Below are positions 1-64,000 of a stretch of DNA of 64,000 bases, one piece after another. The translations under genes were made by a program, and so were the position numbers. Numbering within the stretch: the stretch's first letter is position 1; every line of letters starts with the position of its first letter. The stretch is taken from contig JAMWBK010000010.1 in NCBI GenBank assembly GCA_029953675.1, forward strand, positions 372,001 to 436,000. The letters are read 5' to 3'. Origin of the DNA: Rhodosorus marinus CCMP1338. Lineage: Eukaryota; Plantae; Rhodophyta. The notes below the pieces were generated by a model. That model made no database searches and was not told the DNA's origin. It worked only from the letters and a program-made list of their open reading frames with translations.

Positions 1-1289
1 ACTCAGAGATTCCGCGCGGACAGTTTCTAAGATGTTCTCAACAATCTAGACTTTGTCCTGGGCGATTCGAATAGAACATGCAGAGCAAATTAGTGTTACC
101 CAGAAGAAGTCACTTTCGGACGATGCAGCACAAGCTCAGTAAGCAGAATTGTAAAATGCTCTACAGACTAAAACAATGCCTCTGTCGAAGAATCGTATCT
201 GAGCTGTTCATGGGTCAGTCGCCTATCTACAGGTAGCCGTACTATACCGTTCAAACGTGTTACTAAGAATCTAACAAAGAGCCGAGAGGCTTCAAGCGCC
301 TCATAACGGGCTAATGGGTATTTCCTGTCCGCAGGTACCGCTCTATTCGAGGTCGGCGTTCTTGCTGGGGCGCCGTCGACTTCTCGACATGCCTCTACGG
401 GAGCTTGAGCCCAGGACTAGCCTTCTGTCCATAGTCATAGCGTTGTTAAGTCCTGTCAGGGGTCTGCGACTCCCCGTGGAAACCCCTATCGGAATAAGAG
501 TTGCTGCGGTTCCGGTATCTGCTGACTACCAAAACGGTCACCAACACATACACTCCCCACACCTCCAGGATGAAATCAAGCGATCACCCACCACACAACA
601 CGATCCAGGACGTCAAGCCTCATGCGAAAGATTTGAGGGTCACTGCTGATGGTGATACTTTGGTTGGCTCCCAGTCCGCTCCTTGTGGACGTTCAGAAAT
701 TACTACCAACACGACACGGGGGATGAAGCTCCAGAAACATATTTCATTATATTTTTGAGGGTTTCTATTTTAGGATTCTCGGAATTTAGCCGCTTTTTGG
801 TGTAAGGACGTTGTTGAGTAGTTTTTTTCGGGAGGGTGTTGCGTTGGGAGGGGACGTGGGGACGAGATGATGACGTACATGAGTGAAGTGTTAGTTTACG
901 TCCTGCATCGTGATCTTGAAAGAGCAAGGCCTGAGCTTCACCCTGAAGCAATCATCGCGTTTTCGGAGGGACGGTCAATGTTGAAAAGCGTCCGAGAGTG
1001 TAGAAACTCTTTCAACACAGAGGATCCGTCGTGTTGACAGGAGTTTTAGGAATCAAGACTGCGGATTTAGGATAGTTAGTTGGGTGGGCTCACTTCGAGT
1101 TAGTACATTGGACTGTACTTATGAGCATTCAGTAGCAGGCTTTTTGTGTCTCCGTCCAGGTTTCAGCACGTGTACTCCGGATGATTCTAACGGAAAATTA
1201 GCTGAATTTTTTGAATTTTCGTTCGAATGCCCCTACTGACGCAGTCGCAGCTCAGAAGTACAGCAAGGATCGCCTCTAGAGTCCACCGA

Positions 1290-1500
1290 CATCCACAGGA
1301 GCAGCAAATGCTTGTGCCTTGGGTAGGTGGTGGTTCCAGTTGTCATGCTGTGGCGAGGAGCAGGATGCGCTAGTAGTCCAATGAGAGGGTTCGGTACTTC
1401 CTTCTATTGTCCTTCCGAGCTGCTCATGGAAGACGTAGATGATGAGCTGTAAGGTATAATCATAGAACGAGATCTACACGAGCGCTACCAAATGTCATTC
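1290..1500 (-). mobile_element. Possible highly decayed Ty3/gypsy integrase fragment
   Basis: Minus strand, allowing one frameshift: FHEQ-SEGQ*KE resembles YHPQSDGQTER, and QHDNWNHHLPKAQAFA resembles the WDEHLPLxxFAY segment of gypsy integrases. Stops and frameshifts present. Confidence 0.3.
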
Positions 1501-1527
1501 TTCCCCTCCTAATGCGATGAGGTTGAC

Positions 1528-1653
1528 GGAAACGGGTTTTTTCATGCTGTACAGCGGCGTCCATGTACCACTCAGCTAGTAGCTCCGCAAGGAAACGTGG
1601 GGTTTTCATGCTTTACAGAACCGTCCATATGCCACTCAGCTAGTAGCTCAGCA
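1528..1653. repeat. Imperfect tandem duplication, 2 x about 63 bp
   Basis: ggaaacg..ttttcatgct.tacag...cgtccat.t.ccactcagctagtagctc.gca starts at 1528 and again at 1591. Confidence 0.85.
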
Positions 1654-3384
1654 CCTCGGCTTCTATCGCCAGTGGTAGAAAAGGTCATGGAACAGGCAGG
1701 GGCTCCCGACTCAAACAAAGATACTCGGGTGAAACCCCCTCAATCTTTTAACCGCTAAAAAGAGCTTGGAGGTCAATTTAGTCCTACAGTCCTAAACAAA
1801 GGGAAAAGAAGCCAAACCGCGGCGAGAGGGCGACGCTCTGGTTCCCCCCGCCAAAGGCAATCGTTCACAGTCGCATGGAGCCTTGGCCCTTGACGCCGGT
1901 TCTTTCCTACGCTCCAGTTTAGGGTCTACTGGAGCGTATTCGACGCCGCCCGAAGAGTACAGGGCCGACCGGTTACTGCTGCGTTGCTTGGAGCACATTG
2001 CACTAATGTGGGACGAGTAAGCCATGCCACTACCGTCCCTAAAGAGTGCTGACATTGGCAAAACCATGGAACCTAGTCCTGGTTAGCAGTTTCAAACGGT
2101 CAGGCAGCAACCTTAGAGGGACCGAGTCCATTCCCCAAATACTATTTTTGGAAGCCAACAAGTTGTCCTCTCCGTTTTCTACCGTTCTTAAATCTAGATC
2201 ATCGTGCGAAGCTGACCTATTTTCAATAGAAAAATGATATATCCATTGCACACGAACCCTCAATCAATTTTCATTGCCAAAGGTTTTCCAGTTAAAAAAT
2301 CATTCCATAGACCGCACTGTTTGACCTTGATTCTTAAATCTAGATTAATTTACGAACGACTACTCTAAACCATTTAAGACCTCGTTTTGAAGGTGAAAAT
2401 ATGTTGTCAGCATTTTTGCTTTGGATCTTTTTTTAAGGCTCTTCCGTCCAACTTAACTGATTCTCGCTGTGAACGAAGCCCTCCTCGATGTCAGGGGGAA
2501 AAAAAGAAAGAAGCCGATCTATAAATAGAAATATCTGATTCAGGAAGCTTCGGTCTGAAGAGAAAATTATGTTTTTAAATATTTTATTGACGATTGAAGA
2601 AAACTGTGAACAAAAACATACGTTTTTCTTATTTGCTCCGGGAAAGACCCCCAAGGGTCGGGTAGAACTTCATCCTCGATGTATGATAGGAGAGGGGGTA
2701 TTTTTGACAAACATGAGATATCAAATATTATAATCAATATTTGTAAATTATTAAAGCGGTCAAGATTCTTGAGTTTTCGTTCACACCCTTTCCCCTTGTG
2801 CCGCCTTTAAAAAAATGTTAGAATGCATACCCCCCTACTAACTAAACGAAACTGGGAGGCAAAAAATGCTGTTAACTCCGAAAAGAACGAACATTATTCT
2901 TTTCAACGAAAAAAAACCGGCGCCAAGACGAAGCCCCCGCGCGTCTCTCCGATCTTTCTTGTTTTTTTTATGTTGGCACGATGATATGGGGAAATAATGG
3001 GTGTGGGGAGAGTGGTAATCAATCCTTGGCTGACGGGAAACTCCAACAGGAGAAATTTTATTTTTCATTTGATAAATCGGTTAGAAAAGACGTTGGACTC
3101 TTATGGGCAGAAATCTTTTTGCTCGGTTCGAGCAGAATTTCGTTTGTGCCAGGAAAGAAAGGACTTTTCCAGGGCGAAGGTTGGGAGATGGTATATATGG
3201 GGAGGGAACTATTGTGGGTGTGGGTTGACTTGAGAGGAAGAAGGTACTTCAATAAGTTGTGTATTAGCACATCAAACATTTTGACTATTTGGTTCTGATC
3301 TCTTGAGGAGGAGACGAGAGGGGTTAGGAGGTTTGTGTATATTTAACGTATTCTGTATCGCTGTTTGTAAAAGCTCTACCCAAG

Positions 3385-6159
3385 ATGGTTATTACTTCCA
3401 TCGACCTTGGGTCGCTGGACGAGAAGATGGAGCTTCAGGTCAGCCCTGATGACCTGAAGGTGGACCCGGAATTCGGGTTGACTGAAGGGGAGGCCAAGGA
3501 GAGGATGGAGGCCATTGGTCCGAACGAGCTGCCGAAGAAGAAGAGGAACAAGTTCATGCAGTTCTTGTCGTTCTTCATGAACCCGTTGTCATATATCATG
3601 GAACTGGCTGCAATCCTGGCGATTAGTGTTACCGCTATCGGCGGGAATGTTCCGGACTACCCGGACTTTATCGGAATCGTGTTTTTGCTCGTGGTCAATG
3701 CTACAATCGGATTCGTTGAAGAGACAAAGGCTGGAGATGCTGTAGATGCTTTGATGGCGTCCCTGAGTCCTGAAGCAAAGGTGAAGCGTGATGGTCAGTG
3801 GAAGTCAATCGACGCTCGAGAACTGGTTCCTGGCGATATCATTGCGATCAAGCTTGGAGATATTGTGCCTGCTGATGCCAAGGTCATTGCAGGAGAGAAC
3901 GTCAAGGCGGACCAGTCTGCGATGACGGGAGAGTCCCTCCCAGTGAGCAAGGAGAAGGGCGACCTTCTGTATTCTGGCTGTGTCATCAAGATGGGTGAAT
4001 GTGAGGCTCTCGTGGTCGCCACCGGACCGGCAACATTTTTCGGAAGAGCGGCAGCACTCGTGGATGAGGGTGGCCCAAGCAACCATTTCCAGATCATCCT
4101 GGTCAGGATTGGCCTTTTCTGCGTGGGCTTGATTACCATCTTCACCATCGCAATCATTATTGTGATGTGGCCAGTTTTCCAATACTCGTTCAACAGGGGA
4201 ATCAATAACGTACTTGTACTGTTGATCGGAGGTGTTCCGATTGCGATGCCGACGGTGCTCAGCGTCACCATGTCTGTTGGTGCTCACAGTCTGGCCAAGT
4301 TCAAGGCTATCGTTACTAGGATCACTGCTGTGGAGGAAATGGCAGGAATGGATATTCTCTGCTCGGACAAGACCGGTACTTTGACGAAGAATAAGCTCGA
4401 GATCAACTTGGACATGCTGATTTCCTACCTCAAGGAGTATACCGTCCATGACGTCATGGTTATGGCCGCGCGCGCCGCACGAACTGAGAACCAGGATGCG
4501 ATTGACTTCGCCATCGTAAACCAACTCAGCGACCCGAGCGAGGCCCGAAAGGACATCAAGGAGGTCCATTTCATGCCTTTCGATCCGATCAGCAAGCGTA
4601 CGCAGATCACATATGTGGACGAGGCCACCGGCAAGACGATGCGCTCCTCCAAGGGAGCCCCGCAGATCATTAGGGATATCTGCAAAGCTGAGGGCGATTT
4701 CAAGAAGGAGATCGATCAGGCCATTGACGACTTTGCAGGGAGCGGCTACCGCGCACTTGGAGTCTGCGTTGCTGAAGTACCGGAAGGAACTAGGAGTGAG
4801 GAGTTGCCTGATTGCGACTGGACCTTCGTCGGAATGATTCCCATTTATGATCCTCCAAGGGACGATTCTGCGGAAACCATTCAGAAGGCGCTCGACCTCG
4901 GTGTCCAAGTGAAGATGATCACGGGAGACCAGCTGGCTATTGGCAAAGAAACCGCTCGCCTGCTTGGTATGGGAACCAACATGTACAACGCCGAAATCCT
5001 CAGCGCTGAAAAGAAACGTGAGGTCGAGATGACCACGGGTCAGAGCATGGCTGAAGTGCTTGAGGGATGTGATGGAGTTGCGGGAGTTATGCCCGAGGAC
5101 AAGTACGAGATCGTGAAGGAGCTGATCGGCAACGGACATGTTGTTGGAATGACCGGAGATGGTGTGAACGACGCCCCTGCGCTCAAGAGGGCTAACATTG
5201 GCGTTGCAGTTGCCGACGCCACTGATGCCGCAAGGAGCGCCGCTGACATTGTTCTGACCGAGTCCGGACTCAGCGTCATCATTACTGCTATCATTGGAGC
5301 GAGGAAGATTTTCCAGAGGATGAAGAACTATGCTCTTTTGGCCACGGCAACCACTGTGAGAGTGGTCGTAAGCTTTTCGATCCTGATCTTTGCTTGGAAG
5401 TACGATCAGCCACCATTCCTGGTGCTGCTTTTGGCACTTCTCAATGACGGAACCATCATGACAATTTCAACTGATCGCGTACAGCCATCGAAGGTTCCGG
5501 ACCAGTGGAGGCTTGGAGAGATCTTCTTCGTTGCAGTTACAATGGGTCTCTACCTGACGATTTCGACGCTGCTGTTCTTCCATATTGTTTTCGAGACGGA
5601 TTTCCCACAGACGCTTGGCCTCGAAGCGCCTTGGTTGGACCCGGAGAGTTCGGACTTCAGAAACCCGAATGCGTTCATGCTCCACTCACTTGTTTACATG
5701 CAGGTCTCTATCAGTGGACAGGCGCTGATCTTCAGTACTCGCTCGACAACTTTCTGGTTTATGGAGAGGCCGAGCGTGCTCCTGATGCTCGCTTTCGTCA
5801 CAGCGCAGCTGATCTGTACCTTCCTCGGTGTTTACGCGGACTTTGGTTTCACTCAAATCTCGGGTGTTGGATGGGGCTGGGCTGCCTTCGTGTGGGTGTA
5901 CAACCTGTGCTGGTTCCTCCCGATTGACATTCCCAAGCACTTCGCGAAGGCTCTCCTGCATCCAGAGGCCTGGCTGCATAGCAGGAAGCAGCACTTCCGC
6001 GGCGCGAAGCGCACCGACCCCTTCAGGAGGAACTCGATTTCTTCCATTGGAGTCGACGCTGCCCGTCAACGTGCTTCAATCGAGTCGACGCTCACTGCAC
6101 AGCACCGAAACTCGCTCAACATTACGATTCGCGAGCTCGAGGAGAAGAAATACCGATAA
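3385..6159 (+). CDS. PMA1: Plasma-membrane P3A-type H+-ATPase (924 aa, intronless)
   Basis: DKTGTLT phosphorylation site, TGES actuator, KGAP, DPPR, MITGD and TGDGVNDAPALK motifs; GVPIAMP in M4; about 10 hydrophobic segments. Confidence 0.98.
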   Translation: MVITSIDLGSLDEKMELQVSPDDLKVDPEFGLTEGEAKERMEAIGPNELPKKKRNKFMQFLSFFMNPLSYIMELAAILAISVTAIGGNVPDYPDFIGIVFLLVVNATIGFVEETKAGDAVDALMASLSPEAKVKRDGQWKSIDARELVPGDIIAIKLGDIVPADAKVIAGENVKADQSAMTGESLPVSKEKGDLLYSGCVIKMGECEALVVATGPATFFGRAAALVDEGGPSNHFQIILVRIGLFCVGLITIFTIAIIIVMWPVFQYSFNRGINNVLVLLIGGVPIAMPTVLSVTMSVGAHSLAKFKAIVTRITAVEEMAGMDILCSDKTGTLTKNKLEINLDMLISYLKEYTVHDVMVMAARAARTENQDAIDFAIVNQLSDPSEARKDIKEVHFMPFDPISKRTQITYVDEATGKTMRSSKGAPQIIRDICKAEGDFKKEIDQAIDDFAGSGYRALGVCVAEVPEGTRSEELPDCDWTFVGMIPIYDPPRDDSAETIQKALDLGVQVKMITGDQLAIGKETARLLGMGTNMYNAEILSAEKKREVEMTTGQSMAEVLEGCDGVAGVMPEDKYEIVKELIGNGHVVGMTGDGVNDAPALKRANIGVAVADATDAARSAADIVLTESGLSVIITAIIGARKIFQRMKNYALLATATTVRVVVSFSILIFAWKYDQPPFLVLLLALLNDGTIMTISTDRVQPSKVPDQWRLGEIFFVAVTMGLYLTISTLLFFHIVFETDFPQTLGLEAPWLDPESSDFRNPNAFMLHSLVYMQVSISGQALIFSTRSTTFWFMERPSVLLMLAFVTAQLICTFLGVYADFGFTQISGVGWGWAAFVWVYNLCWFLPIDIPKHFAKALLHPEAWLHSRKQHFRGAKRTDPFRRNSISSIGVDAARQRASIESTLTAQHRNSLNITIRELEEKKYR

Positions 6160-6519
6160 GCGATACAAGCTTCTCAGCTTGTATCGGTGCAATTAGAATA
6201 AGAGAACATATTTCAAGTTATTGCATAGCTGGGAAAATTACAATAGATACATAACTTGTATAAAACAACCCCTTAATTCACAACACCATTTGCACACAGC
6301 TCACAGTCCCGCCCTGGTTCTTCGCACGGTCCGAAGTTCTGCATTAGTTCGTAGAGTTGAAAAACAGCCTGTCTGCCACCGACACGAGCTCGTGGCAGCC
6401 GGGAACGCATGAATCCTCGGGGGGGGGGGTAGCGGGCGGGGGGGGTCGACTGAGGCGATCATATTGATATGATCCATGGGCAGCTTTTGTCAGGATAGTC
6501 AGAAAGCTGGAGGCTTGAG

Positions 6520-7836
6520 ATGATTCGATCTTCTCTTGCTCGAATTGCAAAGCTGAATCGGAGTTTGAAAGCTGATTCCCAAAGTGTTGATAGACTTGGT
6601 CGGCTGTTTACTACTTCCAGTGATGATAGACGAAACAAGGATGCGACGAAGAAGCCGGCAGCTGCTGTACTGCCGAAATCCGTAGCGACAGGAGCAGTTC
6701 CGATTCCTGCGCGTAAGAAGAGTCACGTGCGTGATAAAAAGAAGCGGTTGAAGCGAAGCAGTCCGAACGATCGTCAAGTTTGCGCGGCGTATTCGACCAC
6801 TGGCGATGTTGACCTTGGGCAGCTGCATTTGACCTTGACGTTGAAGGGAATTGCGCTAGTGAGTTTCCTCCACCTAAAAAAAATTAGCCAAACAGGACTG
6901 GGTCCTCACACAATTCGGTTCCCTGCATCTCGACTGTTCTTCAGGAAGGTCGCGAAAAGTATGGCAACGAATCTTCAGGTTGTAGCATTCCAGGCGGAAC
7001 TGGACGTGAAAACGGCTACTTGTTTATGTTCCCCAGCGGCTCTCTGGTCTTCTGGGATGTACCATTAGGTACTCGACGAAAGATTTTCGATGAAGCCAGG
7101 TGAGGAACACTATCCTGAAGTTCCCATGGAAAACTTTGACTCGCTTTCTGAGAGCTTTTCATCTCTAAAAGCTCAGTGAGCTTTCTGGAGATGACCTGAT
7201 TGTCCCTTTCGATGAATTTGATCACGAATTTGAGATCAACGTGGAGGAGGAGAACACCTACTTCAAAAACGACAAGATCCACGTGAGAGACTTGAGCAAC
7301 AAAGAGGAGCTCCTCGCTCTATCCTTTGGCCTCGCGCAATCCACAAAGTTGCAAGTTTATGAGGAAGCCATCGATAAACTGGTTGAAGAAACTCAGGTTC
7401 TACCTAATCAGCTGGCGATCCATGGGAGAATCTATGAGTCCAATAGAACTCTTAAGCGGAGAATGGGCACGCTGCTCTCCGCTAGGTAACCAGCCTGATC
7501 TGTCTGTGAACAGAAATCATGATGAGTTTTTGACTAGTAGTCATATACTTGTGAACTAGGTACTCGATGAGCCTTCTATCGGACATTCTGGATACTCCTG
7601 ACTTCTTCTGGGAGCATCCGAATCTGGAAGTTCTCCACAAGCAGTGCCGCAGCGAGATCGGCATAAGCAAGAGAGTAAACTTGCTCTCAAGGCGTATGGA
7701 CATCATTAAGGATTCGCTGGACTTGATCAATACCGAAATCACGGGGACAAGTAGTCATCGAGTTGAATGGTACATTGTCTCGCTCATCGCGGTGGAGATT
7801 GTCATCGAAGTTGGAAAGCTTTTCTTCGATCACTAG
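6520..7836 (+). CDS. RMND1: RMD1/RMND1 (DUF155) family protein, multi-exon, probable mitochondrial presequence
   Basis: Exons read GYLFMFPSGSLVFWDV, ALSFGLAQSTKL..YE, DILDTPDFFWE and SSHRVEWYIVSLIAVEI; GT-AG introns near 6855, 7099 and 7486 (approximate). Confidence 0.88.
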
Positions 7837-8479
7837 GTGCATTCACCGGTTTTCATTCCGTCTTGTTGCTGGACAAGGACGCACATTCGAGTGCTGTCGA
7901 TGTCATGCTTGAAGATCCGTCCTTCCGGATTTTCTTCGTACACAAATGTCAACCCCAACAAAGCCCTGCAGAGAACGGTACGAACTAATCACTGTTTTGT
8001 GGGAATAATCTTGCTGTTCGTCGACAATCGTGAAGGCGCGGAACAGGGTTTCCAAGTGAGCCCGCCGCCGCCCATGCATCCCTTTTCATGTGCTCCACCA
8101 AAAATTGGCCTGGGTTGTTAATCATTCGATGGGTGACCTGCTCAAGCTCAATTGGACAAACATGTAAATTCTATTAACGCTTTGCCGCCAGCAATGACTT
8201 CCTGACAATGGCATCCAGTTGGAGATTCATGACCACCCGAGTTCTACCGCAGCTCCTCGATTCGCAGCGGCAGGATTGCTAATCATTTGATAGGTGGCCT
8301 CCTCAGGCGCTTCCTTGCCGCTAGCTCGAAATGCCTTCCTCAACACTACTATCAAAGCCCTACTCCCCTAGAGAGTTCCTATCCGCATTGAATTCTACAC
8401 AATAGCAATCACGTTGGAAATTCATGAAACCTCCCCGTAACGAATCTTTTGTCGTGAGCTGGCCGGAGTTAACAAGTCA

Positions 8480-8750
8480 CAGAGCCCATGGCCTATCAGC
8501 TTCCCCGTGAAGAGCCTCTGGTCTATGAGCTACAAGCGGCAATCAGCTCCTCAGTGAGCACTCGATTCGCTACGATAAGCTTTTGCAGGAGACATCTACG
8601 TATCATCTGTCCATCAAGAAGAATTCTTTCCAGACTCCTTCACCTTGTAGGAGCTCTTGGCCACAGTCATCATCACGACACCAACAACATAACACATCAA
8701 CAGAAGGTCATCAGTTCCAAACGCCTTGCTCTTCCCCATCTGAGATTCTC
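8480..8750 (+). repeat. Dispersed repeat, copy A (truncated; ends in a fragment resembling the 99-bp unit)
   Basis: agagcccatggcc..cagcttcc..gaaga.cctctggtctatgagctacaagcggc...catcacgacaccaacaa is shared with 8764 and 11342. Confidence 0.9.
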
Positions 8751-8763
8751 AGCCCGGGTACAG

Positions 8764-9170
8764 TAGAGCCCATGGCCTTCCAGCTTCTGCGCGAAGAACC
8801 TCTGGCCTATGCGCTGCAAGGGGCGTTCACAGATCCTCAGCGAGCACTCAATTTACATTTGCTACGCCAGGCTGGCGAAGGAGACTTGTGCGAATCGCCT
8901 GTCCGTGACGGAGAATTCTTTCCAGACGGCTCCATCTTGTAGCCTCTCTGGGCCGCTGCGGCAATCATCGTCACGACACCAACAACATAACGTTCACTCC
9001 GTAGAAACCGATCTCCTATGACCGGATCGACTTCTCCAACCCTGCTGGCTCATTGAGATGCCGCCTTCCATGTGAATGAACACATCCACGTGAGCACAGC
9101 GAGGTCAAACAGGGTGGGAAATCCAGCTGGTTCGAAGCTGTCACGACGCGTTGGGACATTTCATCTAGCA
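8764..9170 (+). repeat. Dispersed repeat, copy B (about 400 bp)
   Basis: Collinear with 11342-11750 over the full length (ccgtagaaac, cgacttc.ccaaccctgctggctc, agcgaggtcaaa, ggaaatc.agctggtt). Confidence 0.9.
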
Positions 9171-9175
9171 GCGGA

Positions 9176-9706
9176 ATGGCATTCTTCCTAAGTCATCAGT
9201 TACCAAACGCGACGCTCTTCCTCATTTGAGATTCTCGTCAATGGCATTCCGTTGAGAGATTTATACGAAGATGGCATGCTTCCCAAACAAGTCATCAGCT
9301 CCAAACGCGGTGCTCTTTCTCATTTGTGAGATTCTCGCAATTGACCTTCCGTTGAGAGGTTTTCCGAGGATGGCATTCTTCCCAAATAAGTCAGCAGTTC
9401 TGGAAGTGACAAGTTGCGCTTGTCTTTCAAGTTTGCGGATCCCCTCTCTGTTTGTTCGTCAATGACATTCCGTTGAGAGATTTATACGAAGATGGCATGC
9501 TTCCCAAACAAGTCATCAGCTCCAAACGCGGCGCTCTTCCTCATTTGTGAGATTCTCGCCATTGACCTTCCGTTGTTAGATTTTACGAGGATGGCATTCT
9601 TCCCAAATAAGTCATCAGTTCCCCAAAATGCGTTGCTCTTCCTCGTCGATGACATTGAGTTGAGATATCTTGCGAGGATGGCATTCTTCCCAAATAAGTC
9701 ATCAGT
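9176..9706. repeat. Minisatellite, six starts of a roughly 99-bp unit
   Basis: Core atggcat(t/g)cttcccaaa(t/c)aagtcatcag starts at 9176, 9271, 9370, 9492, 9591 and 9678. Confidence 0.92.
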
Positions 9707-10169
9707 GATTAAGGTGGTAAAAGTTGTTTAACTTTGCTGTGGAGCCTCTTTGTGTTGTCTTCTTTATAAGGTGTTGAGGGGGTTTGCAATCTTCTTTGTC
9801 GGAGGGTGGGGGGGGGGAAGGGGTTTGGAGGGTTGGGGAGGATGTTTTGCTTAGGTTTGGGTTTTAGGGAGGCTCTGTTGGTGGTTTTGAACTGACGTAG
9901 GGAGTTGTGTTGTACCGGTTGATACAGTTTTTTGCCGTCTTCTCGAGGAGGCGACTGAAGTGGGCTTTGTGGTAGACCAGCGGGGTTAAGTGGAGTTGGT
10001 TTGCTGGTGGGAGGGTTGCTCGAGCGACCTTTGCGGAGAGATTTTCTTTCCAATTTTTTTTCTTTTCTTCTGAGGGGTTGAGGGACGTTGCTGTCTATCG
10101 AGGAATTTTGGGAGGGGATCGTGAGTGCACTGGAGAGGTTGTATTTGTTTGTGTTTTCTTGCAGGATAG

Positions 10170-10990
10170 ATGGCATCGTTTGCTTTTGCTAGGAAGAGGA
10201 AGGAGACTGAGTTGAGCAAACAAGGTGGTGAAGCGATCCCGCCCGGGCTTTTGAGATTGAAGAAAGGTAAAGTTTGCTCCCGACTGGGGAAGCTGTTATT
10301 TTGTGGGGTGCAGGAGCTGCTCAGCTGAGTCGCTTTGCGCGGGATTTTTCTGTTCAGATTTTGAGGAATTGGACCTGCCGAGGACCATGAAAATGAACAT
10401 GAATCCAGAAGATATTTCTACCTTCACTGTTGATCTGGTTCCAGCCGAGGGACCGTGGAGGGGTGGATTGTTTGTGTTTCGGTTTACTGTTAATACTATG
10501 TCCTATCCTCACGAACCACCAGTAGCCCTTTGTCTTACTCAGGTATCTACTTCTGCGCGTAAAGAGTGCAGTGGACGACTTAGAAATCTGCTGGCACTGA
10601 AGCCACGGCGTGTTCACCTTCTTCTCCTCTCAGGTTTATCATCCAAACATCAATAAGGAGGGAAAGATTTGTCTGAACGTGCTCAGAGACGATTGGAAAC
10701 CGTTTTATACCATCACAACCGTCTTGCAAAGCCTGCAGCTGCTTTTCACGGTACTATCCTTGATTCTTTTAATGTCGACTTGATGCTTGGTGAGCACCAT
10801 CATATCTGAAGGGCTGTTTTGTGACGTGCAACCCTTACAGGAACTCGTGAATCCGGACGACCCACTAAACAAGGAAGCCGCGGCCCTCATGAAACAGAAC
10901 GAGCGCCGCTTTGATAGCGTTGTCAGGGACACAATACGCGGTGGCATATCCGTAGACGGTGTGAGGTACCGCGGCAACCTCGCGAGATGA
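10170..10990 (+). CDS. UBC12: NEDD8/RUB1-conjugating E2 enzyme, 4 exons
   Basis: Spliced: LLRLKKD-FEELDLP..GPWRGGLFVF..YPHEPP..VYHPNINKEGKICLNVLRDDWKP..NPDDPLNKEAA..RGG; catalytic Cys present; GT-AG introns. Confidence 0.93.
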
Positions 10991-11341
10991 ACAAAGCAGA
11001 CCAGGCGAGGTACACATCTTTAAGGCCGACGAAAACAAGTGGTACTATTCGACAGTAGACAGACCAGCATATGTGTAAAGACTTGAGGCTATATTTCTCC
11101 AGATGTTCCCGAACAACACCTGAACTGTGTGCTGAGCATCAAACGTACGCGCAAAAGTGCACTTCTTGTTGTGACCAGGCTTTTTCGGAGAGATGGATGT
11201 GTCTAGCTTGCGCTTGACACATCTGCTTCCATCAAGGATAATTTTGCGAGCGGTATTCCGGCAGAGAACTAGTCGATCTTTGAGTTTGGAGGATGTCGAA
11301 TCCATGAGGACTTCATATGGAAAGCTGGCAGTAACAGGTAG

Positions 11342-11750
11342 CAGAGCCCATGCCTTCCAGCTTCCCTGCGAAAACCCTCTGGTCTATGAGCTACAAGCGG
11401 CGCTCATAGCTCCTCAGCGAGCACTCCATTCGCCTACGGAAAGCTAGTCAAGTAGAACTCTATGTATCCCCTGTCCATGCAGAAGAATACTTTCCAGACG
11501 GCTTCACCTTGTAGCCCCTCTGGGCCACGGCTGCAGTCATCATCACGACACCAACAAGTTTAACTTTCAATCCGTAGAAACTGGTCTCCTATCACCGAAT
11601 CGACTTCCAACCCTGCTGGCTCCATCCTGAGATGCCGTCTTCCGCGTGGGGCTAGGCACACAGTGCGATATGTCATAGCGAGGTCAAAAACGGTTGGAAA
11701 TCTAGCTGGTTTGGAGCTGTCAAGACGCAATGAGACATTTGATCTGGAGA
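11342..11750 (+). repeat. Dispersed repeat, copy C
   Basis: Direct-orientation homolog of 8764-9170. Confidence 0.9.
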
Positions 11751-12439
11751 GCTCTGCATCAACACTTGCGCTATCGATTTCGGTGTTTCATAGAATGCGA
11801 GCGGATGTGCCGAGGGGTCCAGTCCTGCCGACCGCGACACCTGTCATCGACATAAGCACAATAATGACTGAAAATACAATCAGTTTTTAATCCAACCATA
11901 TATTACCACGCGTCCAAAAGCTGAGCAAACGATTTTACAGCCCCAGGAAACAATTCACCCGAAAATATATGTGAATAATAATAATTTTAGAATGTTTATC
12001 TTCAAAATAATCGCGAAACCATAGGGGGGTATCTGCTTCTCTAAACGGCTCATCGAGAATTTTTGATCAAAAGTTGTGATGGATTTAGTTTTTAGTTTTT
12101 TTTACTTCCTTTTTTATTTGGAAAGCTGTGGGTATTTGGGACGTTTAGTTTCCAGCAAATGGCGAGCTCTTTCCCCTTTTTGGCTCTACTAACATTTTTG
12201 GGATTGATGTATCAGGAAGGGTTACGACTCCCCTTCCTGCGACTAGTCCCTGAAATAGAAACCTCTAACAGGGGGATCGCTTGACTTCACGCAAGTTCTT
12301 TCGGAATGGAAGTACAGCTGGCAGTGGAGACTGGCTCGGAACACCGGGGCTACAGCCCGCAGGACCTCGGAATGGTGCAAGCCGCGGATGGTTTCTGTCG
12401 ACAGGGCCTATCACGCGCGAAATACGTGTTCTGTTCTAA

Positions 12440-12730
12440 AACTAGATTAACCCCATCATCCATAGCTCAGAAGGCCAGAAATCCTTTCACACTGTTTGAG
12501 ACTCTCAAATCTGTAGTTACTACCTCCGGCTGGTACCGGCAGATAGATGACTAGGTAAGCCGATTCATGACGGTCGACCTCAGCTTCAGTTCTGGGGATC
12601 GCCTGTGTCGCATCGGCTCGTTCGCGTGTTATCGAGGTCTTTGGATTCATCGAGAGCTCAGTGGCGAGCTGACTTCGGAACTGCTCTCGCGATCGTCATG
12701 AGATATACTAGTAGCAGTAACCTTTTTTCA
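12440..12730 (+). mobile_element. Possible decayed gypsy integrase fragment
   Basis: FTLFETLKSVVTTSGWYRQIDD*VSRF loosely resembles FxLLGTKLxxSTAYHPQTDGQTERF; weak. Confidence 0.25.
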
Positions 12731-12947
12731 AGAGCTAACAACCCCGAGAAGGGAGACCTAAACCGACACACTCGCGTTTCCCCTCTTTGGTGAGCTTCAT
12801 GCTGCGGCGTTCTTAAAATGCTCGAACTAAGAGATTAGAAAGTCAGCAAACGACCGCATGCCCAGACCCCAGTGACCGTAACAAAAAGATTGAAATCCAA
12901 TCAATATACAGCGTTGATTGAGACCTCTCGCAAAGCAATCGGTCGAT

Positions 12948-13312
12948 CTAGGAAAGTAATTTTATCTTTCAAATTCAGGTCTGATAAACTTATATCAGAC
13001 ACCAACCAAAAGCCAAAATAATTCGATTATTACAAAATTAAGGTCATTTATACTTATATCTAGCCGTGTGATATCAGGTCGTTGTCCGAGAAACCAATTT
13101 TATCTTTCCAATTCAGGTTTAATAAACTTATATCGGACATCACCCAAAATTAATATCATATATATATCTGGCCGTCCGGTATCGGACCGTTATCCCAGAA
13201 AATCTATTTTATCTTTCCAATTCAGGTACAATAGAATATATCGGACATCAAACTCCAAGCAAAAAAGTTTAATTATTACAAAATTAATGTCATTTATACC
13301 TATATCTGACTG
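12948..13312. repeat. AT-rich imperfect tandem repeat, 3 x about 110-135 bp
   Basis: ttatctttc(a/c)aattcaggt...tatatc(a/g)gaca occurs three times; ttattacaaaattaa.gtcatt occurs twice. Confidence 0.85.
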
Positions 13313-13654
13313 TCTTATATACGGAGGAAAAGTAACGGACGCAAGTGACATCCTTTACTAGTTTTCCTTTTCCAGACAAAAAATAATTGCAAAACTTATA
13401 ATTTCTGTAATCTCTTCATTGGAGATGCTTTTGTGCCTGAGGAGACGAGGCCTTCATTTTTCGCATTGAAATCGACGATGAAAGGATATTATATGTTTTT
13501 TGATTGTTTTTTGATTGGGAAGCCGTTGAGTATTGGGAAATTGTGTGTTGAAAGCGATCTGGAATACGGCAGTCTTTGGAAGGGGATAAAGAGTTGGGCA
13601 TGTTGGAATGTGTAAGAGTTTGATATAGTAGTTGGTATAGGCCAGAATAGGTAA

Positions 13655-13677
13655 AGAGAGAGAGAGAGAGAGAGAGA
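13655..13677. repeat. (GA)n microsatellite
   Basis: Direct read. Confidence 0.95.
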
Positions 13678-13793
13678 AAGAGTGATACAGTGGTGTCTGT
13701 ATTTGTGGGCTGTAGAATTTTGTAGTGGCTTTTTTTTTTTTTTTTTCACTTGTTTGCTCGGGTTGCTTTTCGGGGGAGAGAGAAAAAGAAAGG

Positions 13794-14203
13794 ATGAGGA
13801 GTGTTTCTGTCTTGAATAGGGCGTTTGGGGTTAGGTGTCGTTGGTTTTGTTTTCTGCGAATGCCGACGATGACTGTTCTGCCTGGTGCTTCTCGGGTCGT
13901 TGAAAAGTCTGAGGCGGTGGAGGTCCAGAAGGACGTGAAGGAGGGTCAGCAGGGTGATGTGGACGGCGACAACGGTAAGTTCTTGTCTTTTGCTCCTCTG
14001 TATCTCGGGAAGGGCTCGTCTGACCTGACGCTGAAAAGTTTGTTTCCACCTGCCGCTTATCGTTTACGTTTCTCGCAGGAAGCTACACCCCGTCAAAAAT
14101 CAACATTCGGTTAGAAACGCTAGCCAGCGGCGGCATCGGATATGGCAGCAGGATTGTGGAAGACTCGCAGGAGTACATTCGGTTCGAACCACCAATTCTC
14201 TAG
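13794..14203 (+). CDS. Hypothetical two-exon protein (about 101 aa)
   Basis: ATG at 13794, strong GTAAGT donor at 13975, CAG acceptor at 14078, frame stays open to TAG at 14203; no family recognised. Confidence 0.3.
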
Positions 14204-15212
14204 GATACAGACGCACTTCCTTTAAGAGGAAGACAAAACACTCAGAATCGTGCCTCGGAGACTACAACCAACCACCGCCGGGTTCTGAAATCAGTAGGGC
14301 TTTGCCCAGTTATCCCGTCCAGCAAACAAAGGGAAGAACCATGTTCTGACTTCTGACTTCAAATGTGCTTCAGGCTGAAAAGAAGGCGGCACGCGGTTCC
14401 AAAGCTTCGAGCTAACGCAAGGAGCCCTGACTGGTTTGAGATATATAGAATGAACTTGGGGACATGCGACAAGGGCGCAGATATCCCCTACCAAAGCCTA
14501 GGATTGGGAACCAGACTCAGCGTTTGTAAGGATATTTTGTTCATATAAAAGAGAATACGCAGTGAATAGGAGTACTGATTCCCCCCACAAAGGCTGTAAG
14601 ACATAGAAGAGAAGCTATCTTTAGTACAAAGCGCGAATAGTGCTGGGTGTGTTTCCTCTATCGGTCTACTCCATCGTCATGTGGACTCGGACGTCCGCGG
14701 ACTGAACAAGAAGAGGCATATCCAAAGTCCAGCTGTCCAATCCATGGTGGGAGAGAGCCTGAAGGGCATACGTCCCGTTGCCTTCCTCGTTTGGCTGCCT
14801 GAACTGAAGCTTTGCATAGATGTTTGCAGGTTCACAAGTCGCCAGAAAACTGAGGAGCCTGCTCTGAGAGTGTCGAAGGCAGTGCCTGGTATACACAGCT
14901 TTTGACTGAAAGACCAGCGACTTCAAAACCACCAACCGCTGCGAAGTTTAGTTGTTTTTATGTACTAGTAAATAACCACTGAAGCAAGATGGCAGAGTTC
15001 GTAGGAAAGGTCCTCGACCTTGTCGGTTAGAACAGAGGGAAGATCCTTTCTCGTCTTCAAAACGATATCTGTACACCTAAACGCTTTGCTGAAGTCACCC
15101 GTCTTGTATAGGGGTTTGAAAATAATTTGGAGAAGAATCCGCCGCGAAACTCGCCGTGAGGGAACAAACTGCGTAGCGAGTTTTTTTGCATTGGGACTCG
15201 TCTCCCATAAAC

Positions 15213-16806
15213 TCAGCTGCCTTCTCGAAGCTGGGCCTTGACGTCTCCCAGTTCTCTCCCATCGGACGTCCTCCTCTTCTTCTTGGTGGAGTTGTGCTTC
15301 TTCGAAGGTTTCGGAATCTTTACAAGCGGTTGAATGTACCCCAGCGGTACAATCGGAGCACTTGGAGGCTCGGGAATCGCGGGGAGGTAGAAAACGGGAA
15401 CTTCATCTTCACCTTCAACCCGCTCGATTGTCGTCACGTCCACTTCTATTAGCGCCTCCCTCTTCAGCTTCTCCTCCATCCTTTTCTTCTCGATGCTGGC
15501 GTCGGGAATATCAAACTCGTCTTCTTTCTCATCGTAGTCCTTATTCTCATCAATCTCCTTGAAATTCGGTGCAAAAGCTGCCCAGTTCTGAGCCTGAGAC
15601 TTCATCCAAATATAAATACCGCCATAGCTGACTCCTACAAAAAAGGCTCAAAAATAAGATTTGGCCGCCACCAGGTAAGCCAAACCGTGCAGACGGAGGT
15701 CACTTGATCTCCAGTTGACGTACCTAGTGATACAGCAACGGGCCTCTTTGGATGCCATAGGAGACCTCCAATACCTTCCTTAGGTCCATCCAGGGTCTTA
15801 TCTAGCTGACCATCAACCAATCTATAGCGTTTTGGGGGAAAAATTCGAAAAGGGGGGGGGGTTCAGCAAAGGCCACAGGGTTTAGGATTGTCTGATAGTC
15901 TGTTTGACGGCTGGTCTGCTATTACCTCCAGATATGCAGTTTATGCTCGGCACCCGTAGACCCGCCGAGGATATGGTCTCCCTGTCCGGAGAAGATTGCA
16001 CACCTCCACTGTGATCTGTTGACGACGTCATTGAAGCATGCGAGGACGCAGAGATCTTCCGCGTCGAAAACTCGGATCTGTCTATCAGCTGAGTTGACGA
16101 GGAAGCGAGAGCCGTCCTGTGCGAATACGATCTCTTTGACCACGGTTCGGTTCGGAAGGTCGACCTTTCGTGTCTTATCAATCGCCAAGGCCCGTCCGTC
16201 TTCCCCACGCTGAAGAGTGAACTCGCGCAACAGGCCGTGGGCGCGGCAGCTGAGGACTCGGGCACCAAGCTGGCTGAAAACTGTCACGTAATCCTGTTTC
16301 TTCTTCGGATCTATTGCTTCATCTTCTTCATTTTCTAGAGCGATCGCCCGACTGACCTTCGCTGGGGAATCGTCACCTTCCGTTTCTTCCCAAATCAGAA
16401 GCTTCGGTGGCCCGCTTGCTGCCGTCACCAGGACCTCGTCTGCTCTGATCCGTGAAGACTCCAGTCTAACCACCTCGGAATCCAACTTGAGAACAGATGA
16501 AGTGCCTTCGACTACATTCCAGAATCGAATACATCCACCAGCCGATCCCGATATCAACCGCTCACCTGTCATCGGCGAAGGAAACGTGATCGAATTGATT
16601 GAGCCTGATCTACCATCAAGCTTCATCGCAATGGATCTCGTATCGAAATCCCACAGCACGACTTCCCCTTCCTCAGTCCCAGCGGCAAGAATATTCCCAT
16701 GTCGATTAAACCGCAAGCAGATGGCTTTGCCTCCTTCCAGATAATCATCCATCCTCTCCGGAAGCTCCGACTTCAGAGAGTCTTTTAGCAGCGATGACCG
16801 ATGCAT
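15213..16806 (-). CDS. RBBP5: RBBP5/Swd1 WD40 subunit of the COMPASS H3K4 methyltransferase
   Basis: CLRFNRHGNILAAG..GEVVLWDFDTRSI N-terminus; LWHPKRP; IWMKSQAQNWAAFAPNFKEIDENKDYDEKEDEFDI tail; two introns. Confidence 0.93.
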
Positions 16807-18046
16807 CCTCCCTCAAACCCCGCAAGACCAAAAAAATTACTTTCAAAAACACAAGACCAAACGCAGCTACTTCGACTTCCTCCAAGTTCAAAAAACAGCT
16901 ACAATGCACAGCTTTAGAGAAAACTATCCTCTCGGATCATCTTCTCAACGAACCGGCTTGACTCCAACCCTTTAAACCCAGAGCTGAAGTTTCAGCTTGT
17001 CAATCCCCGAACTCCAGCAAAAATACCAAGCTTGAGCTTAGTGTGCAGTTCGGAGTTCCTTCTCTCGCAGCTCAGTTCCACAGAACGAAAAAAAGCCTCA
17101 AACTCCCATATCTCAGTCTCTCTCCTCTCACCAATTCTGCCTCACAAAAGACGGGGATCTCGATTGAAGAGAACGTGGAAGAGACTCTATATCAAAGCGG
17201 CCTCTAGCTCCCGTTTCTCCTTCTCAATTCAGTGACCACCCTCGCCCCCCGCTTCCTTCCCCCACACCCAAGCTCTAGCCCCCTATCAACTCCTCAATCG
17301 TCTCACATCCGCTTCCCGCCTAACCCCTCCCTCCAATCCACACCCCAAAAATCCCTCACCCAAGCTCTGTTCACACCCAAACCCAATCTCTCCCTCCCCT
17401 CCACGATCTGACTCCGTTTCCCGTCCCCCCCGAACTCACATTCCGCCTCTTTCATCTCCAAACTCACAAACCGCCTCCCGCCTCCACCTCTTCCAAACTC
17501 ACATTCCGCCACCCTGACATACTCCATGTGGAAGGGAATGGTGGCGGAATATCATCCTATGCAATGACTCCTAAGACATTGAATGCAAACCTTCTCGAAG
17601 TTGATGATCAGAAACAATCAGTCAGCCGTGAGGCGGGCATGTCGAACCTTTGGGCAGTAATTAGAACTCGCTTTGTTAATATGGAATGGACCTTGTGGAT
17701 AGTTCAAAGGAGCAGAGACTACGGAGCTACCAGGATTTCTTCTTGTCTGGTGAGCACGGTGAAAAAGCACTGGGACCAGAGAAAGTCAGGCCGGATGCAT
17801 AGATTGGTTGAGCAACCCTGGAACGAGAGAGGTGGCTGTGTTGTTTTTTTTGTTTTCGGTTTTGGGCGATTCAAGTTCCGGACACTTGAGAGAGTGGCGG
17901 AGGAGCCGAGCTGATCGATAGGGCGTTGATGGCTCAGTGTTCTTCTCATCGTCGGAGGCTGATGGAAGTATTACCTTGATTGAAGTGGAACGTGATTTAG
18001 GACGGATACTTGTGACGACGGAAGGCAAAGAGGTTGAAACGGATCG

Positions 18047-19864
18047 ATGGGACGGTCTGTGATCAGATCTCTGAGCGTCGCAGCTCGTGAATCACGAAAT
18101 GTTGTTGAGGTTCTAAGCTCCCGAGGATTGCTGGGCCACACTAGCAATCGGGAGAAGATCGTGGAAGCCGCGAAGAGCCCGATGAAAGTCTACTGTGGAT
18201 TCGACCCGACCGCAGATTCGCTTCACCTCGGCAACTACTTGGGGCTGGTCGCTCTCAAGTGGTTTCAGGTCTGTGGGCACGAGGTCTTCTGCCTCATAGG
18301 AGGCTCCACAGCGCGCATCGGGGATCCGTCGGGAAAGAGCGGAGAGCGGCCGATCATGTCAGCTCAGTCCATCGAGAGGAACAGTATTCGAATTGAGCAA
18401 TCTATCAAAAGGATCCTTGGCCGTTCCGTGAAAGTGGTGAACAACCTCGACTGGGTTGGGAACCTAAGCTTTCTGGACTTTCTCGACACGATCGGCAGGA
18501 ACAGCAGAGTAGGATCGATGCTCAACCGAGAATCAGTCCGGTCTCGCCTCGAGTCACCAACTGGATTGTCGTTCGCAGAGTTCTCCTATCAACTCCTTCA
18601 AGCCTATGACTATGCCCATCTTCATGAAACCTACGGCGTCACCCTGCAGATCGGCGGCAGTGACCAGCTAGGGAACATGCAAGCTGGAGTAGACCTCGCG
18701 AAGAAACTGAAGCCGGAGGGTGAAACCCTTCACACTTTAACTTTTCCGCTTCTAACTACTGCAGACGGAAAGAAGTACGGAAAGACTGAGAGGGGAGCCG
18801 TATGGTTGGAAGCCGATCGCCTCAGCCCGTACTCATTCTACCAGTACCTCATTCAAGCCCAAGACGCCGACGTTACCAACTTGCTTAGAAAACTAACAAT
18901 GCTTCCGGAGGAGTCGATCTCAAAAGCGCAAGAAGAGCTTCTGGAAGCGCCCTTCTCCGCGCAGCGACTCCTCGCAGAAACGCTAACACGAGATCTCCAC
19001 GGAGAAGATGGCCTAGCTTCCTCACTGGTATCTCAGCACTCACATACGCTAGCTTTGCCGCTTCCTCACTGACACCGCGTTACCTAACACCTGCGTTCCA
19101 CAAACAGAGAGCAACAGACGTCCTTAAGCCCGGATCTCGACTAGACCGATCACAGATCTCAGCGGAACTATTGCTATCGCTTACTAGCGACCTACCAGTC
19201 GTCACTGTAAAACGTAAAGTGCTTCTTGAAATCTCTCTAAAATCTGTATTGGTAAGTCAAAACTTCTCTTAACCCACATTCCCGAAGAACTTTCTGACAA
19301 CCTAAACCAGGATGAGAGAACGCAACAGATCTCTACCGAAGCACATCGACATCGCCTACTGACATGAGCGAGAGGTAGAGGAGCGCAGGGAGACGTCGAG
19401 CGCGTAGTCTTCCGACGAAGACACAGTTGGCTTATGTTTTGAACTCCTTGCATCGCGTAGGCCATGTTGAAGTGTTTGGGTAGAGATGTGTTGCGATCTC
19501 TCTCTTAGGTTTTCATCTCCGCAGCAACGTAGCCCTGGTCATTGCTTACTGTATTCTGTTCATCTAGAGACGTAGAATGCCACACCTTGACCTAACAACT
19601 GCAAGGCTCGAGTCTCGATCTGAACTGAAATATTTTTCTGCTATGAAATCTCCAACCGCGTAGCTGATGTTGAAGCTTGGGAAGCGATCCGGGCTAGAGC
19701 AATTGCTGAGGGATGGACATGGATACATTAACAATGAGAGACTAGAAGCTGGTGATCGCCGGATCTCTGAAGACGATCTTCTGGAAGGGCAGGTGATGTT
19801 GGTAGGCGCTGGAAAGAAGAAGAAAGGCCTCGTTCGAGTTAAGGACGAACCTGGTCCACAGTGA
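18047..19864 (+). CDS. tyrS: Organellar (bacterial-type) tyrosyl-tRNA synthetase, 3 exons
   Basis: YCGFDPTADSLHLGN, QIGGSDQLGN and GKKYGKTE motifs; C-terminal S4-like domain (GYINNER..GAGKKK). Exons 18047-19027, 19108-19251, 19664-19864, all phase 0. Confidence 0.95.
19314..19502. ncRNA. Long imperfect hairpin (pre-miRNA-like or MITE remnant) in TyrRS intron 2
   Basis: 19321-19359 pairs with 19457-19495 over 39 positions with 4 symmetric mismatches and 2 G-U pairs; extends outward (gagaga/tctctc) and has an inner acatgagc/gcttatgt helix. Confidence 0.5.
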
Positions 19865-20194
19865 CGGGAGTGTACAGATTCTGCTGGGCTAGGGTTTTCT
19901 GTTCCCTGCTGTTCTTGTTTCTTCTCTGATGCCTTCAAGCCAGGCTGTCGTAAAAACCGTCCAGTTTTTCGGTTTGTAAGTTCAGGCCGATGACGAGAAG
20001 AGTGACTAATCCAGGGCTTTGGAGGAGGCTCCTTGGTGAGGCTGCGAGGACAGTGGAAATTTCGGTCTGTCTGCTTTAGCAAAGAACTCTCCATTTTGTA
20101 GTTTTACAGTTTGCTCGAGTGGAAAGAGCTAGTTCCCCACCACTTTTTCTGCCCTAATAGCTGGCCCAGCGCCCTTCGTTCTCGCGAATCAAGT

Positions 20195-21035
20195 CTAAGC
20201 GGCAGCCTCTGCGGCTGGAGCGCTACCCTCGGTCACGCCCTCCTCTTCTTTCTTAAAGCTAAAATCACAAAGTTTACGAGAAAGATACCGCAGTGGATGT
20301 CAGAGCACGCTCGTATCTGCGGATGTACCAAGGATGATTACGAGAACGGAGTGGACTTACAAGACCTCTTCAATCACGGTCTCAAGCTGCTCCTTCATCA
20401 AAGCTCCCTCGAATCGGAATCGAAGCTCATTCTTATGTACGAAAAACAGAGTTGGCAGCGCACGAACCTTTAACAAGCACAGGAAAAGACCAAAAGGCCA
20501 GGTCAGTGAGACTTCGTATGTTTTGAGATAACTAGATCAATAATTGGACCGAGCATGCCTCGTCTTGTCCAACAGAATCAAACGCTATTGGGTTTTCTAG
20601 TGAAACGTACCTGCAAGATGGTTGCAATGTCAGTTTCTTCATCGGAATCGACCTTCAAGACTTTGACTCTTCCGTCATATTCCGCAGCGATCTTCTCCAG
20701 TTCTGGAAGCATAAACTGACAAGGTCCGCACCTTTAACCGAGCCAAAACAAACAGCACATCAACGCGGAAAACTCTTAGCATTGATCTGGACTTGGGAAA
20801 AAGTATTGACGCAATAATCGACTCCAAAAATAGCAAATTTTTAGACCTACCAAGCCGCGTAGAAATCAACGACAAGTGGCAATTCAGCGTCATTCAGCTC
20901 AACCTCAAGCTCTTCACCAGTAATTTTCTGAACGAGCTCAGCCTTCACCGCCACCTTCGCTCGTCTAGGCTGCACTCGAGGCCTGTGCATGGCCGGACCT
21001 CGAGGCAAAACACCGACATTCGCAAATCCAATCAT
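20195..21035 (-). CDS. TRXz: Plastid thioredoxin, TRX z-like, 4 exons
   Basis: Transit peptide MIGFANV..; VQKITGEELE..PLVVDFYAAW|CGPCQFM..KVDSDEE..Q|VRALPTLFF; GTAAGT..TTAG intron leads to last exon FKKEEEG..AAA*. Confidence 0.85.
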
Positions 21036-21180
21036 TGTGTTCTAATCTAGTTCTTCTTAATAAAACAAGGGATTTATCAACTACTCTTAACTTCTTCAAA
21101 CAGTCCTTCCTAATCAAATCACTTCGCTCCGATCGTCTTCCTCATTCCCAAACTTCCAAAACCCTCTTTTCAAACAGCCA

Positions 21181-21292
21181 AACCGCCTCCCCCTTCAAAT
21201 CTTTCCCTCCTTATTCCGCCTCCCCTTTCAAATCTTTCCCAATAGGGAGCTATTCCGCCTCCACTTCAAATCTGTCGTCACTATTCCGCCTC
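21181..21292. repeat. Short tandem motif ccgcctcc(c)cttcaaatct, about 3.5 copies, upstream of the thioredoxin gene
   Basis: Direct read. Confidence 0.8.
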
Positions 21293-21399
21293 GATGTGAC
21301 TCTACCTAGACGTGTGGCCGGGAGCATCATCGCTCGCGGGAGCTTGACCATGAAGAAGTAGATCTAATAGCTTCTTGAGAGCACAGGAAACGGAAAATG

Positions 21400-22140
21400 A
21401 TGGAGCTCTACAATGCCTTGCATGGTCTGTGTAGAGATTCCCCGGAGCTGATCAGTGAGCGTCCCAACTTGACGTTTTTTTTTTGTTTGATCGAAACCTC
21501 AAGGAGGTGAACAAGTCTTTCTCGCGGGACTTGAGCTATTATAGCGAGTTAGTGGAAAGCATCTGGAAGACGGACGTGGTTCAATTTAGAGAAGCGTTCA
21601 TGTCCGCCAAAACTGCGGTAGCAGTGACAACAGGAAAAAGCGGTCCGGGTCTTAAAATATCTTTTCGCTAGGAAAGGGGTATGAGCGATGACCGGAAGTT
21701 CATTCGAAAAATCCTGAAGCTTTGTCCGGAGCAAAATTCCGATTCTGATGTTGTCTACAGATCCTATTCTCTCGCCGGCGGCATCGAATACCACCACGTA
21801 TTTGGCAATTTGGTAGTTTTCGAAAAGCCTCGTTAAAACGAGACAGTCCAGCATCGCACCGCTGCGCGGGCTGCGCGGTGCGACGCCAAAATCTGAGGGT
21901 ACCTGTCGGAGAAAGTAGTGAAGTATATGGCAAGCACTGAACGGGGAGATAAGAAGCGCAGTTAGCAGGTGCCGTTTGGGTCGCCGTCGGGGCTCTGCTG
22001 AAGGTGATCGTGTTTTCCGAGAGGCCAAGTACCGCGCTCTGAGTAAAGCGGACCTGTGCCAGTTTCCGGACGGGTACCTTCAAACTGAGCCTCTTATCTT
22101 CTGCTTCAGCGCTTGCCAGAGACTTTACTACTTCCTTCGA
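21400..22140. other. Coding-like region, gene structure and strand unresolved
   Basis: In-register open frames on both strands at about 21670-21835 (SDDRKFIRKILKL..EKPR* and RLFENYQIAKYVVVFDAAG..); splice-like signals present but no family recognised. Confidence 0.25.
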
Positions 22141-23837
22141 CTGCGATTCTCATCTTCCGATTTAGTCATGGTAAACCATTCGGAGAACTTAGCCTCCGAT
22201 TAAACCGGTCTGCTTTCGAACTCGCAAATTGGGGAGCCGACTTCCCACTTCGATGAAACGGGAAAAAGGCACTCAGGAGGGGCTCCTAGGCCAGAAACGT
22301 GCAACAACAGCCCTTGGGGCGACCAAAAGAACTGTAAACTGGACGAAGGGAATAAAAAGAGTCGCCAACGATTGAGCAAGTCGAGAAAAGAGCCCTGACT
22401 GGCTGCACACACACAGGTCGAGAAAGGAGCAAAAGGAGTGTAGCTAGTTGCATTTCGCAAACTATTGCCTCTTGAGTGTGTTTCCATAAGTACTTGCTAA
22501 CAGCTAATACAACCCTGCCGAGCACTCGTCGCCGTTTGAGGTAGTTTGAAGTAAAGGAGAACCGAATTGTCGAGTAGAAATCGTGAGCGCACAGAAGAAA
22601 ACGAATTTTTTAACGTAGGGTTGAGTATCAGTTTCGAATCTCTCCAGAGGGGGTGGTGGGGGGTGGGTGGGACTACGAGCACGAGTACCCTTCTCCATCG
22701 AGCTCAATCCCGGAACTGGCAGTCCGAACAGCTGGCGTATATTGACCTGCATTTCAGGCGCGGTCAAGTTTCTCTGCCCGAGCCTAGGCAAACCTCAAAG
22801 CCATGCTCCAGTACATTGCCCGCTCGGTTTGCTCAGTCTGCCTCCGAGGGCGGGGAGCATAGTCTGACCCCAGTGGAGAGTATCCTTCAGCAGTTATAGG
22901 AACTGTCAACGGAAACTCAATTAGTTCGGCAGTTGCTGAAAGATGAAAAATCCGTAGTCAAACTGTGTCCTCTCGCCAATGAAGCACCCGATCCGAAGTC
23001 CTCCAAAGCGAAGGGGGACAAACCTATAATAATTTTGGAGGCGTGGTCTGTACGCCCTACCTACACTACCTCATTCGGGGACCTTTTAGCCTCCAATTAA
23101 ACGGATTGATTGACTAACAGCACCGGAGAGTCAGGCTCTCTCACTAACCCCTCCACGCTCCATGCAACGATGATGAACCGGTAAGTACTAAGTACTATTA
23201 AAGTACTATCCAAATAATACTCAAAATATCTATCAAAAAACAAAAAATTAAGGAAAAAACCGTTGTGAGTAAAGTAACGCATTTTATGATGACGATGATA
23301 ACGTTTTGGTCATAAATAGCGGTCGATGAGGATTGGGGAGGATGATGGGAAGTCAGTCTGTACTGGCCAGCTGTCTGGTTGTTTTGTTTTTTTTGTTTTG
23401 GTCTGTGCTTGCTGAATTTGTCTTGTTGTTGCTTTATCTTTTTGTCCCCTGTGGCCGTGAGTGAGGTTTTCTTTTCGTCTTTTGTGGTGTTTTTGGTCTG
23501 TGTGTGAGAGGCGTTGTTGGGGTTTTTGGGACGGGGGACTGTGAGGGTTTTTTTTGTTGTTTTTGCTGGTTGAGCGGAGGGCTGGACGAGGGTTTTCGGG
23601 GGGAGGGTTAGGTTCCGGACTTTGTGTGTTGATGTTTTGCTGTTTCTTGTTTTCCTGTGTTTCGTGTTGGGCTCTGTGAAGGGTTGCACGTGCGAGCCAC
23701 GGCTGGGTGCTTCAGTGAGAGCTCGTCTTGGCGTGTTGGTGGGTATTCGAATAAAATTGTGAGAGCGTTTTCGAAGGTGAACAGGGCTGGTTGTTTGGTT
23801 CCGGCTGTTGTAGAAGTGTGTACGTGGGTGTGTAGTC

Positions 23838-26004
23838 ATGGTGGAGTTTTTTGATGGTAATGTCGGGGAGGCGATTAAATCTGTTCAGGAGCAGAATCGC
23901 TGTCTTTTGGTGACTGTTCAGGATGATTCAGATGTTTGTAAAGAAATGGAAATGTCCTTGTGGACGGATTCTTCCGTAGTGGAGGCGATCTCAGAAGCCG
24001 AGTTCACATGTTTGATGATAAAGCCCGGTTCGTCACCGTTTCCCAGGTCTATGTGGATGCTTCCATCAGAAACTGAATCGCTGATTCCGTGTCATTGTCT
24101 TATGTTATTTTTGGGTTGTTATCCCGCCGGAAACTTAGACACTCAGGATTACGCGAACTTCAAGAGCTTTTTCCCGGTCTATGTTTTCCCAACAGTTTAC
24201 ATCCTTGCCCCGAATGGAAAACCCCTAGCCTACTTCGCGACTTCGGTACCAAAATCCGAGCTCCTCTTGAAAGTACAAGAATCTGCGTCAAAACTGCAAG
24301 AGGAATCTTCCTCGAACACAGGACAGAACAGAACATCCGATGCAAACACTGGACCCACTGGGGTCCCAAAACCAGTGGCCACTGAGGAGGGAAGCAACCC
24401 ACCTAATACCACGAGATCCAGACAAACACCAGACCCAGTCCCATCAGCTGCCGCAGAACAAAACGCTGAATCTTCCAAGGGACCAATTTCAGAGCGGAAA
24501 GCTTCAGCAGAACCCACCGAAGAAAATGATGCTGTTGACAAAGGTATGAAAGCTAGCACAAGCTCTTGTCGAAGCCACTCAGATCCGAGGCTAAACAGAC
24601 CACTAACACTCCCACAGGTAGTGACATCGAACCCCCCCAAAAGTCCGAAAAGACGACGACGGAAGGTGCTATGATCATGCCCTTGTTCAAGACCTACTCG
24701 GAACTAACATCAAGACCTCTCCATCTTCTGCCCGGCAAACAGACCAGACCAGTTCTGCTGCAGGACCAGCTCCGCGCGAGAGTAAAGGTGAGGATGGGGT
24801 TATCACGTTGGACTCCTCTGGGGTTATGAACTTGTACTTTCTTTAGCTTGTAGTAATCGGAATTCGGACTAACAGCGAGACCTCGGCAACTGTTGTCTTT
24901 CTCAAATGCATCAGAACAGGGTAGCAGTGCTGGAGTACCAGCTCCGGAACAGAGTGAAGGTGAGGAAAGCGGCATCATACGAGCTTCTACGAACTCGCAT
25001 TCCGAATTTGGAGGCTGAGCAGAAGCCGTGACTGTAGGTCAAGTAGGACTTGATGCGTCGGTACTGACTGCCACAGCTGTTGGGGCAAAGGAAGAGATTC
25101 CTAAGCCGCCGGAGAAAGAAATGACATCTCTGTGTTTCCGACTTCCTGACTCGAGCAAATTGGTGCAAAATTTTAAACGGACTGATAGCTTGGCGGAGGT
25201 GGAGAGATTTGTGAGGGATAACGTTGGGATGATGAAGATGCAGTGCTTGTACCCCCATCTGTCTTTCCAGTCGGCAGATTTCGATAAGAGTCTCGAAGAT
25301 CTGGGATTGCATCCTTCCGCGACTATCCTGCTGGTCCAGGAACGGTCTGCTGTACGAGACGCGCTTTCCCCTACGCATAGAGTGCGTTCGGCTCGATATG
25401 CACTCTCGGACATGATCAGTCCAATTAGAGACTTCTTTAACATGATCTTTGCCCGTATCCAAGCTTTCTTCGGTGAGTTTGATTTTGCAGCTCAACTACA
25501 AGGGTTGCGCTTGAAGCGATCTCGTCACGACTGCTCGCTTTTTGGCTAAGGCGTTAGTTCATTTCTACTGAACAGCTGGAATTGTGAATACCGCCCAACG
25601 GACCGTTGACCAGCGGTCGGCATCTTCCTCTACTCCCACGACTTCTCAGCAAAGATCAGCGCCAGCACGAACAGACAACGCAGGATTCGGACCCAGCAGA
25701 CTTGCTACACTGAGCGACTACGGACAATCCTCTTCTCAGCCTCAGCAACAAGGAAGAGGCCTATTCCAGCGACCGGCAGCGAATCCAGGAGACCAAGGCT
25801 CCGCGGGTAAGGCACTCTATCAGAATCCCAAAGGAGATTATCCTTAGCAAGTCGCTGCGTTTGCTTCATGGAACAGGATTTCGGAGGAGCGGCAACGTCG
25901 CAACCTTTTCCCCACCGTCATCAGACAACGACGAGGAGAAGAAAACCAACTTTTGGAACGGCAACAGTACGCAATTTGGAGGCGATGATAACAAGAGACA
26001 GTAA
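23838..26004 (+). CDS. UBXN4: UBXN4/erasin-like UBX-domain protein (p97/CDC48 cofactor), multi-exon
   Basis: N-terminal thioredoxin-like domain (FFDGNVGEAI..FPVYVFPTVYILAPNGKPL); UBX domain (CFRLPDSS..F..TDSL..YP..DLGLHPSATI); amphipathic segment; terminal NFWNGNSTQF motif. Confidence 0.88.
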
Positions 26005-26204
26005 CAGGACCCCTTAGAAACGTAACCAAACCACAACAGAACTTTGGCCGTCTTCGACGCCGTGTTTGGTCGCTCGACACGCGAACAGAAACGTATCGAC
26101 CCTCGGCGATGGATATGGATCATATTTTTCTCGATACCGACTTTTTTTACTATTAAAATGCCTCTTAAGCGTACGGATTCCAGCTGCAAGCAAAACAGAG
26201 CTCC

Positions 26205-27520
26205 TCAACCTACTTCCTTCCCTCGTACGAACTTTATGCACTCATCTACAGTCATAGCAAACGCCTCAGAAATCTGCGGGATGAGGCCAAGGTAAGCATG
26301 GAAAAAACAAAAATCTGCGCTTAGGATGATGGAAATCAAAACCTATCTTGCAGTCTTTGTTCAGGAAAGACTTACCCCATCGAGATTGTATCCACCTTCC
26401 AGACCAAAGACAACCCTACCGTGGCCAAGATGGTTAAGTATTTCCTGCGTCATCGTCGCAAAATCTTTAGGTTCAAGTGCAATCTGCGCGAGCGAGTCAA
26501 CAGCCAGCGCGTCATATCCTGCGCTGACTATAAGGAGATCTGGCTCCTCCCAGTCCTCTCCAGAAATAAATGGTAGCATTTCGTTTCTGAACCTAAGCAC
26601 AAGCATAACCAGGGTTCAGGTCAGCTTCCAGGCAAGCTGCTCGCGGACTCTGGCCGCCCTTACCTTGGCCCCAGCGTTGACCAGTTGGACTCTGCAGACA
26701 GAGCAACGTTCTTAACGTTGTTGTGCATGCCGACATCTGATTCAGCGCCAGTGAACGGATAAAATGGATACTGGTGTGAGGATGTCATTCGAACTTGAGG
26801 GTTGGTCTTTGCCCAGGCCTCTGTTCCGTTGCCATGGTGAACGTCCCAGTCCAGGATCGATATTTTGGACAGCCCGAGCTCCTTGATCGCGTAGGCGCTG
26901 GCGATTGCTGCGTTGCAGAAGATGCAGAATCCCATACCGGTAGCGATGGTCGCGTGGTGGCCTGGGGGACGAGTCAGGGCGAATGCAGGACGGCCAGTCT
27001 TGTAGGCGTACTCAACCGCGTCCATCCAAGCGCGAGCGGCAGTAACAGCAGTGTCGTACGTTGCACCGTTCACGTAGGTATCACCGTCCAATGACCTAAC
27101 GTCTCCGTAACCTGATAGGCGCTTGACTTGATCTATGTAGTCCTCATAGTGCACCTAGCAGGCATCCAAAGTGGAGATGATCTGAGAACGACGCCTTGAG
27201 AGGCTCCTTCACAATTGTAGCTAAGGAAATTTTACCTCGGAGATGAACTTCAGTGTCGTGTCTTCATCAGTCGAAGGCTCAAGGAAAGAGATGCTCTCTG
27301 AAATCTCCTTGTCCTCACTTAGCCTCTTTTTGATCGCTGCCACCCTCGCAGGGCGTTCCGGATGAGGGCGACCAGCATCGTGCTGAAGGAACTTCTCAGA
27401 ATAAATCACCGGAAGCTTCTTCGAGGAGAAGATCTCGGTAGCCGCGGAAGATGAGCAGCGCACGAGGCGACGGTTTGAGAGCAATTCCGTCGATATCACT
27501 TGGATGAATCCTATACCCAT
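26205..27520 (-). CDS. Histone deacetylase-family protein, probably plastid-targeted (HDA14-like), 4 exons
   Basis: HPERPAR, RPPGHHA, MGFCIFCNAA, DWDVHHGNGT, VSAGYDA and LEGGY motifs; N-terminal MGIGFI transit-like peptide. Confidence 0.9.
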
Positions 27521-28885
27521 CGTTCTGTTCTCTCGGCCCCAAGACGACACCCGCTTTTCCGCTTCGGCCTTCTTCCTCAAAAATTTGCTGAAGTTGAAAA
27601 ACGCCCGGTTTCAATATCCAGGTTCAAGAGATCTGTCCTCATTCCTCGGAGAAACTATCGTTCATTCACAAGCTTTCGCCTTCTTCGTGCTTAAAGTTGT
27701 CACACTTAGATCTTCAACAAGAAGCGTCTTTGCTGTTTGGACTTGTCTAGATCCTTTTGCACTGTACATGGTGCGTGTATCTTCATCATCAAAGGCTTGA
27801 TCTTCAACAACAGGCGTGAGCGGACTGGTCCAGGCGCTCAGGTACTTGGCTCACTGTGTTTTTAGTCATGTGACTCTTCGTGCAAGAGCAGTCTCTTGTT
27901 ATGTCCTCATCAACTACTATCCTCTCAGAATGAAACCTTTGGTCACCGGGATTGTGACAATACATCGAAATTTCTCGCTTCGTCAGGTGCGCTTTCATAG
28001 GAACAGAAACTGAAAGTACAAACTGGAGAGCTTGTCCGTTGGAGAGCTAAGCCATAAAACGAATCCAAGAAGAGTGAAGATATCTAAGTAAGCCATCGCC
28101 TGCTCTAGCTCCAGCTCCAGCTCCAGCTCCTCGTACCAAAACCCTCTAAAACGAGGAAGAAAACTGGCTGTTTTGGAAAATGACGAGATTTCCCTCCTTT
28201 TTCATCTGCTTTGATTCCATTTTTCTCCGGAAAAGAAATTGAAATCTCTTTGAAATCTCCTTGAAAATCTCCAGGAGAGAGAGAATTTCTTCACATGTTT
28301 GCGCAGATCGTTTGTCGTCTTCTTCATCCTCCGGAAAGGTCGAGTTTCGGCAAGGACCGTTTAAGGAGGATTGACAACGTCCGGACGGCGGCAAGAAGAG
28401 AGAAAGATTTACGCTCTATAACACAGAGCTGCTGACGTTTTCGATCGATATTTCATCAGACCAAAGCGTTGTGGGTTCGGTCATCTGCAGATGACATCCG
28501 GTTGGTCTTCCCGTGAGAAACTTGGGCGTTGGGTGGTGGTTGCTATCGTGGAAGTCTTTATTTTTTTGGGCGCTGTTGAGCGTATAGAGGTTGTTTGTTG
28601 AGGGAAGACGTTCTCAAGATGCGTTAACCTTGATGCTTGGCGTGCCAAGAGGAGCCTGAGGACAGGTTTGGGAGGCGGTTAGTTTGATCTGGCGACTCTG
28701 GTGGATCTGTTGGAACTTGGGCATGGTCGTGGGACAAGGCGGCAGATCTTCTTTCGGTGCGGCAAGAGCGGAGATTGAAAGGTGTAGGATTCGCCTGTTC
28801 GGTTTTGTCATGCGAGCAGGCTCGGTGTTCTGAGCTGGTCGGATTTCCTTGCGTTCTATTCAACTAGTTTGTTTAGCTTCAAACT

Positions 28886-29801
28886 ATGATGCAGAGGACA
28901 GCCCTAGGACAGGGCGAGATAGTGTGGAAGAGTCTGAAATGTGTCACTCTCGATGTGACGGGAACGCTGTTCGCGATGCGACATAGAGTGGGAGATGTCT
29001 ACGCGTCGATGGTAGAATGGCATGGGCTTGAAAAGCCCGATCCTGATGTGATCCATTCATCTTTCAAAACATCGTACAAACACGTGAACAGGGAATCTCC
29101 TTGCGTTGGAGGTCTCGCGGAATCAACGAAGGAATGGTGGAGGAAGGTAGTTTATCGAACGTTTGACACGGCTGGGCTGAAGTATAGCGAGCCACAGCGA
29201 GAGAGGATATTTAGCTCCATCTACTCGGCATATGGGTCGCCGAAGGCGTACAAACTGTTCGATGACGTAATGCCTTTCCTTGAATCTGCGAAAAACCGTG
29301 GGCTTAAGTTAGGAGTCATCAGCAATGAAAGTGAGCGGTACAGTGAGGAAATCCTGCCGGGATTTGGCCTTTCTCGCTTTTTTGAGTTCGTTATTCTTGC
29401 GAAAGATGTGCTCTCCGAAAAACCCGACCGAAAGATATTTGAGGTAAGCATTCGAACTCACCCTACCTGCTTTTGACTCACCTCTCAAGGTGATCCTGGC
29501 CCCTCCTGTGTCCAGGCCGCCGCATCAGCCGCTGGGTTAGCTCCGGAAGAAATCTTGCATATTGGAGATGACTACGAAAAGGACTGCCTCGGATCGCTGA
29601 ACGCTGGCTTCCACAGCCCAGTTTTCCTCAACCGCTTTCGGAGAAAACCAGAGCATGATCCTCAGCTGGGACACATTCATTTCGCAGAGGTTCGTCTTTG
29701 CTCAGAGATCTTCGCCTTAAGGACTAGCGGATGGACTAACTTCATTACTATGATCCTAGGATCTTCGAGATTTTACGCAACAGATCGGGCCACGGTCATG
29801 A
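28886..29801 (+). CDS. HDHD3: HAD-superfamily hydrolase (HDHD3-like), 3 exons
   Basis: Motif I TLDVTGTL, motif II GVISN, EKPDRKIFE, motif IV HIGDD..D. Start uncertain. Confidence 0.88.
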
Positions 29802-30260
29802 AAACAAAGAACCATTTCACAACCCTAGAATTTGACGACGTTGCGGGAATTATACGAGCTGTGTGACGATTCTTAGGACCTCCGAGGCCCGCGAGTAGCA
29901 GTACGGGTGCGATGTCGTCAGCCTCTTTGCAAAAGGTTTTGTCAATTGCAATTTTGTCCTCTAATCTGGACGCCACATTCGACAAGCAAGAAGATCTTAT
30001 GGCTATGAGACTTTCACCACGACATGAAATTCAAGAGCTCACAGCAATAGATCGAGCTTGGGAGTCAATTTGAACTGATGCAAACCGACGAGAAACCGAG
30101 GACAAGATAGGATACGGAGTTGGCACTCACATGCGATCTTGTAGTAGATCTGGATTCTGAAGAGCGTCTGATCCAAAGTGCTTCGTAACTCCTTCAAGAA
30201 CAGGCTCAGTTTGCTCAAATCTGACACCTTAACTCTCTCCAATGCCTCAACTCCAACATG
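29800..30260 (-). other. Possible spliced hypothetical gene fragment
   Basis: Helical coding-like frame ERVKVSDLSKLSLFLKELRSTLDQTLFRIQIYYKIA followed by a GTGAGT donor; start not found. Confidence 0.2.
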
Positions 30261-30699
30261 ATGTTAAGGTAAAATGTGAGCTACATTCATGAAAGCATCG
30301 AAAAATCTTCGTCCTTAAAATATACAATATACTTACAAAATTATCAAATATTTCATAAAAATTACGGATATGTCTTAAAATTTCTAAAATAAATTAATTT
30401 TTCTTTGTCTAAGCAATCAAAAAAAGAAATTCAGAATATATTCCTAGGTACTTTTAATAATTACTTAAAACAGGTTTATTGCCCCATAATTTTTTTGAAT
30501 TTGGATTTTTTTCATGTGGTTTTGAATGCGCTCTGAGAAGCACAGTCGAAAGACGGTAGGCTCGTCAGAGCGCGGCGCAGATGGAAGCCCGGAAGTTCAG
30601 GATCGCGTCTGTACAGAAGCACGAATGGTGATTACTAAGTCGCCTCGGAAATAAGTACGTAATAGATCAATGCCATAGGTAGATCCCGAAGAGGCCGTT

Positions 30700-31050
30700 A
30701 AGAAGCTTCCCGAACGTCAGCTGCGTCAGATAGCAGTTACCCCCGCACCCTTTGCAAAGCATGGTACCACAACACCCACAACCTACGGAGGCGACACTCT
30801 TCAGGTTTGCCATGTCGAACTTATCGGACGACTAACTACAACACGAAGAGGTATCTGATGGATCCTCGTTTGACAGTGAAGAGTCTGAATCGTTGGAGTG
30901 TCGCTCAGAGCGTTTCTAGAGGCAACAAAGGAGAAAGTCGCAGGGTTTTTATACGAAGAGATAGTCCTCACGTACAGGACCCCAGTACAAATCCTCTCAG
31001 ATCGAGGGGCACAGTTCAGATAGGCGGTGGTGGCAGAATACCTGAAGTCT
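30700..31050 (+). mobile_element. Decayed Ty3/gypsy integrase core
   Basis: Single frame with stops: QVCHVELIGRLTTTRRGI*WILV..RAFLEATKEKVAGFLYEEIVLTYRTPVQILSDRGAQFR*, matching the rve core (HIDLIGPL..GNRYILV..TVAxFLYEEI..GxP..ILSDRGxQF). Confidence 0.8.
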
Positions 31051-31969
31051 GAGACCGAAATCTGGGTGGTCACCCTGAGGCTCCATATTTCGGAAATTGG
31101 TTGGACAGACTGTCTGTTAATCTCCAAGGCAGAATTGTTGTCGGACAACACGATTCGGTGTTGTGGCCTAGGCTGAGTCAGGGTTCCTTCACGGTCATAC
31201 CTATTGATGTAGATGAGATCTAGAGAAAAGTCGTCGTTTTGATTCGATTCTCGTTTGACCAACTCTTTTTATTGATCAAGAAATACATCCGCCCCCGCCA
31301 CCCAGTCCCCTACAGCCCTGGCTTCAGAGGCTGCTATATCCTGACAAAGGTTTTTGCTGGAAATGTAGGGGGTTTCAACAGAGGACGATGACATGGCTGC
31401 TTCCCTTGCCCCTCAGTGCTCTGAATATAATCCTTAGAGTAGAAGTTGCGAGCTTAATCGCTCTCCTCTTCATCCGGACCAGGACCACCAATGCCGCAAG
31501 AAACCCACCCACAGGCACGAGATTCAGGACCAGATCCCTCAACGAAGAGATCATTCCTGGTTTTTCTAACTAAAGGACTTTTTCGAACCTCTCGCCAGAC
31601 ATACGCTAACCCTGTCCTTCTCAATGGGTTTCCTTTGCCCGTGTCCAGATTCTATTTAACTGTCATATCATCAATCAATTAAACAATCAATTAAACAATC
31701 AATTCAAACATAAATTTTGTATACTGAAATTATTTGGTAAATATTATGACTGATAATATCATACATTCCAATTATAGAGATGACTCTTAAACGGACAAAA
31801 TTGGAACTCAGTTGGGGCTGGTGGTCGTACCAAGGCAATGGATTGAGCTGTTGCAGAGAGCGAAGCAGCTGCTTAGGGAGAGATTTAGAGCTATTCCAAG
31901 GAAACAAGAGAGCAGGTTGTATGCTTCTCAGAATTGATTATTGATGACTCGCCGGTTTTAAGCAAAGCT

Positions 31970-34697
31970 ATGGGAATATGGAGGTTGAAATGTGACAACG
32001 GTAGGCAGTGGTGGGATTTGGACGATGGATCGGAGCTGGCGCCTGGACTTCTAGAGAAGGTGAACGAGGAGTTCGATCAAGCTCGGGTTGACTTCGCTGA
32101 GAACAGGTAAGCCATTTCGTTTTTACTTAGCTTGTTTTTCTTCTTGACTTTTTAGCACCTTCGGCTTTCGCTTGGATGGAGGGCAACTTACCGCTCTCTG
32201 CTACTACCTCAGGCATGAACAGAAGCATTCATCGGACAGATTCCTTAGGATTCTAGCAAAGCATGTACCTTTCTTATCGGATGGAAATAGTGAGGAAGAG
32301 GTCGGAGCAAGCGATGCGCTTCCCAACAAGACTCATGTCGATGAAACCATTAGGAAAGGAGCCAACTATCTCTCCAGCCTGCAGATGCAGGATGGACATA
32401 TCCCAGGTGCTCCATGCTTTCCGCTTTCCAAGGTCTCAACAAGAGCTAGAATTGGGACGAAAAACTGAGTGTCTTGCGATTGCTTTCGGTTGTCGTTTTA
32501 GGTGACTATGGGGGTCCCATGTTCCTGCTACCAGGTTTAGTAATCGCGTGCTACGTTACCGGGACGGATCTTGGCGAGCATCGTAGGAAGGAGATGATAA
32601 GGTATCTGAGGAATCACCGGAACGAAGACGGAGGTTTCGGACTCCACATCGAGTGCGAGAGCACGATGAAGGGCACTGTAATGAACTACATTGCCATGCG
32701 TCTTCTCGGTGTGGAAAGCGATGATCCTGATGCCTCTGCGTCCAGAAAATGGATTCATGATCACGGAGGAGCCCTACGTACGTTGCTGTTCTCGAAATTA
32801 GACAAAAAAGGGAACTTCCAGTGTTTGTTTTGGGCTCACAGCGGCGGTATTTTTCTACTTCTAGTCGCGCCTTCATGGGCAAAGCTGTGGCTTTGCGTTC
32901 TCGGGGTTCATGAATATGATGCCCTTAACCCGGTCCCTCCGGAGAACTGGATCTTACCGTATTGGATTCCCATCCACCCTGGACGTTTCTGGTGCCATTG
33001 CAGAATCGTCTACCTCCCCCAGTCGTACCTATATGGTTCCAGAGCTGTCGGACCTATCACAGATCTTGTCAACGAGATCCGAAGCGAGATCTACTTGGAA
33101 GCCTACGAGGACATTGACTGGCCAGCAAGCCGGGGCAAGTGTTGCCCAGTTGATGAATATTTTCATCGCCCCAAGGTCCAATCTCTTTTCTGGGACGCGG
33201 TCTACTGGTAATGTCTCGGAAACCGCCTTTTGTCTCAACGAGTGGGTGGACGGTGGAGTATTTCTTTTGCAACGTGTTTACACACTGACTGTTTTTCTTT
33301 GGACAGGTACGAGCACTCGCTTCAGTTCCCTGGAAAGCAGAGGATTCGGCAGGGGGCGCTGAACGAAGTCATCAAACTGATAAAGCATGAGGACGTCAAT
33401 ACGGACTGGATATGTATCGGTCCAGTGAACAAGGCGTTGAACATGGTAGCGTGCTGGTTTCATGACCCGGATTCCGAACATTTCAAGAATCATCTTCCCC
33501 GGCTGCTGGACTACTTGTGGCTTGCAGAGGACGGGATGAAGATGCAGGGATACAACGGAAGTCAACTGTGGGACACGGCCTTTGCTGCACAAGCAATTGT
33601 TCAATCCGGAATGGCGGAGGAATTTAAGACATTTTTGAAGCGTGCACATCATTTCTTCGACATCTCGCAGGTGCGTGAGGATACTCCGGGTGGGATGCGA
33701 TACTACAGACACATTTCGAAAGGGGCATGGCCATTTTCGACCAGAGACCACGGTTGGCCGATTTCTGACTGCTCTTCGGAAGGAATGAAAGGAAGCTTGG
33801 CGGTCCAGACCCTGCCCTTCAAGTGTTATGATAACAAAATAAGCACCGAACGCTTCCAGGATTGCGTGAACGTGTCTCTGTCCTTCCAAAACCCCACGGG
33901 CGGCTGGGCAACTTATGAACTTCGAAGGGGTGGCGCGTGGTTGGAGCTGTTAAACCCGTCTGAAGTATTTTCAGATATTATGGTCGACTACGACTACGTG
34001 GAGTGCTCATCTTCCAGTGTGGTGGCCCTGAAAGAGTTTCAGAAGTTAGATCCCGGCCACCGCAAAGTAGAGATTTCCACAGCGATTGCTAAGGGGATCA
34101 AGAGGATTAAGGAACTCCAGAGGGAGGACGGATCTTGGTACGGCAACTGGGGTGTATGTTTTACCTACGGCACTTGGTTTGGAGTGGAGGCACTAGTTGC
34201 TGTTGGAGAGACGCTTGACAGCTCTTCAGAGCTTCGCAATGCGTGCAACTTTTTGCTCTCGAAGCTTCGTGACGACGGAGGTGTCGGAGAGAATTATTTA
34301 TCCTGCGTCAACTGTGAATGGAATGATTCAGAGGAATCCCAGATAGTGAATACTGCTTGGGCTCTGCTCTCGCTTTGCAAGGCCGTAAGTTCACCGCCCC
34401 AATAGGTCGTCGCTTGCGCTTGGTGAACCGGCAGTATGTCTCGACTTTTGCCCCTCCAAACCTAAACAATCCTCATTCCTTAATCCGTAGGGCTGGCGGG
34501 ATCAGGAACCTTTGGAGAGAATGGCACAGTTCCTTATTAGATCCCAGGAATCCTCGGGTGATTGGCCGCAGCAACTTATATCTGGTGTCTTCAATAAGAC
34601 GTGCATGATTACCTATGCCGCCTACAGATTGGTCTTCCCGATTTGGGCGCTGGGATGCTATAGGATGAGAATTGTGTCAGGCCATTTCGGAAATTGA
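31970..34697 (+). CDS. CAS1: Oxidosqualene cyclase, cycloartenol synthase type, multi-exon
   Basis: [15 protein letters not shown]-like [41 protein letters not shown] and QW repeats. The Tyr/His/Ile triad (GYNG, DHG, WPI) is the cycloartenol- rather than lanosterol-synthase set. Confidence 0.95.
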
Positions 34698-35999
34698 GCC
34701 GATTCTGTTTTGTTCCCTTGGCTCTGTAAAGATTTTCGCAGCTACGCGTAACTATCAGCCTGCCCGTTGGCAACGCGCGGAGGAATGTGCTCATTTTCAG
34801 TAATATTTCTCTCGGGTCTGAAGTCGTTGAATTGGGCGTTGAAACGATTCACAAGGTAGGATTGCCTGTCGCAGAAAACCAGGGTAGGACGAATCTACAT
34901 TGTCGCAAGGATCCCGCCTATGGGTTGCACTGCGCAGCACCCGAGCGAACTGAGGTCCAGGAGATGTAGGAATCTCCTTGAGGTAGATTCACAATCTATC
35001 AAAAGCCGGTCCATGCAAACATAGAATAGATGAGACGCGATAATCTCCGAGGGCGTCTTTCTCGCATAGCAATGGCCGACCAACCAACGGCCAAACACTT
35101 AGGTCGAGCAAACACCAACCACACAAACTAGAAAACCGCAAGGGAGGAACAGCATCAATCAGATATTCTGGGAACAGTCTTCCGCTTGATCATCAACAGC
35201 CTAGTACCAACAAATCCGCAGGTTACGAGATGTCAGCGGACAGGAAACCCCATCGCTGAAAAACAGACCGGGACGCACACAATGGCGACATATTTTCCAA
35301 CAGTTTTCAAGCCATAGAGACTGCCATAATCAATCTCGCAGATTAGTATCCAACTGCACTCGCTCAACCACACACACCACACCACACCACCTTCTTCCGA
35401 ACCATCAGCGAAACAACACCAAACCCTACCAGCTTCAACTATGACACGCGTCGTCTATCTATTCGTATAAACGAATACTAATCATTTTCCATTGGCTAAC
35501 AGATGCTCACCTGGAAAAACTTTCCAATTTCACCTCCCAAAAAAGCTCCCTAAAAAACAGCAAACCTTAACAACAAAAAAGGATTTCCCGAAGCCAGTAG
35601 CGTCAAAATAATATGAGCAGGTCCAACGACTGCGGAGATTGCCAAGAAAACTACATCTAATCGTCACCTATATAAACACTAATGAAAAGAAGTATCAGTC
35701 ATAATATATGGAGTTGGATATATATATAGTTCAATTTAGGGATTAAATAGATTGACGTTTAATGACAGTTATAATAGGATATTGCAATTATTTATTTTTG
35801 GCCGAGCAAAAGGTATTTAAGGATCCATACGGATCGCGGAATGAGATACGCTGGTAGACATGGGTTGGGTTGTGGGGAAGCGTAGATGTTTAGGCAGCCA
35901 GGCATCAGGAAACGAGCGTTAGGAAATTCACGACGAGCATCTGAATTTTGTTGATCTTCCTTTTTTTCGTTGTTTTTGGTTTTCTTTTTGGAGGCAAAG

Positions 36000-37993
36000 A
36001 TGGGACTTTGTTTTTGCCCGTCCTTGGTGACCCGGTTGGTGGGTGCTGCCGCTCGTTGCGGGACTCAATCGCGCGGTAGGAGTGTAGTGAAAGCTGATGC
36101 TGGGAGCTCGGATTCTGTTAGAGCTCGGTCTACCGGTTTGGTGGGAACTCAACCTGGAGGTGAGGACTGGGCGAAGAGAACAGCTGCGCGGGCGATGCTC
36201 CGTGCTGTAGACTTCAACGACGAGGATTTTGCAAAGCCTATTGTAAGCGTGGCGTGTACACATACTAATGCGACGCCCTGCAATGCTCATATGCTCGAGC
36301 TTGGCGACCTGATTTGTGAGGAAGTTACGAAAACCGGCGGAAAACCGTTCATTTTCGGCACTCCCGTAATCTCCGATGGAGAAACAATGGGTACGAGTGG
36401 TATGAGGTATTCGCTTGTTTCGAGGGACTTGATCGCGGACTGTATCGAAACAATGCACGAAGGGTACTTGTGCGATGCGTTGATCACTTTGGGAGGCTGC
36501 GACAAGAGTATTCCTGGAGCTCTCATGCCGATCCTTAGGTCGGACGCTGTCGGCGTGATGCTGTACGGAGGCTCTATCCTTCCTGGCCATTTAGACGGCA
36601 ACGATCTCACTGTGGTATCTAGCTTCGAAGCCATCGGGGCTCACGGGGCTGGGAAGATTGATGACGCGCAGCTAAAGCGTGTGGAAGAGAACTCATGCCC
36701 AGGGCCTGGCTCCTGCGGTGGGATGTTCACAGCCAACACGATGTCCTCCATCATTGAAGCAATGGGGATGAGCGTGCCTTACTCAGCGGCTCATACCGCT
36801 GTAACGGCGGACAACAAGATCAGCAAGGATAAGCTTAAGGACTGCGAGAGGTCGGTGGAGGCCCTTTTCGACTGCATGAAGAACGGGATTACGTCTCGTA
36901 TGATATGCACTAAGGAAGCATTCGAAAACGGAATCACAGTAATGATGGCTCTGGGGGGGTCAACTAATGGCGTTCTGCACCTGCTCGCGCTAGCAAGAGA
37001 GGCAGAAGTTGAGCTCACTATTGACGACTTTAACCGAGTAGCTGAGAACGTAGCTCTCGTTGGAGACTTCAAACCATTCGGTAAATACGTCATGGCGGAC
37101 TTGGAGAAAATCGGAGGCATCCCAATGGTACGGATTCAACCCGCTAATGGTGTTTGGGGCGTTTTCATACACAGTCTACTGAGCACAGAGTGGTCGCTTT
37201 TTTCCCATTTTATTGTAGGTCATGAAGCACTTGCTCAAAGCGGGCCTGATCCACGGCGATTGTCTGTCGGTCAGTGGGAAGACGATATCTGAGATCTGCG
37301 AGGAAGCACCGGACTTACCTGAAGGGCAAGACGTCATCCGAGAGTTTGACAACGCCCTGGCTCCGCCAGGCAACCACGTTGTGGTGATGCGTGGAAATCT
37401 CGCCCCGGAAGGCTCCGTTATAAAGCTATCTGGAAAAGAATTAGATATTCACCGTGGACCTGCTCGTTGCTTTCAGTCTGAAGAGGATGCCCTCAATGCT
37501 GTACTCGCTGGGGACATTAAGAATCAGGACGTTATGGTTATTCGCTATGAGGGTCCCAAGGGTGGGCCTGGAATGCGGGAGATGTTGTCGCCTTCAGCTG
37601 CCATCATGGGTGCAGGACTGGGGAAGACGGTCGCCTTGATAACCGATGGCCGCTTCAGCGGTGGCACCCACGGGATTATGGTGGGACATATTGCACCGGA
37701 GGCGGCAGAGGGTGGTCCCATTGGACTGGTGGAAGACGGAGATATTATTGTTCTCGAGCCTGGGAAACGAAGCATTCGGTGAGTGCTCCTTTAAAGGCGC
37801 GACAAGTCTATCTCTAGGCCGATTGCTTGCTAAGGATTGCGCTTGCTTCTGTTCACATAGGGTTGAAGTCAGTGACGAGGAACTTGAAGAGAGAAGAAAG
37901 ACGTGGAAGCCGGTAGAGAAGAAAAAAGTGGGAGTGTTAAAGAAATACGCAAACTGCGTATCCAGCGCCAGTTTCGGGGCTATTACGCATTGA
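36000..37993 (+). CDS. ilvD: Dihydroxy-acid dehydratase with transit peptide, 3 exons
   Basis: TPCNAH, ISDGETMG..MRYSLVSR, GGCDK, CGGMFTANTM, GGSTN, GPKGGPGMREM, TDGRFSGGTHG and GHIAPEA motifs. Confidence 0.97.
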
Positions 37994-39074
37994 GATTGAG
38001 GCTTTACAATTCCGTTGATTTAAGCAAAAGCCGTACATGGTATGCTCACTGTCTTCAGTAGGCTCATCGTACGTGGTGGGCTTTTCTGCAAGTGCTGGCC
38101 GGGTTTGTTCCTTGGAAAGGATAGTTTTTGAGGAGCTGAGCATTGGCGGTGCGGGGCAAAATAATGCAATCTTGGACTGAATTAAGCATGAGCAATTCGT
38201 TGTTTTTTTTGTTCACGCGCCAACGTTCTTGTCAAGTCAATCACGATTCTAGTCAGATTCTATTGGGCAACGGCAAATACATATCCAACCTCAGGAATAT
38301 ACTTATAGCGTGGTCTCTGAGGTCTCACCAGCGGTTCTCAAAACTTATAAAGCAGCGTCAATCTTTTGTTGGGCTCTACCGTACTAGTAAACTTGTTATG
38401 CACTCGTATCCGAATCTTGGATTTGCATAGCTTTCTAACCAAGGACCCCGACCTCATCAAAGACAAGTTCCTCCGTGCCCGGATATGCTCAATGCGGTCG
38501 GCATTCGAAGACAGATTCTGCTTGTACCGTCTGTACATCCGCTCAGCTCTATGCCATTGTAACAAAAAAGGACATGAAGACCGTAGAGAAATTGTCAGCT
38601 CGGAAGCCGGCTCACACATGCAAGCAAAGGACCCGAATGAATCAGCTGTACTAACCTCATGTTAAGACCCAGACCAAGGTCCCTTCCGGTTCCAAGTCCG
38701 TGCAGGCCAGCTCTCGCGCGACGACCCGTCCACGCCACACCCCTAATATCCTCGCAAGTCAGTCGATCTTCAGAACGTAAGCTTCCCGACGTGATCACCA
38801 TCTTTCCGTACCCCCTCCTCCTCTCCAAACTCAAAAGAAAGAGAGGATCAAACCCCAAACCTGGTCAAATCACCTCTCCCTCTCTCTCCCGCTCATCAGC
38901 TTTCCTCCCCTCTCTCCCAGCCTCTATAAAACCCTTCTCCATACAGGTCCATTGAAAATCATATTCCCACCCAAAAGAAACCAACGACACTCCCGCACAA
39001 AATTCCCTCCCTCCTCGACACTCAAAAAACTTTTTTGTTTCAAGACATTTCCTTCCCTCCCAACCCCGAAAAGC

Positions 39075-39260
39075 GAAATTCGATCCATTGCTTTCAAACC
39101 CTCTACATCACACCCTCCGCACCGCCCACTGTCCCAAATCAATCCATGCAAATATTTCAATTACAATAAAACTTTCCAATATGTGCATTTTTATTCACGC
39201 AATAAAAGGTAACCTTTCCCCCCCCTTCCCACTTTTTTTCCACTCTTCCGTTTGCATGGA
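39075..39260 (+). repeat. Left arm of a long inverted repeat (partner 41095-41285)
   Basis: caaaccc.ctacatc...cccactgtcccaaatcaatccatgcaaat...gcaataaaa...ccttcccac aligns with the reverse complement of 41095-41285. Confidence 0.8.
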
Positions 39261-40343
39261 TATACATTCTTGAAATATCCATCGTTCCCTTCCCCCCCTC
39301 TCAAGTACTTCATTGCTGACGAATAAATTAAATATAAAATACATTTAGGCATAATTTTTTATTTATTGAAAAGACATATTAGGGGTTGAGGTTTTCAAGA
39401 TATTTTTTATTGAGTTTGGGACAGCGGCTGGGCTCGGAATCATTTCATTAACATATAGTTAGAATGGATATTGAAAACCTTAAAAACTTGTAGGTTTTCG
39501 TAAAAAGGGCCAAAAAAGACGAAATGAAAGGGCCAAATGTTACCCAGATTGGGACTGGGAAGAAAGTAGAGATAGAAAGACAACGGCGGAAAAAAAGGAT
39601 TTCGGAGTGGGGCAAGGGACATCCGGGACAAATTTTCTTTTTTCATTTTTCTCGGCCCAATTCTCTTCGGGCCAACTTGGGACTTTCGGTGGGAACATTT
39701 CCCTCCTTTGCAACAGGTCCAATCATTTTTGCCGCGTTTATTTTTTTTTGAAAGTTCTCCTGGGGGTAGACATAGCCCGTTATTACTTCTTTTGCTCTGC
39801 TTCGAATTCATTTTTATTTCTGTATTCTACATATTACAGAATTTGGGGGCTGTGTAACAAGGGGTAGACAAGATGGGTGGATTGGGAAGATATTGACTGA
39901 GGATCTAGTTTTTGGATTGATGTCGTCGTCCGTTGTTTGGACTCAGATCCAAATGCTGCAAATTTTGATGGAGCGGTTTCTATTGGATATAAGAATATTG
40001 TATTTTTGGAAATAAATATACGCTATGGAGCAGTTGTGAATTCTTATGGCGGTGTTATTGGGCGGTACAGCGTGTATCGCCAGGGGAAGTGTATATCGCC
40101 AGGGAAGTGTCAATCAAAAAATGTGAAGGAGGGTGGGAAACAGTCCTGCTGAGGTTGCAGGCTGTCGTTAATCCCGCGTTTCCATCCCTCGTTTCCTTTA
40201 AAACGCTTGTGTGGACGTCATCGATTCCGCTGCAAACCAAGAAGGTACGATTCGACGGCTCGATTTGTTGGAAAATGCTTGTTGAGATGTTTCTTTTACC
40301 ATTTGTGTTGGTACGGTGCGAAGATGACTGAGGGGGGAAAAAC

Positions 40344-40870
40344 GTGCAGTTGGATTTTGATGAAAAAATTTCATTGCTTTGGCGCGGAAGCAGCACGGGC
40401 TCGTATGATTGCCGGCAAGAGACTTTTGGAAGTACTGTCAACGCCATCTAGCTTCCATTTGCTGTCCTCAATCTCGTCAACAATGAAGACCGAAGCAATT
40501 GGAGCTTATTGCAGGAATTCATAACAACCTACGACCTGGAGTACAACAGTACAACGATTTGGGATTCCAAGCGAAGAAAAGAATTCGCGTGCGAGGGAAG
40601 GAATCGATTCAGCCATTTCCGCGAATATGCCTGCCACGATGAGACGAATGGCCAGCGAAGCCTCTATCTGCCCCAGGGTTGGATTGACTTTCCGTAGCTT
40701 CCCCTCATCTCGGCCCTCAGTCCGCAATGAGTAGTTAGTAGTTCTCAAGCTCGACTGACGCCTTCGGAAACCACTGCTCAGTTTAGTGCGGTTTGTCTTG
40801 ACAGTGGTGTAACGGATTGGGTCACTCAATATGGGAACGTTGAATGGACCAACAATGTTTCCAAGATGTC
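40344..40870 (+). mobile_element. Possible decayed Mutator (MULE) transposase
   Basis: One frame with 3 stops: LPFAVLNLVNNEDRSNW..TTIWD..YACH..W..TNNVS. Spacings W-D 21, D-C 23 and C-TNN 72 aa fit the MULE pattern (PxAFAxVxxExxxxW..SD..CxxH..TxNxxES). Confidence 0.4.
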
Positions 40871-41094
40871 CAGAAACAACTTGGGCGGTATCCTGTGGAG
40901 CTTGATTCCGTCTCTCCTCTATCAGCCGAACTCGACACGCTGGTAGGCCCTGAGACATACGAGGCGCTCTTTGACCCAGTGCAGATGATCATCTGCGATT
41001 GATCAACAGCGCAACTTGAGCGGATGTGCAGACAAAGCAACGCGCTCCCATTGATATGAACATCCAAGTCCCCATTCCCTTTCCCCTCCGAACG

Positions 41095-41285
41095 CAGTGT
41101 ACGATTATTCGTACAAACAAAAGATTTGAAAAAAATGGTGGGAAGGAGGGGGAATTCTGTTTTATTGCTAATAAAATTGAATAGATTTGAAATTTGTTAC
41201 TATAATTGAGGAATTTGCATGGATTGATTTGGGACAGTGGGAGCTGTAAACGTGGAGATGTAGGGGGTTTGCAAGCATTCATTTC
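41095..41285 (-). repeat. Right arm of the long inverted repeat
   Basis: Inverted homolog of 39075-39260. Confidence 0.8.
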
Positions 41286-43618
41286 AGTTAAGCCTGAAAA
41301 CTCGGTGCCGGCCAATTGCCCAGAACGCTTCATACCTGCTGCTAAGCACCTGCTAAGCATCTGCTCAAGTTGCGGTTCTGAGAATCGCAGACGCTCATCT
41401 GCACCTTCCGCGATCGCACAGGTGATGAACAGAACCCAGCCGACACCCTCGAATTTTTGAAGCCAGAGAAGCCAAATCCCAACGGAAACGACAGTGGGTG
41501 TGGAGGCTTGGCTCGCTGAAGTTCATCCACTGCATGCCTAAAAACCCTAGGTTGGTGTAGTACGCTTGGAGCTTTGACTGTTTAGCGCTCTTGCCTTCTA
41601 GCTCCCATTTTCTTGATCGAGACGAAAAATCGTCTCGCGCAGGGAACGAAATCTCGTGCTCCTAGAGGCTAGCAAAGCCTCGTGGGCGAGGGAAACGAAA
41701 CCCTGGTTTCGTACTGGCTCAGCTCTTCGGTAAATTTCAACTGCGAAGATGTATGCTGAATATAGAAGCTACTTTGAACTTGTACCCTGCGACCGAAAGC
41801 GGAAGAAGTGTTTCTCTTCACCCAAGCTACACCTCTTAGCACCACTGAGAAAGCAAAACTGCAAAAAGAACAAGACGAACCGTTCTTCAGGAAACAGTGA
41901 CTTTGGTCTCCGAGCTACTTGTGCTGTCCTTCCCGTCGCACCCTCTATAAATCTGTAGGCGAGGTGACCGATGGCTTCCTTGCCCAAGATGGTTTAAAAA
42001 GGTCCACTTTTCCATATCGTAGAGTGCCGCAGCAGCACGTAACCCATGCTCAGAGGCTCTCCAAGAAAAAACAATAAAATTTCTACTCCGAGAATTTCAA
42101 AAGAAAGAAAAATAACGAAATAGGTGGATATTTTCTTCCAAAACTTATTTTCCTGAAATTCAACCACAAATCTATGAAAATAAAAATATGAATTGTTCGG
42201 AGTATTCAACAAGGGGATATTTTATTGTTTTTAATATTGGCTTCCAACAATTCCAACAAACAAAATTCTCTCAGAGTGCGTTCGTGCATCACGCCCCAAA
42301 AATTGCAGTGATATCTGATATCTGAATATTATGCACAAAATTAACAAAAATTCCATTATATTCTCTTATACTTTGGTATCTTCGTGGAAGTCCGCTTCTT
42401 TTTTTGGAGGGGTGGGGGTGTTTGTGCTGACATATTATTTTTGTTGTGTGGGGGGGGTTTGGTAGTCTTTGCTGGAAAGAGGTACTGGGGGTTTCTTCTA
42501 GAGGGGGACAAAGAGAAAATTTGAGCAACATGGATCCCGTTCCACCGTCAATGTTAGTCTAAGGAGAAGGGGGGTGGTCGGGGTGGCGGGGGGAGATAGC
42601 GGATTACGGGAAGCGGATAGAGTACGTACTCTATGAATGAGATAATATAGATTGCTCAATTTACGACATAAATATGGTGGTTCCCTTCATTCATATCAAT
42701 TTTGGTCGCATTCTAGCTGCTGTAATTTATTTTCAAAACGTTAAAATGCCTAGCGGACGGTTCGCACGGAATCCCCCCTCCCCAAAAAAGGAAGCAAGGA
42801 ACTCAGAAACCCTCATCTTTTTCTTTTTTGCCCTGTGGTTAGGGTTGTCATAAAACGTCTGGTAAGAGTTAGCGGAAGCGTCCGGTAAAGATGGAAGCCC
42901 ATAATATATGGAATAAACGAAGAAAAAGAGTCTATTCAGACAAAACTTTTTTAAAAAAAGCCGTCTGATTAAGCCTGGCTTATCGGACAGGCTTCTCAAG
43001 GATTCTCACCCAACGCAAAGGAAATTTCCCCTCTTATTCAATAGTACGTGTACTAATCCATACTAAAACAATACATCGGACAAAACATGACGAACCCTAA
43101 TCTGGTCCACTTAAATCCCCTTCACCACCTAAATCAAGAAACTACAACCGCCCCCCTCGATTTACATTCCCCTCGAAATAGAATTTTCTTTCCACCCAAT
43201 TTCTAAAGATACAAACTGAGTTAAAATCAATCACTTATAATTTTTTATGTGGGTTATTTTGATTGTTCTTATAGAAATGAAATGGTTTCCGATGGTCATC
43301 AAGTTGAGGAGAGGGGATTCAGTCTATGTGAGATAGGAGGGAGAGAGTGGTGGGGGTGAATGGGTCGAAGGTGAGAGTTATCCTGGAAGCGTCTTTGGGT
43401 TGGTGGTCTGGGAAGAGGGGAGGGGGGGGGGGCTGTGATTAAGGTGGAAGGATGCTTTAGGTGGAGCATCTTTTGTCTTTGTGATTGTGAATTTTTTTTG
43501 AGTTTAGGGCGTGGGGAGGGTTTTTTTGGGGGGGGGGGAAGGTGGTTGGTTTTGGGGTCTTTCGCTGGAAAGAGGGACTGTGGTTGGGTTCAGAAGGACC
43601 AACAGGAATTTAACAAAC

Positions 43619-46509
43619 ATGGATGGTGAGACACAGAGTATGGTTTCCAACCGTGCGTTGGAGGTTCCTATGAATTCTGACCTTGTCATGTCGAATCAGA
43701 TGAGGACTGATGACCTTGAACCTGAAACGTTTGACACAACGGGAACTATGGGATTCTACTCTAGTAGAGTGATCCCGAGGAAGCAGTACACCAAGTTGGA
43801 AACAATTTCGGGCCAGGGCGTTCGATCGATGATGTACGCTCACAATGTGATGCTGCTGCTGGGGGTCATCTATTGTTTAATCATCGTGATCCTGGGCGTA
43901 ACAGCTTGGGTCGTGCCTGAGGATGAACTCAATTTGGGTGTCCTTGATTATTCATACGTCAAGTACCCGGAGGGTTACGAGATCTTTTCTGGGGTTCTGA
44001 TGATTCTGGTGTTCACGTACATGTTCATCTTGACGGTATTCTACTGGAAGCGAATTATTACTCAGTGGTGGAGGAAGAAGGACGTAACGCTGGAAATGGT
44101 CTGGGTCATGGCCCTGACGCTCGGGCTCACGGTATATACTAATCCATTCAATGCAATCGTTGTCATTGAGGAAGCATTGGAAGTTCTCGACCCACAGGAG
44201 ATCACGCCCGAGCAAGAGTTAATCATGTCCACAGTCGAATCTGTGGCGTTTTCAGTTGTGACAACTTGGTACATCTGGACTACGGCACACTCCTACAGAT
44301 ACCTGGATCGAAAACCTGGAATCCTGTTTTATATTCCAAAGATTCTGGTTGTTGCTCTTGGTTTAGTCATCCGAATTCTCGCGTATCAGGATGATGTTTA
44401 CTTAAGTAAGCCCAGCTTGACCATGTGAAGTGCTCTTGTTGCTGCTGGAAGAACCTTTGTGCTACTGGCACGGCCTTTCCTGTTTCGTTCGGTCTCTGAG
44501 CAGTGTGTTTCTTGTTTTGCTCGCTTTGTTCACAGACGAACTGGCTTTGATTAGCATTTTCCGGTACTGCACGTTTATACCGCAAGACCCCAGGATAACG
44601 CAGGATTCGGCTCCCCTATGTTGGGCGCTTTGGCTGATGTTCGTGGAGTTGGTGGGCGTCCTCTGGACGCTTTTCGATGTTTTCTGGACCAGACACTGCC
44701 TGAAAAAAGTTGACTACATGAGATTCCGATCGAAACAGATCGGCTTCCGTTTCTTCGTCTACTTCAACGCAACCTTCTACATCTTTTATTGGATCACGAT
44801 GCTGGTAGTCATTACCGTCACCGTCGACAAGAGAACACTTTTCTTCGCGTTGGCGGGGGGTTGGTGGTTTAGGTTTTCAGGGAGGATCTATCCGTTCGGA
44901 ATGCTGCTCATGTTGAGTTCTTACACTTACGTTACTGCAACCGTTAACCTCCCAGCGCATTTCCACGCGAGGCTCTTCTTCTTCGGGTGCAAACCTTGCG
45001 TGAGAGGGTCACTAGAGCGAGAAGAAGGATTGGTGGACGAAATCGAGCCAATTACGTATCGGAGTACTGAGCCCCAATCATTCGCGGGGAGGAGGATGGA
45101 CCTCCCCACTAGTTGCTTTACTATGCAGACTCACGTATGTTCCGGTCTCAGATCGTCCTATCTTTGTGCAACTCGAAGGCTTGATTTCTAACCTTAAGGA
45201 CGACGTCGACTTTTCTGATTCAATTCACAGGTCCTTATGTTCAATTTCGCGTGGCTTGTGTACTACTACGGCACAGAGAAGTTTAACAACCTTGCTATAA
45301 AGCAGGTGAGCGCGCAGCTAGAGCAGTCTATGAAGTTCTCGCCGTGTTGACGTCAACTACAGCCATCTAGTTATGCGAACGAATCTCGAGTTTTGCGTAC
45401 TAACAGTCAGAGCACTGTTTCTTTGTGTTTCACAGGACGTTTTCAAGTTCGAAGTTGCAGATCACGTTGTCGCCAGGGCTACTGATACGCATGCGCTAGT
45501 TATTGACGGGGAGGATCGAATCGTGATTGCTTTTCGGGGCACGGCATCCGGGAAAAACGTATGGACTGATCTGAAAATTACGCAGAGGCCCCTTAGGGAG
45601 GTCATACCTTCTATTGGAGTCGCTCAAGTCAGTACGGACCTTTTAGCCTCCTCGGCTTGGCGCAAGGCAAATGTGCACTCTGGTTTCGCCTCAGCGTATA
45701 GTGCTGTCGCTGAACGGGTGCTGGAGAAGGTCAAGGAGCTCTATGATGCCAACCCGCGACCTGTTTACTTCACGGGACACTCTCTTGGTGGATGTTTAGC
45801 CACCTTATGTTCCTTGGACTGTTACGTGTCTCTTGGCATTAGCAGCAGAGATATTTTTGTATCTTCGTTCGGGTCGCCGAGGCTCGGAAATAAGTCGTTC
45901 AGAGAAGTCTACGACAACAGTATAGCGAGCTGCTGGAGGATCATTGTGGGACCGGATATGGTGGCGAAGCTTCCACGATGGGGATACAAGCACTGCGGAA
46001 AGAAGGTGCTTCTGACGACTGATGGTGATTTGTTCCTAGATCCCACGGCATTGGAGCTTAAGCTGTGGAGTGGTGAGAAACCTGGGATGCTCTTCCATAG
46101 AAAGGCGAGCTACCTACTTGCTATGAGGACGTGGTGCGATATCAACCACGGGGAGGAATATGTTCCAGAGTTCTGGGCTTGGCCATTCAGTCCGAATGAC
46201 AGTAGAAGGTATTGTAGTGAGTGCAAAGCTGAACACGCCGATGCGAAAGACTGACAGTGACTTTTTGCATTGGACAGGTTCTCGCACGCTGTGAATACTG
46301 CTTCGTCCTCTGCTAGCGCTGCGTACGCGTTTAGGCGCTCGGAGCAGAAACAGAATCGTGGAACGCGGCTGTTCCAACGTGATGTTATGATCTCTCAGCT
46401 GAATTCGGGAGAGCGATCTAGCAAACAGCTTTGGGCGAGTTTGTCTAGGCGTGTCCTCGCCGAAGATAGACGTTCTCTTGTCGATATTGACAAGATGACT
46501 GATTTGTAG
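43619..46509 (+). CDS. Multi-pass membrane protein (TMEM181/Wntless-like) fused to a class 3 lipase, multi-exon
   Basis: Lipase: IVIAFRGT, VHSGF, YFTGHSLGG (GxSxG), FGSPRLGN, DMVAKLP. N-terminal half has several TM segments including EMVWV..YTNPF, W..H..R..FYIPK and DYMRFRSK. Confidence 0.85.
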
Positions 46510-46841
46510 GAAGCTTTTCGGTGTTTTTTTTTTTCAAGATTCGCAAACGATCAATGCCTATATTTTCGTTGGGAGGGGGAGGAGGTGCGGTTTGTGTATC
46601 TAGCAGGAGAGGGATCAATACGGGGCAGTGGCCTGTGCGCCTTCAAAACAGGCTAGAAGATGCGGAATGCCTCAGGACCATGAGCTCGGAGTGTGTTTTG
46701 TTTCATTATTTGGTTTAAGTAAAAACAAGGTAGAACTGAATCGCGTCATGCGAAAGGATTTGACATATCTGCTTTCCTCACCCGCTCAGGGATGAGCAAG
46801 CTCGCGACATCAAGAAAAAAGAAGAGGGGTCACCGCTTTCG

Positions 46842-47291
46842 CTATACAGACTTCTCAGGACGAATAATCGGATGAAGCTGATGCAAAAAGCAAGTGGCCC
46901 ACATGATATACATACACGCGGCAGCCATCAGAACACAGAGCTGTCCCAACCTGCGAACACGGAGCCATAAAGAGGCAAAAGACCTTAAGAACCTTAACAA
47001 AACCCGGAGCCATAAAGAGGCAAAAGACCTTAAGAAACTTAACAAAACCCGGAGCCCGAGGAAAACCAGAAACCAGCATGCAGAAAACGAAGGGTAAAAG
47101 CAAGAAGATGATTCTTCCATCCACAGAAAAACTATCCAACAAGAGAAAAGTTACGCCGATCAAAAGAAAAAACAGAACGCGGCAACCTACGCTTGGTTAT
47201 CCTTGTCATTTCGGAAAATCACCGAAATCAAGAAGTAGCTCACCACGGTAAGCCCCGCAAAGATGATGGATCCTATTAGCAAAGCCCCCAT
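46842..47291 (-). CDS. ATP6V0E: V-ATPase V0 subunit e, 2 exons (47291-47191, 46950-46842)
   Basis: Two TM helices; AACMYIMWATCFLHQLHPIIRP matches the C..W....L.Q.NPL..P pattern. Confidence 0.88.
46960..47056. repeat. 45-bp tandem duplication (2.2 copies) inside the V-ATPase e intron
   Basis: cggagccataaagaggcaaaagaccttaagaa(c/a)cttaacaaaacc twice, one mismatch. Confidence 0.95.
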
Positions 47292-49175
47292 TTGCCTAAC
47301 ACGAACCCACCGCGTCCTCCTCACTGGTCGGTTCAAAAGCGACTTTTCACACAGAAACCCACACACACACACACACACACGCCACAGAGCTCAACCACCA
47401 AAACAGCCAAACAATCAACAGACTTCTCACCTCGTAAAAAAGGTTGTTCCTATTCCAAGCCTAGGCAAAAGTCACAAAGGCTCCTAGTCTGTTCCTCCGC
47501 AAATTCAAAAAAAATAAAATAATAATAATTACAATCCACTTCTCCAACTCCCAAGTGGTTTTCACCTTCCCCAGTGATCCCAACCGAACCTTCTTGGCGT
47601 GAAAGCCGTTATCCCCACACAAACCCATTAGCTGTCCTTTCTTATGATCTAGTCCAAAACAATCTAAAATTATGATATCTACCCTATTCCTTTCCAATAA
47701 TTTCCTAACCCCTTAAGAAAACAGATCGTCCTAATTCTTATACAATATATGATTTTTATATTGTATTAATTATATAAAATAGCATAAGGATCAATAATTT
47801 TGTTTTTATATATAATATTATAGGAGTCACCCCGTTTTTTACTTGTATATTATATAGTTTTCATCGACCAAAGCATCGAGGGGTGTTTGGCTGACGATAC
47901 CTTACCATCAATGTAATTTCCCGTTGCTTGGCTGTTGGCCACCTGTGGAGCGACGGGGGTTGAACAGGTTTCTTCTGATCTGGATTGGTTTATTCTTTTG
48001 CTAGTTGTTAACCCTCGACTAGCTCAACTCAGCTCTCTGTGATGTGAGATCATCAGAAAATGAATTTCAGTCATCATAAACAGCGTTGGAGCTTACTAGG
48101 TACTCCCCTCACACTTACCATCAACCACCACGGACTTCTCTAGTCAAGCCGAGCCCTCAAATACCCTCCTCCTTCCTCTTCTCCCCCCCAGTCCGATCGA
48201 ATAAAGACAGCCATATGTTTTTATTACTATTTTATGTCCAAAATTCGATCAGGTGGTCAATCTGATGACTGCTAACCCCCCCCCTCCCCGGCTCAATCAG
48301 CATCCCTAAAATGCTAGAATATGAACATTTTCTATTGAAATAGGAGCCCGGATTTAGCAATTTTATTCTATTCAGCTAATCTAGAATATCTGGAAACATA
48401 TATTTTTCTTCGTATTTTCAAGGCCTTATCGGACCAACGCTTGATCAAAAAATAAAATAGAAAGTAGACTCGTGGAACAAGCTTTCCATTGGCGAGAAAA
48501 GTACAGAATCGTAGACATACGGATAATAATATCAATAATTTTGTATATATTGATATGCTCTGAGGCTTGTTTTAGTCGTAGATATGATCTACGGTAGTTT
48601 TCTTCGTTTTTATTTTCTTTATGAGGTCAAAAATAATAGAAAATAAAACAAATTAATCGATATGTCTGTGGGTGTCTCATACAGAGAGTTGGGTGTTGAT
48701 CAAGAACATCTATGTGTTGCACAGTTCAATGAGCTTTGGTGGGAACAGACACAGTTCAGTAGAGGGCCAAGCTGCCAGGAGAATTTCTGCAGCAGCCCTA
48801 GAGAGCAGCGCAGGTGATCTGAAAAATTCGGTTCAACTTCATACGACGTAGTGTTGGTGTTCTGATCAGCAAGGGGGGTTTGCGAAACAGCAAACCTGGG
48901 CTTCTCTAGACTGCAAATGAGTAACCGTGAACTTTACTGGGCAGCTGCCCTCTTCCCTCGCTATGCTGACTTTTCGGCTTGGGTACAGAACGAGATCAGG
49001 CTCATCAGGATGGGCTTGAGATCATTGCACGATTCGCGCTCTGGTGACACCGGTTCGGAGAGCCTGCTCTGATAATACGTAGATACATTATTGTCGCGCT
49101 TCACCTCGTCTTTGGTATTTACTGGGCTTCTTGAGGCTAATCCCAGAACTTTCTTCCCTTCAGAACACATCACAC

Positions 49176-51243
49176 CTAGCTTGATCTCTCCTTGCAGAGC
49201 TTATACATACTGATCACCTGATTCCATCGGTCTTCCGTGAGGCCGGACTCACCGTATGTTCGTGCTCGGGCTCTGGCTAGCGATAGCCATCGGTGCAATG
49301 TGTCCTGGTCCACATGGGCCTAACCAGTTCCAGAGGATCAGGAAAGGTCTAAGAACGAGCGAGCACCGGCGGGAATCACAAGCGTTTAGCGTAGCCGATG
49401 CGCTTACCGGAAACTGTCTTCTCATTTCCACAAATTGATTCTCGATCTTCGTTGACACAGGCTCGGGAACCTCAAACGCAGGCTCCGGTGTCGACAGAAT
49501 AGTCAATCCCAATCGAAGCTTCCTCAGAGTATCCCCAGAAGGACTCGCCATAGATGGCTGGTACTTTGCCTCCTCACGACAAACTAGGGTATCATCGAAC
49601 GGGAGAAGGGACTTTGTTCTGCTCAAGGACAACACCTACGGGGCGTTCGCTTAATCTCAGTAATCTGTAGACGACCAAACGACGCAAGTCTCGTAGCTCA
49701 AGCGAGGATTGTCGTGTAAGTCTTACAGGAATGTTCGTATTCACTTCCATCTGATAAAATTCGAAGTCGTAGTTAAGCATCTGGCGGGTAACAATCTCTT
49801 TCAGCGCGCTCAAGTTCTTCAGTCCGCGTTCATTCAGTTGACCCGGCTCGAGGTTTGTCTCGTCCAGGACTAGTACGGTGCCCTCTGGGAGTTGAAGTCT
49901 TGATGATTGCAGTCGATTCTGTGCATAGTTCTTCTTTGGTACAAAGTTCTCCGTATTCAGGGACTGGATCGTTACGGGAATCACATGTACTCTCGGGCAG
50001 AGCGCTTCCAATGTTGAAATCACCTGTTGGAATTGAAAGAGGAGAGGAAACGCCGAGTAAGCAACCGCGGGCTTTTTTGACGAGTTTTTCTTTGAATTTG
50101 AACTCCAACCTTGGACGACGGCAGATCCTTTGGAATAATGAAGTTGAGAGAAATTTTTCCAACAACCATGGTATCTGTTCTCCGCTCGACGCGGGAAACC
50201 AAGTTAGTCAAAGCATACTCAGCTGCGAGCTCATCCCCCATTAGTGCACTCCTGAGGCTTTCGACAAGCTGTTGCCGCAGTTCTGGCAGGGCCATCTTAA
50301 ACTGGTTCCTAGAATCGCTCAAGAGCTCCGTTGATGAAAACTCCTCGGCGAACGGACCAGCTTCCAGCTCGTTCAGCTTTTTAACCGATATCGCGTGGAC
50401 TTTGCGCACGGCGACACCTAGGATGATATCCAATTTCGCAGGGCAGGCCTTAGAAGCATTCGGATATACAAGCGTGGATCACGGCAACTCACCTAGCTCT
50501 GAGGTCTCCATGTCCTCCCCACCAAAACCGTTTTCGATCGTCTCACCCTCCTCCACGATGCCCACAACCTCGACCATCTGATTCAATAGTGGCTGGTTCA
50601 TAAGGCTGTTGTCGTAAATCTTCACCACAACACCAAAGGCCCCTTCCGCAAGCTCGGAAGGAATTGGGAGGTTCAAGCTCAAAGAGGGTGTGGCAGGCTG
50701 CTCACTTTTCATTTCCACATCCTCCCGTTTACCTCGCTTCGCTTCCTCACTATGCGCCAAGTTCTCCTTGTTAAGGTCCAGTGGCTCATGAGTCTCCCCC
50801 ATATCGGAGGAGAACTTTCTCTTTGGAATTTTTTGCTCAGTTTTCTGATCGATCTGTTCCCCAGTCGGCTGCCGCGACCATTTGGTTCTTCCGGGGATTG
50901 ATACACAATACAATGGAAGTCTCTCTGAGAGCAGATCAGATGACGGCGCCTGATTCGCAAGTTCCGGATCTGCAACCTGATCACAACAGATTGCCGTCTT
51001 GTTCATTTCGGACCCGTATCTAAAAAAGTAGATCTCCTGCTCGAAAACGTCCTGGACAAAGCACTTGAACTTCACCAGGTCTCCCGCTGTAGACTTTTCA
51101 GACAACTCGGGTACGCTCTCCGCGCTCTCCACTACGCCTTGAAATAACTTGTCCACCACCTCTGGCGTCGCACGAACCTCCCGTCCCATGTCTCCAAACC
51201 TCGCACGAATCGTATCAAGAGGTCTCATAGTTCCCACAGTCAT
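49176..51243 (-). CDS. MCMBP: MCM complex-binding protein, multi-exon
   Basis: LVKFKCFVQD, ERLPLYCVSIPG, VVKIYD, GDELAAEY, KNYAQNRLQS..LQL..LVLDE..LEPGQL, FVEMRR and LHRWLSLAR..YG..W segments. Confidence 0.93.
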
Positions 51244-51469
51244 AGCTTACACAATCTCCACTACCCAGATACCTAAGAAAAGCCTCTCCTTCTCTTTCTT
51301 CTCCAGAAAACCCTTCAAATACAATCTCCTTTCCTTCAACCGGAATCTCCCCAACCCGCATCTTCCCAGTCTACTAATGGGGTATTACCCCATCCAATCC
51401 TCACAAGTAAAACCATGTCCCCGATAAGCGCTCAAACCCAACTCGCCTCGAGAAAATAAAACATTTCAG

Positions 51470-51522
51470 AATTTGGAATGATATGTATACCCCCCTTGGC
51501 GATATACATATCATTCCAAATT
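51470..51522. repeat. Perfect 20-bp inverted repeat with 13-nt loop
   Basis: aatttggaatgatatgtata (51470-51489) and tatacatatcattccaaatt (51503-51522). Confidence 0.95.
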
Positions 51523-52589
51523 TCCTTTCATTTCCTGCAAAATAAACAGAAAATGCCTATAACCCTGAAACAAATAGCCGAACAACATCTTCTTCCCCCC
51601 CCCCAATGTTCTCAACGTCGATCTTAAAAAAAACGTTTTTTAGTCTAGTCAATTATTTATTTTAGTATTACGATATATTTGCGCGGGAGCGTCTATTCGA
51701 GTTTTGATACTTACTTTTCTGTGCTGGTTTTTTATAGCATATTATCCAGTTATTTATCCAATAGAAGGTTGGGAGTATTTCCCGCGTTTTCTTATCTCCC
51801 CGCATAAAACGGTCAGAAATCGATCGTTATGAACAAAATTGAGAGAATATCAATCAGGTTTTGTCTGGCAGAGTCTGATAGAGAAATGGAAGTCAAGACG
51901 TAGTGCGTGCTCCTACGGACGATGATGAGTGGGGCGTGGACACCTCCAGGCTGGAAAGGACGACAATGTGCCAAAACGGCTAGTTGGAATTGCGGGCAGA
52001 ACTTATGAAAGAGCTCCGGTACCACCGATCAACATTCCAATGAGCAGTGGAGTGGACATCACAAATTTACTGCGGCCACTAGTTCGCGGCGTACACTAGT
52101 ACCAGTTCACATCCCAACGCCCATCCCTGTGGGTAGCAACTTGCGTCGTATGTTTGCAAGCACAGCTCGCACAAAGTCCTGTCGCAATATCTTCCGCCTC
52201 CTCTACCGGGACTCTACACAAGAACAAAAACAAAAAAACTCCAAAACTTTCACCTACTTGTCATCCACCTCTGTTTGCTCCCTCAGATCCATACAAACCA
52301 CTTCAGGCTTCTGCCATCTTCTCATCAATGCTATGTACCTTCACTGTCAGGGCAACATCAGCATCCTTTGATATTATTTCTACCATCCTGACGCAAATCA
52401 TTCATAATTCAATCCAGTCCAAAAGCTCAACCATAGTATTATAGAAACCCCTTTCCAGTAGTCGCAGGCTCCTAGGTGGCCCACTTCTAGCCAGCTAGCG
52501 AGCCACTATTGAATCTCAGGAAGCAGGTGGGTCATGCCCCGATAAGCGTCTTATGGTCCGATATCTTCAGCTGCCCAAGTGCTCAGCGA

Positions 52590-53030
52590 CGTTGCGGTCC
52601 CCAAAGTCCGTGTCGGATCTGCGTTCTGTGTTGGTGTTGTTGTCTTACTTCAGTCGATTCGTCTCACGGTTGGCGAAAACTGCGACACCCTTGACAGACA
52701 TGTTTTGAGCGGAGGAGAGCGAGTCAGCCGGCCATCGGAGGCGGAGCCTTGACCTTTGAGGCGTTGAAGCCCGACCCCCACCTGGGCGATGTCAGGCTCA
52801 GGAGTCTCCATTTTGAGGTTGCCAATGACGCTACAATTGGGCCAACCACTACCAAATTTTGACGACTCAAGGAACCGACGATAAGTCGAGAGCATAGCCA
52901 GTCTCCCCAGCACTGAGGGCAGGGCGCAAAGGTTTCAGCCTTTCATTGTGGAGAGCTTTTTCATGCTCGGGAGTGGTTGCCAATGCTTTGCTGACCATCC
53001 TGCCAAGTATCTTGTACTCCTACGCCAGTT
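52590..53030 (+). mobile_element. Decayed Ty3/gypsy pol fragment (RT thumb/connection to RNase H)
   Basis: PKSVSDLRSVLVLLSYFSRFVSRLAKTATPLTDMF*, then FEALK, FEVANDA (cf. FxxxTDAS) and MLG..FADHPAKYL (cf. YLLG..TDHxxLKYL); frameshifted. Confidence 0.82.
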
Positions 53031-53624
53031 CAGTGTCGCTCCATGGCAATATTCTAGCAGCTTGCTAGCCGAGGCTCGCTACCGCCGCCTTGGCTTGCAC
53101 GCTTTTGTTCCTAGTACGCTGGGAGCAGCGCTTGAGGCAGTGTTTGTAAAAACCAGCACCATATTGACAACTACTTCAATCATTATTTCACTCAGTTATT
53201 TGTTTTTTTTGGATTTTTGCTTCTTTTTTAGCGGTTTGAATCGGCGCGCGGGATTGACGTTGAGATTGGGAAATGGATTCGAAAATGTCCGTGACGGTGA
53301 GTTTTGGAGGTATTGGTATTGGGCATCGCCTTCGGCGATGCCAGGTAGCCTGATTGAGATTGGGAGATGGGGGAGGAGGGGAAGGTGAAATTTAGAGGGC
53401 ACTATAATTAGGCATCGCCTGCGGCGATGAGGGTGGTTAGGTTGTGCGCGTTGGGTTTTGTCTTGTGTTTTCGGGGGCCGAGGGGTTAGGCATCCCTTTT
53501 CGGGGATGGGAATTGGCGTTAGGGTTTTTAGACCGCGCAGTTTTGAGTATTTGTGAGGCGAGGTCGATGGGGGGGTGTGGTTTGTCAAAGGTTTGAGGAA
53601 GAGTTTCGTGAAACTGCCGATGAG

Positions 53625-55268
53625 ATGGATGTTTTAGGGTTTTTACAGTTCGGGCTGGCAAACACGCGCGCAGGAGGTCAACGTGGTGTCTCTCGAAAAT
53701 GTAATATCTCACCATGGAATCGGGACCAGGTGGATGCTGAGGGGGAGAGCACATCTCATTTTTATTTATGGAACGGGCTGTTGAAGAATCTTGACTATGA
53801 GCGGGTTTCCGGGTATGGTAACTACGTTGGGACGAAGGGAAACTTTTCGGAGTTTTCTGCGTCCCTTCTGGCATCTGCTAGTGGGCCGAGTGAGTTTAGT
53901 CCGAACTACAAGGGCACAAAGCGGTATAAAGCGATGGCGAAGCGGTTGCTTTTCGAGTTCTCGAAGGTCTACGAATCCGCATCTGTAGACGAAAGGCGGA
54001 AGATTATTCGGGATGCCTCTTTCTTGGCAGAGGAAGCTCGATTCAAGTCCCTGCGCGAACTAAGATCCGCGAAAAATAATCAGCCAAACTTGTCCTGGCT
54101 AGAGGTTGACCCTGCCGTGCTCGAGAACCATCCCAGGTATAAAGCACTCGAACCGGATGGATTGGAGAACATTGATGAAGAGGACCCTCGGCTCTTCAGG
54201 CAGCGATCGGAGAAGTGGTTTGCTGCAAGAGAGGGGTGTGCTTTCACCGCGTCAACAATTTGGCGCGCGCTAGGGTTCGGCGAGGTGACGGCCGCGAAGA
54301 AGCTCGGCGCTAAGAAGATCCCAAAGTTCTGTGTCGATCATGGGCTGGCCCTGGAGACTTACGCCCTGGCAAAGAGCACAGAACCTCCGGTTAAGAAGCT
54401 CAGCGAAGTCGATCAGGTAATGGAAAGAAACCTTTCTCTTTGTGCACAGCTGTCTCGAGGGTATTCGGTGCTTGTTTTCTAAGATGTGTTAATTCCGTTT
54501 TCTGCTTCACATCCCCCGGCCCAAACAGGTGAGGATTGAGTGGGGACTTCGACATGAAGATCGTGCAAAACTTCTCCTTTTGGAAGCAAACGATGCTGTG
54601 TATCTTGAGGAGACGGGCATGTACGAGCTCAATTCAGAGAACGCGGAAAAGGAGCTGGGAGTAGAATTGAAGAATCTTCCCATGCTTTCGGCTAGTCCTG
54701 ATTCAATCTTGAGGTTTTACAATACCGATATGGGTGCATGGAGCGACCCGCACGTTTGTGAGATCAAGTGCCGGTGTCCATTCATTTGGAGTGGCAAGGC
54801 ATGGCTTATGCCCTCGAGGATCGGCTCACACAAAGAGGTGAACGCGATGCATTACGCCCAGGTGCAGATTCAGATGCTCTGTTGCGAAATGGAGACTGCG
54901 CAGCTCGCGTCATACTCCGTTCGTGGCTCTCAAATATTTCAACTTAAGCGCAACGACGAATGGCTACGACTCGCCCTTAGATTCCTATGTCTAGGAAATG
55001 AACGATACGTTCTTGGCGACTTAATGCCTGAAATCAATTTCTTCTACGATGATACAGACTACCAAAGGTGAGCTTGAATCGATGATGTGCTTCGTCTCGA
55101 CTACCACTGTCGTCCGCAACTACTAATCGTGATGTCCTCGAAAACGGTTCGGCAATCAGGTTCTTAGAACTGACTGTGGAAGGGTGCAAAAGCGCGGTTC
55201 CTTGGTTGCAGCTACCACCAGAGGACATTTTTGCTCGCTCTCCAACTAGGCAGAGACCCTACTATTAA
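53625..55268 (+). CDS. YqaJ-like viral recombinase / lambda-exonuclease family nuclease, 3 exons
   Basis: QRSEKWFAAR..TAS, WGLRHE..A, SASPDS, EIKC and HYAQVQIQM motifs; introns 54418-54528 and about 55068-55159. Start uncertain. Confidence 0.85.
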
Positions 55269-55684
55269 GTTATTTCTAACTCGAAAGCCTGTCAGTGTCC
55301 TGGGAGAAGACGGTTGTCAGGTATCCAGGGAGTCATCGGCTTATTCGAACGGCCTGTCTCCTCTAAGAGTGTATTCCTGGCGCGTACGTTTTCGCTTTGA
55401 GTAGCGTGACCTTCGTCTCCCCCAGGCCTCAGGAATGCAGATTCGCTTGATTTCCTCCATTAACCTTGGTATCCTTATCATAGCGTCTTAGGACGCGTTG
55501 TGGTTGTTTATCATAGCACCTTCAGGCGCTCTGTGAATAAGACAAGAAAATCTATACATTGAAAGCTCGACAAAGTTAGCTGTTCACTAGCGGGAGCGTC
55601 GAAGCAGCAGAACATGGCTTTCTCGCGCATTGGTGTACGTCAGATTCCTGACCGTGCCCCTTTTCGCTGGTAGTGGCTGGTCTA

Positions 55685-57651
55685 TCAGTCTCTCGCAATT
55701 TTGTTCTGAACGGCGGCAGCGCACAGCTTCCCAGACTTGACAGCACCTTCCATACTGTCAATATAGTCCTGATAAGTATAGCTTCCCGCCAGGAAGAAGT
55801 TCTCGATTGGTGTCTCCTGGGATGGACGGAAAGGGTCAGCTCCAGGCCTCTCTCTGTAGAGAGACTCATTAAGTTTGAGAACATTTGACCAGGTCACTTC
55901 CAGATCCTTCGCAGAGGGGAACAGTTCCTTCACCTGCGCCTCAATCTTCGCCGCGATTTCTTGGTCTGGCATGGGAATATATGAGTCTGCAGGGGTCAGG
56001 ACGAGCTGGAGAAGTGACCCTTCACCCACTTTGTAGTAGTCCGTGGGCGATGTAAGCGCCAAGTCTGCAAAACAAGAGAAGTCCGCGTCTGCACTGTAAA
56101 GAAGATTGTCAAGTCCTCTCGCCTTTGCGACGTTCTCGACCTCCTTCATCGCTTCCTCATCCTGAAGCTCCGTTACCCATCCGTTAAACCTGAGCTGCAC
56201 AGTAGCTACGGGCACCGTCTCGAGTTTGTAAATGTTATCAATCATCTCATACTTCCTGAAGCTGTCCGGCAACAGCCTCTGGATACCCCCAACATCACAT
56301 GCAGCAACAACTATGTCCGCTTCGACAGGAACGCTTTGGGGGCCTTTCGCTACCTGAATCCCCGTGACTCGGATGCCTAGGAAGAATTTGAGTCACAAGG
56401 GAACTTGGTTTAGTTTCAAAGCAAGCTTCACGTGGAGCATTTGGAAGTCATTCCGAAAGAGAGAATACGTACTTCCATCTTCGGCAATCTCGTGATCTAT
56501 GTTCCTCACTGCTTGTCCAAGATTTATTACTCCTCCGCGCTCCTCAATATACTTGACAATGGGCCCAGTCTATACCACCAACAGGATGGAACTGGCGTCA
56601 GTTATCTTTTCTCCCGATTTCCGCGAGAAAATCACCGATACTCACCAGGAAGTTATCTGGAGAACCTTCAAGCATCCGCAGCTTGGAGGCTTCAGAACGC
56701 ACAGCGAACAGCTGGAAGATGGTCAGCATACATCGCGCTGAAATGTTGTCGCAGTCCAGGAATCCCAACGCGTAGGCTATGGGATCCCACATGCGTTCCA
56801 AGCTTCCCCTAGTTCCTCCTTGCTTCATGAACCAGTCAGAAAACGAAATGTTGTCGAGTTCCCGAACGTCCTTCATGGCACCCTCAAAATCAACGAGGCC
56901 CTTCACGATCGGCGACGTGGCCAATGCCAAGGCGTTTGCCGCCTTGTCCAATGGGCTTAGCTGGTTGGTCGTAAAGAATGCCTTAAGACCTGCAAGAAAC
57001 AGAAATGTATAATCCAAAGTCAACAACAGTTTCGCTCTTTGCGCATTGAGAAGTTGTGAATGGAAGTGGATGCTGAAGCTGGTCTTCAGCATCCACTTCC
57101 ATTCACAACCCCTAGTGCGGTGTCACGACTCTGATTGACATGCACATACCATTAAACGGGGCACCGACCGGGCCCATGCGGAAGTCAAGAGCTTCCACGT
57201 TTCCACCCTTGTTAATAAACTGATGCTTATGCTCCTTCAAATCCAAACTGTCAAAAGATCCCAGTTTCTTCATTAAATCGAACAGGTTGTAGTAGCAACC
57301 GAAGAACACGTGCAACCCCATCTCGATGTGATTCCCATCCTTATCTTGAAAGGAGCCAACCTTTCCTCCAGCGAAGCTTCTAATATCATAAATCTCAACC
57401 TCATGACCGGCATCTAGAAGTTCCATAGCTGTAACTAGCCCCCCCAGACCAGCACCGATAATCGCGACCTTCTTCTTGGCGTCGATCCCATCCTTCCGCA
57501 CGGTTGTCACGTTCCAAACATCCTGAGCAATTGACGCCTTAACAATAACCCTCTGTCTATTAACGCTCGATCGAACCCTTGAATTGCTCTTAGTCTTCAC
57601 GAGATTCAACCTGCCGACACCGCACAACCCGCCCACAAATGCAGCACACAT
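55685..57651 (-). CDS. ZDS: Zeta-carotene desaturase, plastid-targeted, multi-exon
   Basis: GAGLGG FAD-binding site, [45 protein letters not shown] and [10 protein letters not shown] motifs; MCAAFV transit peptide. Confidence 0.96.
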
Positions 57652-58968
57652 TTCGATGCAGATGGCAACAAAAACGAAATAGATTGACAAGAAAACGACA
57701 CCTGAAAACAGATCGAAACCAAATAAAATACAGATAAGACCCTTGTCAACCAGAAAGGATCTCTCTCGCTACTTTATGTACCAAACGCAGCCCGTTCCCC
57801 TCACCCTCTCCTCCCCCCCCCCCCCCAGGCTTAAGTCTTCTTCCCCAAACCCTGTACACCCTTCCTTGCCGGAGCTTTTGGCTGAGAGAGCTCTTCTTCT
57901 TTTTTTTGCAAAACTCTTGAAAAACAGCTTCATACTTAACATCATACATCCAATTATTTATTGCCACGTGTTCTTTACGAAGAGTTGTCCAATGAAGTGT
58001 ATAAAATTTGACCTCCAACTACATCCGCCTCGCCCTGGCGTCCTACATCTAAAACATTGTCATTTCGGCTGATGATCCTTACGATCAAGTGTTTTGGATG
58101 ATTTTATTTGCCATAGGGTCTGCCGATTTTTGATTCGCGTAAGTGTGATGTCTAAATCATAAATAATTGGGAGCTTACAACGGTCTTCGTCGGATAGATG
58201 CCAATCATGTAAAAACCCTGGCCTGGCGTGATCTCATTGTCGAGATATAATTGGTACTATGATATCGTATAGGACACGTGTAAAGTAAATATGAGATAGG
58301 TATTCTTATTATTGCTTAAAAAAGAGCTCATCAGTAAAAATATTTATAATAGGAAGACAGAGTTTCTTTCTCGAATTTACTTACGTTTTTCGAACTCCTC
58401 TTCTGGTAACGTCTTAAAAAAGCAAATACCGCACGTTTTTATTGGAATATAGACAATTTCTTTCGTACAGAACCCCTGTTTGAAGAGTGTGGTCCGACGG
58501 AAAAAAAAGCGAAGAGACTTGCTCGGGAGGAGGTTGTCGAGGAGATCAACGTTCTATCACTTCGGCTGCGATCTGGGTTTGCTTTTGGGTATTCATCGGA
58601 AGTAGAGGATCAAGTAATTCTAGCTTACGAGTTTTCGAGCCGAGAGTCTACCTTTCGTAGCTCGGACCCAACAGTTCTGCGGCTGGTTGATCCAGGCGCA
58701 AGGGCGACACGCTCACAGTTCTCATAGAACGAGCCCGACGCAGTTACCATCAAACGTATCTTTACATTATAGAACCTGATTATGAACATTCTCTACTCCT
58801 GAGATTCTTGCATCCATTTGGAACGCCAAAACTATTATTCTGTGTACCCCCACTTCAAAACCGCTTTTAAGTCTTGGGAAGCCGACCAGCTCCCTTCATC
58901 TATGACTATCAGCAGCTCTCCTGGTCCTGATAGGACGTCACTTCACCCTTTCTCCGCGCCCCAGACAC

Positions 58969-59385
58969 TCATTGGGAAAGCGCAAAGTTGGCCAGTCTAA
59001 ACATAGGCATCTGAAGGGCTCTCGGTACCTTGGCAAAGCTGAGAGGGCTGTTATCGTCCACTCTCTTTCTAATCATCGCTGGTTTGAGCTCAATCGGCAA
59101 ACCGCCCTTGCCATTGCATGAGGGGCACTTTTCCTTCAGAGATCCATGGCAGTTACCACATCCTTCTCTGCTCTCTAACCTAGTCGAAGACACTGCCGAA
59201 AAGTCCCACTTCGTACAAAAACAATCAATGTACCCCGTTCCCCCACAAGATCCACAAGACCTCTCATTCGTTGAAGTCGTCTTCCTCAAAACCATTTCAT
59301 CTACGATCAAATAAATCCCTATGGCGGCGCTGGCCCCTAGCGCCACCTGATTAAACGCGAACGCCGTTGTGTCTCCTCCCATCAT
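58969..59385 (-). CDS. DnaJ-like zinc-finger protein with N-terminal TM segment
   Basis: CGSCGGTG, CFC, CGNCHGS and CPSCNGKG (CxxCxGxG repeats), no J domain. Confidence 0.75.
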   Translation of the reverse strand: MMGGDTTAFAFNQVALGASAAIGIYLIVDEMVLRKTTSTNERSCGSCGGTGYIDCFCTKWDFSAVSSTRLESREGCGNCHGSLKEKCPSCNGKGGLPIELKPAMIRKRVDDNSPLSFAKVPRALQMPMFRLANFALSQ

Positions 59386-60934
59386 GAACGAAATTGTCCG
59401 CCCCTAACAAACCTCACTATCCCAACCTCAAAAACACCTGCAACAATGCACTCAAATACTTCCAAGACCAAACCTAAGTACTTATCCAACGATCCCGCTC
59501 ATCCCTCCTCATATCAATATTTTCACTTTTCCCTACCCTACCCGCCCACGAGCAACCCCCCAACTGCATTCCCACCTGACGCTCATATCCTTCATAAAGA
59601 ATGCATGCGGCTTTCCTCCTGCGTCACATGCGTCCCTTCCCCTGCATGTCTCAACAAGAGGATTCAGGCAATGAAAAGTTGTAGCCACATCCTCTCCTCT
59701 TTTTTCCTCGAATCTCCAAATCCTTCTATTTTTAATAAATAAAAACGCTTTCAGGGAGGGGGATACTCCGACCCAACAATTGCAGGGTGGGAAATTTAGA
59801 GACGCCACCTACCCCTATATAATCGAAGGTAAATCTACCATTGTAAATAAATTTGAAATTATTCCTGTATCGATGCGAGGGTAGCCGTATCTTTTTTTTA
59901 GGGGTACAACAGGGCTCTTTTTAGTGCTTTGGCGAAATGGAGTTTCGGGACAGATGATTGGAAGTTTCTGTGAAAGTATTCGATTTTGACAGCTTTTTTG
60001 GACCTTTCAATTTCATAAACGTCTACTTCCTTTTGCCCCAAGGGGTAGGGCTAGCTTGATGGAAAGGTAGAATCTAGCTTTGTTTGTTTTTTATTCCCCT
60101 AAAATTCGTGTCCATAGCAGGGGAAAAATCAGGGGTAAGAACGGCATGGAAAGAGATATTATTGGTGTAGTGCTTTGTAGCCCATTGGCTGATCAGATAG
60201 GGAAACGAGAAATATGGTAATAAAGTACTGCAATCCATTATTCATCGTTGCAAACCATTGCAAAGGGCGGTTCATTCGATATGGAAAATAGGAAATTTCG
60301 TACCCCCCTTACAATATATTGCAATATATTGGTAAATATTGAATAGAGTAAATATTAATTTTATTTCAAGGTCAATATTTGTATTTTGGGTGCCTACATA
60401 GAAATACGAGCACAAATTGTACACCTTTTCAACAACCCCCCCTTAAAATTGTCACACGTACATTAGGGAGATATTTAGATGATGTTCTTCATTCTTTGCG
60501 CAAGGAGAGCGGTGATTGGAAGATATTTCTGTATTAGTACGTTTAATTGGTTAAATTCTGAATCAATTAGTCCAATGAAAACTCTTTTCGTACATGAATA
60601 TAATGAATCACAAAATAATGATTTGGATACTTTCATATTCATTTGAAAATCATAGTACCAGCCCGATTGTAGCTAGTACGAAGAACCGGATTAGTACGTT
60701 TGTTGGAATTCTACTACTGTACTATACACACGGAATCCTGAACGGCCGTATGAGTGCGCACTGCAGCTGACATCGTGCGTAGAAGTTGCCGCGTATCTCC
60801 GACGAGATGTGAACGTATCCAACTCGTTGCTCTACCCTGAGCATGTTTACTTATTAGTGGGTCGCTCCACCTCAAGCGTCTGAATCGACCCTGATACGAT
60901 CAAGCGACAAGACTTCTGAGAAACGTTTTGAAGC

Positions 60935-61309
60935 ATGACTAACAAGGTTACTGGATTCGTTCCGTCACTGCCTGGGATCGTAGACCGTCGACAGCCCTTG
61001 GAGAAGATAAATGTATCCCAGAGACCGATAAATGGCCATGGCAGGATGAGTTGTCGCCGATCGCGGCTGCAGATGAGCGACGAAGACGAGACAAAGTGAG
61101 CAAGTATAGTAACAACATACACCGTTTCGCTTCTATAAATTGATTCTAAGATGGGAAGCGAACTCTGCTCGACAATCTTTTTCAGACCCAAAACCGACAT
61201 GTTTGTGCCAGTATTTGCGATGACTGCGCTCGGTGGCTACGCGCTGATTGCCGGGTACGACTTTTTCAAAACTGCGGACTTGAGCTGGTTGGAGTGGGTA
61301 GGCAAGTAG
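60935..61309 (+). CDS. Small two-exon, probably plastid-targeted single-TM protein (about 94 aa)
   Basis: Exon 1 60935-61095 (MTNKVTGFVPS..RLQM transit-like), GT-AG intron 61096-61185, exon 2 PKTDMFVPVFAMTALGGYALIAGYDFFK..; frame conserved across the intron. Confidence 0.65.
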
Positions 61310-61969
61310 TTTTCAATCAAATCTAGTCTGCGCAATAGGCCCTCCTAGGCCCCACAGTAGAGGCTTCAGAGGGATACGGAATACTTCACGTTCCAATGTC
61401 CCTCAAGCTCAACCATCGCCATAAACGCTGACTGCTATGTTTAAACGAGTAAATGCATCTGGAGTCGAGAGCTCGATTGAAAGATACTGAGTGACACGAG
61501 AGGGGCACGCGAAGCTAATCTCAGGAAGGAGATTACCCCGAATCCAGCGAATTATCCCCCAAAAAGCGAGACGTTCCAGTTGGACACTCTTCCAGCCGGG
61601 CACTAGAGAGCACTTCACGAATGGAGAGCTTGATCAAACGCAGCTGATTCACAGTACCTTTCGACGCGGAACCCAACCCTCTGTACAATCGGGAATAAAG
61701 CGACGACCGAACGATTCCAATCCTCTATAGGCACAAAACAAAGCAATTGTCCTAGGACTAACCAGGACTTCCAGAGGTTATTTTCATTTTGCAGTGACTG
61801 GAGGACATAAGGTCATCCGTACAACTGGGAAAATACCTATCTATTTGAGCTTTGGCATTCCAACCCCAGAATTCCCCCACATCTGCTGACAAGAAGACCT
61901 GTCCCGACACACTTCGCGGGGAGGATGTCGATGTAGGAGCTTGAACGGGAGGACGAATCAGAACGAACT

Positions 61970-62692
61970 ATGGCGTTACGGAAGGGGAGCGTTGCCCCTT
62001 CCTTTCAACTGCCTGACGCGGATGGAAAGGTGTGGTCCCTGGATGAGCTCGTTGAGCAAAACTCCGTACACCTGATCTTCCTTCGTCATCTGGTGAGCAG
62101 TCTCGAGAAGCGTTTTTAGTTGTTTCGCTTGTGTTTTTAGGACTGTCATGCCCTGTTTTCGGGAATTTTGACGTTTTAGTTTCTTCGCCTATTTCTTGAA
62201 CAGAGCTGACTGCCATGACAGCGGCATGTCCTTCGGATCTGGGAGCACAGGGAGCACTACGAAAAGGTGAATTTGAGGCCAATCTTGGTCTCCTTCGTGG
62301 CATCGGGGAGAATTGGCTCGTACTTGGAGAGCATAAGCATTCGTTCAGACGCTTTCTTGATACTAATAGACAGGGCTCGAACTGTCTATGCTTCGTATGG
62401 GATGGGAAGCTCGTTGGGCGGTTCTTGGTCCCCGCTCACGCTTGGCTGGTATGGTAGAGAGATTTTGCGCGGAAGGCTCCCTCAAAGGATCCAAGAAGAT
62501 CCAAACCAGCTTGGAGGAGACTTTGTAATCAACCACCACGACAGGATAATGCTGCTTCACCACCCAAGCAGGACTCCCATCGATCGGCCGAGCGTTCACG
62601 ACGTGCTCCTGTCAGTTGACCCACATCTTGATCTTGCAGGTCATGAATTAGGCGGATCAAGTGAAGATCCACCGGATGCATGTGCCTTGTAG
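61970..62692 (+). CDS. SELENOL: Selenoprotein L-like AhpC/TSA (PRXL2-related) protein with UxxU motif, 2 exons, 203 aa
   Basis: Exon 1 61970-62092 (GSVAPSFQLPDADGKVWSLDEL..HLIFLRHL); intron 62093-62203; exon 2 begins AGC TGA CTG CCA TGA CAG CGG CAT (S-U-L-P-U-Q-R-H) and runs open to PNQLGGDFVI..H.S..P.DRPSV..LL and TAG at 62692. Confidence 0.88.
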
Positions 62693-62755
62693 ACCCTGAT
62701 GAGTCTCAAAACCCCCGAACGGAGAGGAGAAAAACTACTACGGCCTCGTTGAGTT

Positions 62756-62823
62756 GAAGGTTTCATATGACGACACCGCACATGAAACCCAAGCGGGACA
62801 GCGGAAGTCTGATCAAATCGTTC
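62756..62823 (+). ncRNA. Eukaryotic type II SECIS-like element in the 3' UTR
   Basis: Helix I gaaggttt/aaatc(g)ttc; core AUGAC (62767-71) opposite UGAU (62810-13); helix II gac/guc, ccgc/gcgg, ug/ca; AAA at 62785-87; mini-stem CCC-AAGC-GGG. Confidence 0.72.
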
Positions 62824-63241
62824 TATCATCGAAGCAGAATAGCACCAAAACTAACGAGATCCAAACAATGAAAGAAAGCAAGTTTCTCGTCATAATGCAT
62901 CCTGTCCACACTCTCAAACACCAAGCCATGTACACCTGCTCAGCGAACCCCGAAAGATGGAACATTGGTCATATTGAGCCACATTGGCCCGAACGAGCTA
63001 GGGCCAAATGAGCCAATGTTCCAGTTTTTATTTTTTTTGTACCATTGGCCATGTGAAGATGTCCACCTTGGCCCCAATTATTCTAAGAACATTGGCCTAA
63101 GGTACTACCCAGTTTGGCCCGGGCCAGGGGACGGATGTTTCATGGTGGAAGGTGTCTGCTAAGGACCTGACGGAGAAGGACGGGGCGTATTTTGTATAAA
63201 GGAATTTACTATTTTTGGTCATGATTTGACGATTAAATAGG

Positions 63242-64000
63242 ATGAAGTTTGTGTTGTCCTATGGTAAAGAGCGATGGGACGTTGACCTTGCTGAAGGATC
63301 ATCTGTGGGTGATCTCCGGTCGTTGGCGGTGGAAAAATGTGGTTTGGCTGAGGGCGAGTTTTCGATGATCTGCAAAGGCAAACGACTTCTCGATTCTGGA
63401 GCGCTCCCTTCCGCAAACAGTAGGATCATGATACTGTCAAAGAAAGTGGGGAGTACTGCCGAAAAGCCCAAGACGGAGGCAAACACACAGACGTTGTCGG
63501 AGCTCCTGGAGGAGAAGAAGTCAGAGGAGTCGGGAGAGCGACAGGCTGCAGAAATTGCTCCGGAAGGTTTTCATGTGGCTCTAACAATGCCAAAGGCGAG
63601 AAAAATTTACGTAGTTTGCGAGTTGTCGGACTCCTATGGACATCTTCGCGACAGGGCTGGGAAGGAGCTAGGCGTCAACCCGGCAAGCTTGAAGCTAATT
63701 TGGAAAGGGCGGGCGAGGGGGGACACAGAGACTCTAACATCCACGGGAGTGTCAAGAACGGGCACTAAGATTCTCGTGCTTTTCAGTGAGGGCTACTATG
63801 ATCAGCAGGAACGAACCGTCACTGTCGAGCAGCTGAAGTCAGAAGCCGCCAAAGCCGTGCAGAGCTCTTCCGCACTCCTCCGACAGTTCTCAAAGCGCCT
63901 TGTCGACAAGGAGGAGCTGCTCATTAGAACCCATGAAATCGAAACAGATCTGGAACGGCTATCCGATAACCTCAAACACAGCGATCCGGCCACAGCGGCT
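63242..64000 (+). CDS. Protein with two tandem ubiquitin-like domains then a helical (BAG-like?) region; runs off the window
   Basis: Open frame from ATG 63242 to window end: UBL1 (SVGDLR..MICKGKRL) and UBL2 (SYGHLR..LKLIWKGR..TKILV), then EQLKSEAAK..ELLIR..LERL. Confidence 0.75.
   Translation, partial: MKFVLSYGKERWDVDLAEGSSVGDLRSLAVEKCGLAEGEFSMICKGKRLLDSGALPSANSRIMILSKKVGSTAEKPKTEANTQTLSELLEEKKSEESGERQAAEIAPEGFHVALTMPKARKIYVVCELSDSYGHLRDRAGKELGVNPASLKLIWKGRARGDTETLTSTGVSRTGTKILVLFSEGYYDQQERTVTVEQLKSEAAKAVQSSSALLRQFSKRLVDKEELLIRTHEIETDLERLSDNLKHSDPATAA

Follow-up and report, generated by a model that had tools for sequence, protein, structure and literature searches.

Whether a TGA codon inside a gene is a stop or a selenocysteine (Sec) cannot be read from the codon itself, and a locus in the red alga Rhodosorus marinus CCMP1338 poses this question twice within a few residues. 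In the 64,000-nucleotide stretch of contig JAMWBK010000010.1 analysed here (the window), a reading frame for a thioredoxin-fold protein carries two TGA codons at the positions of the redox-active cysteines. We asked whether these codons are recoded as Sec, or whether the frame is spliced around them, read through in another way, or decaying. We consider it very likely that the locus is a functional nuclear gene for a 203-residue cytosolic SelL or SelL-related oxidoreductase, with a Sec-Leu-Pro-Sec redox centre and both UGAs recoded as Sec.

The gene model has two exons (Table 1). An in-frame stop lies upstream of the ATG, and exon 1 encodes the N-terminal beta-strands of the thioredoxin fold, including the pattern APxFxLPDxxG..W.L..L that is common to the orthologs in the alignment. 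Exon 2 opens with AGC TGA CTG CCA TGA CAG CGG CAT GTC (S-U-L-P-U-Q-R-H-V) and continues for 157 sense codons after the TGAs. The spliced junction reads IFLRHL|S-U-LP-U-QRHV, so that removal of the intron restores FLRHL-x-U-xP-U with zero indels relative to intronless orthologs; retention of the same intron would bring three in-frame stops. The predicted 62092/62204 junction rests on this homology. The initial annotation had placed the gene, the phase-0 intron and both TGAs at these same positions, and all of them hold when the sequence is read again. Because there is no signal or transit peptide ahead of the fold, the protein is probably cytosolic.

Table 1. Coordinates of the gene, its candidate Sec-related elements, the C-terminal ends of red-algal orthologs and a neighbouring gene (window coordinates unless a locus is named).
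Feature	Position	Strand	Description
Exon 1	61970..62092	+	123 nt, 41 codons; ATG 61970 to ..VHLIFLRHL
Intron	62093..62203	+	111 nt, phase-0, GT-AG, GTGAGC...GAACAG
Exon 2	62204..62692	+	S-U-LP-U-QRHV ... QLGGDF ... DRPSV ... DACAL; TAG 62690-62692
First candidate Sec codon (TGA)	62207..62209	+	at N-terminal Cys of CxxC
Second candidate Sec codon (TGA)	62216..62218	+	at C-terminal Cys of CxxC
Candidate type-II SECIS	62759..62819	+	74 nt past stop
SECIS helix I	62759-63/62815-19		
SECIS AUGA	62767-70		
SECIS helix II	62772-79/62801-09		
SECIS unpaired AAA	62785-87		
SECIS mini-stem	62788-90/62795-97		
SECIS GA	62811-12		
C-terminal end, window	62678-62692		..DACAL
C-terminal end, P. purpureum	L001 4706-4720		..ECSE
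C-terminal end, Purpureofilum			..NCT
C-terminal end, L082	~746-760		..DCNS
C-terminal end, L083	~653-670		..HCADGM
C-terminal end, L084	1024-1038 (approximate)		..ECKS
Tyrosyl-tRNA synthetase (organellar type)	18047-19855		exons 18047-~19027, ~19108-19254, 19664-19855; tblastn

The genomic setting of the locus is red-algal, as had been surmised from the sequence at the outset. The tyrosyl-tRNA synthetase (TyrRS) gene in the same window is 91–95% identical to Rhodosorus marinus A0A7S2ZLT3, a stylonematophycean sequence (91% over the first-exon ORF, 18047-19072), and other red algae come next, at ~55%. Its introns are short, with GT..AG borders; they are comparable to the intron of the SelL-like gene in their GT..ACAG form, and one of them ends, like it, in ACAG (AAACAG).

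Profile searches, in which U was written as C, assign the fold and the family. Pfam AhpC-TSA (PF00578) matches residues 6-110 at 35.8 bits (E=8.5e-9; cut-off 26), and there is a weak match to AhpC-TSA_2. The NCBIfam model NF040769, "SelL-related redox protein" (SelL_rel_redox), is matched nearly end to end, over profile positions 3-170 of 173 (E=3.3e-33), with a score of 114.7 bits that falls short of the curated cut-off of 120 for this model trained on bacteria; the long, extended SelL-type homologs described below reach 95–104 bits on the same model, under the window protein. The family's redox context, FLRH[LF]-x-[UC]-xP-[UC]-[RQ]-x-H, is present as IFLRHLS-U-LP-U-QRHV, and so is its C-terminal signature, Q[LM]GGD[FV] ... 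[HY]xS ... DRP; Q143, G145, G146, D147, S163, D168 and R169 are invariant in the alignment. Thus an AhpC/TSA fold with UxxU in the place of CxxC, and a family C-terminal motif QLGGDF..DRPSV, which the initial annotation had claimed, are both borne out. Judged by these profile and motif matches, the protein is a member of the known SelL / SelL-related selenoprotein family. The thresholds of the peroxiredoxin family BCP (NF006960, 19 bits against 140) and of PRXL2 (PF13911, 23 bits against 27) are missed. ResA/TlpA-type proteins and BCP peroxiredoxins have the thioredoxin fold in common with the window protein, and its CxxC register is the same as that of ResA CEPC; membership in either group was rejected as marginal only (PDB E=0.11; BCP 19 bits, ResA 18 bits, far under the cut-offs).

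When the stretch of the protein past the second TGA was used as query, an exhaustive HMMER search found 360 relatives; a word-index homology search with the full protein gave one match only. The homologs are of three types: full-length, bacterial-looking proteins reading ..FLRHLG-C-[LIV]P-C-REHV.., ORFs of ~130 residues that start a few residues past the motif as though a stop had cut them, and a type with W in the motif. The last type, represented by the long, N-terminally extended P0155 and P0157 and the 211-residue P0156, has W at the second TGA position and reads ..LLRHFA-W-LP-W-RDHV... In one contig this gene was also called as two ORFs, one of them ending ..LLRHFA, so that each W stands for a UGA translated under code 4.

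At the level of codons, both positions were read in 80 metagenomic loci and 80 loci of GTDB genomes, the best-matching of each set (L002-L081, L085-L164). These 160 nearest prokaryotic loci comprise 145 with UxxC, five with UxxU (L023, L027, L062, L135, L154), four with CxxC and six that could not be parsed, and the 150 loci with Sec at the first position mean that this is a known and well-populated selenoprotein family. By column, the first position is TGA in 150/160 of these loci and in 4/4 red-algal orthologs; the second is TGA in all four red-algal orthologs as well, and in the prokaryotic homologs it is TGA in 5/160 and Cys in 149/160. UxxU is thus a minority state in bacteria, yet animal SelL and the red algae have it. 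Among solved structures the best match is B. subtilis ResA, whose C-E-P-C falls exactly on both TGAs, in agreement with the C, U and W columns of the homologs, so that the codons do lie at the CxxC of the fold, as first proposed, and the homologs align Cys or Sec with them column for column. Because four independent orthologous loci share both TGAs and the first is so widespread in the prokaryotic homologs, the two-TGA pattern is, by codon comparison, far beyond chance.

The nearest relatives of the window protein are red-algal. They include the MMETSP ORF P0002, from a Rhodosorus-type transcript, which is 86% identical over the C-terminal 96 residues of the window protein, P. purpureum KAA8499869.1 (P0003), other MMETSP ORFs and Purpureofilum. 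We regard KAA8499869.1 and the MMETSP ORFs P0001, P0002, P0004 and P0007 (38–86% identity) as orthologs; they share with the window gene the UxxU, the position of the candidate SECIS and the C-terminal Cys. P. purpureum differs in having no intron at this site; its genomic DNA reads ..VVLCFLRHLE-TGA-TAT-CCG-TGA-QVHVKELL.. in an uninterrupted frame. The contigs L082 and L083, presumably transcripts, read E-U-LP-U-R and D-U-LP-U-Q, and L084 reads E-U-YP-U-Q. Both TGAs are kept in all five red-algal-type sequences, and the sequence is conserved on either side of them. We take this conservation to rule out chance and pseudogenisation, and it also means that the junction FLRHL|S-U-LP-U gives the family motif without an indel and that an alternative acceptor at 62219-21, which would remove the catalytic hexapeptide, is disfavoured.

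That acceptor would be the basis of a different account of the locus, which we find very unlikely. Splicing to the next in-frame CAG (62219-21) would remove a 129-nt intron and give IFLRHL|RHVL.., a protein with no redox centre, and the UGA-bearing form would then be a non-productive isoform. The downstream AG does preserve the frame, and gene callers made an analogous skip in P. purpureum, but no part of the family is more conserved than the catalytic hexapeptide lost in this way, and the motif is contiguous in P. purpureum, L082, L083 and L084. The starts of P0002 and P0001 past the second TGA imply, moreover, a stop upstream in the mRNA, and a conserved SECIS would be left purposeless.

Gene callers had been expected to break such genes, and this is what is found. 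The P. purpureum model, KAA8499869.1 / FVE85_7454 (a 'hypothetical protein'; L001 4001-4720, VRMN01000001.1), avoids the two TGAs by removing 33 codons, FLRHLE-U-YP-U among them. The MMETSP ORFs lack everything N-terminal of the UGAs; the first Met past the second TGA is the start of both P0002 and P0001, as is expected if the mRNAs keep both UGAs. On the opposite strand in P. purpureum, a gene of 401 residues with no Pfam domain (4385-5680) overlaps the 3' UTR and the SECIS candidate, and looks spurious. Outside the red algae, the gene model P0009 (CFRG0515T1) of the ichthyosporean Creolimax fragrantissima is without ~35 residues across the redox motif; it may thus be a further UxxU/UxxC selenoprotein that was mis-spliced.

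All red-algal orthologs have in addition a Cys 2–5 residues from the C-terminal end (Table 1). The four non-window loci terminate in TGA with a C after it, formally a CxxU, and the window gene in TAG. Since the extensions that read-through would add are not conserved, the TGA in these four loci is probably a true stop. The conserved Cys may serve as a relay; the Cys-x-x-(UGA) C-terminus of four of the five orthologs could also hold a third recoded Sec, in a CxxU relay tail.

Recoding of UGA as Sec in a eukaryote would call for a SECIS element in the 3' UTR, and a candidate is present there (Table 1). Equivalent elements lie 74–111 nt past the stop in all five orthologs, and on inspection they have one architecture: helix I, an internal loop, AUGA-N and a helix II of 8–10 bp with one small internal loop or bulge, followed by an unpaired AAA, a CC that opens a mini-stem of 2–4 bp, and N-GA-N. 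The distance from AUGA to AAA is 14 nt in the window versus 12 nt in the other four. Three copies of the bare motif ATGA-N(11-14)-AAACC lie in the 64 kb, against 2.85 expected, and the other two (2282-2303 and 58576-58596, both on the minus strand) were rejected as having no supporting helices. When sequences were shuffled locally with AUGA and AAACC held fixed, the helix energy was matched in 41/2000 cases for the window and in 0–44/2000 for the other orthologs.

A covariance model gives further evidence. It was built from the four non-window orthologs only, and from the core alone because MAFFT mis-aligned the 3' halves of the full SECIS regions. It ranks 62767-62813 at the top of the window over both strands, with 14.6 bits and E=0.22 window-wide, which by our own estimate scales to ~1e-3 for the ~550 nt of sense-strand 3' UTR. 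In an alignment that was guided by the model, and that leans to the model's structure, 84% of pairing cells can pair, against 68% in shuffles (0/500) and 37–54% in slid registers, and double-sided changes occur in 8/12 pairs (1/500 shuffles). Rfam scans at gathering and at permissive thresholds made no SECIS call in the window or in the P. purpureum 3' UTR; Rfam SECIS_1 does align end to end with the L084 element as drawn, at 15.3 bits against a gathering threshold of 35. Unconstrained minimum-free-energy folding of the window sequence favours a rival hairpin at 62759-62790 over the SECIS (z-score -0.67). From the conserved layout and the covariation, we regard the 3'-UTR element as a probable SECIS.

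The rival hairpin consists of 8 bp, GGUUUCAU/AUGAAACC, and overlaps helix I and the AUGA; if it forms as folding predicts, it could compete with SECIS formation or regulate it. Two other places were tried as SECIS elements and rejected: the first AUGA past the stop (62699), on its scan scores and on a helix II that is too short with an AAAA only 5 nt off, and a hairpin at 62951-63030, the top of the energy scan, which has UGA/GA in the wrong register and lies within a cluster of GGCCAATG repeats. This cluster of CCAAT-box-like GGCCAATG / CATTGGCC words, in both orientations, extends over 62950-63125 and separates the SelL-like gene from the plus-strand ORF that follows (ATG 63244, MKFVLSYGKERWDVDL..), which by eye appears ubiquitin-like. 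The strong hairpin of the cluster, at 62953-63028, has a weak mir-1252-like match in Rfam. The cluster may represent promoter elements or a small repeat.

Sec decoding has already been described for this part of the red algae. Liang et al. 2019 (PMC6627142) give complete Sec machinery for P. purpureum and Galdieria, and place total Sec loss only in the Bangiophyceae-Florideophyceae clade; Jiang et al. 2020 (PMC7539508) count <=2 selenoproteins in red algae and list SELENOL among algal families. Complete Sec machinery and small selenoproteomes were thus already on record for the SCRP red-algal clade (PMC6627142, PMC7539508). With the SecS of P. purpureum, as given by Liang et al., as query, the second-best match was a full-length SepSecS of Rhodosorus marinus itself (P0280, 54% identity), and it is well supported that this alga decodes Sec. 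The initial annotation had treated Sec in a red alga as surprising; the decoding it implied is well supported, with SepSecS expressed in R. marinus, while the surprise was overstated, since the machinery of the clade had been published. A literature search found no paper naming both Rhodosorus and selenoproteins. The 64-kb window has no tRNA gene. Four of seven large ORFs checked elsewhere in the window end in TGA, which indicates the standard code, and a global reassignment of TGA was therefore rejected.

A reading in which the UGAs are decoded as something other than Sec is also very improbable. Near-cognate read-through with Trp, Cys or Arg would give a sulfur or non-redox variant of the protein. 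Both UGAs are followed by C, a context that is generally regarded as leaky, and the window's own SECIS evidence is moderate and not decisive. Against this, a SECIS-like element with covariation is present in all orthologs, Sec-specific machinery is present in the genus, the homologs are established selenoproteins, and two stops in tandem are unlikely to be read through efficiently if no recoding signal is present. The least probable account, which we practically set aside, is a decaying pseudogene in which an ancestral CxxC gene has acquired the TGAs by nonsense mutation and the protein is no longer made: some red algae have lost Sec decoding entirely (PMC6627142), and two stops fall within six residues of the start of exon 2, but both TGAs are kept across five lineages that are 38–86% identical, the frame stays open over the 157 codons past them with all family-invariant residues retained, the close relative P0002 is transcribed, the first-position TGA runs throughout the family, and SepSecS is found in the genus.

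The reading of the locus as a two-Sec gene, as first annotated, is supported by the conserved UGAs, the family profile, the conserved SECIS-like fold and the SepSecS of the genus. In the mechanism that we propose, the 111-nt intron would be removed and the UGAs at 62207 and 62216 recoded as selenocysteine, with the single type-II SECIS recruiting SBP2 and eEFSec carrying Sec-tRNA(Sec). The two selenols would then alternate between a diselenide and a reduced form as a U-L-P-U couple, as has been demonstrated for fish SelL. Sec insertion, the diselenide chemistry and the physiological substrate are inferred. SelL is known to insert two Sec with one SECIS (PMC3316567), and SelL and the window gene both appear to have a single 3'-UTR SECIS for two UGAs.

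How close the protein is to animal SelL is a separate question. The SelL/SELENOL known from fish and aquatic invertebrates (Shchedrina et al. 2007, as cited in PMC2398784 and PMC3316567) has in common with it the Prx-like thioredoxin fold, the UxxU, the LLRH[FL]-x-U-xP-U-R-[DE]-H context and the C-terminal Q[LM]GGDF...DRP motif. The long extended homologs, which were taken as animal-type from their architecture alone, differ: P0155 and P0157 have ~130–160 extra N-terminal residues, whereas the window protein has no long N-terminal extension and starts 8 residues ahead of the first beta-strand, and identity to it is 26–32%. Compared with this presumed animal-type SelL, the window protein is short, and the red-algal clade has a tail ending in a conserved Cys. 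Bacterial Prx-like UxxC/UxxU selenoproteins have been described (PMC13188914, PMC2398784). The bacterial SelL-related proteins (NF040769) are of similar length (~175–200 residues), are 33–40% identical and read FLRHLG-U-xP-C/U-REH; they are mostly UxxC, and a bacterial SECIS within the ORF is expected in them, whereas the alga has UxxU, a spliceosomal intron and a probable eukaryotic 3'-UTR SECIS. In length and identity, therefore, the window protein is a short form that stands nearer to the SelL-related proteins of bacteria than to animal SelL.

In a rough neighbour-joining tree with 200 bootstraps and weak resolution, the red-algal clade is recovered in 58% and Creolimax is its most frequent sister (46%); at the same weak resolution, the red algae and the long extended homologs form an exclusive group in 0/200 bootstraps. 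The name SelL in the initial annotation thus stands as SelL-like, by UxxU, fold and motifs, and orthology to animal SELENOL is unproven, given the missing extension and the absence of an exclusive grouping. Among the nearest prokaryotic loci, the named carrier genomes are mostly Chloroflexota (Anaerolineae) MAGs, with some Armatimonadota, and a cyanobacterial or plastid origin was dropped because the nearest prokaryotes are these two phyla. The short SelL lineage may go back to a bacterial UxxC SelL-related gene that was given a eukaryotic SECIS and converted to UxxU. That the SCRP red algae, possibly with Creolimax, hold a distinct short eukaryotic SelL lineage of this bacterial origin, perhaps with a third Sec, is a tentative idea that we think improbable; on this idea, the lineage would have gone unreported because all public models are truncated or mis-spliced.

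Nothing published is overturned by these results, as both the Sec machinery of the clade and SelL as an algal and aquatic family were known. What the locus adds is a new member of a known family, wrongly annotated in public records, from a clade known to use Sec. The case shows annotation pipelines destroying a selenoprotein gene, with the active site spliced out of the genome model and the transcriptome ORFs truncated. The five aligned red-algal candidate SECIS elements, which current Rfam models miss, could improve the detection of SECIS in algae. For the biology of the red algae, the locus brings a conserved protein with a predicted UxxU centre into the very small selenoproteomes reported for the lineages outside Bangiophyceae and Florideophyceae, and its presence here would mean that selenium dependence has been retained in the Stylonematophyceae.

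Follow-up and report, generated by a model that had tools for sequence, protein, structure and literature searches.

According to a passage in PMC3316567 (citing Shchedrina et al., 2007), one SECIS serves both selenocysteine (Sec) codons of fish selenoprotein L (SelL). Outside the Bangiophyceae-Florideophyceae clade, some red algae are reported to possess a complete Sec machinery (PMC6627142), and the smallest algal selenoproteomes are said to be those of red algae (PMC7539508). The window (the whole stretch of DNA analysed here, 64,000 nt) carried on its forward strand a gene with two in-frame TGAs, followed by a hairpin at 62756-62823. This hairpin is highly likely to be the form II SECIS of the SelL 3'UTR, and is predicted from its sequence to serve both UGAs. 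An earlier note on this DNA had arrived at the same form II reading, which was strengthened here by the conservation of both TGAs (six homologues), by equivalent 3'UTR elements and by the first rank of the hairpin among the matches of a covariance model (R3, see below). The coordinates of all features are specified in Table 1.

Table 1. Features of the SelL gene, of the SECIS-like hairpin and of homologous loci (positions are those of the named sequence).
Feature	Sequence	Position	Strand	Basis or remark
SelL exon 1 (MALRKGSVAPSFQLPDADGKVWSLDELVEQNSVHLIFLRHL)	window	61970..62092	+	translation; ends ...FLRHL at GT donor
Intron GT..AG, 111 nt, one codon before the first Sec codon	window	62093..62203	+	sequence; junction matches homologues
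SelL exon 2, starts S-*-L-P-*-QRHV; TAG stop 62690-62692 included	window	62204..62692	+	translation
First in-frame TGA, Sec 1 of U-L-P-U	window	62207..62209	+	aligns with first Cys of CLPC (P0006); TGA in L001-L004, L086, L087
Second in-frame TGA, Sec 2 of U-L-P-U	window	62216..62218	+	aligned as first TGA: CLPC in P0006, TGA in six homologues
Whole SECIS-like element, form II	window	62756..62823	+	constrained folds; top R3 match 62757-62822
Helix I, 5' strand, GAAGGUUU	window	62756..62763	+	pair list of constrained fold
Helix I, 3' strand, AAAUC-G-UUC (62815-62819 and 62821-62823 paired, G62820 bulged)	window	62815..62823	+	pair list
AUGA, 5' half of non-Watson-Crick quartet in SECIS core	window	62767..62770	+	sequence; AUGA column invariant in orthologue elements (alignment A6)
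GA, 3' half of quartet in SECIS core	window	62811..62812	+	sequence; alignment A6
Helix II, 5' strand: GAC, A, CCGC, ACA bulge, UG	window	62772..62784	+	constrained folds
Helix II, 3' strand: CA, GCGG, AA, GUC	window	62799..62809	+	constrained folds
Unpaired AAA (AAR motif), 13 nt after AUGAN	window	62785..62787	+	constrained folds
Apical mini-stem CCC/GGG (62788-90 with 62795-97), AAGC loop; form II feature	window	62788..62797	+	folds
Competing perfect 8-bp inverted repeat, GGUUUCAU (62759-66) with AUGAAACC (62782-89); as DNA GGTTTCAT/ATGAAACC	window	62759..62789	+	-7.3 kcal/mol alone; part of -16.8 kcal/mol MFE
Extra 3'-strand nt of helix II (1x2 loop)	window	62805-62806		
Extra 3'-strand nt of helix II	L002	~2337-2338		
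Extra 3'-strand nt of helix II	L003	~807		
Extra 3'-strand nt of helix II	L004	~1162		
Extra 3'-strand nt of helix II	L086	~1460		
Extra 3'-strand nt of helix II	L087	~2088		
Extra 3'-strand nt of helix II	L089	~3610		
Sec motif RHLEULPU	L001			DNA
Sec motif RHLEUYPU	L002 (Porphyridium purpureum)			DNA
Sec motif RHMDULPU	L003			DNA
Sec motif RHLEUYPU	L004			DNA
Sec motif RHLGULPU	L086			DNA
Sec motif RHLGULPU	L087			DNA
SECIS_1 match, 21.8 bits (gathering 35)	L003			exactly on descriptor element
SECIS_1 match, 15.3 bits (gathering 35)	L004			exactly on descriptor element
SECIS_1 match, 21.5 bits (gathering 35)	L089 (Sphaeroforma)			exactly on descriptor element

Judged from its sequence, the upstream gene is a two-exon selenoprotein L with the AhpC/TSA (thioredoxin-like) fold and a UxxU motif. 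The name SelL, already used in the earlier note, was backed by a Pfam AhpC-TSA match at 8.5e-09 (spliced protein, with Cys in place of Sec) and by the profile search, whose matches included proteins named 'selenoprotein L' (fish) and 'SelL-related redox protein' (bacterial). An exhaustive protein search returned 360 relatives at E<=1e-3; a word-indexed search with the spliced protein gave one match only, and the exhaustive and profile searches were needed. The nearest named SelL relatives were those of Purpureofilum and Porphyridium, and the closest protein relatives (P0003 and P0184, from MMETSP; presumably Rhodosorus marinus) were 84-86% identical to the window SelL. The species is presumed from another protein of the window, the dihydroxy-acid dehydratase (ILVD), whose identity to the Rhodosorus marinus enzyme is 96% and which marks the DNA as that of a Rhodosorus-like red alga. 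Reading through from exon 1 into the intron led to a stop. The spliced junction RHL|S-U-L-P-U-QRHV was equivalent to the uninterrupted RHLEULPU, RHMDULPU and RHLGULPU of homologues, and the Cys homologue P0006 read FHRHLGCLPCRDH where the window equivalent is FLRHLSULPUQRH.

Most algal SelL homologues carried a Cys 2-3 residues from the C terminus (CAL, CNS, CSE, CKS, CTA; in the window C-A-L, 62681-62689). For the UxxU centre, this near-C-terminal Cys might serve as a resolving or relay thiol.

Both in-frame TGAs were kept in all six homologues that were read as DNA, with conserved flanking sequence on both sides, and some of these homologues were transcript-like contigs without introns. Global reassignment of UGA was ruled out: all six homologous SelL ORFs terminate in TGA, and long ORFs of the window often do so as well. 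UGA is consequently both stop and Sec codon in one mRNA, and a SECIS is therefore required.

The anatomy described in the earlier note (quartet, 8-bp helix I, irregular helix II, AAA, CCC/GGG mini-stem and 63-nt offset) was found to be correct base for base, the element starting 63 nt past the TAG stop. Helix I had 8 bp with one bulged G, and was set off from the core by the loops CAU (5') and UC (3'). The quartet pairs of the core were U.U, G.A, A.G and C.U. In its lower part, helix II consisted of GAC/GUC (62772-74 with 62807-09), followed by a 1x2 loop (A62775 versus AA62805-06); in its upper part, CCGC/GCGG (62776-79 with 62801-04) was followed by the 3-nt bulge ACA (62780-82) and by UG/CA (62783-84 with 62799-800). 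The helix thus totalled 9 bp, broken by the 1x2 loop and the 3-nt bulge. AAA followed by CC was common to five of the six sequences of alignment A6. SECISearch patterns place the unpaired AA(R) ~10-13 nt above AUGAN, and the 13 nt of the window are the upper limit of this range. The form II features present in the window element were the AUGA/GA quartet, helix I, helix II with AA(R) at 10-13 nt, and the mini-stem.

A SECIS descriptor was defined that called for AUGA followed, 10-13 nt beyond AUGAN, by an unpaired AA, and for a GA in the 3' strand. Helix I had to have 5 bp or more and helix II 7 bp or more, with the constrained energy at or below -10 kcal/mol. For descriptor folding, the first helix II pair was forced and the core was held unpaired. 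On the two strands of the window (128 kb together), 12 sites were obtained, 62767 among them, and stricter values that the candidate satisfies reduced these to 3 sites. The 11 further sites count in favour of a chance hairpin, that is, of AUGA, AAA and GA falling together in a foldable context, with the true SECIS, if any, located elsewhere or built on a non-canonical core. However, the same rate leads to an expectation of only ~0.024 matches in the ~260 nt of plausible 3'UTR (from the stop to the CCAAT cluster of the next gene), and the examination of AUGAs by constrained folding gave no other credible SECIS candidate between the SelL stop and the gene that follows. Two conserved Sec codons in a gene also call for a SECIS somewhere.

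Three alternative cores (AUGA 62782, 62699 and 63008) were ruled out, the AA not being correctly placed or helix II being poor. The other 11 sites matched by the loose descriptor include window 46387 (+), 7090 (+), 31473 (-) and 15605 (-), the first located 133 nt past the lipase-like ORF 45373-46254. The orthologue-derived covariance model recovered none of the 11 in the window.

Four CATTGG motifs (inverted CCAAT) were located at window 62963-63095, a region that also contains 3 of the 6 ATTGGCC of the window. The cluster is situated 150-280 nt upstream of ATG 63242, where the next gene of the + strand begins (ubiquitin-like and BAG-like regions). It is probably the promoter of this gene, and would bound the SelL 3'UTR. 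Comparable TGATTGG repeats were seen after the SelL gene in L001 (1030-1190).

When the descriptor was applied to seven homologous loci (36.8 kb, both strands), exactly one match was obtained in each, and in six of the seven this was the SelL 3'UTR element, on the strand of the gene. The distance from the stop to AUGA was 75 nt in the window, compared with 112 nt in L001, 75 nt in L002, 98 nt in L003, 79 nt in L004, 83 nt in L086 and 99 nt in L087. A similar element at a similar distance in six homologous 3'UTRs, with no further descriptor match in these loci, argues against a chance hairpin. The AAA spacing was 13 nt in the window versus 11-12 nt in the homologues. The L001 locus was ambiguous: R3 placed the candidate picked by eye first in this locus (853-930, 10.1 bits), but this match was weak with a poor helix II, and the descriptor preferred 1160, which is 400 nt past the stop. 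A SECIS-like element was also present in the ichthyosporean Sphaeroforma arctica (L089), a locus at which the Sec codons were not read.

Rfam searches of 401 nt and of 101 nt returned no match of the model SECIS_1 (RF00031) to the window element, whether at the gathering score or at E<=10, and snoRNA/miRNA noise was all that appeared. The earlier note had considered a poor score in standard models possible, and this was borne out, even at E<=10 on the 101-nt sequence. The missing Rfam match would agree with a chance hairpin. It is nevertheless weak counter-evidence, because homologous elements also fail or score below gathering: the Porphyridium orthologue element (L002) was not matched by SECIS_1, and three other elements were matched below the gathering score (Table 1). 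That score is an annotation criterion for RF00031 and no biological definition. The outcome that the earlier note would have held against the hairpin, no covariance-model hit even at relaxed thresholds, is literally what SECIS_1 returned, but it does not discriminate, since the Porphyridium orthologue fails too.

MAFFT by itself did not bring the 3' halves of the elements into correct alignment, and iterated covariance models were used instead: R1 was based on a two-sequence seed (L004, L086), R2 on four orthologue elements and R3 on five, none of them including the window sequence. R1 recovered L003 and L002 and missed the window element, a two-sequence model being too specific. With filters off, R2 gave two matches only at E<=10 in the whole window, one of which was 62757-62822 (11.2 bits). 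R3 ranked 62757-62822 first in the window (128 kb, both strands) with 13.6 bits, and aligned it end to end (AUGA, helix II, AAA, CCC/GGG mini-stem, GA). The E value of 0.82, not significant alone over 128 kb, is what a chance hairpin might give, but the top rank in the window speaks against one. For the ~260-nt 3'UTR the R3 score corresponds to ~0.002, a figure whose weight depends on taking the 3'UTR as the a-priori search space.

In the six-sequence R3 alignment, 86% of the pair cells were standard (versus 54% after shuffling, and 33-51% after sliding the partners) and both sides changed in 14 of the 15 pairs; the window row formed 7/9 consensus helix II pairs and 3/3 mini-stem pairs. These pairing figures are upper bounds, since the alignment had been adjusted to the structure by the model. 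Even so, the helices are kept although the sequences differ almost completely, and helix II and the mini-stem thereby gain support of the covariation type. The stability of the fold was ordinary (z = -0.85 versus shuffles), and a chance hairpin would be no different in this respect. With the evidence from the 3'UTR and from the homologous loci set against these points, a chance origin of the hairpin is considered improbable.

A second rival concerns the fold itself. When the bare 68 nt were folded without constraint, the MFE structure was a two-hairpin fold of -16.8 kcal/mol, compared with -10.8 kcal/mol for the SECIS fold. Its first hairpin is the stem GGUUUCAU/AUGAAACC, which shares nucleotides with helix I, with the AUGA core and with the AAA motif, would sequester the core, and has a second ATGA within it at 62782; the same 8-bp stem was also seen in spurious Rfam alignments. 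Together with the second stem, it might have a role other than that of a SECIS, for example as a 3'-end or stability element, or no function. In a 91-nt context, by contrast, the MFE structure was SECIS-like. Nearest-neighbour energies take no account of the G.A quartet or of protein binding. In the alignment, moreover, the 8-bp stem had no counterpart in the orthologue elements, while the SECIS pairs were conserved. The two-hairpin fold is accordingly a very improbable account of the element, and the form II SECIS is retained as the preferred reading.

Hardly credible, finally, is a pseudogene or mis-modelled gene in which the TGAs are true stops or intronic and the hairpin has nothing to decode: the Porphyridium annotation (P0004) does skip the U-x-x-U segment by an intron, but frame and sequence are conserved around both TGAs in seven sequences, including intronless transcript-like contigs, the Cys homologue carries CLPC at exactly these positions, and the exon 1/exon 2 junction restores the conserved RHL-x-U spacing.

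For Porphyridium purpureum SelL (L002 1501-2220; VRMN01000001, KAA8499869.1), the deposited model drops ...VLCFLRHLE-U-Y-P-U-QVHVKE by an artificial intron. Because this intron removes the U-x-x-U segment, the protein stands in the annotation as a hypothetical protein without the redox motif. Upstream of SelL in the same locus (1241-1328, +), a sub-threshold match to the C/D-box snoRNA family Afu_190 was observed; it scored 24.3 bits (E 0.14) and included 17 nt of perfect identity.

Several other observations were made on the homologous loci. A gene of the Ctr copper transporter family (L086 115-594, L087 628-804) immediately precedes SelL in each of two unrelated contigs, and this neighbourhood is a conserved gene order in one eukaryotic lineage. 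L085 was dropped as a homologue (bacterial look, with an adjoining ferredoxin gene). In one metagenome scan, 80 loci with ~30-47% identity were obtained. Most of them came from samples of sediment, soil or sludge; all were judged bacterial by sample type and were left out of the SECIS comparison. Many bacterial-type homologues (P0007, P0012, P0013 and others; loci L005-L084) are ~130 aa long and start right past the UxxU position. They are possibly ORFs cut at Sec codons, and the complete proteins would then be bacterial Sec-containing SelL-like proteins.

Seven SelL elements could be folded: those of the window, Porphyridium, three uncultured algal contigs/transcripts, one Logan contig and Sphaeroforma. 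One detail of these elements may be new: in all seven, 2-3 bp above the quartet, helix II carried an unpaired nucleotide in excess on its 3' strand (positions in Table 1), and in the Rfam SECIS_1 alignments (L003, L004, L089) this extra nucleotide stood out as inserted against the consensus. That SelL mRNAs carry their own SECIS subtype, marked by this nucleotide, is an unlikely proposition. Should the extra nucleotide prove specific to SelL and not general among algal SECIS elements, it might be an adaptation to the decoding of two UGAs, only two codons apart, by a single SECIS. The shared 3'-strand bulge is a modest lead, open to testing, to the way in which two adjacent UGAs are served by one SECIS. 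The 'lineage-specific variant' proposed in the earlier note holds weakly: the window element alone has the 3-nt bulge and the AAA at 13 nt, but its 1x2 loop also occurs in Porphyridium. The special demand seen there, that the element must serve two UGAs, was overstated, as one SECIS for both codons is the known situation in fish SelL according to the passage in PMC3316567.

The proposed mechanism is as follows. The gene (exons 61970-62092 and 62204-62692) would encode a protein of the AhpC/TSA fold with the redox motif U-L-P-U, each U being specified by an in-frame UGA. In the 3'UTR, the hairpin would present a kink-turn-like core, with AUGA opposite GA and tandem sheared G.A pairs; the unpaired AAA, about one helical turn above the core and capped by the mini-stem, would complete the form II layout. 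As in other eukaryotes, SBP2 would bind the core and recruit eEFSec with Sec-tRNA(Sec), and the ribosome would read UGA 62207-09 and UGA 62216-18 as selenocysteine, without stopping. A single SECIS would act on both codons, as in fish SelL, and the product would have a UxxU, diselenide-capable redox centre. We infer that the element is present in the mRNA, that it is bound by protein and that recoding actually takes place.

On this reading, the protein encoded in the window is a true selenoprotein, and its gene will be broken up by automatic annotation, as the already mis-modelled Porphyridium orthologue illustrates. A UxxU selenoprotein L would be placed in red algae outside the Bangiophyceae-Florideophyceae (Rhodosorus-like, Porphyridium). 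The locus also supplies a concrete SECIS candidate missed by Rfam, useful for retraining detectors on non-metazoan sequences.

Among known systems, the form II SECIS (RF00031) has in common with the window element helix I, the internal loop, the AUGA/GA quartet, a helix II of about one turn, the AAA and the mini-stem, as well as a site, here in the predicted 3'UTR, shortly past the stop of a gene with in-frame UGA. In contrast to it, the window helix II has a 1x2 loop after the third base pair and a 3-nt bulge on the 5' side, the AAA is placed at the upper limit (13 nt), and E<=10 was not reached with the Rfam model. Fish SelL belongs to the same protein family and has the same UxxU motif, with a single SECIS for two Sec codons two residues apart, as far as the passage cited above describes it. 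The fish proteins among the matches have ~300 aa, whereas the window protein is single-domain with ~200 aa. The comparison with fish was made at the protein level, since neither Rfam nor the descriptor located a SelL SECIS in the 2.5 kb that follow the gene of Symphorus nematophorus (L088).

The Porphyridium purpureum element (L002, AUGA 2295, GA 2342), which is unannotated, shares with the window element AUGA-C, the 3-bp lower helix II and the 1x2 loop, then an upper helix II of 4-5 bp, AAACC and the mini-stem, with AUGA 75 nt past the stop in both. As the third pair of the lower helix II, the window element has C-G where Porphyridium has G-C. The Porphyridium element differs in having the AAA at 11 nt, no 3-nt bulge, a mini-stem of 4 bp with a 7-nt loop, and a 5' internal loop of 9 nt (3 nt in the window). 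The window element is very probably one more instance of a familiar device and no novel device in itself, and it leaves the known mechanism unchanged.
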